Source: the human T2T-CHM13v2.0 reference genome, Homo sapiens
DNA: 64,000 bases
Assembly: GCF_009914755.1 (NCBI RefSeq)
Contig: NC_060928.1
Direction: 5' to 3' (one strand)
The notes beneath the pieces are model-generated. The model had not been told where the DNA came from and did no database searches. It was given only the letters and a program-made list of their open reading frames with translations. Below, in pieces: positions 1-64,000 of the stretch. How positions within the stretch are numbered: position 1 is the first letter of the stretch; the number at the start of each line of letters is the position of its first letter. Position numbers and translations under genes: made by a program.

Positions 1-3000
1 TAAAGCTGTTATAATTGGCCTACCTAGACTAGAAAGTTTCAGTCTTGGAGGAGAGGAATAGCTCCTTTCCTTCCTGAAGGGCAAAGTCCTAAAATATAGT
101 GTTCATTTAACAAAGTGGATTAGAGAGTGGATATTAAATGGAGAACAAGTTGTGTCAGCCACATTAATCCTAGAATTATTTTATGTTTAAGGAATTTAAG
201 ACTCACAAAGTTTTGCCTAAAACATGGCTAATATATAGTAGATATTGAATTTTTATACTTATGTTTGTCTCCAAATTCTACTTCTATACAGTAATAACGA
301 CTTGTTTCTTAAATATTAAGTGAAAAACTCTGTCATATTTTTAAATTCTTTTATTTTCCAAAATTGTTAAGCTATGGGGGAAAGACAATCAATATACATT
401 AAGGTGATTTGTCTTGTGAAAAAATATTTCAACCTCTGCAAGAAAAAAATCTGCTTTTTTCTTTGGATGATACCCTTCAAAATAATCAGTGCTACAGGCT
501 TAATTGAAGTGATTTTTAGGCAGAGGTGGGAGAAAACTGAGGAGGTAAGACTGGGTCTTTTTACTGGCTCTAAATACACCCCACATACCTTAGGTATGAT
601 ATCTTCACATACCATGTACTGCTTCCCTGTGACTAGGCTCATACTAAAGGAAATACAATTGAATCATCTTTAGATTAAAAGGTATGAACAAAAAGTGAGA
701 AGTTGGAAAAACGAGAGTAGACATTCAGATTCTTACTTATGTTGCAATCAGAAACACTCCAAACGTTGAGTTAAAGCCAATCAGGAGACTGACACAAGGG
801 AGGAGCATAATGCAGTGCAGGAGATACTGACCTGAGATCAAAGAAACCTACTTCCCACTCAACAGCTCTTTGATGTTTTGTCATTGTACCATCATGTCTT
901 TGCAGTGACAAGTCACTCTCCACGTATATTTTCTTGAATAATGGATTGGATCCTAAATTTGGGAGGAAGACATAAAAAGTGTACCTGGATACCCAGTTTT
1001 ACTTTGAGTATTCAATGTATTATTTATTTTGACACACTTTTCTGGAAAGTCCGCTTCTGGCTGTGAGGCTAAATGAAAGACTCTAACATGTTTGGTAAAG
1101 AAGGCAATATAATTTAAGGCAAGCAAATGTGCTTTACCTTGCTCAGCCAAAAGTATTGGATTTAACTTTCCAAATAAAAATGAATCTCAAAATGTCCCCC
1201 CTTTTTTCTAGAGCAGTTCACTAAATCACAATAAAATATTTAAAATGATCTTACTGGAGAATGATAAACTTATACAGAAATTCCCGATTTAAAAAAAAAG
1301 ATCAAAAGTAAACATATTTTAGCTTTCTCACAAATAATCAGCAACTGCAACACTTGCTGTGGTTCTTTCTGTTTTGCTGTAACTCGACAACGTTTTAAAT
1401 TCAAAAGGTTTCTGCTAGGATTGGATTATGATTATTATGCAGGAACATATCCCAGTATAAACAGCTTTCTTGGCATTTACATATTGCTCCCACATGCTTC
1501 CATTTCTGACTTCTCAGTAAGTCAGAAGCACATATTTTATTGTTATGAAAAGAACACAGTTTTCTATTTACTATAGAATCTTGGGTCTTTACAAACAGGA
1601 TAATCCAGCATCACAGCACTTATGCAGCCAAAACCTGAATTGATAATGATATAAACTTGCAAAGCAAATAAATATTTCAATCTAAAATCTGTACTATTAA
1701 CACAAGGTCGTCAAAGGTTTTCTATAATGAATTCAGAAATTCCAGCCTAACTAATTGCTTTTATAATAATGAGGGTCAACTAGCTGAACAAAAAGTGAGG
1801 ACGGGACGTAAGCAGCTTTTGTTTAACCTAGACAGAGACAGGGAGCCTCTTTCCTGGGGTGGCGTAAACAGCACAAATCTGCCCTATCTGCAGTTGCCAT
1901 TTAAATGAACCCTGTTTTCTAATACTGGAACTAGGCCTATTATTTCATACAAGGAATATATACCAAGGTTTCTAAAAATCAGGTATATACACCCTCAAAA
2001 GTGAAAGTAACTAATCAATAGTAGACTTTCTTACAATTTTACACCATTTAACTATCCTCATGGAGAGTCCTAAATTGCCATATGGAAAACACCGCCACAC
2101 ACACCTCCAGGGCCAGTGTGTGAGAACCACTTTTAATTTTTCTTGCCTTCATTCTGATCATTCATTTTGTTAAACAAGGCATTCTGGCCTTCCTCATCTT
2201 AGATACGTAGCAAATTATTACTACTAAAGGATAGTGGGCAACAACTCAAACTCAATAAAAATGGGTCATTCAGAGCATTTTTCCAAAGTGGTTTTTATTT
2301 AAAGATATGTATTTATAACAACTCTAAGCCCTTTTTTTTTTTTCTGTAGGAGCAAAAATGGCCCCTTTTCTGAAGGTCATCAAAAACTATATAGTTTTGC
2401 AAATCTGCTGTAGAATAGACAGCCTCGGGGGGAGTTATAAGAGAAAATGGCAGGCATGGCTTATCAGAAGAGTATGTATGATATAGTGAACATCAGTCTT
2501 TACATGTTAAGTCATTAACTGTTTAGGGTGCAGATAGTTCTTCATAAAGAATCAGATGTTCCATTCCTCTAGTATGGTAAAACCGGTGCCATAAAGTCAT
2601 TGCAAAAGACAGCAAACAACTTTGTTATTGTAATGTGCTTTTTTTTCTTTTAACAATAGGTCTAGCAGGTGGCATGTGGCTATGGCTGGGTCTATCTCCA
2701 TCTCCAGGGTGCCAAGATGTCCCTCAAAGTTTCTGTGGGAGGAATTTGTTGGTGGGATTTGGATTGTAAAGGCACGCGAGCATCTGCTGCCTCCCTGGTC
2801 TCATTACCATTCACACAATTAACTCCTGCAGCTCTCAGCTCAACAGCCAGAACCAAGGACTCAATTTTACTGCCTCTTTGACAATGCTCATTATCATTCA
2901 TCTAAACTTAAGAGTTCCCAAGCTTTCAACTCAGTGGAAAGTTTTCTTGGGGGAAAGAGATCACACAGAGGAAAGCCTTTGGAATGAAGAGAGAAGGAGC

Positions 3001-6000
3001 AAAAAAAAAAAAAGATTAAGGACCTAAAATCAACACCTTGAAGTAACTGAGTTTCTAAAATGTGGAATTTTATTTCATTTTATAAGTAACACGCCACATC
3101 TTTAAAGACTGCCTCCCTCATATTTCAAAGGCCTGTGTTTGGTCTCCTAACATTTTCACTTAAGGAGCTATGATCAGTTAACAACAATAGTTCTTTCTAC
3201 TGTCCTCATTGATACTAGGTCCAATTTTGCATCTCGTGGAAGCTTTGGCCAAAACTACAGCTGCCTGAGAAAAAGAGTTTTGAGTAATTTTCCATAGAGA
3301 GTAAACAGAGTGTTTTGTTATGCAAGGAGAGAAAGATTCACAAAACATGACAAATTCAAGAAAGCCTATATTTTTAAAGCCTCAGCAGTCCGATTATGTT
3401 AAATTGCATAAATATCAGCCTGCTACCTGAAAATTAAAAGTGTACTGTCCCTTTCACCATTTTGTTTCATGATAAATATTTACAAACTGCAGTTTTTAAC
3501 AAGTTTATGTTGGACAAGAGTGAGGTGATAATAAATGATTTTTTTATAGGTTAAATAGCAGAAGCCTATTATTTATTGACATGTAGGCTACAAGGAGGTT
3601 AAAAGAAAACCTCCTTCCTTGATGTCAAATAAGTGATACAAAAACTGCACCTTCTCTTAAAGATATAACTTAATTTTTAAAAAGAAGCATTTAAAACAGT
3701 CTGCTCAAATGAAATAAAGCCTCTTTGGAACAACAGAAGAATGATTAGGCTGCTAAAAGCTGTGAAAGCAGTGCTATATATATAGTGAAAGCTATGAAGA
3801 TTAATTTGTACTTTTACAAAAAAATTAGATAGTGAAAAATAGGTAAACTTTTACTTCAATGACTACAATTAAAAAATATGTATTTATGATAGCACTATTG
3901 AAAATTTTGTATATATTTAGCTCTATATTTCATAGAAACAGGAAACAATCTTATTGATACTGATTATCTTGCTTTTCCTTTGAATGCCATACATCAAAAC
4001 CTAAAATTTCATTACTACATATACATTTTTAATATAGCATTAGGAAAAAAGAAATTTTGGTTAAGATTATATGGTTTGTTTTAAATTACCTAATTTTATA
4101 AACCATTCTTTGCTTCTTCCCAAAATGCAAATTTTCTCAAATAAAACCCAGGAGAAAATAAAATTAATGTTTGGGATGTGATATAATTCAAGCTCACCAA
4201 CATGTAGATGGAGAAAAAATATCTTCATTTTTAAATATTTTAATGGTTATAGTTATAATTCTTGTGTGAAGGATAGGTAATGTATATTTGAATCTATAGA
4301 AAATGCATTGCCCCCTGGCTTCTTAGACAAAATAAAAGTGGGTATCTGAGTTCCTTATGTATTTGTCTTGATGTAAGTGATAACATGCCATTGAAGAAAT
4401 TGTGCACACCTAGATTTCTTAACAGAATAGAACACTCAGTCATTTTTCTATTACGCAAAAGTTTAGTATGAACATCTCTGGTTATTTACAATATTCACAA
4501 AGACTTGCACGGTAAGAATGTAAAACCCCAATTCTGACTTCTCTGTACCATGCAGAAGTGTGACTGCAGATTTTTCTAAAAGTTGCATCCACACAAATAC
4601 AATTTATGTTGTTAGTTGTTTCTTGAATTCTGCTACTCACATGGAATGCTGTCTGGTTCACAGCCTTTGTATTTCTCTTTTTTCCTGTCTCAGACCATTT
4701 GAACCCTTCCCTTTCCATCCCCAGAGTTCTGAGCTCTGCCCCAGTATATCCAAAACCAATCTTGCCTGAGTCAGGAAGGAGGTATGAATGTTGGTGCTCA
4801 GCAATTATTGATGCTTATGTTGACACTGACACTAGGCCTGTTGCGTGGCTCTAATTAGACTTCTTTATACCTGATGCGTCATCCTTGCCTACTGTCCCAC
4901 TTCAATAATTGACGTTTAGACACTGTTTGGTTTTGCTAGTTTTATTCTCTCACCATTCCAACTCCAAGTTACTCAATCCTCCTCCAAACTGTTATGACTG
5001 TTGTCTTTATATCAGCTGGTGAAATTCCATGATGCTGCCTCTATTTTTGGAATCTCCTCTGGAATCCTCGCTGTTTGCACCACCTACTGTGAGATTGCAC
5101 TACCAGCAATCTCATCTTACGCTGCCAAGTGCTCAATGAATGATGGTCTGTAGTGTGCTGTCAGATCCTCCAGTGTTCTACTCACCACATTGGATTTTCT
5201 TTTAATGCTTTTGGGTAAGTCCCCTAGAATTTACTGTGCTCCTGCAACAGGTTTTGTTTATAGGCTCTCTCTCCTCATGGCTTTGCACAATCATGTTGTT
5301 AACTAGGCCTTGCTTGTCATACTTGCCTATGTCCATAACATAAATGAGCTTTTAGTAATAGTTCTTCTTCTTAATGCATTATGAAAAATGTGAACTTCAC
5401 AGAAACTGAAACACATGCCAACTGCTTAAATTCCATCTCAGTTATTGCAGAAGTCTATAGCATGGAATGTTGTTGAAAATAATAGAATGCAAGCATATAT
5501 ATTATTAATACAAATAGATCTCCAACAGCAACAGATTGTGTTTTATCTTTGTGTATCATGTTAGCAATGTTGTCTCAGATATTATTTTTAAAATTGTACC
5601 TAAAACAAAGCAAATCTGCATTAATGAACCAAGATATTTGGACCAAGTCAAGCTCAGTACTTGGCTTACTATTATGCTATAACAAATAGAATCGGGCATA
5701 ACATTATAGCAAAGATATTTGCTATATTTTCTCTAAGGATTCTAATATGCATCAGTTTTAATATATATAGATATGTGTGAATTCATATATACTTTCATTA
5801 TTTATTTAATATGTCAATTTAACTTTTCAGGAAATGTAATGCCATACAGCCACATGCTAATATAATTAAAATAATAAAGTGTACTTTCTCTCCAGAGTTA
5901 TAAGTATGACAACATCCAAATGTTTATTAAAATGTTTTCTAAAAAGCATATGCTCCCAGGCACATGAATTAAATCCCTGAGCAAATACAATGCATAATGA

Positions 6001-6907
6001 AACAGCTGGTATCACCTCTTACAAATTAAAGAATATACAAATTTTAATATTTTCATGATAAGAGTTAGAAGTAACCTGAATTTTCAAACTCTATCACACA
6101 TACAAATGTAAACACATATTAACTTATTCTTCATGTGTTAGAAAAATTACTTTTCTGATAAAAAGTAAAATTTTACCATTACCTAGTAAGGAAAAAAAAT
6201 CTGTGTATATTGCTAACAAAATTGATGTGCTGAATTCAGTCTTTAGACGGACTATCTGCTAATCAATGTTAAAGTGTCATATTCACATTTTGCCTTGAGT
6301 CCCCTTTTAAAACCATCATGTTATTAAGATATTGTTTGACTGTTTTGCCCTTAGAAAGTCTCTGTAAATCATGGAATAAAGAATAAGGCTGTTAAGCAAA
6401 TGTAAAATAAGTCAATCATGTATTGTATGACATATGGGCAATTTCCATTAAAGAAGTTTGTGTGTGAATAAAAGTAAAAATTCTATAAAATGAAATATCA
6501 GAGTCTAAATGGATCTGGAAGATAACTGTTATGAATGCCACACTAGTCAAATTCCTTGGGTAGGGTGAATATCATTCCTAGTGATTTTCATTCTGCAATT
6601 TGAATCAGTAGTTTAAATATTAGCACTTAACGGGTTTTTTTGTTAATCACAATATAGAGTCAATACAGAGTTCTATTTTATTCTTCAAAGTATTATTTTA
6701 CCTTAACTATTTGTAATTATAAATGCTAGTTTGGTTAATGAGGTTTGTGATGAATGTTTGTTTTATTGAACTGATGGCATTGATTCACAAAACTTTTTGT
6801 ACTCCGGGTCATGATTGCCTCTCAAATGAACAGTGGCTCTCCCTTAATCAGCAGTGACACTGAACAGCGGATGTATGATCCTTAGAGAAATGCTGCATTT
6901 TTTTTGT

Positions 6908-7077
6908 CATGATCTTCCCTTTGGTTTCATATTGGAATCACCTGAGGAGCTTTAGAAAACGCTGATGCCTGGGTCTCACCCCCAGAGAGTCTGACTTCAT
7001 TGGTCTGTTTTGCTTCCTGAGGAGCTGGAAAAGTTCCCCAGGTGATTATAATCTACAGTCAAAGCTGAGACTTATTT
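6908..7077. mobile_element. MER5A1-like hAT-Charlie MITE
   Basis: catattggaatcacctgaggagctttagaaaacgctgatgcctgggtctcacccccagagag...ccccaggtgattataat...gctgaga resembles the recalled MER5A1 consensus. Confidence 0.75.
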
Positions 7078-7083
7078 CACTAG

Positions 7084-7398
<315 letters not shown>

Positions 7399-9151
7399 TT
7401 CACTAGAATCTTTCCAAAAACAAGAAATTTGGCTATGAAAATGATGTCTGTCTTATGCATAAAATATTGAAACAAGTAAACTAGTTTCTGGGTTGGTAGA
7501 AAAGTTGTATTTACATCTCTTTCTAGATGGGAGTATAGCAGTAGAAGAAGCACATAAAGGAAAGAGGTGGTGGTGAGAAAAATTAAAGGAGAAGAAACAT
7601 TTGCACCTTCTGGAGGACAGTAAAGGAGAGTGGACATTGTGTGTCAGAGAGAGTTAGGGACAGGGTGCAAAAAGCATCCCTGTCAATCCCTTTCTGCCTT
7701 ACATTCCTTTATCGTTGTGTTATTCACATAAATGTAAAGATTATACATAAATAATAGCATATTGGGAGGAGAAATACAACAAAATATCAACATTATATTA
7801 TAGCTATTAACTATCACTGCATTAAAAAAAAAAAGACTAATTGTAAACAAATCCTGCCTTTAGTGATTCTCTAGAAATAATGAGTTGCTTCTTGACCAAG
7901 GAGAAGTCTGGACTCACAGATGCCTATATTAATATGATCATTTGTGTTTCCATTCAACTATTTTAACAGTATAAAAATTACATCTTTGATTTCTATTTAA
8001 AGGTCAACTTCACTCAAACTGAAAAATGAACTATCAATTCAGAAACAATCGTGAAGAAAAATGGTGATAAATGAGCCACAATACAAATGTTACACTTTAA
8101 ATAAAAGAGGATTCTCTGAGGCAAATTGGGAAGTTATATGGCCCTATCAAACATGCATTTAAGCTGAGGTTCTCTGAAGGAAATAGATTTGGCTATCTTC
8201 CAAGGTAGACGAGATATCTAGGCGAGACCAGGTGAACAGGGATGGCAGAAAGTAGAGTTTTAAAGAGTTAAGATTTCTCTTTTCCCATCACTATGGGGGA
8301 GTGCCTGGAAGACTCTTTAGTATTTTAAATGTGTGCCAAGTTACTTGAGTAATGTGAAATTGATACCTCACTCTATAGCTCAAGTACTGAAATTATTAAA
8401 CTTTAATTTTTCTCTTAAATGGTATATTATAGATAACAATTGACATAAAAAGGCAAGGGGCAAGTGGTAAACACAGAAAAAATAGATGAGCACTATGGAA
8501 GCAGAGGCATGGTATCAGAGAATTAGAAGAGTCTAGTTAGGGGAGACTTCTGCTAGATACCATGCTGAGAGGTTGCTCTCATCTATTACAGGCTCTGCTG
8601 CTGATTTGAGATTTGACTTCCACGCAAAATTAAATGTGAAAAGGTGTTGCTTTCCTCCTGTTCTAAGTTTTTTCACCGGTATGCATTATGGTTGTTTCGC
8701 TAGATTAATCAATCAGTTGTCCAATCAATTAAAATCTTCATAGCACTTTATTTTCTGACAAATAGTCTTTCTTTGTGTAATGAAATGACTACCTACCTTA
8801 AACTAGTTGTGATAAAAATCAAGTCATTGAATGGTAATAATACAGAATAAATTATATGGATTATGCTATTTATAGTTATAAAAATTTCAAATGAAACAAT
8901 GGACATACTCATCAATAGTAAGCTTTGTATAAACTATGTTTAAAAATGTCTCCTGTATAAGATTATGCCCCTGGAATGAGTAGCCATTCATCTAGTGCCT
9001 GTCAAGATGGAGAAAATTATATGGAATAAATTGCAAATTATCTAAGAAGTGTTAAATTTCAGAATGTATGTGAGCGTAGTTGTTTATATTAAGAAATATC
9101 AGAAGTATATTCACAAAATTTTTAAGTTTATCAATAGAGAAGGGAGACGAA

Positions 9152-9414
9152 AGGGCATGGTGGTGCATGTCTGTAATCCCAGCACTTTGAAAGGCCCAGG
9201 TGGAAGGATCACTTGAGCCTAGGAGTTCAAGATCAGCCTCGGCAACCTAGGGGGACTCCATTTCTGTACAAATTAAACTAATTAGCAGGCATCCTAGCTA
9301 CTCAGGAGGCTGAGGAAGGAGAATCACTTGACCCTGGGAGGTTGAAGCTGCAGTGAGCCTCCAGCCTCCGTGATGGAGTGAACCTGTCTTTGAAAAAACA
9401 AAAATGAAAAAAAA
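9152..9414 (+). mobile_element. AluJ-like element with internal deletions
   Basis: gggcatggtggtgcatgtctgtaatcccagcac...aggatcacttgagcctaggagttcaag; right arm shortened; A tail; degenerate TSD ggagacgaaag/ggagatggaag. Confidence 0.9.
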
Positions 9415-9613
9415 GGAGATGGAAGAAAATGGGGTAGAGGTGAGAAGGATATAAACTGAATTTCTTTGCATACATGCTACTTACAGGTTGAACTTTGGAA
9501 TAATGTAAATATGCTATTTAATTACAAAACAAAAATAAATGTTAAAATATATATATAAAATAACATGAAATAAAAATAACATGGAACAACATTTTTGGAA
9601 AATAGATCCCCTG

Positions 9614-9958
<345 letters not shown>

Positions 9959-9959
9959 T

Positions 9960-11040
9960 TATACTTATATTTCCTATTTCTTGCCACTGAAAAGGTCTAG
10001 AATCAAAGACCAACTCAAGAGAAATGAGTTCTTTTAGTGCCCTAACTGTTGTCTCTCAATATCATTTTCCATTGAAAGGATCTAGGGTTCCTTGGGGAAA
10101 TAGTTGCTTCAAAGTCTGAGACAGGAAATGTGTAAGATGAATCTGTATCATTTTGTCATAACAAAAAGCAAAAATGTCAGCAAAACCTATAAGAAAAATG
10201 TTTTAAGGACCCAGGATCAAGCTTGAATAAACTCACACTGGCCAAAGATGAAATCATTTGAGCATTATGAAGGATAATAACTACAATGTATTAAAATACA
10301 TGAAACGTGTTTGCATGAATTCATAATGATAATAAAAACAAAAATTTTACTAGTCAACTTTTAAAGATGCTAAGAAACCAAATATCTGGTAAATAAAAGA
10401 AAGGAATTAAGAATTACCCTGCCTTGTCTAAATAACTTGTACTTCCAGTTAACCAAAGAGTTGATGTGGGAACATTCCTCCTTTTAGAATTATTCTGCTC
10501 AACGAAAGAAAAGGAATGTTAAAAATTGAATGTCATCATTTTTCAATCTGTAATGAAATAAAAGATATCGGCTATAATCATCAGTACTGATAATATCACA
10601 AAAAGACAACCAGAGACGTTATTTGCCTCTTGATGAAAATACACACTTAAAAAGTACACTTGCCCAAAACACCTAGAACAAATCTAATCAACCTTCTGGA
10701 TCTAATTACCAAATTACAGGGAATACAGGGAAGAAAATCATGCTAAAGACACTGCTGGGATGCAATCAGCAAAACCCAAAATGTGGGAAAGAAAATTCTG
10801 TTAAAAAAAATCAAAACAGATCTTCAACAAAAAATTCCAGAAAGATTCCAGAGAGTACACGGTAAACTCTACATTAAAAGACATTTCAGTTAATCTTAAA
10901 TTATGGCTCTTCTTTTCATTGACATTTTAAGCAAAGAAATTCTTAATAAAAGATAAACAATTAGGAAATATTTATTTTAAGGAATTTTAAAGATGTGATA
11001 ATGATATTGTAGCTAATTTGATTAAAGAATCCTCATTAAA
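9960..11040 (+). mobile_element. Ancient L1M 3' end (L1MC4-like)
   Basis: ccactgaaaaggtctagaatcaaagac...ccattgaaaggatctagggttccttggggaaatag resembles the recalled L1MC4 3' UTR; A-rich sense strand. Confidence 0.65.
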
Positions 11041-11752
11041 AAAAATTGATTCAGTGAAAAAGCATCACTTTAAACCTTAGGATTTTTCAGAGAAGTACCC
11101 TACAAGATGATTTTTATAAAAATAAGTTAAGTGAATGGTAATAATTTTACATTTCAAAAATATACAGACACAATGAATACCACAAATAATCACTCACTTG
11201 CTTCATTTGCCACTTAAGCCTGTAGATTATTGTTGTTTTAATCAATAAATCAATATGGCAATATCTAGTGCCAGTAATTCAGAAATTGTTCCAAGCAATG
11301 TGGCTTTCTGGCAACTGACCTTCCTGAATCTGACATACAACCTGAAGGCACTAGGAATTTAAAAACTCTTATTGATTTATATACTAACAAGTAATGTGCA
11401 GGCTGCTGGTGCCCATGTTCATGTTTTGTTCAGGTAGAAATACAACATTTGATACTGTATAATTAATAGGTGGGAAGTAGATCCCAGAGTAAATGGAATA
11501 CAAGGGAGTGAATGGCAAAGGATAGCTGAAGCACATTCATGATCAATCAAGCTCCATCTTTAAGGTTTCCATTTAATCATCCAAGGTCATGAATTTACAA
11601 GAAATTAGTTTATGTCATTTCCAGATATTTGTATTTTATAAATGCCTAGGTGAATATATTTATACATGTTTATATATGTGTGTGTGTGCATATGAGTGTA
11701 TGGAAATGTGAGTGTGTGTGCTAGAGAGAGAGACAAAGAGAGGAGAGAAATC

Positions 11753-11998
11753 TTACGGTGATTAACAGCAGACATTTTGGAATTAGATTTTCTTGGGTTT
11801 AGTTCCCATTTCTAGCATTGGCACATACTGGTCTTGCACCGTTGGCCAAATTACTGATATTTACTAATTCTCAATGATTTTATTTTTTACATAGGGCTAA
11901 TAAGATCTTAACATTACAGTTTGTTGCATTAGGTGAGATAATAAGTTTGTAGAATTTAGCACATTTCCTGGCACCTAGTCAGCCGCTCAGCAAGTGAT
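11753..11998 (+). mobile_element. MIR
   Basis: Degenerate MIR core ending agaatttagcacatttcctggcacctagtcagccgctcagcaagtg. Confidence 0.7.
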
Positions 11999-12554
11999 AC
12001 CAAAAGCATGAATAATCTAAATTCTAGTTTTTAAAAATACACTTTTAGAGAATACAATATGGAGGGTTAAATTTTGAGAAGAATTTTCTCAATATTTTAA
12101 TTTCCTTTACCTGGATTATCTTTAATGAGCCTGAAAGATTTTATGCCAAACCAGTATTGCTGTAAAAAGTCTAGATTCTGTGAGCACTTTCAGCTCCTAG
12201 AAGTAGCATACTTAATGGTCTGATTTATGCTTTAGTTTTGCCATAGCCAGGACTCTCAGTCTAGAACCCATTCAAAACTTTCCATAGGAATATACGTGTT
12301 ATGTCACAGAGTGTCTGTAACAACATAAATGGACCAGTATTTGGTCTGATACCTCATATAAGACAAAATTGGTTCCTGAAAATACAGAATTTCTATTTAC
12401 AAATATCACAAAATATTTAAAAATGATGTCAGCTTTACTGTTATCATTTCATTTTCCTTCAACAAATTTGATGTATTATAATACCAAACAATAATAAGCA
12501 ATCTCTGAAAAGTCTCAATTCTTTCATTCAAAAAATTCATGTATTAGACTAAAG

Positions 12555-13140
12555 CAGTGCTTCACACACTTTAGTCATTCTTGTAACACCTATATGGGTT
12601 TTTGCATATCTGAGCATCACCTATATCATTATTTACTAAATTATTTTTTCTTCAAACTGACTTAGTATTTTCACTTAAAAGTTTTAAAAGGAGAAGATTT
12701 AGCCAAGCGTGGTAGCTAACACCTACAATCCCAACACCTTGGAAGGAGGAGGCAGGCGGATCTCTTGAGCTTGGGAATTTGAGACCAGCTTGGCCAATAT
12801 GGTGAGACATCCAGCTCTGCAAAAAATAATAAAAATAATTAGCCAGGCTTGGTGACACATGCCTGAAATACCAGCTACTTTAGGTGGGAAGATCACTTGA
12901 GCCTGGGAGGTTGAGGCTGCAGCGAGCCGTTTTCACGCCACTACACTCCAGTCTGTGCAACAAAGTGAGACCCTGTCTCAAAAAAAAAAAAAAAAAGAAA
13001 AGTTACATCACTAATATAAATTGTAGTAGAGGAAAATAAGTGGAAAACCAAATCAGTTTCCATATTAATAAATATATATATACATACTCAAAAATAATAC
13101 ATAATTTTAAAATAAAAAATAAGATAATGATTATATCAAT
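12555..13140. mobile_element. MER113-like hAT-Charlie fragment interrupted by an AluJ
   Basis: cagtgcttcacacactttagtcatt...cacctatatcattatttactaaattattttttc, resuming after the Alu with ttacatcactaa...tggaaaacca. Confidence 0.5.
12701..12996 (+). mobile_element. AluJ
   Basis: Alu dimer with J-type gaagatcacttgagcctgggaggttgaggctgcag and gagaccctgtctc followed by poly-A. Confidence 0.93.
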
Positions 13141-13159
13141 TTCCCTCTGCGTGGAATTT

Positions 13160-13635
13160 TATAAGACCTTTCATGATCCATACCTTGGTTAACTCCTAGT
13201 TCTTCTCTTATTTTGCTTCCCTTCCGTCTCTCTTTTGTAAGAACACTAAATGTCATTCAATCCTGTGTATTATCTAAGATCTCTTGCCACAGGGTCTTTG
13301 CACTTACTAGCTCTGCTTGGTACATTTTTCTCCTCTCTATATCTAGTCAATGATTATCCTTTTACACCTTAGTTGGAGAATGCTTTCTCAAGGAAATCTT
13401 CTCGGATCTCCCTAAGCAAGTCAAATTATCCTATCATAGGTTCTCCTATTTAGCTTTTGTCAAAATTGTGGGTTTTCATATGTTTTGTGATTAATTGATT
13501 TTTTCTTTCTCATTAGATTCGAAGTTTCAAAAAGGCTATAATAATTAATGGTTATTCATATAATTTTATCTCTAGCAACTAGTACATGCCCATCCCACAA
13601 GGAATGGTGAATATATTTTGTTAAATAAATGAATA
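13160..13635 (+). mobile_element. L2 3' fragment
   Basis: gccacagggtctttgcacttactagctctgcttgg...; ends atattttgttaaataaatgaat like the L2 terminus. Confidence 0.65.
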
Positions 13636-15170
13636 AAATAATAAATGTATTTGTACCATATTTCTGAAAACATGAGGAAGAATATTTCTATAGTTGAAGA
13701 AAACAACCACATCCTTTATTCCTCTAACTGCATTTTTTCCCACTTCTAACCACGTTAAATTTGGATTTTATAACCAGCCAAGAGAAAATTAGGTATGATT
13801 TTTGTGATATTGACCATTTTTCCTGTGAAAGGTTGTGTCTCCTTTCTCAGGTAAAAGAAAGACTGTCAAAGTGATTTTGTGGTTTGGAATTTTGAGCTTC
13901 AGAATTCTCTGAGTTTGCCAAATTTTCTCAGACAGTGTCATTTCAATACTGGAACACCATTATTTTCATATTAGATCTTTAATTTTTACATTAAAGAAAT
14001 GTATAGTTTGTAAATTCAAAAAGTAAATTTCACAACCATTGAAATAAAAATCAAAGTCCCTCCGTGGAATACCTAAAATCTTATACTTCCATAATGATGA
14101 ACACTGGACTAACAGATTTTGAAGTTTTCAAAATCACATTACTTTAGATTCATGAAGATTTGATGATGCCTAAGGCATTTTTACATATATTATGTGTTTT
14201 GACCCTTCCACAAATACTAAAATTTGAGCAGAGCAAGTATTCATATTCCCAGTTAACAAATGTGATGACTTAGTAAAATGGTCACGATCTTAATAATAGT
14301 TTATGGTAGGTGTTCTGACTATAGAAGCTTAGTGTTGGAAAGGACTGGGTTATTAAAGTGGGCTAGAAATTAATGAAAGTCAAGGAAGTTTCCAGTTATT
14401 GTCTTGAGGACCTCCATGTAGACAAAATCAAGTACGGTGATGGAAGAAGTTTGGTTAGAAAAGAATCAAAGGTACGGTGTACATAAGATTTCATGAATCA
14501 TGGGGAGTATTGGAATACTTGTAGGGAGAAACAATGAAAAGAGAAAACATAATAATTTATAATATAATCAAATAAAGTAAATATCAAAGAAGAAATGATC
14601 TGTCTCAAGTGGAAGACTAATGATGTAAAAGTGTCAGTGCAATGTAGGAGAATACCAACACTACCTTTTAATGAAAATATTCCTGAGACACAGAGAATTA
14701 GGGTACTAGACTCAAGTGATCTGTAAAAAAATCACCAATTTTAAGGGAGAGGCAAGTATTAGTTATGCCAAGGAAGTTTATCATTCTATGAAATGTCTGA
14801 GGCTACTTTCCTATGAGAGAGAGGGAGCAGGCTACAATGAAGAGGATGGTAGAGAAAGTAACTTTGAGCTGTCAGAAACGAGATGAGGGGTGTGGAAGAA
14901 GGTGTGGAGAAGGAGGAAGTCCTCCCTGAGGACTTGAGAAGGAGCTGGTTCTGAGAGACTTGCGTTGGTGGGGATAGGTGAACAACTGTCGACTTAGGAG
15001 TCTGTACCTTTTGCAGAATAGCCTTGAAATCTGGAGAAAAAGAAAAGCCTAATAATATAGAGATAATACATTTAAAATACATAGTTGAAAGGAAGAGTTT
15101 TTTTGTTCCTTTGTGGCCATGAAAGTGACAAGGAAAGCCACAAATGGGTCAGAACCTCTCTCTCTTTCTT

Positions 15171-15363
15171 TGTGTGTGTGTGTATACACACACATTATAT
15201 ATATATATGCTCATATGCATAAATACACATATATGTATATAAATACATATATACATATATACTCATATGTGTAAATACACACATATATGTATATAAATAC
15301 CTATATACATATATACTCATGTATAAATACACATATATGTATATAAATACATATATACATATA
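15171..15363. repeat. (TG)/(TA)-rich simple repeat with ~52-54 bp higher-order unit x3
   Basis: Unit ctcatatgcataaatacacatatatgtatataaatacatatatacatatata starts at 15210, 15262 and 15316. Confidence 0.9.
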
Positions 15364-17753
15364 GGCATTTTTACATCTGGCAAAATTCTGAAAGAAAATG
15401 TATGAAACCAAATTACAACATGTTCAATCTTATAGTTACATTTTGAATTCAAGCAATGAAAAAAAAGTGGCCATTAAGTTCCATGAAATAAGTTATTGTG
15501 TTGTTCCATACAGGATAGCAAAGGATAGGAAAAAGTAATGAAATTTAGCAAAGCCTATACCCCAGTACCATTGCCCAAGGAAAAAAGGAGCAGAGGAAAG
15601 AAAAAAAATTGCTAGATGAAGACAGAAAAAATTGAGAAAGCTTGAAAAACAAAAGTTGCTAAGATTAGATGGTCATTATTTTGCTTCTTTTCTCCTCACC
15701 TTATATCATCATGGAATTCATGGAGAGTAGATAGTTTGGAATAAATTGAGAGCCTAATTTGATTTGAATCAATACCTGTGACATCCTGTGCATTGCTCTG
15801 AATTAGGTATTTTTGAAGACAAAAAATAAACAAGGCTTCATAGAACATTCACTATATCCAAGATAATGAGCTGTGCACAAAAGAGTAACACAAAACACCC
15901 GTGTCGATTAGTGCCATGGTTGGAAAAAGAGCCTATGGGAGCAAAAAGGTTTAATTCTTTTTAGGAGTATCACAGACTTTTAAAATGGGATCATATGTAA
16001 TTAGGACTCTGATGATTGTGTAGAATTTGTATAGGTGGAACTGGAGCAGAAGGGAATCAAGAGAATCCCGGAAATATTAAAATGGAGGGCAGGTCTTAGG
16101 GCAGGTGCTTTTTGTGGGCAATAAAACTGGTAATTCAGATCAAAAGGAAATATGGACATTCTGAAGGTCTTCGGAAGGCCTTGTTGAAAGATATTGTATT
16201 ATATTGGTTACAAACTCTTGCAGAGATCTGATTAAAGCTGTTGCTTCTCATGCACATATGCACATTCAGTAATGTTTTGCACACTGTTTCATCGTTTCAC
16301 AGAAGGCCTTGAGCTATCAATAAGTCTTACTCATAGGCAATGGGAAATCAATGAAAATATGAAAGTAAGTTTCTAAGAGCACACATTTTCTGATAAACTG
16401 CAAGCAATTTCTTTGTTTCATGTGAAACTCATCATCACCATCTACAACTCTGGATACAACATGGACTTAAAATTGCAATGGTCTTCCCAGGTGTGAAAAG
16501 ATTAAAACATTTCTCTGGAGAGTTTTATGCAACGCCAAGGGTAAATACTTTTAAGAAGTAAATATCATCTATGTGAGCATATATCTCCCATTCTGCATTT
16601 GTAGAAAGAGCCCCTCTGATAAGTGTGCTAGTTTAAAGGAACATAATATACGTATTTTGAAAGCTGAGAAAAATGACAGAGTTTTGTTCCTCTCACGTTA
16701 TTTGCATAAAGGGATTTTTATCACACAGACATTTCTAGAATTAGAAAAGAGCTTTCACAGATTTTACCCTTTGAAAATGACAATATCTAATCTCTTTGCT
16801 TTCATGAGCCTAGCCTGCATTGCCAAATAACTCAGGAGGGAAATAGTAAACTATTTTTCACAGATCCTCAATAATAGATGAGATATGAAATGAATTTCAT
16901 GGAAGTTGAACACCCTGGAGGTTATTAGTTTGCCATAATATATAGCATTATTCTGACATCATATCATTATCATTATTATTTTTTTCTGCAACCAACCTAA
17001 AACATTTGAAAAATTTATCAATTTTATCATTTATGAATCTTAATAAAGAATGTGTGTCTTTTTCTTAAAACTGTTAAGCTATGACAGTCATTTATATTTT
17101 AAGTTATACATGCATGCACTGAATATTTAGTATGGCAACTTGAAGTATATTAGAGAAATAGTTAACCAACATTTAGTTAATATAAGATACACTTTTTAAG
17201 AGCAAGGAACATGTACACAATTAATGCATCAAATTATTGACATAAAAATAAGTAATAATTTACACAGGAATTATCAAAGGTTTAATTTTAAAGTCAAAAT
17301 GTATAATAAATAGTGATCATTTTCTAAGTGTTATGCTTGGGTGCTAATATATTTTTAATATTAGTATGTATATATATGTGTGTTTTTTTTTTTACATTAG
17401 GTTAATGAGAGAACTAAATATGCATATTTAATCTCTAAAAGGTTCAACTTGGAAATTCTCTTCAGTATTTTCAAGCAATCCTCAGTGTCAACTTTTAAAA
17501 GTTGGGAATTGAGGATCTTATCTTTTATTAGCAATTTTTTCCTCAAAGACTCTACAAACCAGTATTAAAATGTTAACTAAACACAACAATATATATTTGT
17601 TAAAACTAATAAAACCTTGCACTTAAAATGGTAAAAAAAAATGTAAACCAAACATCAATAAAGCTGACTCTTAAAAAAGCGGGAAAAAATGAATCATGTA
17701 AAACTTTTAATGTACTTTAAAATAGATAAAAATATAGTTTGCAAATATCAGTA

Positions 17754-17992
17754 CAGTTTGAGCATCTCAAATCTGAAAATCTGAAACCCAAATCCAAAAT
17801 GCTCCCAAATTTGAAACTTTCTGAGAGCTGACATGATGCTCAAAGGAAATCCTCATTGCAGCATTTCAGATTTCAGATTTTCAGAATAGGAATGCTCAAC
17901 AGGTATAATGCAAATATTCCAAAATTTCCCCGAAATCCCAAATCTGAAACACTTCTGGTCTCAAGCTTTTTGGATAAGTGATAGTCAATCTG
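17754..17992 (+). mobile_element. Tigger4a/MER46A TcMar-Tigger MITE
   Basis: cagtttgagcatctcaaatctgaaaatctg...gctcaaaggaaatcctcattg...ttggataagtgatagtcaatctg; terminal inverted repeats; TA at left end. Confidence 0.9.
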
Positions 17993-19604
17993 CACAACCA
18001 TGAGCTAAGGAATTTTTTTGCCCACCCTAAAGCCCATTTTCTAAAGAGTAGTACAATTAGAACAAATTTAAAATTCTGTGTTTATCAATATTTTTTCTTT
18101 CTTGAAAAATGTTATAAGCATTAATTTCACTACCAAAAATCAGTCCATTAAAAATTAAACAAAAATTTCCTCTTTGGTTTTTGGTAGGAGATGTCGAAAG
18201 AGTTTTCTTGATATATTTACTGTATTTTCTTGTTTTCATCATTTAAAAGATTTATGGTTATTTGTCTATTTAGCTAGCAGATGGGAAGTGATTTTCTCAT
18301 GTTCTGTATTCATCACAGAATGACTGATCATTCCTATTTTCCCTCTATTTCAGAGAAAAACAAACAAAAAATAATTTTCATTATAGTTGTGCTACTTTCA
18401 TTACAGTGTTATTGTCAGAAGAACCCTTTACACTAATCCTAGATATGAGTCAAGGCACTGAATATCCAGTAAAATAAAATAGCTTTCTTGTACTGTCTCC
18501 AGTAGCCTAGTTTTGATTCTAAGCCCTTCTTCTGCTAACCAGCTGCACACAACTCTTCCTGCATTGTCTGACTCACTCTTCCCTCTCAGAATTCAATTGC
18601 CTGCCTTTTCGGCTGACCTCTTATTGATTCTGTGGTGAGACACATTGCCTGTCTTTGAGTTTCAGATAAGACCTTATTCTTCTATCGTAAGTGGCAAAAC
18701 TAAGACCAAAAAGCCAATGCCCTATAAAGGGTCTAAGGTGTGTTAGGATCCTAGGCACCTAAATCTGGTGTGAGATGTTCACAAGATTTCCATGCCCTTC
18801 TTTAAACATGGAAAGAGTAAGAAAGTGCTGACCACTGGCACTTGAATCACTTCATGTCCAATTCTCCCAATCCAACTATTAGGAATCTCATCCAGTATGA
18901 GACAGCTCCCCAGTTCAAGAACAAATGAGCCCACAACCCTCCCAAACCCATGTATTTTTTGGCTTCACTCCCGGGAGACAGCTCTGTCACAGCTTTCTTC
19001 TTCCCAATCAAAGCATAACCTATCTCACCTATTAGGAATAGTGGGATAATAGTAAGGAAATCCCAGTCTTTTCCTCAAAGCATCCCACTGGGACATTATT
19101 ACTTAGGCAAATCCATGTCCTCTACTCAAAGGAAGAAGGAGACCCCTTCCTATCATACATAGAATAGTTTACGAAGGAAGAGCCTATTTTAGAGTTTGCT
19201 ATTGTTCATCTTTACCCGTAGTATCATTCCTTTCAAGGACTCTAGATTTTAAGCTAGTTAAAACCACATTACTTTTGATCCTTTATATCAAACTCAAAAT
19301 AAATATGACTTAATGATATTCTGTTTGGTTCAATGTGTTGGTAACAGTTCTTTATTCTGATTGCTACTAAATATGTTGTTGAATTCCAGAAGATCCTGGT
19401 TAGCCATTCTTGAAATAACATACTCAATAGCATTAACTTGGATTCATCCATATATGGACATCTACTTTGAGTATGTGGTCTTTTATTGAGATACATCTGG
19501 AATACATTAGTTGTTCCATTAACTGACTGCCTACTTGTATATAAAGATATTACTTATGAAAATGTATTAAAACCTCTTTTAGTAACCTTTGTAATTATAT
19601 AATC

Positions 19605-19780
19605 TGCTTCTTACAAAAACTTTATGAGGCAGGTACTATTACTAATGCCCATTTTAGTGTTCAAGAAACTGAGATGGAGCTCTACTGAGTAAATTTCTCC
19701 AAGACATGCAGCTAATAAAAGGTTATGTTTGTATTTGAATCAAGAGTGTTTGGATCCAGAGCCCATGATTTTAACCGTGA
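19605..19780 (-). mobile_element. MIR
   Basis: tatgaggcaggtactattactaatgcccatttta...gaaactgag...tttgaatcaagagtgtttggatccagagccc. Confidence 0.75.
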
Positions 19781-20514
19781 CTCAAATTAACTTTAGCAGA
19801 TCTCCTGTCCATCTTAACTGAGACTCTTCCTATTTTTTGTCAGAACTTGACGAGATTGTATGACTCAGTTTTAATGGAGTCAGTCAACTTTCACTACTAA
19901 TTTCACTAGCCCACAGCATCTGAAATAGATAGATCCCACCAAAAGATATTCTGCCAGAATGTAAGGACATAGAAGAAATTTGAAATACTCAAGGGCTAAA
20001 ATTTGACAAACAGCCACTGCAGGGTGGAAACAAGATTTTCAAGTATTAAAATGTCAACCTCTTATTCTGACGCATGTATATCAGTAAGATTTAATATAGA
20101 CCTTCTGACTTTCTAGACCTCATCCCTGGAAGAGAGGGCTCATTGATCTTCCATCTACTTGTCATCAAATGCTTGAAAAATTATTCATAAGAACAGTGAG
20201 TTTGCAAAATATCTAGGTTGTAAAAGGTATTTCCTCCTTCCATATTACAACTTCTGAAAAGCAATATCATATCTTCAAGAATGAGTTACATCAAAAAGCG
20301 ATTATTCACAGAGGCCATCCCTCATGCCATTCTTATAGATTACACCTCTAGAGAAAGTAAAAACTCTTATCCATTGTGGTTTAGGAAATTTCTTTCTGTA
20401 TGTTCCTCAGTCATTTTATCTTGTCCCCTTCAGCCAGCTTGTAGGTTCTCGTTGTTTTTGTTTTGTACACCACCTTCTCCACCATTAGTAGAATATTTAC
20501 CTTATTGTCTTAAC

Positions 20515-20751
20515 CCACAGTTTCCCAGTCTCAGCACTAGTGACATATTGAGCTGGATAATTATTTGTTGTGAGGGGACTGTCTTGAGTATTGCAAGATT
20601 TTTAGCAGCACCCCTGGCCTCTACATAAGGTGCTAGCAACGCTACTCTCTCCCCACCCCCAAGTTATGACAAGTAAAAATGCCCCCACTCATTGCCAAAT
20701 GTCCGTTGGTGAGGAGGGCGGCAAAAATTACCCTCTGTTTGAAAACTACTG
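20515..20751 (-). mobile_element. MER20 hAT-Charlie MITE
   Basis: ggataattatttgttgtgaggggactgtc...tttagcagcacccctggcctcta...cattgccaaatgtcc...ggcaaaaattaccc...gaaaactactg is the reverse complement of recalled MER20. Confidence 0.9.
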
Positions 20752-22338
20752 ACATAAAGCATGGAGAAAGTTGTTTCCTAAGAAGATATATAAGATCACT
20801 TACATAGCTTTCAGCTTTAAATTTCCCTTCAAGGAGAACTTAATAAAAGATAGTGTTAAAGTACGTGGGCAATAAGAGGCAGTTATATACCTGAAAACTG
20901 ACCATAGATTTGGGATTCAGACTGCCTGCCTGGGCCTGAACTCCAATTCTAGCAGCTAGTAATTACATGAAAGTTCACCACAGTTTCCTCATCTGTAAAG
21001 CTGAAATAATGACCTTGTACTGATTATTTTCGTTTGCTCCTCCAGATTATCTCCACCCTTGTCTTCCCTGACTGGGAGGCTGACCCACAGGACTAATCTT
21101 ATTTTTCAGAAAAGAAACCTGAGATTCTATGACCTTAATAAGGAGTTTTTCTGAAATTACAAAAGTTGTATATGGGAGACTTGGGCTTCATAGCTAGGAG
21201 CACTGTCCTAAAATTAAACAAGCGCTCACAACACCAATGACTAACTTCCTGTTTTAATAATTCTACTAATTAGGAAAGTTTTAATACCCTTTATTTCATT
21301 TTGAAGATACTTCCATAACTGTACTTACTCCTGCATATACTTTCTATTAACTCTCAAATATTTGTGTAAAGATTGTTATCATTCTCCTTTAACAGATGAA
21401 GAAACTCAAGCCACAAGCCTTTTTTGTATGCTCTCCTATCCCATGAACATTCCCTTCAGCCTCTGCTTGATTTGTTTCCTCCAAACATTGGGCTTTAATT
21501 CTAGCTGTCACTTCATCAGAGAGCTCTTTTGTGGTTATCGTGTCATCTAGAGTCAGTTTCCCTTATTCCTTATTTATTCCCTGTATAGCACTTATCTACA
21601 ATCTCGAATTATTTTATCTACACAGGTTTTTCTGCTTGCCATTCTACTCTCCAGCAGAGGAGACAGAGAATATAGCTGTCTACTTCACGTTTGTCTCCTC
21701 TGTGCCTAGCTTGACAACAGAGAGCAATATGTGATTATTTAATGAAGAGTCATACATCTAAGAAATGGTAGTCAGGAACTGAACTCAGATCTTAATGAAT
21801 GAAAAGCAAAACTTGAAATCACTATGGCTATTTCCTTTTATAATCTGAAGGAATCTCTAATCCTAAGAATATAAGGGCAGACAAGGAATACAAGCGTCTC
21901 CACCAGTCTTCCCACATCACTTTCACAGTTGATTTTTCTCTCACTGTTGACCATCCTCTCTTCCAGCACCCTCAACTATTGGTCAATTTTATTGTACCAT
22001 TTCCAAATTACATAACTAGTCCATTCACTTACTTTCATATTCATTGCTAACTTAGCTCAAGATAATGTCTTTATTTTTTATGCTATAACACAGTCTTCTT
22101 ATTGATTTTTTTTTGTTTCACTCTTTCTCTCGATATCTTCTCCACAGAACAGCTGGTAGAAATTATAAAGAAAAAAATCGTAACATTGCCTTAAGGAAAA
22201 ATTCTCAATCATTTTCCTTTGCAATTAGAATAAATATAAAAATCATTAGAATAACCAACAAAATCGTATTCTCTGATATTGCTTTCTGCACTCCCCCTCA
22301 TTTACCTCTTCTCAGTGTTCCAGCCTTTTTAAAGTTTT

Positions 22339-22632
22339 GTTTGTTTGTTTGTTTGTTTGTTTTCTGAGATGGAGTCTCACGCTGTCGCTCAGGCTGGAGT
22401 GCGGTGGCGCGATCTCGGCTCACTGCAAACTCTGTCCCCCAGATTCACGTGATTCTTGTGCCAGTAGCTGGGACTACAGACGTGCGCCACCACGCCCGGC
22501 GAATTTTTTGTATTTTTAGTAGAAACGGGTTTTCGCCTTGCTAGCTGGTCTCGAAATCCTGACCTTAAGTGATCTGCCCGCCTCGGCCTCCTAAAGGGAT
22601 GGGATTACAGGAGTAAGCCATGGCGCCTAGCC
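22339..22632 (-). mobile_element. AluS with (CAAA)n tail, inserted in an L2 relic (~21890-22945)
   Basis: Reverse-complement Alu; TSD cctttttaaagtttt (22324-22338) / ccttttttaagtttt (22633-22647). Confidence 0.95.
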
Positions 22633-23059
22633 CCTTTTTTAAGTTTTTTGAGCAAGACAAGTTCAATCCTTTCTTTGGAATCCTGATCATTGTGTGTTAG
22701 GCTGCCTCATCATTCAAGGAAAGTTCTGCTTTCCCCAACTACTGTCCCTAAGAGCAAATAGTCCTTTTTTTTTTCTTTATGGCATTTATTTGCTACTGAA
22801 ATTATTTATGTTTCATGTGTACCACTCCACACCAGAGGTTTTAGAATTTTTCCTAGATCATAACTGTATTTGCAGTTCCTGGAACAATACCCGGTGCGAA
22901 GTAGACCCCCTAAATTTAAAAAAAAAATCAGTAAATGAATAAAGATATTTATTCTGGACTTTCACAGAACTTTTAGAATAATGGCTCAGTATCATTACCT
23001 TTTATTCTTATCTAAAAATGTTTCTAAGAAAAACTCAAACCTAATATGCTGGAAATAGG

Positions 23060-23580
23060 CAGGAGCCTTTCCACTGCAAATGACACAAACTCAACTCAAA
23101 CTACCTTAGACTAAAATGTAATTTTTCAGCTCTAGTGTCTGAAATACCCAAAAAGTGACGTGACATTCAACCCGGACTTGAAGTTAAAACACTGTTGGCT
23201 GCTCCTCTTTCTCTCTCTCTCTCACTCTCTCTTCCCCTGCCTCTTTCCTCTTTCTCCCTCTCCTTTTAATTCTCTGTTAACTTTATTTTTAGATCGTATC
23301 TCTATAATTAGTATTAATATGACCGCAAGCTACCCCAGGCTTACAGTTAGTGATCTCAGGGTAAAGAAAGCAGTCCCCTCTCACACGGTGTACATAGAGG
23401 TGCTCCCAATTTATTGTTTTGCTCCACCCCAAAATATGAGCCCATCTCAATAATGGAGGAAGTAGGCATATCCTTGTGTGACAATCCCAGCAGAACCACA
23501 TAGAGAGGAAGAGGAGGACTGGCTCAAAAATTAAAGCTCAGGAAAGAAGAAAGTGCACTTAAAGGCCACCAAGCCATAAT
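23060..23580 (-). mobile_element. MLT1J-like MaLR LTR (degenerate)
   Basis: aactcaactcaaactaccttaga..., atgaccgcaagctaccccaggcttaca, gaaccacatagagagg motifs. Confidence 0.5.
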
Positions 23581-24140
23581 GTGCCCTTTTCAGTGGCTTA
23601 TTGTAGGAAACATGCCAGCCGTTCAAAGCCACCTACAATAAGCGAATCTGAGGTTAAACTAACGTTGGAAAGACAGATCCAGGTGTATTTCACCTTCCTT
23701 CTGATCCTGGATGGTGACATAACTGGTTCAGCCTTTAGGATAACTGTTCAACTTGGGTTGAACTTAGCCATGAGGCAAGAAAGTATGGAAATTTTAAATG
23801 TTCTAACTAGTTTATGCTCCATTTCACACTCAGTGATATTAAATGAGACATGAGAGATGAACAATGCAGTTGGTTCTTCATTAAACTGTTATAGCCTTTT
23901 CTATTTTAAACTTTTATAGGCTTATATCTATTTGTAGATGTGCAGGTGAATACTTGCACATTTCCTCTGACATATGTGGAGAATAAACAAATACCCGTGA
24001 TGGTAAAGATACATTTCTTCATTCTAAAGATATCAATTATCAATATGTAGATTCTGGATGGTATAAAACATTAATCCCTAGTTTGCCAACATTGGCTAGA
24101 ACATTTTCTAAAGAAGCCTACCAGTTTAGGGGGATGTAGA

Positions 24141-24678
24141 CAGTATTCCCCCCTTATTTACGGTTTTGCTTTCTGTGGTTTCAGTTACCCACAGCCAACT
24201 GAGGTCTGAAAATATTAAATAAAAAATTCCAGAAGTAAACAATTCATATTCTTTAAATTGAGTAGCATTCTGAGCAGCACGATGAAATCCCATGCTGTCC
24301 TGCTCCATCCTGCGTGATACATGAATTATTTCTTTGCCTCAGAATATCCACCCTGTAGGCAGTAACCTGTCCATTAGCCGCTTAGTAGTTGTTCCTGTTA
24401 TCAGATTGACTTAGTGGTATCGCAGTGCTTGTGTTCAAGTAACCCTTATTTTACTTGTAATAACTTGAAAGTGCAAGAGTCGTGATGCTGGAATATTGTT
24501 TTACTATTGTTGTCGTTATTCTCTCACTATGCCTAATTATGAATTAAGCTTTACTATAGGTATGTATGTATAGGAACAAACATTAGTATATATAGGGTTT
24601 GGTACTATCCAGCATTTTTGGTATCACTGCAGGAGGTGGTCTTGGAAGGTATCTGCTGAAGATAATAGAATACAATTT
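24141..24678. mobile_element. MER44B-like TcMar-Tigger element
   Basis: cagtattccccccttatttacggttttgctttctgtggtttcagttaccc...gggtttggtactatcc...gtcttggaaggtatc. Confidence 0.88.
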
Positions 24679-25186
24679 TATCTTAACAATACAAATTCTC
24701 ACATAAACCAAAGGAGTCTAGGGAAAATAAGCCATATTTTAAAAAAATACTTAACTAAAAGATCTATTCCTCTAAGCTGCTTATCTGCATTAGTAACACA
24801 GGGGCACCAAACTGGAGATAGTAACTTTCTGAAAGAAAGTATGTTTTGAGGACCCTTGGAAAATAAAAAAAATACATGTTTTGGGAAGAAAAATCCTGCC
24901 AAACAGCCAAAACAATATAGTATAATGAGACAATTATATTATTGACCAAGTTTACATAAAATTTGATTCTTTACAACCACCACCACCATAGAAAGAAAAG
25001 CTTACATTGGACACTACATTTAATTATGAAATATAGAAAAGATTCAAGTAGAGATTGTTTTAATGATGACTAACATTGTAATTTTAATGAAGAGAGTTTC
25101 TCTTGACTTAGAGCTTTCTTACTACTCTTTATTCTAGTGTGTCTTAAGCTATTACATTGGCAAAAAAATTATAAGAAAATAGGATT

Positions 25187-25598
25187 TGATGTAGTTTGAT
25201 TGCGTGTCATGGCCCAAATCTCATGTTGAAATATAATCACCAATGTTGGAGGTAGGTCCTGGTGGGAGTTGGTTGGATCATGGGGGCAAATTTCTCATGA
25301 ATGGCTTAGCACCTTCCCCTGGGTGCTGTCCTTGCGATAGTGAGAGAATTCTCTCAAGATCTGGTTATTTAAAAGCATGTGGAACCCTCTGTCTCGCTCT
25401 TGTCCCTGCTTTCACCATGTAACGTACCTGCTCTCCCTTTGCCTTCCTGCCTGATCATAGTTTTCTGAGACCTCCTCAGCAGCAGATGCCACTATGCTTC
25501 CTGTACAGCCTGCAGAACCTTAAGCCAATTAAAAACCTCTTTTCTTTATAAATTACCCAGTGTGGGTATTTTTAGCAATGGAATAATAGGCTTATATA
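25187..25598 (+). mobile_element. MSTA/MSTB solo LTR (ERVL-MaLR)
   Basis: tgatgtagtttg...caaatctcatgttgaa...tatgcttcctgtacagcctgcagaacc...ttctttataaattacccag. Confidence 0.92.
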
Positions 25599-26134
25599 GA
25601 TTTAATATATAACCAATCAATATAAAAATCTCAGTGAATTCACACTACCGAAAACTTACTTATTCTACATACATGGATTACCCTTTCCTTAGAGCTTCCT
25701 AAAATTAGATTAATGAAGGTAAGTAGAATCTGCTCTAATGATTCCACTCTACTTAGGAAATATGGGGAAAAAAACCATAAGAGGATTATTTACTCTTTGT
25801 TATTTTCAAACATCATTAAATCTCCTTCATATTGATGGGAGTAATAATTTAATAATAAATGCTATGAAATAAGCAGTAAAAACTGATTACTGTGTAATGA
25901 ACAAAAGTATATTTGTCAAATCCAGTAGTCCCTTTTTAGTTTTAATCTTAAAAATTTTAGTCGTTAATTAATTCTGATAACAATCTTTTTTTTTCTACCA
26001 TTCTTTTTCTTCTTTTCTTCCGTATTACTCCTTCTCTTATTTCCTTGCCTGCTTCTCTTGAAGCTTATTTTCTGTAAGTACAAATACTCCACCAGTTTAG
26101 GTTCCATCTTTGGCTTTTAAAATTCATCTATCTA

Positions 26135-26461
<327 letters not shown>

Positions 26462-26779
26462 CTATCTATCTATCTTTTGCCATTGAAATCCTATTTTGCC
26501 ACTTAACCACATTTTTTTTCTTCTTTCAGAACTTTATTTTTTCTTATTTTTTTTTTTCACTTCAAGTTCCGGGATACATGTGCAGAACGTGCAGGTTTGT
26601 TATACAGGTATATGTGTGCCTTGGTGGTTTGCTGCACTTATTGACCTATCGTCTAAGTTTCTTGCCCTCACCCTCCACCCCCAACAGGCCTGGTATATGT
26701 TGTTTCCCTCCCTGTGTCCAAGTGTTCTCATTGTTCAACTCCCACTTATGAGTGAGAACATGCGGTGTTTGGTTTTCTG

Positions 26780-29700
26780 TTCCTGTGTTAGTTTGCTGAG
26801 AATGATGGCTTCCAGCTTCATTCATGACCCTGCAAAGCACATGATCTCATTCCTTTTAATGGCTGCATAGTATTCCATGGTGTATATGTACCACATTTTC
26901 TTTATCCAGTGTATCATTTATGGGCATTTTTGTTGGTTTCATGGCTTTGCTATTGTAAATAGTGCTGCAATAAACATATATGTGTATGTGTCTTTATAGT
27001 AGAATGATTCATATTTCTTTGGGTATATACCCAGTAACAGGATTGCTGGGTCTAATGGTATTTCTGTTTCTAGATCCTTGAGGAATCACCACACTGTTTT
27101 TCACAATGGTTGAACTAATTTACGTTTCCATCAACACTGTAAAAGCATTCCTATTTCTCCACAGCCTCACCAGCATCTATGTTCTTGAATTTTTAATAAT
27201 TGCCATCTTGAATTTTTAATAATGGCATGAGATGGTATCTCATTGTGATTTTGATTTGCATTGCTCTAATGATCAGTGACGTTGTGGTTATTTTCATATG
27301 TTTGTTGGCCATGTAAATGTCTTCTTTTGAGAAGTGTCTATTCATACCCTTTGCCCACTTTTTGAAGGGGTTGTTTGTTTTTGTAAATTTGTTTCAGTTG
27401 CTTGTAAATTCTGGATATTAGACCTTTGTCCGATGGGTAGATTGCAAAATTTTTCTCCCATTCTGTAGATTGCCTGTTCACTCTGATGGTCGTTTCTTTT
27501 GCTATGCAGAAGCTCTTTAGTTTAATTAGATCCCATATGTCAATTTCGGTTTCTGTTGCAATTGCTTTTTGCATTTTCATCATGAATTCTTTGCCCATGC
27601 CTATATCCTGAATGGTGTTGGCTAGGTTTTCTTGCAGCCATCTTGGGTTAATTTTTGTATAAGGTGTAAGGAAGGAGTCCAGTTTCAGTTTTCTGCATAT
27701 GGCTAGCCAGTTATACCAGCACCATTTATTGAATAGGAGATCCTTTCTCCATTGCTGTTTTTTGTCAGGTTTGTTGAAGATCAGATGGTTTAGATGTGTG
27801 GTGTTATTTCTGTGGTCTCTGTTATGTTCCAATGATCTATATGTCTGTGTTGGTACCAGTAGCAAGCTCGTTTGATTTCTGTAGCCTTGTTGTATAGTTT
27901 GAAATCAGGTAGCGTGATGCCTCCAGCTTTGTTCTTATTGCTTAGGATTGTCTTGGCTATACGGGGTCTTCTTTGATTCCATATGAAATTTAAAGTAGTT
28001 TTTTCGAATTCTGTGAAAAATATCCACGGTAGTTTGATGAGACTAGCACTGAATCTATAAATTACTTTGGGCAGTATGGCCATTTTCACAATATTGATTC
28101 TTCCTATCCACGAGGATGGAATATTTTTCTATTTGTTTGTGTCCTCTCTTATTTGCTGAGCAGCAGTCTGTAGCTCCCCTAGAAGAGGTTCTTCACATCC
28201 CTTGTTAGCTGTATTCCTAGGTATTTTATTCTCTTTGTAGCAATTGTGAATGGGAGTTCATTTATGATTTGGCTCTCTGCTTGCCTACTGTTGGTGTATA
28301 GGAATGCTTGTGATTTCTGCATATTGATTTTGTATTCTGAGACTGGTGAAATTGCTTATCAGCTTTAGGAGATTTTGGGCTGAGATGATGGGGTTTTCTA
28401 AATATAGAATCATGTCATTTGCAAGCAGAGACTATTTGACTTTCTCTCTTCCTATTTTAATACCATTTATTTCTTTCTCTTGCCTGATTGTTCTGGCCAG
28501 AACTTCCAATACTATGTTGAATAGGAGTGGTGAGAGAGGGCATCCTTGTCGTGTACAGGTTTTCAAAGGGGATACTTCCTACTTTTGCTCATTTAATATG
28601 ATATTGGCTGTGGGTTTTTCATAAATATATCTTATTATTTTGAGATATGTTCCATTAATTCCTAGTTTATTGAGACTTGTTAACATGAAGGGATGTTGAA
28701 TTTTATCAAAGGCCCTTTCTGCATCTATTGAGATAATCATTTGGTTTTTGTCTTTGGTTCTGTTTAGGTGATGGATTACATTTATTGATTTGCATATGTT
28801 GAACTAACCTTGCATCCCAGGGTTGAAGCTGACTTGATCATGGTCAATAAGTTTTTTAATGTGTTGCTGAATTTGGTTTGCCAGTATTTTATTGAATATT
28901 TTTGCGTTCATGTTCATCAGGGATATTGGCCTGAAGTTTTCTTTTTTTGTTGTGTCTCTGCCAGATTTTGGTATCAGGATGATACTTACTTCATAAAATG
29001 AGTTAGCCCTCCTTTTCAATTGTTTGGAATAGTTTCAGAAGGAATGGTACCAGCTCCTCTTTGTACCTCTTGTAGAATTTGGCTGTGAATCCACCTGGTC
29101 CTGGGCTTTTTTTGGTGAATAGGCTATTAATTACTGCCTCAATTTCAGAACTTGTTATTGATCTATTCAGGGATTCAACTTCTCTTAGGTTTAGTCTTGG
29201 GAGGGTGTATGTGTCCAGGAATTTATCCATTTCTTTTCAATTTTCTAGTTTATTTGGTAGAGGTGTTCACAGTATTCTCTAATGCTAGTTTGTATTTCTT
29301 TGGGGTCAGTGGTGATATCCCCTTTATCTTGTTTTGTGTCCATTTGATTCTTCTCTCTTTTCTTCTTTATTAGTCTAGATAGTGCTTTACCTATTTTGTT
29401 AATTTTTTCTAAAATCCACCTCCCGGATTAATTGATTTTTGGTAGCTTTTTCGTGTCTCTATCTCCTTCAATCCTGCTCTGATCTTAGTTATTTCTTGTC
29501 TTCTGCTAGCTTTTGGATTAGTCTACTCTTGTTTCTCTAGCTCTTTTAATTGTGATGTTAGGGTGTTGATTTCAGATCTTTCTAGCGTTCTGATGTGGGC
29601 ATTTAGTGCCATAAATTTTCCTCTTAACACTGCTTTAGCTGTGTCCCAGAAATTCTGGTACGTTGTCTCTTTGTTCTCATTGGTTTCAAAGAAACTCTTG

Positions 29701-30510
29701 ATTTCTGCCTTAAATTTCATTATTTACCCAAGAGTCATTCAGGAGCAGGTTGTTCAATTTCAGTGTAATTGTGTGATTTTGAGTGAGTTTCTTAATTCTG
29801 ACTTCTAATTTGATTGCACTGTGGTCTGAGAGACTGTTATGACTTCACTTCTTTTGCATTTGCTGAGGAGTGTTTTCCTTCCAATTATGTGGTTGGTTTT
29901 AGAATAAGTGCCATGTGGCACTGAGAAGAATGCATATTATGTTGATTTGGGGTGGAGAGTTCTGTAGATGTCTATTGGGCCCACTTGATCCAGAGCTGAA
30001 TTCAAGCCTTGAATATCCTTATTAATTTTATGTCTTGATCTGTCTAATATTGACAGTGGGGTGTTAAAATCTCCCACTATTATAGTGTGGGAGTCTAAGT
30101 CTTTTTGTAGGTCTCTAAGAATTTGTTTTATGAATCTGGGTGCTCCTGTATTGAGTGCACATATATTTAAGAGAGTTAGCTCTTCTTGCTGAATCGATCC
30201 CTTTACCATTATGTGAAGCCCTTCTTTGTCTTTTTTGATCTTTGTTGGTTTGAAGTTTTGTCAGAGATAGGATTGCAACTCCTGCTTTTTTTTGTTTTCC
30301 ATTTGCTTGGTAAATTTTCCTCCATCACCTTATTTTGAGCCTCTGTGTGTCTTTGCATGTGAGATGGGTGTCCTGAATACAGCACCCCTAAGGGTGCTCT
30401 TTCCAATTTGTCAGCACCCCTAAGGGTGCCTCTTTCCAATTTGCCAGTCTGTGTCTTTTAACTGGGGCAGTTAGCCCATTTACATTTAAGATTAGTATTG
30501 TTATGTTGAA
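26780..30510 (-). pseudogene. L1 ORF2 (endonuclease/reverse transcriptase), multiply frameshifted
   Basis: Fragments TIIVGDFNTPLS (endonuclease), [33 protein letters not shown] in several frames. Confidence 0.93.
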
Positions 30511-30559
30511 TTTGATCCATCATCATGATGCTTTCTGGTTATTTTGCCCACTAGTTGAT

Positions 30560-31600
30560 GCAGTTTCTTCATAGTGTCATTGGTCTTTATATTTTGAGGT
30601 GTTTTCTGCAGTGACTGATACCAGTTTTTCCTTTCCATATTTAGTGCTTCCTTCAGGAGTTATTGCAAGGCAGGCCTGGTGGTGATGAAATTTCCCTCAG
30701 CATTTGCTTGTCTGGAAAGGATTTTATTTCTCCTTTGCTTATGAAGCTTAGTTTGGCTGGATATGAAATTCTGGGTTGAAAATTCTTTTCTTGAAGAATG
30801 TTGAATATTGGCCCTCAATCTCTTCTTCCTTTTAGGGTTTCTGCTGAAAGGTCTGCTGTTAGTCTGACGGGCTTCCCTTTGTAGGTGACCTGGCCTTTCT
30901 TTCTGGCTGCCCTTAACATTTTTTCCTTCATTTCAACCTTGGAGAAGCTGATGACTATGTGTCTTGGGGTGGCTCTTCTCATGGAGTATCTTAGTGGTGT
31001 TCTCTGTATTTCCTGAATTTTCATGTTGGCCTATCTTGCTAGGTTGGGGACGTTCTCCTTGATAGTATCCTGAAGTGTGTTTTCCAGCTTGTTCCCATTC
31101 TGCGTGTGTTCTTCAGGTACTCCAGTCAATCATAGGTTTGGTCTTTTTATCTAGTCCTGTATTTCTTGGAGGCTTTGCTCATTCCTTTTTTATTCTTTTT
31201 TTCTCTAATCTTGTCTGCATGCCTTATTTCAACAAGGTGGTCCTCCAACCCTGATATCCATTCTTCCACTTGGTTGATTTGGCTACTGACATTTGTGTAT
31301 GCTTTACAAAGTTCTTGTGCTGTGTTTTTCAGCTCCATCAGGTCATTTGTGGTCCTCTCTGAACTGGTTATTCTAGTTAGCAGCTCCTCTAATCTTTTAT
31401 CAAGGTTCTTAGCTTCTTTGCGTTGGGTTACAATATGCTCCTTTGGCTAAGCAGTGTTTTTTATTACCTATCTTCTGAAGCCTACTTCTGTCAATTTGTC
31501 CATCTCATCCTCATCCTTGCTGAAGAGAAATTGCAATCATTTGGAGTAGAAGAGGCACTCTGGCCTTCGGGGTTTTCAGCTTCTTTTCATTGATTCTTTC
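30560..31600 (-). pseudogene. L1 ORF1 (RNA-binding chaperone), disrupted
   Basis: IQEIQRTPLRYSMRRATPRHIVI...KGKPVRLTADLSAETL; MELKNTAQEL. Confidence 0.9.
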
Positions 31601-34583
31601 TCATCTTCATGACTTTTTCTTATTTCGATCTTTGAGGTTGCTGACCCTTGGTTGGGGTTTTTGTGGGGACTTTTTGTTGTTGTTGTTGATGCTGTTGTTA
31701 TTGCTTTCTGTTTGATTGTTTTTCTTTCAGTGGTCAGGCCCTCCTTCTGTAGGGCTGCTGTGGTTTGCTGGGGGTTCACTTCAGGCCCTATTCATCTGCT
31801 TTACTCCTGCACCTGGAGATGTCACTCAAGGAGGCTGGAGAACAGCAAAGTTGGGTGCCTGCTCCTTCTTCTGGGATCTCTGACCTTGACAGGCACTAAC
31901 CTGGTATCAGTAGGATAACTCCTGTATAGGGTGTCTGACAACCCCTGTTGGAGGGTCTCACCCAGTTGGGTGGCACAGGGAACGGGACCCATTAACAAAG
32001 CACTTTGACTGTCCCTTGGTAGAGGGGGTAGGCTTTGCTGGGGGGAAACCCAATTGTCTGGGCTGCCTGGATTCCTCAGAACTACCAGGAGGAAAGGCTA
32101 AGTCTGCTGGTCGGCAGATGGTGGCCACCCTTCCTGCTAGGGGCTCAGGCCCAGGGAGATCAGGGTTCTGTCCCTGACCCTCTGGCTGGAGTTGCTGGAG
32201 TTCCTGCAGGGAGGCCCCACCCACTGAGAAAGTATGAGTCAGGGTCAGGCCTGAAGAGGCACTCTTGCTGCAGTCTGCCATAGCTGGTGTGTTGGGCTGT
32301 GGGGGACACCTCTTGGGACCAAGCCATTCAGGCTTCCTGGTTCCAGCAGGGGAAAAGCATGGCCTGGAGCTATAGAGATGGATGCTGCCTTTCCCCAACC
32401 CAGGGAGCTTGGTGTGTGAGGCAGTTATGAGTCCCAGTGCTGACTGCTGCCCCTCCCTCAAGGAGCTCAAAATGCTTAGCTAGGAGGCAGCCGCAGCTGT
32501 GGAGCTCGTCGCCCCTTCCCCCTGAGACCTTGACAGGCTTAAGCAGATTCTAGCTGAGAGGCTGTTGAGAATCTGCATGGCTCTGGGATTGGGACCCTAG
32601 GCCTCAGTGGCATGCGTTCACCAGTGAGAACTTCCAATCCGTGGGTTGCTCAGTTCTGTAGAAAAAGCACTGTTTCCCTGGCTGGGTAACATGCTCACCC
32701 ATTGCCTTCCTTCGTTGTGGGGTGGAGGCTCCCCTGTCCCATGTGGCTCTCCGGTGGGCCACCACACCACGCTGCTCTTCTTTCCTCTCCGTGGATCACG
32801 CCAGCCATCTAGTTGGTTCTGATGAGAGAATATGTTTACCTTGGTTGCTAGTGCATGATTCACATGCTACTGTGGTTATTTTCAATGGCAGCCTCTGATT
32901 GCCACTGCTTCTAGTTGGCTCCACCCTCTAACCATTTTCATGTGGCATTAAAATTCTCATTTCTAGATCAAACTTCAGATGAACTTTTTGTACAACTTAC
33001 ATCACTTGTCCCATTGATAGTCCATTTTGTAATGAACTAAACTCAATATCCTCCCAAAACCTTTCATCTTCTTAGTTCCTTCTTTCGATTAATGATGCCA
33101 GCCTTCCTATTGTGAGGTGTAAAACCCTAGTCATATTTAAGTCCTTGCTCTCTTGAGCTAACCACAATAATTTAATATTTAAATTATGTGATTCTAAATT
33201 CCAAAATATCTTTTCTATCCTCTCTTTATTATTTATTTTTAATATTGCCCTATTTATACAAATTCTTTATCAGATTATAGGTACATCTCATAGTGCCTTG
33301 CAGCACTTTGTATAATGCCTTATATCAATTAGGCATAACACATATAGTTTGTTGAAGTAAGTTGTATACACAGGTGCCAACATTTATAATTACGGTCCTT
33401 ATTTTTCAAAGAAACATAAGCTATAGTTTAGAGCTTCCCTTCCACAAAAATTACATGACACTAGAAGTAAAATCAATATTAAAGTCATATTTTAGGTACT
33501 ATAAAACCCAACTCTACATGATATGTTTTCTACCACCAAAAGTTTAGAATTCGTATTAGTAATTGTATAGGTTGGAAATACCCAATTTGCAGCTTTTCTA
33601 ATCTGTAAAATAACAAAATACTAACAATTCATGAAAAGCAATAAATTCAGTTTGAAAATTGAGCAAGGGAAAGGATACTAACATTGAGTGCTCGATATTG
33701 GCAGGTACTATGATAGAGAACGTACATAGGCAGTTCAGCTAAAACCTTACAATAAGCTTGTGGAGAGAGATCATTTTATGGCATTTTACATATGGGAAAA
33801 ACTTTCATTTTTTATTTCTCCATGATCACAATTCTAGTAAATGGCTCCCCTGAAACTAAAATCTAACTTTTCACTTTTTAAATCACATTTGTGGGAGACA
33901 CCTAATATGTACCAGGCTTCTGTCTTACTGTGCAATGCAGATAAAATTTAAAAAGAAAAAAATGTGTTATACTACATTTGGGAATTTTTGAATAAGAAGC
34001 AAAAGTTTATGTTAAGCTAAAACACTTTCAAATCTCTAAAAGCATCAATCATGTATTATCTAGCCTCCAAGCATTTATATAAACTGCTTTCTCTGCCTAG
34101 TAAAATAAAAACAATATAACAATAAGTGAATGACAGTAAAATAATTCATACATTCTTTAATTTAACAATCAAAAATTGAGTGCATACTCTGTGCAGTGAC
34201 CATGATTCCTGGAGTTTACAATTGTTCCTGGATAAATATATTCATCAGTTGGATATTCTACTTATTAGCTGTGTAACACTGGATAATCCGCTATTTCCCT
34301 GAGCTTTAATTTTTTATATGTAAATAGGATTTTACATTTCTTAATATATTAGACTCTTGTAAAAAATAGATGTAGAAATATTGTGATTTGTTTAACACAC
34401 TTACTAGCAGTCATTTTGGATTTGACTTTCAGCCACAATTTTGGTTATTTTTGGTGTTTTGCTTCACTTTTTAAATTCTTCCTTAGAATTTAGCAATCCA
34501 GTTATACATCCTTCTTCCCAAGAAACCTTCCCTGCAACCTCAGTACAAAATGAAGCATCATTTCCGTACATATACTCATATAA

Positions 34584-35003
<420 letters not shown>

Positions 35004-37325
35004 TGAGATTTGTACTGCTCACCCATGAGTTCACAGCAAGTGCCACATTTCTAGACCACAATGGATTTCTAATAAGTGGTTCTGAATGAATGTGCTTGGA
35101 GTACAAAGAAATAATGGGGAGGTAGGGGTGATAAATTTCCTGGCAGTTGTTTCAGTATTGCAACCCAAATTGGATATACAATGGATGGAAGGCCATTATC
35201 AACCCAACAGCCATGTGAGTGTTTTAACTCTCTACTGCCTTTCAGTTTAATAGTGCTCCTCAGTAGGAAAGGCAAAACAGACTGCATGCACTGTCTGTCT
35301 GGAATATTGTTGAAAAGTTTCATATATTAGAAGAAATATTGGACTCAAGAACATTCCCAGGCACCAAATAGAAATTTATTACTTAGTTTGATTTTTCTTA
35401 GAAAAATGTAATATCTGGGTAAATAAAATCTGAAAATAGAGCATTTATTGTCTCATTATATATAAGAATTGAATAACCTTGATATTTAAACAGAACTTGT
35501 GAATGCAGGTAATATTAGTTACAAAATGTCATCAGTCAAATCCTCAGTCTTTCATTATGGTGGCTATGAAGATTGAAAATTTTAAATAAAGCTGGGCTGT
35601 ACTGAACTTTTCACTTCCTCCAAGTGAGTAAGTTCCTTTTTTTTTTTTTGGATTGTCCTCAAAGCAATTTTATTCCAGCAGTGGCTCTTTATGATAAACT
35701 GGGATAACTTCATCCTTCATTGATGGATGTGGGCTTCTCTGCTGACATGACAGATGTGCTTTTTTGTAAGGTTTTCCTCAAGAAATATAGCAATTAAGCT
35801 TAGAATGTAAGAGGATAAACTATAATTTATAACCTTCTCCCTAACACAGCAATCTAGAAAGGGTGTTTCTAATTTGAGGAAACACAAACAAAACAAGGGA
35901 AAGTCAAAAGAACAACAGCAACAAAAACAACAATAGAAAGGGGTTGGTAAGGCTTTCAAAACTTGTAAACTTTTTATACACTGTACTTGACATATCTCAG
36001 TGGAATGTGCATCAGAGGGGAAAAAAAGCATGTCATTGCTCTGAAACTGTCTTTTCTAATTCAGTGCATCCATGTATTGTTATAAATCTGTTTCCCAATC
36101 ATGCTTCCTCACTGAAAGATGCAGACACAAGGGAACAAGCTGCACTACTATCTATCAGCTCAGATAAAGGAAAAGTTTCTTTTAGCCTGACACTGACAGC
36201 TTAATGAAATGAAGGCCAAGATGCATGCATGCAAATAAGAGAAAGACTGGTAAGGTAGTGACCATACTTGGTATTTAAAATAGGCAAGTAGGGTAACTTG
36301 TACCTATGTTTTTTTTTCCCTTAGGCTAGGGCAGTGAGACTAAGACTGCTTTCTGTGGATAGTCTATGGACACTGCTTTCACAACTTTATAGATACAACT
36401 TTTCTTTGGCCTAATGAAACAATTGAAGCCATAGCACTTATTTAAAGGATTAAAAAAAAAGCTATAGTATTATTTTTCTATTTTGATAAATGAAGAAGAT
36501 GATAAGATACCGGATCTCATTATGTAAACTTGTGTTATGCATTGTGATTTCCTGTCGTTGCTTTGAACCTTGCAGCTGGGTTATTTTAAAATCTCTAAGG
36601 ACCAGTGGGATTTTTATAGAATGAACTGAAAAATGGATCCAATCCTTTACTTGAAACATAGCAAATATTTATTACCCTTTGTTTCCCATTAGTTTTTACT
36701 TTCACACGCCTACACCTTTCCTTAGCATCTGTAGGAGAAAAAGAATAGCGGGAAGAACTGGAAAGAACTTCCTGTCACACACTCCAGATTATTAACAGTA
36801 AACACAAAGTACTCAAAATCTCATGAGAAAATCTGAATGGTAAGAGAATTACAGCATTAAGTTTGGTGAAAGAGGTGATGATTATAATGCAAGTGGTTTT
36901 TTTTTTTCTTTTTCTTCTCAATCTTCGTTTGGTTAAAGGTGAAAATGTTTTGAAAAAGAATATAAAATGTAGTCTTCACTGACATTTCACCCAATCACTA
37001 ATCCTTAAAAGGATTACTTGTCAATGATTTCATTCCTGATTCGAATGCATTTACACTGAATATGTGAGAACTGCGTTTCTGTATGTGCTTCAAGTTGCCA
37101 TTGTCCTCCAAAACACACAAGTCACCTTGTAAAGCTATTTCAGACAAAAGTGACATAAAGATATTGCTGTTTCTAAGATTTTCCCCCATTATATAAATGT
37201 CTATAATACCATTAGGATTACAACAGAAGAGAAACCTGATTTTCTCCAATCACTAGCTAGATTTATATCTAATGTCGCTCTATATCTTCAGAGCATTTTA
37301 GAGCTTACACCAAGAACACAGTTGA

Positions 37326-37455
37326 GGCCGGGAGTGGTAGCACACGCTTGTAATCCGAGATACTCAGGTGGCTGCGGCACGAGGATTGCTTGAACCTGGG
37401 AGCACCCACTGCACTCTAACCTGGGCAACAGAGTGAGACTCTGTCTAAAAATAAT
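37326..37455 (+). mobile_element. Alu monomer (FRAM/FAM-like) with internal deletion
   Basis: ggccgggagtggtagcacacgcttgtaatcc...ctgggcaacagagtgagactctgtctaaaaa; TSD aacacagttga/aatacagctga. Confidence 0.85.
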
Positions 37456-37532
37456 AATACAGCTGAAATCAGAATTAACAGAAAGATTAATGCTACAGTT
37501 TTAAAGTAGAGAAAACCATTCCTAAAATTCTG

Positions 37533-37838
37533 GGTTTTGTTTGTTTGTTTGTTTGTTTGAGACAGAGTCTCACTCTGTCGCCCAGGCTGGAGTGCAGTGG
37601 CGCGATCTCGGTTCACTGCAAGCTCCACCTCTCTGGTTATGTCATTCTCCCGCCTCAGCCTCCCGAGTAGCTGGGACTACAGGCGTCCACCACCACGCCT
37701 GGCTAATTTTTTGTATTTTTAGTAGAGACGGGGTTTCACCGTGTTAGCCAGGATGGTCTCGATCTCCTGACCTCCTGATCCACCTGCCTTGGCCTCCCAA
37801 AATGCTGGGATTACAGGCGTGAGCCACCGCACCCAGCC
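37533..37838 (-). mobile_element. AluY-like element with (CAAA)n tail
   Basis: Y-type bases actgcaagctcc and caccgtgttagccaggatggtctcgatctcc; TSD taaaattctg at 37523-37532 and 37839-37848. Confidence 0.95.
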
Positions 37839-37949
37839 TAAAATTCTGTTATTAAATCAGTGTAAAGCAGGTGTTTCATCTTCATATGTGAAAGATTTTT
37901 GACCTCTATTTTATCCTCCATCTTTTTTTCTTTACTCTTATACCAATAG

Positions 37950-37986
<37 letters not shown>
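37950..37986. repeat. (CA)n microsatellite, ~18 units
   Basis: Read directly from the sequence. Confidence 0.98.
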
Positions 37987-37989
<3 letters not shown>

Positions 37990-38129
37990 CTTAAAGGTAG
38001 AGGTATTAAATTAATTCACTATTTTATTTAAACTCAGGGGCAACCACTGATTCACAGTCAAACAATATTTATCAAAAGGCAAGAGTTATTGTAAAAACAA
38101 AAATCTTAAGAAACTCACTGAAGGATCTA

Positions 38130-38486
38130 CTCTGGTTAGCTATTATAGGCTAATTGCTATAAAATTAAAAACAAAAGCAAATACTTTTTTAGTTGTTTAA
38201 TGCGGTGGAACTTTATGTCTTCCATCTCAGTCTACTTGCACAATCCTCTGTGTGGTGATTGAGAGACTCAAGGTCATTCTATCTAGTGGCTCTCCCACTA
38301 TAAGGTCCTCAGAGTTCTCCACCAGACCCTGTGCATCAGGACTAGAGAGAAAGGAGAGCAAGCATGGGAGGTCTCATGGAAGGTATTTTAGAGGCTGGGC
38401 CTAAACTGGATGAAATTACTTCTTTCCAAATTATTTAAACAAGCCTCAATCAATTGGCTCCATCAAACTAGTGTGTAATGTAGAAT
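38130..38486 (-). mobile_element. MLT1K/L-like LTR, split by Alu+L1 (resumes ~40336-40390)
   Basis: ttctatctagtggctctccc...gagagcaagcatgggagg...ttttagaggctgggcctaaactgg...aatgtagaat|agctg. Confidence 0.55.
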
Positions 38487-40335
<1,849 letters not shown>

Positions 40336-41619
40336 CAGAATAGCTGACGTCTGTAAAAACATGGCACAGTTTAGTAACAATCTTATTGCAAATGATGTTC
40401 TTTATTATTTCATCATTTCTGAGCTCTAGGAGAGTTCTCACTGAGAAATCTGATTATATTAATTTTCTTTCAAACATTGTTTCTCATCAACAGGCTATTT
40501 CGGAAAGGACAAATTTCCTTTGTCATAATGTAGGTATGTAAGTCATTATGGAAGGCACCATTAGATTTAGAACTGGATATACATTATCTTCTGTAAAGTT
40601 GTCTCACTTTCTTTGTTCATTCCACTTTACATAGATGATAAATTTATTATGTATTTGATACAGTCATATGAACTAATTGATCTTACTGTAACATAACTAT
40701 GAACAGACAAATAATTATATAAATAAATAGACACATAGACAACTACATAAGTAGATGTATATATAAATAACTTTGATTGATAAAGAGACAAATATGCAGT
40801 TTTTATTGTAAACAATACAATATGATATGATTTTGTCTCTTCCATCAAATCACATTTAATAGGAAAGAAAGACTCTAAAGTGAAAAATATAATGATAAAT
40901 ATAAGCATAAGATGTATACAGGCCCTTGAACCCACATAAAGGTGGAAAAAGAGAGATGGAAGTTGATGGTCAATAGAAATTTCCTGAAGCTGGGGAATCT
41001 TGCAAAATTAAGTAAATAAAGGTGGGAATATTCCAGGTTGCTGGAGTGCCATACAAAGGCAGTACAATATGTCAGAATGTTCTATGTTTGGGGAACTTCA
41101 AGAACATTTTGGTATGGTGCAATATCATATTCAAGAGGAGTAGTGGCCAGATAATAATGAGTCTTATATTTAATGCAAAGCAAATGAGAATCAAATCTTT
41201 AATGCAATATTACATAACAATTGCCTAAAGATCCTGATTCAGTAGGTAAGGCTTTGGCATATTCATTTTTAGCAAATAACTCAGGTGATTTTTGAGGCTA
41301 TTTGCCTCAAATTTATTAGATATTATTTATTAGATAAAACTTTTGAAACGTTGCTTCGTAATGAGAGTCTTGAAAGTGTTCACCAGGCCATACCAAGGAA
41401 AGATTTCTTTTGAAAATAATAAATTCTCTGACATTTGGTGAAGAAATGAATTGGAACAAGTTGGTAATAGGAAATAATATAAATTAGGAAGTTGTTAAAT
41501 AATCTAGGTGAGAAATGATAAAAGTCTCACCTATGGCACTGCTGGAAGTAGACAAAATATATGGAAATTGTTAATAAGGAAGAATCGCCTGATCAATACC
41601 AAACCACCACTCATATATA

Positions 41620-41810
41620 CTACAACCCTTACTAAATTTAAATTATTTCATCCTCACATATCTATGATGAACATGTGTTATCTCTTTTTACAGATATGGA
41701 AAGTTTCAAAGATAATTTAAATAACTTGCCCAGTGTTATATGACAAGGAATTGGTTGAACAGGATTCCAGCCCACACTGATTTCAAAGCCTGTTTCTTTC
41801 AATATCATGG
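41620..41810 (-). mobile_element. MIR
   Basis: catcctcaca...ttttacagatatggaaag...aataacttgcccagtgttata...ggattccagccc. Confidence 0.6.
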
Positions 41811-44800
41811 TAGACTGTCTCTTTTGTGAAACAGATAATATAAACCCCACTTTAGAGAATTTTGCCTGAGAAAGTAGGGAAAGAGACAGGCCTATTACAA
41901 GATTAAAATTTAGGGAGGTAAATTTCTGTAGTTTAAGTTTTAAGAGGGAGTAGATTTGAGACTGCTTGTTTCCTGAGGGCAATATGTTGGTGGAGCTGAA
42001 GACAAGGAAGAGTAGGAAAATTCACAGAATATGATGATGAAGAAGCTGGAAGAAATGGGATCTAAAGCACAGTTAGAGAAACAGGCTATAAAGATGGATG
42101 CATCCTCTTGTGGGTCAGAAGAGCAAGGCAAAAGGATTGGTGTAAATAAGCAAAATGTTGAAGTTGAAGGAAGTGACAGAATCATGGAAAAGGAAACAGC
42201 CATTCTGATAGCCTTTATTCTCTGTGGCAATCTCATGGCTAAAATGAGAGATCTAAAATGAGAGCATCTAAGCTATATGGGAAGAAGTATGGCTATCATA
42301 GAGGGCTGATAGAATGGTATGAAACATGGCAATCAAGATGTGTAGCATTCATGAAGACAAAGAATAACCTTAGATGTAACTGAGCTAGAGAATGGTCAGG
42401 ATGGATTACACTACATTTTTTGAAGGCAGAGGAGTTACAGCTAATGAAAAATTCCAGGATGGGTTATGGGTGTAGGTGAATAAAATTTTCCCTTGAATGC
42501 TGAATCAATAAATATTTGAAGACACAGAGAAAAGCACCAGTTAAAGGAAGACATTGAAAATATAGTGTCAAATACAGAAAACTTTTGAATAGAAACTGAT
42601 CATATATAGTTTACTTTCAATGTAATAAATCATTCTAAACTTAACTTTATATCAGGAATGACAAGAAGCAGAAGTGCTGTTACTTCTCTCCCATATCAGG
42701 TATTGGTTATCAATCTTTGAGCTCATTCCTTTAAAAAAAAGAGAGACAGCCTCACATTCCTTTTTAACTTAATTCTCAAGCATATTATTTGTTACATTAC
42801 CTTAAATGTATTTACCACACCTGATATATCATAAATAGCTTACATTACATAGACAATTTTATAATAATAGTGTTTATCATTTTGACTGCATTGGCTTATT
42901 TTCTAAACACGATTATTAATATAAAACTCTTACTACTAAAATTATTTTAAGGCTATTTGAACATTATCCTAATTATAAAGGCAATTTAAAGGATACAAAA
43001 AGATACCTAATAGTTTAAATATTACATACCCTGTCAGTTTTTTTTAAGTTGACATATCTCAATATATGCTTAATTTTTCTATTGGAGTATTAATAATATG
43101 TGAATACAATGAAATCAGTAGGGGAAATGAGAAAAATCTTGAGATTACTCAATATATAAAAAATCCTGAATTTGTAAAAGTGCCTCCATTTTGTAAGTTT
43201 TCTGACATTTGGAGTCCCTCTGAACTCTTATTTCCAGCTGTGGAAATGGAGCAATTTGTTCTGTAAACACTTGTGAAGACATATTGTGCTCTCTGATCTC
43301 TATTAAGTTTTCATTTGCTAAACTTGAGTCAACTCAGGCAGTAGAAATATATTTTGAGAGCAAGCAAGAAAAAAGCAGTTTTAATTTTTTTCCCATTTTC
43401 AACAGATTCTTGGGTTCTCAACTTTGTCTTTTCTGTACAGAAAACTTAATTAATTCTAGAGAAAGATAAATCCTAAGACTACGAGAGAAAGAACAGCTTT
43501 CAATTTCTAATAAATCACTAAAATGCTCTTTTATGGCATGTGTTAGTAGACTCTTCCCCATCTTTGTGAGCTTGCTTATTTTCTCCCCTTCTAGAAATTT
43601 GTAAGTTAATACATACACTTTGATATGAGAGAAACAGATGATATAATCTTTTAATATTCCATCTATGCATAAGACATATTTGAAAATATCAAATAAATCT
43701 AGGTCAAGAAGAAGAGGGATATCTCAATATAAATATTAAAAGCCCCATGTTTTAACAATGACTTAATCATTTTAAAAATTGTCAATACTCAACTTTGGAA
43801 AAGATAGAACAGATAAAAACTAAAGAAAAAAACAGAAATTATTATTGTAAGGAAATGGTGGGTGGGAATTATTAAATCTGAATGAACAAACAATAAGAGT
43901 TTGTATTAGTTTGTTTTCTTTTACATAAAATAATCCCATATAAATTAGTTCCTTTAGCCTTTTCCTTTGACCTTAAGCTGTTCAAGCCTAAAGGAATTCA
44001 CAAAATTCCTCTTTGTCATTGAACTCTATGTGAACATAGATGTTTTGTAGTTCACACAGATCATAGACTTTTGATCTAAATATGTAAAAACAGGGGAGAG
44101 AAAGTCAGGAATTTCTAATAGAAATGTAAGATAACATTCTCAGAAATAAGAGCTCATTTGGGTATACTTTTAAATGGTGTGATTTTTTTAAAAAGTGCTT
44201 TAGCTTATGAAACAGTGGTTTAGAGGATTCCTTGTGTGATATTTCTGCCACTTCCCCCATTAATAATGACTTTCATTACTTCACTCCCATTACCATATTA
44301 AATCTTACAAGGTTTTTCTTTTTCTTTTTTTTTTCCAAAATGGGGTCATATATGTAATAAAGCTGCTCATCAGACTAATTGATCACCAATTCTACCTGTG
44401 CAGAGTGACAGTGGCACTTTGTGATAGAATTAGACTGTCTACTCAGTTTATAGTCATTTGTCATCAGAGCTTATTTCTCTGCCATTTGGTGAAGAGACCA
44501 GTTCAAACATGGTCGTTGATCTGCGCTTGCCTCTGCACCACTGTGTAGACCAAGTATTCACTGGTCTGTGGTAAAACTGGAAAACTAAGGACAGTATGGA
44601 GAATTTTCAATTAAGTTAAATGTGTTCACTTTTAAAATTTCAATATATATAAATTCTTACTTTTGATTCAAAACGTCCCCTCTTATAGATTGAGAGTACG
44701 CTAAGATTACAGCTGAGTTTTGCTCTTTTGACAACCCCCATCCTCCCACAAGCATATATGCACACACTCACATAACCAAGCAACACAGCACAATGATGGC

Positions 44801-47119
44801 TCACTAGCCAGGCTTGCCAAACGTTAAAGTAATTTTAACACGTTTTTTATTAAGAAGGTCAACCAAGCCCACGATTCCCCTAAAACGATTAATCTCTGTC
44901 TCATTATAGTTCTTATTAAACAACTCTGTTATGAGCTCATTTAGAAGTAGGTGTCATCAAATAGCAGTTTATCAACAGCTCATGAACATTGAAAAATGTG
45001 AAAATTCAGTTTGAAATATCCAATAACTTTGATTATATCCAGGATGGTAACTATACAAGAAAACAAGGATCTTGAGAAGGTCCTTCACATGATAATATAA
45101 TAATGGTTCACTTTTGCCTCATGAGCATACACATAATTAAGGTATAATCAAAATAAAAAATTCTCAACACACTAATGATTGAAGCATCTCATTTATGTTA
45201 AATTCAAGTATAGTTTAAGCAAATTTGAGATTTGTGTATTATTCTAACCTTAATTTTTTTTTACTATGTCTTATTTTATATTTAAGTTTATGCATTTCTT
45301 AGATGAGTTTTGTTGGTTTGAGACGTGTTCTGAGTCATCTGTTACCTCTTAACTTCGCTCAGGTCTTTTACTCTCTCTCAGTAGTAAATAATACACGTTT
45401 TAGTTGAATTCTGTCTGTAGCATCCACTGTAACTTGCAGGAGTAGGGAATCTCATTAAGCATCTTACTGAGAAAACAAATATTCATCACAGTTCTTTACA
45501 TTGTTCTCACGGGAAATCACATATAAGCAGATATTTGTTACAAAGTGGTGCAGTCACTCACACTGCCTTACTTTCTCTGTGTAACTGCTTGATACCATAT
45601 TGCCAAAGTGTTATTTATTGAAGAGCATCGGCTATTTAAAAAATTTATATGAGATCAACTTGAATTATATAGGCTATCAAATGTAGATAAGAGATTAGTG
45701 GTGGTTTGAATACATACATACATAAATATAGGAGATTGGGGGCTCACGATGTGATTGGAAATGAGCTGAGCGGCAGAAAAATATCTTATTTAGCATCTGT
45801 GTGAGGTGGCTGAGGATAGGAATGTGGACAATAGAGAATAGTTGGTTTCTTGTAAACTTGTGTTTTCCTATTCTTACTCAAATTGAAGGCTTCTTTGTGT
45901 ATTTGAGGGAAACTAAAGGAAGTTATAGGGGGCTGACATACTTGAAGTTATTATTAATATATTCTCATAAATTAGAGTATCACTGAACATTTTTGTTCTC
46001 ATATAATGACCGTGTTGTTAGCTTATTTATCTCTTGTTGTAATGTCTGTTTCATACAGAAGGAGAAACAAGTTTACTTTAAATGATAATCTTTGTTCCAT
46101 CAAAGCACAATGATTTACTTCGGCACATTTACATCACACTATACTTAAAAGCTTTATCCTTTAGTTAAATGAGACTTTGAAGCCTAAATTTGCTTTCTGA
46201 AATGATATGTTTGAATTTCCAATCATGTATTTTCTTCCCATATACTCTTCAGATAAAGGAAAAGCTTCCATTTTCACTATCTTAAAAGAAACATTTTTTC
46301 TTGGATAACAGCTGTAATTCATGCATTCATGTCTAAACACCAGCTAATTAATTCAGAATCAGTATTATATGTAATACTGAAATTAGAATCTGAGCTAAAA
46401 TTAACTTTGGCATGGTTAACTCTTTCTTCATAAAAATTTTTGCAGAAATCCAGGCGCAGAAGAACCTGGGATTTTCAAGTAATTCTCACATACCCACAAA
46501 AATACTTTAAAGAGAGATGTGTTGAGGATTGGCAAGCCAGTTAAGTTTATCATATCTTTCATGCCTAGTTCCTCAGTCAAAGGCAAAAATACAGTCCCTT
46601 ACTGTCAAATTTTGTCTCCAAAACTCCCTTACCCACCATGATCTGTGCTTCCCAGGAAGCTCGGTTTCCTAGAGTACAAACTAAATCAATTTCAGTCTTT
46701 GCCCCAGTAGAAACCTGTCCATATTCCTGAGGGATAGTGGGTCCCTGTCAGCTAGTTATTATTCTGTACCCTCATATTTTCAGGCTACAAGACAGCATTT
46801 ATAGTCACCTCCCTTAATCCAAGTATTTTCCTTGACTTCTTATTTTCCTCTCTCATTCAAAACTAACAAAACAGAAATACAAACAACAAAACTCCTTTGA
46901 CATAAAATTCTGTGTAGAACCTAATCTGTCATCACTTTAAAAATGTCAAACGTGTTCATGGGTTTAAAAAAATCACTTGCTACTAAAAGCCTATAATGAA
47001 AGAAAATATACCAATCCCACCCATCAGTTCATTCCCCATAGCCTAACATATTTTAGTTTTAATTTCTCTTAATTAACCACCCTTTTGCAGTATATACATA
47101 CTACTTACTCCTTCTTGTT

Positions 47120-47600
47120 TTGACATTGCATCAAATAAATATAAAACTATTCCAAAATTTAGTGATTTAGTTGTGTAAAATCTTTTTAATAAGTTGTTAA
47201 CAATTCTTCTCCAGGCTGTGGGTTGGCTGAGCTGACCACTGGTTGGGATGGACTTGACTGATCTTGGCTGGACTCACTCATATATTTATGTTTAGCTGGT
47301 AGGTCAGCTTGGGGCATGGTGGTCTGGTGTGGCCTCTGCTAGGTGTCTCAGCTACCCTTCACACATCTCTTACATACTGAAATCTCTCGTAGCAGCCAAT
47401 TCCTATTCTCATGACATACTCTAATGGCATTTTACAGAAGCAAGAGGATGGGAAAATGTGCAAGCAGTCTTTCAAAGCCCTGCTTGCATCACAGTTACTG
47501 TTATCCCATTGTTCAAAGAAAGTCACATAGCCAAGTGCAAACTAGGTTTGGGTATGGATACAGGGAAGCATTGATTTGGCCCACAGATGAAATCAAGCTG
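47120..47600 (-). mobile_element. MLT1H-like MaLR LTR
   Basis: ccaaaatttagtgattta...cttggctggactcactcat...tgcttgcatcacagttactgttatcccattg...aagtcacatagccaag. Confidence 0.7.
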
Positions 47601-48433
47601 GCTTCCAGTATTAGAATATGAAACACATTTTCTCAGTTAGATTCCTAATCAGAGATTTAATTTTCTGAGTTACTGCGTATATGAAAATCTATTCCACTCT
47701 CACATAGTTTGAAAGTTGTGCTGACTATGTTGGAATTCAGGTTCCTAGATTGGAAGTTGTATAATATTTAGTCAGGATAATGTAAAGTTACTCTTTCATT
47801 GTCCTTTAGGGCCCAGTATTGTTATTGAGAAGCCCAATGCCATTTTTTTCCTAATGCTTGTATTTGTGCCCTGTTTTAATCTCTTCAGATTTTAGAGTAT
47901 TTGTTTATCAGTTATGTACTTATCAGTCTTTTCTCTTTTTCCCTTTATCTTAGAAAATGTGTAATGCTGTGCCCTCGTGTTAATAATTTCATACTTGTCT
48001 GATACCCCATGGATTATTTTATTATGGAAACTCATATTCTTCAATTCTGGAAAATTTTCCCATGTTGTGTCTGATAAATTTTCTCCTTCTATTTACTCTT
48101 GTGTCCCTTCCTGGAAGTCCCAAGTACTTAAATTTAGACCTTCTGAATTAATCACTTAAGTCTGTTATCTTATTTTGGACATCTGTAATCTGTCTGGCAA
48201 TTCCTATGAATTTGTACATCTCTGGACTTCCAAGGCATCTTTTTTCAATCAGGCCTGCTTCTCAACATTACTTTCTTGCACACCCAAATGTTTCTAAATT
48301 CTAAGTCTTCCTATTTTAGTGTTTTCAGGAATTAAATTCCAATATTCTTGCTTTACACTAGAGATTTGGGGGCATATATTATGTGCATGATTTATGAAAG
48401 AAATTTTCTCTTTTTTATGTCAACTTCTAAATA

Positions 48434-48775
48434 CAGGCATGTGCTGCAGAATGATGGTGGTCAATGACATACCACATATAAGTCAGTGGTACTATAAGAT
48501 TATAATACCATATTGTACTGTACCTTTTCTATCTTTCAGTATGTTTAGATACACAAATGCTTATCACTATGTTACAATTGCCTACAGTATTCAGTACAAT
48601 AACGTGTTGTACAGGTTTGTAGCCTAGGAAGAATAAGTTATACCATATAGCCTAAGTGTGTAGCAGGCTATCATCTGTTTTTCTAAGTATACGCTTTGAC
48701 GCTTGCACAATGACGAAATGGCCTAACAATACATTTCTTAGAGAGTATTCTCACTGGGAAAGTGATGCATGACTG
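48434..48775. mobile_element. Tigger3a (MER7A) MITE
   Basis: TA|caggcatgtg...gcatgactg|TA terminal inverted repeats with TA TSD; tacagtattcagtaca...caggtttgtagcctagga. Confidence 0.92.
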
Positions 48776-49243
48776 TATTGTGCCATTATTCCTTCATTCA
48801 CATTTTTGGGTATAAAGCAGCCTTTCAAAATGTTATCTTCTGTTGTCCTTTTTCCCAGTATTTGACCTGATTGATAGGTTTATATTTTTCAAAAATTCCT
48901 TTATGATCATTTTAGTGGTGTCTAGAAAAGTAGTGAAATGAATGTGGCAAGTTTAGCATCTTGAAAAATAAGCCCATTAATATCTAGTTTATAATAATCA
49001 CATTATTGCTCTCTTACCATAAATCCAACTTCCAGCTGGGCAACGCTATGTTAATCTTCTATTTCTGCTTGTAATCAATAGACCCCCAACTTAATTTACC
49101 ATTTTTCCTATAAAATCTGTAAAATCTCAAGGCATATTCCGATACTAGGGAAGAAAAATATTTTATGTAGCACCTGGAATGACAACCACAAAAACGGGAC
49201 AGATACTGACAGACACTTAGACTAACTCCAGAGAAGTAAACTG

Positions 49244-49322
49244 TTAGTTTGGTGCAAAAGTAATTGCAGTTTTTGCCATGAAAAGAAATCATTGTTGCCA
49301 TTAAAAGTAATGCCACTAAAAA
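49244..49322. mobile_element. MADE1 (Hsmar1 MITE), rearranged
   Basis: ttagtttggtgcaaaagtaattgcagtttttgccat is one Hsmar1-type TIR; second arm disrupted. Confidence 0.85.
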
Positions 49323-49989
49323 TAATAGCTAAACATGTTTGACACTTATAATTCATCTCTCTTTTAACAAGTCCTAAAACACCTATATATCACTCATCAG
49401 ACTGGACACTTACTAAAATGGTAGGCAAATCTCAGAGACTGGGATTAGAAAAAGTTAATCGTATTCAAAATAGGAAAAAAATTAATTCTGAGAAAAAAAG
49501 TAAGAATAAAAAATACATATAATGGCATTAAGGTCCTGAGGTTGAATTCAGGACTGTACTATTATATTAAAATTTTGATAATAAGTCAAGATTCTAGATA
49601 GAGTAAGTTAAGGGAAAAAGATAGAAGACCTAGCAGACATAGTAATGACTCTAGTAATTTTTAAAATAAACATTTGAGAGTGATGTTTCATATGCTTGGA
49701 GTAACTGGCATCAAATTAAGTTCAAGGAGCAAAATGGGAGTGTGCCATTTATGCAAAAGACTATAGTTCCTGAGTCTGTGAGGGGGAGTTCATGCTTTTA
49801 TTTAAGAGATTAGTGGAAATGGGACACTGGAGCTACTTGCAAACACATCCCGGTAAAGATTGAGCCAGGAATACTTTAGTACAATCTTATTGGGAACTCA
49901 AAGACATTCATAGCTTCAGCATTTGGTGGAAGAAAAGAACACGATAACTAACAATAGCATCCAAAATTGTTTTTTCTTATGTCCCATGC

Positions 49990-50755
49990 ATCCTCAGTTG
50001 CCCATCGGGGTCCTTAAGCTATGAAATTTTAGAGTCACTTTTAAACCTGTTCTTTTGTTCTTTCTTAATTTAAAATCAACTGATAAATCAATTACTCTAT
50101 TGCTATATTTCTTGCTCCTTTTCTTATTGAAGCTGTCATTATCTCTTATTTAGATCAATATAATTGTCTCTTTAGTACATTCTCTTTTCATGGTGTCTCA
50201 TTCAATCCACCTATGTGACCCCAGATTTGTATTTTTAAATCATAATCTGACCACTAACATTCTTGTTTTAAAGTCTTTCAATCCACATTACATATAGAAA
50301 CTCATATTATGATTGAATGTTATTTAAGCTTTTCCTCATAATCTGATCTAAATTTGTGTTAATCACATACTATTTTCTAGGCACACACGATTTCTCATCA
50401 TTCTTAAATATGCACTGTATGTTGTATCATAAGTTTCGTCTCCATGTTCACACCATTGTCTTTGAATGGAATATCTCTTCCATTCTGCTAGTGAGAGTCT
50501 TATCCATTCACACAACTCCAGCCTTTTCTGATGTCCCAGGTCATAATTAGTTTTTTCCTTCTCCCTGTTTATAAAGCACTTGTCTTGTTCCTCTACATTA
50601 GATTTCATTACAGTACAACATGCAATGCAATGTATTGAGGCACCTCTGTATGTTCTTGTGAGTTTCTTAGGAACAAAGGCAGTATCTTCCTCATCTTTAC
50701 ATCCACTTTATTTTCTAGTTGAACGTCTTGCTCGTGATAGATGTTAGTCCATTGA
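49990..50755 (+). mobile_element. L2 fragment
   Basis: tttttaaatcataatctgaccact..., gtgagtttcttaggaacaaaggcagtatctt...; pyrimidine-rich L2 3' pattern. Confidence 0.6.
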
Positions 50756-53537
50756 AATCCAATGATCTTCCTCTTCTTCATGCTGTTCTACAATGCTTAA
50801 CTACTTTCATATTCTTTGTGCAATCCACTTCCTGTAAGAGTTATTTCCTCTACCTGAAAGTTTATGATGTACTTTGGATACCTTAATATGTATGAAATTA
50901 GCTAGTTTCCTTATGTGTTTTTATTGTATTCTGTTCTCCTATACATTGGTAGTTTGTTATAAATTTGAAAAAATAAACTGGATTTAGGCATGTACATAAA
51001 CACTTAGACAGCATATGTAACTGGAAAATTATGTTAGCTTCATGCAAGGAGGGAGGACATCACAATGCTAAGAATAGTGAAATGTGAGTTAGTGCTATTG
51101 ATAGAAATATATAGCTCTCTTTTATGAAGATAATAAATTGTGAATTAAACTAATTTATTTATGTTCTAGACTCAGTTCATTGTCGGTGTACAGACAGAGC
51201 TTTACTTTCAAAGAATAGCTACACACAGAAACAATTCTAGGATCCAATACTTTTTGAACACCCTGTAGTTGGGCATTATAATAGTATTATTAGATAATTT
51301 TAGAGTGCCAATTATAGTCTTATAAATACAATCTGTGAAACTGGAAAGTTCTCAAGGAAGTAAGTTTGAAGATGGTGATCTTTAAGAGCATGGATCATAA
51401 ATTAAAATAATCAAATAAAGCAGTTGTTGTAGAAAGAAACAAAATAAAGGCTAGGGAAGTTTATAGAAACAATAATCTTAAAAATAAAGATATCCAAAAT
51501 GTTATTATCAAAAGAAATCCATGTGAAATGCTTAATTTCTGAAAACAAATAAAAATCCAAAAAAGAGGAAGTCAAGCTTTCATGGAAAACTTCAAACAAA
51601 TGACAAAACAGGATTATTTAAAACACAGTTAAACACTCCTTGGAATAGAGAATGAAGAAGAACTAACATTAGCAAGGTAGAAAAGAAATGACATTTTAGT
51701 CTGCAAGATGGACCCTTAATTCACAGAAATTATCCTTTATTATTTTCAAAAGTTGTTCTAAAACTTGGTGATACTCTAATTCAAGACATGGGTAGGAAAA
51801 GGGGAGATTTATGTGCCTTTTACTGAACCACTTTTACTCATGCTCAGCCTCAACATTATTATTTTCTTTCAACTGCATGACTATACCTTGGGAGGAATAA
51901 ATAATTTGAAAATATATGAGTTAACAAAGAAAGAAATGCAGAGTTGCAGACTGATAATGGAAATTACAGGGGTTATAAAATATCATATATTGCGTTGCCA
52001 TTAAGATGAAAGGAATACAGGAAGTTATAAATAACCCACACCATTTTTTAAAAGACTGCTTTTTAAATATTCTTTGTGGAAGCATAACTGATAAAAGTCT
52101 AGTCATTTTTCATGTGAAGTCATTTTTCTCAATAAGCAATTTGCTAAAGTGAAAAAACAGGATTAGACAATGGTTGCATTGTTTCATTCAGTACTTCTGA
52201 ATGAAATGTCATATCCTGCGTACAGTCTCATACATGAGTGAAATGTTGAATGGCTTTGTAATATATAGGTGTTATGCAAAAGAAATGTGAAACAGTCTAT
52301 AAAAATAATGCTTTTATCATGGAACAATAAAGAAATCACAAAGAAAAGAACCATTTATGGTATTACCAACTTATTGAATTCTTTACAATTTATAAAGTGT
52401 TTTCAGGTACATAATTCAATTAAGTTTTCCTAAGAACTCTGTAATCTAGCCATTTAATACTATTTTTCTTACACAGACACCGAATAACATTAAATGACTT
52501 GCTTAAAGTCTCATAGGTAAATCTTTTGATTTTTAAGTCAAAGCGGTAGAGAAGTTGTAAGTCTAAGAAAAGGTGAAAAAAGATATGGGAGAGAATGGCA
52601 TCTGCTATTTTCAAGAATACCTCAGGCCTTACACTTATTAAGTGACTTTACTTGCTGTATTTACTATGAGATAGGAAGAACCAAAATGTCAGGGAACAGA
52701 AAAGAATGACTCTATTGAAACAGCCTCAAATTATTCCTCAGTTCTGCACAAACAGTTTGATATTATTCTGAACTATATAACATTCTGCAAAGGAAAAGGG
52801 ACCAATTTACCCATATTTCATGTTGAGCCAGTAAGAAAGCCCAGACCACTTGGATCTTCTAACTTCCATTGAAAACTGCAGGTCAGGTAGAGCAAGGTTG
52901 CATTAGATGATTTGGAAAAGAAAGGGGATAGGTAAGAGGAATTTACTTATTGGATCCAAACTAATTAAATCATGCAACAAATGCCTTACGCATGTCACCT
53001 TGGTAAGAGAAAGGGAAAGTCTCAGAGAATATACATAGTCTACTTTAATGACAAAGATTTGTTTCTGGCAGGATCTTAAAATATTAGATCTCAACATCAA
53101 CAATGATGTGTATAATTTTTACACTATATTCATAGTGGCTTTCAAAGAGGCTAGAAATTAATAAAATTCGGTTTAAAGTAAAAGAGTTGTGAACTAGTGC
53201 ACTGTAAAATTGTTTGGTTATATTAGCACACAGAAATGTTCTCTGATCCACTAATTATCCCATGTATTTTCTTATTTCTGGAAAATACCTGTCAAAACGC
53301 TTTCTCTGATGATAACGATGACTACAGTTGTATGTATTCTAAATATATAAATGAAGTAAACATCTCAAAAAATGTGTATGCTTCACAATTGATTTTCTGT
53401 ATTCATCTCTTAAACTTAATTTTCTGTAGTTAGTTGCTACTTGCAACTTTTACTCTGAAAATAAAATTCACTAAATATAATATCTTTTGAGTGTGTTTTA
53501 CATTAAAATAATTTTATTTACATTGTCAGTTTTTTTT

Positions 53538-53653
53538 AATTTAAAAATACTTTATTGCTAAAAGATGCTAACGATCAAGTGAAACTTCAGTGAGTTTCAA
53601 TCTTTTAGCTGGTGGAGGGTTTTGCCTGGATGTTGATGGCTGCTGGCAATTTC

Positions 53654-53655
<2 letters not shown>
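53538..53655 (-). other. L1 3' transduction: Tigger1-like segment with AATAAA (53551-53556, minus strand) and second poly-A (53530-53537)
   Basis: Lies between the L1 poly-A and the TSD; aatttaaaaatactttattgctaaaa...gctggtggagggttttgcctggatgttgatggctgctg resembles recalled Tigger1. Confidence 0.85.
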
Positions 53656-56390
<2,735 letters not shown>

Positions 56391-56699
56391 TAGTTGTCTC
56401 TGTCTGGAAAAAATTGATTTTTCAAATCAATTTGAAAAGTTGGCCGAGCAATATATAGTCACTTAAGCAAGCCTGTATGTATGTGGACAAGTAGACATTA
56501 ACGATTACTCTCATTTTTGTTATCAATGTGTCTAAAACTATAAATTTTTTAAAGAAGATCACCCACTCGTTAATCTTTTTTCTAAGCCATAATAAATATC
56601 AATTTATATTATTTTACACAGTAACTATTTTATTACATTAATATATCTATTTCCTCTATTGAAGTATTCTTGTTTTCTTTCCATGTTTTTAAAACTATA

Positions 56700-57250
56700 A
56701 ACATTGTAAATAATATTGTAAAGCTGGTCATTTTTAACAGTAAATTTTAACAATAGAATGCATAGGTAAATCAGTATGGACATGTTTGGATTATTAAACA
56801 ATTTAGCCAAATTGCCCCTTGGAAAGTTTATTTTAATTGTATATTTCTACCAAAAAAAATGAGAGTGCCTTGTATCTTCTTCGCTATTAGTTCTTAGTCT
56901 CTTAAATTTTTGTCATTTGTAGTGATCAATAATGCTTTCGTACAGTGTTTTAATGTTTAACTTTAGACCATACAGTGGAAAATGTATTCATATCTCTTTG
57001 CCCATTTATATGTCAAATTTTATGAAGCATCTGTCCATCTCTTGAAATTATTTTCATTTTAACTGACTTATCAAGTGTTTTATATATTAAAAGTGTTCAA
57101 GTTTCTTTTTCTTATTTGCTACAAATCACATTTCCAATGTTTCACTTGTTTTTCAATCTTGATTATAGTATTTTTTAGCCATTCATATTTATTTCTGTAT
57201 GCTCAAAATCATTTTTCTCATTTCAATTTTTAAGATTGAAATACTTTTGG
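56700..57250 (-). mobile_element. Ancient L1M (L1ME-like) fragment
   Basis: gccaaattgcccctt...ttctaccaaaaaaaatgagagtgcc, tctttgcccatttt; T-rich antisense pattern. Confidence 0.55.
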
Positions 57251-57429
57251 AAATGCATTCAGTGCAATCTAATTGTTGGTTTTCATATTATTTTGCAGGC
57301 TAGTGGGGAATACTGCAGAAGCATCAGGAATATCAGCTGTTGACAGCTGCTCTATTAATTTGACTATCCCCAGAGTGCTCCATAGCCTGAAGTTATTTCT
57401 ATTGATGGAGCCAAGTACTCAATCCATTT

Positions 57430-57670
57430 GTTTTCACTCTATTAACACATTTATTTTCTACAATAATTCCATGATATAGGTTACTATTATCATTCCTGTC
57501 TTACATATGAGGAATCTAGAGCACAAGAGGTTAAGATGTTGTTCTAAGTCTATGCCAACTTAGAAATAAGTTTATGCAAACTTAGGTAGAAATTGGGAGA
57601 GCTGAGCTTTAAACCCAATCTGTCTTATTTCAGAGTTCACACACTTAACCCTTCACTATTACTGCCTCTA
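57430..57670 (-). mobile_element. MIR
   Basis: aggttactattatcattcctgtcttacatatgaggaatctagagcacaagaggttaag...gagctttaaaccca...cttaacc. Confidence 0.75.
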
Positions 57671-58196
57671 CAGAAGTTTTGGCACTCTTTTTAATGAGCT
57701 TCCTGGTAGGTCCCTTGAGTGATTGTGTGGCCAAGATGCATTTCTTTTGGAAGCTCGAACTGTTTATTTTAAGCTTCACTTACATGAACCTCATTTATGA
57801 CCTTTTCCTGAAGAGAATGATCGCATTTTAAAGCTGCGCTAATTTCCATGTCTAGCTTCTGTTACAGGCTCACTTTAAACTTTTTGTCTTTCTTTGGACT
57901 ACTAGAAATTATCAGAAGGAAATTTTCTTTTAACTCCTTTGTCTGGGTACTCTTAAATGCTGACTTTAAATAGAATGACATTATTTGATACAAGTGAATT
58001 ATGTATATAGAAATGTAGCTTTCTCTCTAAAGCTTTAAGTTTATTGTACATTTTATTATGCCATTCCATGAAATATGATTGATTAATTAATAATTATGAA
58101 CAAGTCCTGGGTATACTTAGCAGTACTTTACTTCTTTCAAATATGGCATTTTTACAGACTTCAAAGACTTCTTTGTATTGCATAGAGATCACGTCA

Positions 58197-58255
58197 CACA
58201 GTGTTATGGCTGATATTCATTGATCTTCACAGTGTTATGGCTGATATTGATTGAT
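58197..58255. repeat. 31-bp-period tandem duplication
   Basis: cacagtgttatggctgatatt(c/g)attgat at 58197 and 58228. Confidence 0.95.
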
Positions 58256-60584
58256 TCATCGTCTTCATCACTGGTGACTTTAGAATATTCTTATTCAACA
58301 GCTCAATTTTTCTAAAGAACATTATTTAGAAAATTTATTTAATTAAACTATATACATGGATGAGATAATATGATGATAAAAGAGCTCTGAATATAAAGTT
58401 AGAAGGCTTAGGTAACATTTTATTTTTTTACTTCATAATGTTGTGATTTCAAATATTAGGCTTTCAAATCTTGGTTTCCTCAACTTTAAAATGTAAATAA
58501 TAGGATATGCCATTTACACATGGCACAAATATTGAAATAATTAGAATAGACATCAAGTAACGGTGGGTAAATGCATTTTGTTATAAAGCACCCTATATAA
58601 ATATGAGATTCTATATGTTATTTAATATAAAATCATCAATAAAAATTATAGCAATACCAGAAAATGTATATTGACAATGACAAAACACTTAGCCGCTATA
58701 AGTATAATTATTTTTATTTTAATAAAAAATAAGAATCCAATATTGTTGTGGTCATAATTCTATATAGCCATTTTTTGGGGTGTAGATTATTAAACATAGA
58801 ATCAATGTCATTTTATGAGTAAATGTTTTCCATTACACCACAAACATTCTTAAATATGTTTTCGCATTGAAATTTCTTGTTAAAATCTGGTAAGTTAAAG
58901 TTGCGTGCATATGTGTATCCATGTGTGCATATATTCATGTTTGTTTTATATGAGTCAACAAAGGTTTAAGTTGTAATTTATATTTGTGTTAAATAATTTG
59001 TCCATTTGTTTCTTCTTATTTTATGTTTTTGATATGTTTCCCTAGTTTTGGAGGAAAAATATATTCTGAGTGAATTCAGTGATTTGGAATTAAGATTTAT
59101 TTACAGAAATCATTTTGTTTCATAAGAAGTGTTACTAAAAGTGATTGCTAATCATTCTCAGAGACAAACAATATGTGTATTTTTAATACTAGGAAAGGGT
59201 TGCTCTGAATACACCACCTGGGGAATATCATCTGAGGGTGACTTTGGTTATGGTGCTTTTTAAGGCTGCCTTAATTGCTTTTGCATGCAGCTATATTCAT
59301 GAATGTGCATTCATCAAAGAATGAAGAGCAATGTGACATTTTCAAGTTTTACTAAGTCAACTAGCATCCGTTGCCATAGTACTCAGAAATAAGGAAGCCA
59401 GGAAAAGGCAGAGCTGTTTTTCATTATGCATTGAAAGATGTCAGCAGGATTAAAGTATAAAAGCAAAAAGCAAAAAAAAAAGCTAAGAGAAGGTGAACTA
59501 CTTACCAAATGGTCACTAATGAATATAAAAAGCAAATACACCAGCCAGTACTTTTGGAGAAGGATGAGACTGAAAAAAGATGTAATTAAAGGGAAGGGTA
59601 ACTTTATTATTTCTGAAAATATAAAAAAATGCCTGACTCTCTCTTTTCTCAGGTAAGAAAAAATGTTATACATTTTTATATGTATGTTATATACATACAT
59701 ATAATATCTCCTAATTTGGGAAAACACTGTCCTCTGCTAGGGAATAGTTTGAGCTGGTTTTACTCCTTGAATGAAATAAAGATGCATAAAAATAATTTTG
59801 TGCCCTTCAAATAACCTTTGAGTAAAATTAATATTCAAGGATATACTTGATAACTAGGGCTAGAACTTTGTAAATAAGTATAACCTTTAAAAATAAACAT
59901 CAAACCTTATTTAAATATGGTGGCTTCATAACTAGACCCCCAACTCTGTAATTTCTAAATGTCGATGAATTTTGACAATGATACAATGTTTATGGTGTAA
60001 TATAAACAGGCCACACATTCATTGCCATCATTATTCCAATATCTCTCTTCCAAGATCATCATTTCTGAAATTTCCTCTCTGATCTTAACTTACTAATCTG
60101 AGTTATCTTATTCTCTCATAAGCTGGATTTTGTCCTCAACCTTCAAGCCAGAGATTTGATCTTCCACTCTTCTGATTGATCAGAATTTCCATGGTCTTGA
60201 TTGTCTGTCCTAACTTCCCACTTAATCTCTCAATTTTTTCCCTCATCTTCTGACTATTGCAGGAGAAAGCTATACAAAAAAAAAATTGATTGGTTACATT
60301 ACAAACACAATCTATCAAATTTCATTTTGACCTGCCTTACTGCTAAATAAACTTTCTATTTTTCCCTTATTGAGCCAAAATTCTATTTGGGATTTCCAAA
60401 TTTCAGTATTTTCTCTTTCAGACTTCTTCCACATTTCTTTAACTCTAGCCTGAGCTTCCATACATATTGTGAAATTATTCTATCTCCCTACTCTATATGG
60501 ACTATTAATGTTAAATGAAATGGTGTACATTAGCTTCTCTGTTTCACTCCAAAATGTACCTTGTTTGTCACTCATTTCTTTTCA

Positions 60585-61127
<543 letters not shown>

Positions 61128-62599
61128 TTAATACTATGGTTCTTATTAAAACCAGAGATTAATGTATAACCAAAACTGAAAGCTTCATAGGTTACATTGT
61201 GTGAACATAAATGAAATAAAATTACTGTGATAGAAATATGCTTTAGTTTCTCTCTACAATTACAAAAACGGAAGTTGAATGAGGAATTTAAAAGATAACA
61301 ATACACTTTTATCTTGTAACAGTGTTAATCACAGTGAAATATACTTTTCAGGATAACATTTTCAAATGGAGCAAATATCGTTACAGATTGATGGCATAGC
61401 CTTTATTTGCCTTGTCAACATTAAGGTAGGAAGACTTCTGAGATACAAATGTCAGACTGACAGTAGTGACTCAGAAGCAGAAATTCAAAAAATGCACTTG
61501 CTGTAAATTCTGCTACACTGCCCAGGGCACTTCTTGGTCTGTATGTGTAACATGTATTCAGCTATTGTAAAGTTTCTTTAACAGTCCTGGAAGTACTATG
61601 ACAGTAACAAGGAAGATTGATAGCAGATTCCATGCCTCTTTGTTAATCACATTAAGAACTCTGCTTGGTACTCTTTGATGTTGTGTCTGGAAACATACAT
61701 CCCCACCACACCATATTGAAAACTTTCATCCTATTACCCATCTGCTGCCAGCAAATGATCAGTTTAAAGGCAAAAAATGGGTGATGGGGGTGTGAAAGTC
61801 AAAGATTTGCCAAGCATACCGTTTTTCTACTACTCATTCTTCTAATTACCTTTTGGGAAATGAGAGAACCTAACCATATAACATTTTGAAATGTTTCCTT
61901 AGGGAATCTGAATAATATTTTATGTAGCTTGAGTTACATGATAATGACAAGCATGTCTTCAAACATTAGAATTAAACCCATGGATGTGGCATAGTGCCTG
62001 TTGTTTTTCATCATAAGAGTTTATGATAAAACTGAGTACTGGAGTCTGCAGTTTATAAAAAGATGTTTCCTTCTATTTAGCTGGAGGAGTTTCTTATACT
62101 GGTGGATTGGTTCCCAGCGCCTACAGTCAGATAAATAAAAAGTTGCAGCAGGGGGACCAACTAGTAGGGAGTACATTTCATCGGTTGGAGAGAGGAAATT
62201 TATTTCTTCAATTACTTTAGAACATCTGCATGTTACAAAGAGGAATGTGCATTAACACAATTAACCATTTCTTTTTTTTAATTGAATTCATGGATTCATT
62301 CCTAAGTTTTCTAATCAGTTTTGCTCTGGTGTCATAAGTTAAGGGAGAATCAATACCAAACTAATTTTCCTGCATAAAGAGATTACTTGGATAATAGATT
62401 TTTTCCAGTGCTTTTGGAAATATTGAGTCTAATAAAATAACTCTAACAGAGATACAATTATTCATATCAGTAAGTTGTTCATCAGAAATATTTCACAAAG
62501 ACTAGACCTGAATCTAAATTGGAGGCAAAATCATTCAATTCAATAGAGCAGTTGCACTTTTCTCATATAGTAAAATGACCAGTTGCACCTAGTAAACAG

Positions 62600-62790
62600 T
62601 ACAGCACAACCCCTAAGTGCAGGGGATCTGGAGGCAAAACATGAGGGTCAAAGCCTCACTGTACCACTTTCCAGCTGTGTAATCTTGGGAAAGATTCTTC
62701 ATCTGTAAAATGATGCTTAAAAGCTATACCTGACTTTTAGGATTGTTGTAAACATTAAATTTGTAAATGAGAATGATCTTATAACTGTAC
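62600..62790 (+). mobile_element. MIR
   Basis: ccactttccagctgtgtaatcttgggaaag...cttcatctgtaaaatg...aggattgttgtaaacattaaat. Confidence 0.7.
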
Positions 62791-62839
62791 ATGTTAACCA
62801 TTGTTTAAACCTATATGAATAAAATTCTAGATGAGTCAC

Positions 62840-63186
62840 TGATATAGTTTGGCTGTGTACCTACCCAAATCTCATCTTGAATTGTAGCTCCCATAATTCC
62901 CACGTGCTCTGGGAGGAACCTGGTGGGAGATAATTGAATCATGGGGGAGGTTTACCCCATACTATTCTTGTGGTAGTGAAGAAGTCTCACAATAGCTGAT
63001 GGTTTTATAATGAGTTTCCCTTTTGCTTGGTTCTCATTCGCTCTTGCTTGCTGCCATGTAAGACTGTGATTGCCTGGACTGTGAGGCCTCCCCAGCAACG
63101 TGAAACTGTGAGTCCATTCATTTTCTTTATAAATTACCCAGTCTTGAGTATGTCTTGATCAATAGAGTGAAAATGGACTGATAACA
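62840..63186 (+). mobile_element. THE1 (THE1B/C-like) solo LTR
   Basis: tgatatagtttggctgtgt...caaatctcatcttgaattgtagctcccataattccc...tgtgaggcctccccagc...aaaatggactgataaca. Confidence 0.93.
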
Positions 63187-64000
63187 GTCTTGGACTGTGA
63201 GCTCCAAGAATTAAATGCTGTGTAGAATGATGGAATATCCTGGGAAGACATCTACAGCTCTGGAGAGGCACTACCTAAAATAAAGAACTTATGTCAGAAA
63301 GGAAAATCAAACCTATCTTCATCTTAATGGATTCTCATTAACTACATTACTGGTGAACATTTTTCATACATGGCTGATTTTCTCAGCTGACACTACAATC
63401 AGATTTCATTCCTTCTCCAAACAGGGATGTGTTTACTCTCAAGAAATGCAATCTAATTTAAAATTGGGTGGAGAAAAACCATGTCAAAAAACACAGTAGT
63501 TGTATGGCTAAAATAGATCAACCACTTTCTTACATACAAACCAAAATGTTTCAGATTAGGTACTTCATTGTTTATTTCTTTTAGAATAGAAAAGAAAAAG
63601 TTAAGATTATATCTCTGCCTAAAGATTTAGAAACAGGGTCCGAAGGTAGCACCATCAATGAGTTACTTCCAAATAGTCTGCCAGAGAGTCCTTAAAATCT
63701 AAATGTTCTCTTTAAAGAGGCAGTAATTGAGAATCATTATTTTAATATAGAATCTCAACTGTTACAGCTATAAATAATACTCCATCCCATTATGATTATT
63801 TAGTGTATTGCTTTCTTAATGATTGTTTTCATAATTAAGAAGAAATGCAATATTCTCTCTATTTAAAAACCTTTTTTTGTAGGTGTATTGAACTATATAT
63901 CCATCCTCCTAGCAAGCTTGGTGTTCCAAATTGGATTAGAAAAAAAATAATACAGGTAGATTTAGGATGTTTGTCATGCTAATAGGCCTTCTTTAGGAAG

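What the first reader, a model, noticed from the sequence alone, without database searches (positions are those of the whole stretch)
53525..53669. L1 3' transduction carrying a Tigger1-like tag that barcodes the source element
Seen, reading the minus strand: L1 3'UTR, first poly-A (53654-53669), ~115 bp of non-L1 sequence, AATAAA (53551-53556), a second A-run about 13 nt later (53530-53537), then the TSD. The TSD gtcagttttt (53525-53534) is repeated exactly at 56356-56365 and followed by aaaaa, reconstructing a canonical TT/AAAA L1 endonuclease site. The extra sequence therefore lies inside the insertion. It resembles Tigger1 and stops at gcaatttctt, where recalled Tigger1 continues aaaata, itself an L1 target site. 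Inference: the parent L1 sat in a Tigger1 copy, read through its own weak poly(A) signal and used a Tigger1-derived one. A DNA-transposon fragment was thus moved by retrotransposition; a repeat masker would probably call it an independent Tigger1 relic.
Basis: partly seen in the sequence, partly recalled or inferred. Interest (0 to 1): 0.75.

Follow-up and report, generated by a model that had tools for sequence, protein, structure and literature searches.

The report
L1 copy tagging a vanished parent
An old human L1 retrotransposon copy carries 121 bases that match one Tigger DNA-transposon fossil 8.5 Mb away on the same chromosome, where no L1 sits today, so it likely records an ordinary read-through (3' transduction) from a parent L1 that has since been lost.

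Summary
Between a 10-bp target-site duplication (53525-53534, 56356-56365) lies a 2.8-kb, 5'-truncated, 5'-inverted L1, its poly-A, and a 121-nt tag (53535-53655). The tag matches one place only: C4:149,402,232-352, at 117/121, with a shared private 41-nt deletion. That donor is a near-full-length Tigger fossil (DDE_1). It holds no L1 at the junction and no young L1 in 20 kb, and no sibling copies were found. The junction is a recurrent retroposon insertion site in Tigger: 16 of 415 motif-intact copies carry an insertion there, two of them L1s. The tag ends 13-16 nt after the first AATAAA downstream of that site. Best reading (0.88): a 3' transduction, roughly 12-18 Myr old, from a parent L1 that never fixed or was lost. 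Transductions with empty donors and retrotransposed Tigger pieces are both described in print. New member of a known kind; interest 0.3.

The parts
53525..53534 (+). Target-site duplication, copy at the 3' end of the insertion (10 bp)
   Evidence: Exact repeat at 56356-56365
53530..53537 (-). Terminal A-run: 5 bases belong to the TSD and 3 are templated by the donor; untemplated tail 0-3 nt
   Evidence: Donor alignment starts at 53535
53535..53655 (-). 121-nt tag from the 3' part of a Tigger copy at G000:C4:149402232-149402352
   Evidence: 117/121 identity; shared 41-nt deletion and 9 shared departures from 28 other copies; deletion-junction motif found twice in the genome
53551..53556 (-). 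AATAAA of the Tigger copy, the likely poly(A) signal used; first signal 100 nt downstream of the donor junction
   Evidence: the donor continues with a U/GU-rich stretch after the tag end
53656..53669 (-). First poly-A, the inferred tail of the parent L1 (14 nt, one interruption)
   Evidence: absent from the donor
53670..55323 (-). L1 3' piece: end of ORF2 and 3' UTR; 1-nt deletions at 54239 and 53930
   Evidence: 93-96% identical to 29 genomic L1 copies; indels against 28 relatives
55323..56355 (+). Inverted upstream ORF2 piece (twin-priming type); 6-12 nt lost at the inversion point; 1-nt deletion at 55644
   Evidence: Maps to L036 453-1488 while the 3' piece maps to 1495/1501-3175
56356..56365 (+). 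Target-site duplication, second copy, followed by AAAAA; the empty site reads TTTTT/AAAAA

Best explanation
The 121-nt tag inside this L1 insertion comes from one Tigger fossil at C4:149.40 Mb that holds no L1 today, and it was likely carried here by 3' transduction from a parent L1 that once sat in that fossil and has since been lost. Shown: one TSD pair bounds L1, poly-A and tag; the donor is unique; the donor site is empty; the junction is a site where other Tigger copies carry L1 and Alu insertions; the tag ends 13-16 nt after the first AATAAA downstream. Inferred: (1) a full-length L1PA3/L1PA4-age element inserted at TCTT/AAAA in the donor, in the Tigger's sense; (2) its transcript ran past the L1 poly(A) signal and was polyadenylated at the Tigger signal; (3) the RNA was reverse-transcribed at the window's TTTTT/AAAAA site, primed at the base of the tail, and a second priming event gave the inversion; (4) the parent allele never fixed or was sorted out (most likely), or was removed cleanly by recombination between its TSDs. 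One genome cannot tell these apart.
For: Donor identity 117/121; the other 38 scored hits are 90% or less and end by query position 113. A shared 41-nt deletion and 9 shared substitutions; the junction motif occurs twice in 3.1 Gb. Donor frames hit DDE_1, E 5.9e-13. Alu insertions sit at the same nucleotide in 3 of 28 other Tigger copies, 2 with visible TSD. Genome-wide, 16 of 415 motif-intact copies (3.9%, CI 2.2-6.2; 14 independent events) carry an insertion there, including two L1s with the architecture the parent needs. Of 28 T-rich ends in 2 kb of donor, only the junction is followed by AAAA. Ages agree: 3 of 121 tag-only changes against 56 of 2685 near-private changes in the L1. Precedent for empty donors: in PMC12593883 sources were found for 84% of SVA transductions, the rest having no element at the origin (passages).
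Against: The parent is not seen: no young L1 in C4:149,394,000-149,413,999, and no trace of a TSD at the junction. No sibling carries the tag. There is almost no second poly-A tail, so polyadenylation rests on signal spacing. The donor is on the same chromosome, 8.5 Mb away, whereas most transductions are interchromosomal (PMC9311842, passages). No other primate genome or human haplotype could be examined.
Confidence: 0.88

Rival explanations
1. No L1 ever sat at the donor. Reverse transcription began on a cellular RNA ending at the Tigger poly(A) site and switched to the poly-A tail of an L1 RNA, or the two RNAs were ligated. This would be a chimera in the reverse order of U6/L1.
For: The donor is empty. 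The cDNA would end in TTTCTT, which can pair with a poly-A tail. Template switching and RNA ligation are accepted for other L1 chimeras (PMC13174262, passages).
Against: A switch needs T-richness but not the following AAAA; 1 of 28 T-rich ends in 2 kb has it, and it is the junction. The site is an independent insertion hotspot. The chimeras in the passages read have the non-L1 part 5' of the L1. No donor transcript is known to me; the donor's annotation was not available.
Confidence: 0.06
2. DNA-level capture: during repair of the L1 insertion, 121 nt of chromosome 4 were copied in from 8.5 Mb away (repair-mediated duplication or a coupled two-site event).
For: Same chromosome; almost no tail; such duplications exist (PMC2671141, passages).
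Against: In that paper 824 of 1,136 donors lie within 5 kb, and all 17 poly-A-bearing cases were distant and read as retrotransposition. Here one end is an endonuclease hotspot, the other lies 13-16 nt after AATAAA, the strand is the one a transcript would have, and a clean TSD bounds the whole.
Confidence: 0.04
3. An independent Tigger relic lay here before the L1 inserted next to it.
For: Tigger copies are abundant (1711 first-look candidates).
Against: The tag lies inside the TSDs; no donor Tigger similarity exists elsewhere in the 64-kb window; it shares a private deletion with one distant copy; P(4 or fewer mismatches at 12% divergence) = 0.002.
Confidence: 0.01

Closest known systems
L1-mediated 3' transduction (described in PMC9311842 and bioRxiv 10.1101/2021.07.12.451456; passages read)
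   Same: L1, first poly-A, flank from a traceable locus, downstream poly(A) signal, one TSD pair, endonuclease-type target.
   Different: The donor holds no L1, the flank is itself a repeat, and the second tail is nearly absent. Pipelines that need a parent element would likely miss it.
Transductions with a missing source element (SVA: PMC12593883; L1: Boissinot et al. 2001, recalled, not held)
   Same: Origin inferred from the tag although the element is absent, read as lost or rare.
   Different: This event is far older than the polymorphic SVA cases, so present-day polymorphism of the parent is unlikely.
Retro-DNAs (Tang and Liang, PMC11195612; abstract, passages and section 12 read)
   Same: A TIR-less Tigger piece moved by L1 machinery, with a long TSD, a TT/AAAA target and a parent copy.
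   Different: Here the piece is attached to its L1; that study removed entries within 50 bp of a retrotransposon as possible transductions.
Twin-primed (5'-inverted) L1 insertions (mechanism summarised in PMC13174262; original paper not held)
   Same: Two L1 pieces in opposite orientation, small deletion at the inversion point, one TSD pair.
   Different: No microhomology at the TSD-side junction and only 1 exact nt at the inner junction.
Insertion hotspots inside older transposons (Levy et al., PMC2836564; passages read)
   Same: Repeated retroposon insertion at one position of a host element.
   Different: This Tigger position is not named in the passages seen; the supplement could not be searched.

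Membership tests
L1 3' transduction | L1 and extra sequence inside one TSD pair at an endonuclease-type site | tested here: met
   10-bp TSD; empty site TTTTT/AAAAA
L1 3' transduction | Extra sequence lies 3' of the L1 poly-A and maps to a unique other locus | tested here: met
   117/121 to C4:149402232-352; unique deletion junction
L1 3' transduction | Poly(A) signal 10-30 nt before the end of the tag | tested here: met
   AATAAA 13-16 nt before the end; first signal after the junction
L1 3' transduction | Second untemplated poly-A tail | tested here: inconclusive
   8 A: 5 from the TSD, 3 also in the donor
L1 3' transduction | Source L1 at the donor at the time of the event | tested here: inconclusive
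   Absent in this genome; junction is an insertion hotspot filled by L1 in 2 other copies; other primates not available
L1 3' transduction | Outgroup empty site lacks both L1 and tag | not testable with these tools
   No related genomes are held for this window
Tigger (pogo-like) DNA transposon, donor copy | DDE_1 transposase remnants | tested here: met
   PF03184 in 2 of 6 frames scanned, best E 5.9e-13
Tigger (pogo-like) DNA transposon, donor copy | Terminal inverted repeat with TA target, about 2.4 kb | tested here: inconclusive
   One end with TA at about 149,404,360 mirrors the opposite end of 5 other copies; the other end is degraded; about 2.33 kb after removing a nested old L1
Tigger1 (subfamily name) | Match to the Dfam/Repbase Tigger1 consensus | not testable with these tools
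   No repeat library; the name Tigger1 is recalled
Retro-DNA (Tang and Liang) | Stand-alone DNA-transposon piece, not within 50 bp of a retrotransposon | tested here: not met
   The tag abuts the L1 poly-A
Twin-primed L1 | Inverted 5' piece contiguous in the element with the 3' piece, small deletion or duplication at the inversion point | tested here: met
   L036 453-1488 against 1495/1501-3175
L1PA3/L1PA4 | Subfamily-diagnostic positions | not testable with these tools
   No consensus library; assignment rests on recalled diagnostics, 2.1% near-private divergence and a nearest full-length relative of about 6.16 kb

The most novel reading that the evidence does not exclude
The Tigger1 3' end is a recurring transduction trap: an L1-endonuclease hotspot lies 100-140 nt upstream of the transposon's own AATAAA on the same strand, so any active L1 landing there exports the same Tigger segment. 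Part of the published Tigger1 'retro-DNAs', whose most-used region ends near consensus position 2240, about where this tag ends, would then be orphan transductions from vanished L1s rather than a separate route.
Probability: 0.2. Interest if true: 0.5.

Novelty: new member of a known kind. Interest (0 to 1): 0.3.

Why it matters
It is a clean fossil record of an active L1 that is no longer in the human reference: the tag names to the nucleotide where the parent sat, which makes a one-look test in ape genomes possible. It also shows that a repeat annotated as a DNA-transposon relic can be a retrotransposed passenger. Neither point is new in kind, and nothing suggests a function for the copy, which lies in the intron of LINC02172. 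It would matter more if the Tigger hotspot plus AATAAA explained many events.

Tried and rejected
Surviving parent at the donor: not found; the only L1 similarity in 20 kb is an old copy at 68-74%. Siblings: deletion-junction motif with 1 mismatch gave 2 hits; the distal 76 nt gave one hit at 96% and the rest at 89% or less, 40 of 631 candidates scored; none of 29 close L1 relatives carries the tag. A sibling with 2 or more changes in the motif could be missed (about 13% each, my estimate). L036 (C3:51.49 Mb) as sibling or parent: it is sister to the window copy in the inverted-piece tree (95/84) but not in the 3'-piece tree, and its similar A-rich end is explained by its own target site; rejected. 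Offspring of the two L1s in the same Tigger site: none among 40 scored candidates each; best hits over most of the query 84% or less, short partial hits up to 95-97%. This counts against the 'trap' idea, although their lengths were not checked. The source's ORF2 frameshift cannot be checked; three 1-nt deletions are seen in the copy and none is the majority state in its relatives. The repeat finder did not list the TSD among its top 20 families. Papers not held: Szak 2003, Boissinot 2001, Smit and Riggs 1996, Jacobs 2014, Ostertag and Kazazian 2001, Hoyt 2022 journal version. LINC02172 appears in 4 papers by listing only, none on retrotransposition by title.

Full report
Observation. On the minus strand: L1 3' UTR, a poly-A at 53656-53669, non-L1 sequence, AATAAA at 53551-53556, eight A at 53530-53537. 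The 10-mer at 53525-53534 recurs exactly at 56356-56365 and is followed by AAAAA. It occurs three times in the window against 0.46 expected, so its weight comes from its position at both ends of the insertion.

The L1. Against its closest genomic relatives (29 loci) the element has two pieces: 53670-55323 on the minus strand and 55323-56355 on the plus strand. In relative L036 they map to 1495/1501-3175 and 453-1488, so 6-12 nt are lost at the inversion point, with one exact base of overlap. L036 is a full-length element of about 6.16 kb; the window copy keeps its last 2.7 kb. This is the twin-priming structure. Near-private differences are 40 of 1652 and 16 of 1033, 2.1% in all. With a recalled neutral rate of 0.12-0.17% per Myr that is about 12-18 Myr. 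The label L1PA3/L1PA4 rests on recalled diagnostics; bioRxiv 10.1101/429613 (passages) places L1PA3 activity in the great-ape ancestor. ORF2 has 1-nt deletions at 55644, 54239 and 53930, likely acquired after insertion.

The tag and its donor. A search of the whole genome (40 of 1711 candidates scored) gave one non-self hit at 97%, C4:149,402,232-149,402,352; the other 38 are at 90% or less and end by query position 113. The match is 117 of 121 without gaps. Tag and donor share a 41-nt deletion and 9 substitutions against 28 other copies (one lies at the deletion edge and depends on the alignment); the tag has 3 changes of its own and the donor 1. The deletion-junction motif occurs twice in the genome with up to one mismatch. 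The donor is a Tigger-type fossil: 2 of 6 frames scanned hit DDE_1, one terminal repeat with TA survives, and it spans about 2.33 kb once a nested old L1 is removed. The name Tigger1 is recalled. No donor Tigger sequence lies elsewhere in the window, so the piece is not a relic.

The donor is empty. At the junction the donor runs on as Tigger, TTTCTT then AAAATA. The only L1 similarity in 20 kb is an old element at 68-74%.

Was an L1 ever there? Three results say likely yes. First, 3 of 28 other Tigger copies carry an Alu at the same nucleotide and strand, two with visible TSD. Second, of 415 genomic copies with an intact 19-nt motif followed by A or T, 390 continue with A and 25 with T; copies continuing with C or G were not counted. 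The 25 are 13 Alu loci (3 are near-identical chr17 copies of one event), 2 L1, 1 short T-tailed insert with TSD, 7 point changes and 2 unclear: 16 of 415, 3.9%. The two L1s show the architecture the parent needs. Third, of 28 T-rich ends in 2 kb of donor, 2 are followed by AA and only the junction by AAAA. At the other end, the tag stops 13-16 nt after the first poly(A) signal downstream of the junction, 100 nt away, and the donor continues U/GU-rich. The tag's age (4 of 121 differences, CI 0.9-8.2%) fits twice the L1's divergence.

Against. The second tail is not shown: five of the eight A are the TSD and three are in the donor. Priming at the base of the tail or later shrinkage explains this, but polyadenylation rests on spacing alone. 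The parent is inferred. The donor is on the same chromosome, while most transductions are interchromosomal (PMC9311842, passages). The two surviving L1s in the hotspot have no detectable offspring.

Mechanism. Most likely (0.88): a full-length L1 inserted at the Tigger hotspot at 149.40 Mb; a transcript read through the L1 signal and was polyadenylated at the Tigger AATAAA; it was inserted 8.5 Mb away by target-primed reverse transcription with a second priming event; the parent allele never fixed, was sorted out, or was deleted cleanly. Rivals: template switch or RNA ligation from a Tigger-ending transcript (0.06), DNA-level capture during repair (0.04; PMC2671141, passages), independent relic (0.01).

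What is known. 3' transduction is an established process: the T2T repeat preprint lists 183 high-confidence L1 3' events (passages; its Table S13 was not seen). Empty donors are known: PMC12593883 found sources for 84% of SVA transductions and inferred lost or rare ones for the rest (passages); a similar L1 result by Boissinot et al. 2001 is recalled only. Retrotransposed Tigger pieces are known as retro-DNAs (PMC11195612; abstract, passages and section 12), a set that excludes L1-adjacent cases by design. Hotspots in older elements are known (PMC2836564, passages). My searches found no mention of this locus, but supplements of PMC2836564, PMC11195612 and the T2T preprint and the Szak 2003 paper could not be seen, so absence from print is not shown.

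One lead. PMC11195612 reports that Tigger1 retro-DNAs use consensus positions about 1840-2240 more often. The tag ends 170-180 nt from the terminal repeat in four intact copies, which is about 2240 if the recalled 2.4-kb length holds. The transposon's own AATAAA may set that edge, and some retro-DNAs may be orphan transductions. This is untested.

Verdict. Real, well explained, a new member of a known kind. Interest 0.3.

Noticed in passing
G000 genome-wide; L069 (C3:56991570), L074 (C4:172363549), L018, L029, L003, L072-L089: One nucleotide in the Tigger 3' part is a recurrent L1-endonuclease-type insertion site: 16 of 415 motif-intact copies carry an Alu, L1 or short insert there, all on the same strand.
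   Followed up: partly
L031, G000:C4:149400130-149402150: An old L1 nested in the donor Tigger's 3' end also looks 5'-inverted and has a TSD of about 16 bp.
   Followed up: no
L078, G000:C9:116168889: A short T-tailed insert of about 65 nt with a TSD at the Tigger hotspot; it matched none of my four reference pieces.
   Followed up: no
L065/L036, G000:C3:51486365-51492520: Full-length L1 of about 6.16 kb inserted in an Alu tail; nearest relative of the window copy among those scored.
   Followed up: partly
L037 and L038, G000:C23:153.58 and 153.74 Mb: Two inverted, apparently identical L1-containing stretches, likely arms of a large inverted duplication.
   Followed up: no
window 56339-56340: Two adjacent bases are swapped relative to L036 near the end of the inverted piece.
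   Followed up: no
L003:1662-2343: Two Alus at the Tigger hotspot with an adjoining loss of about 40 nt of Tigger sequence and no visible TSD.
   Followed up: no
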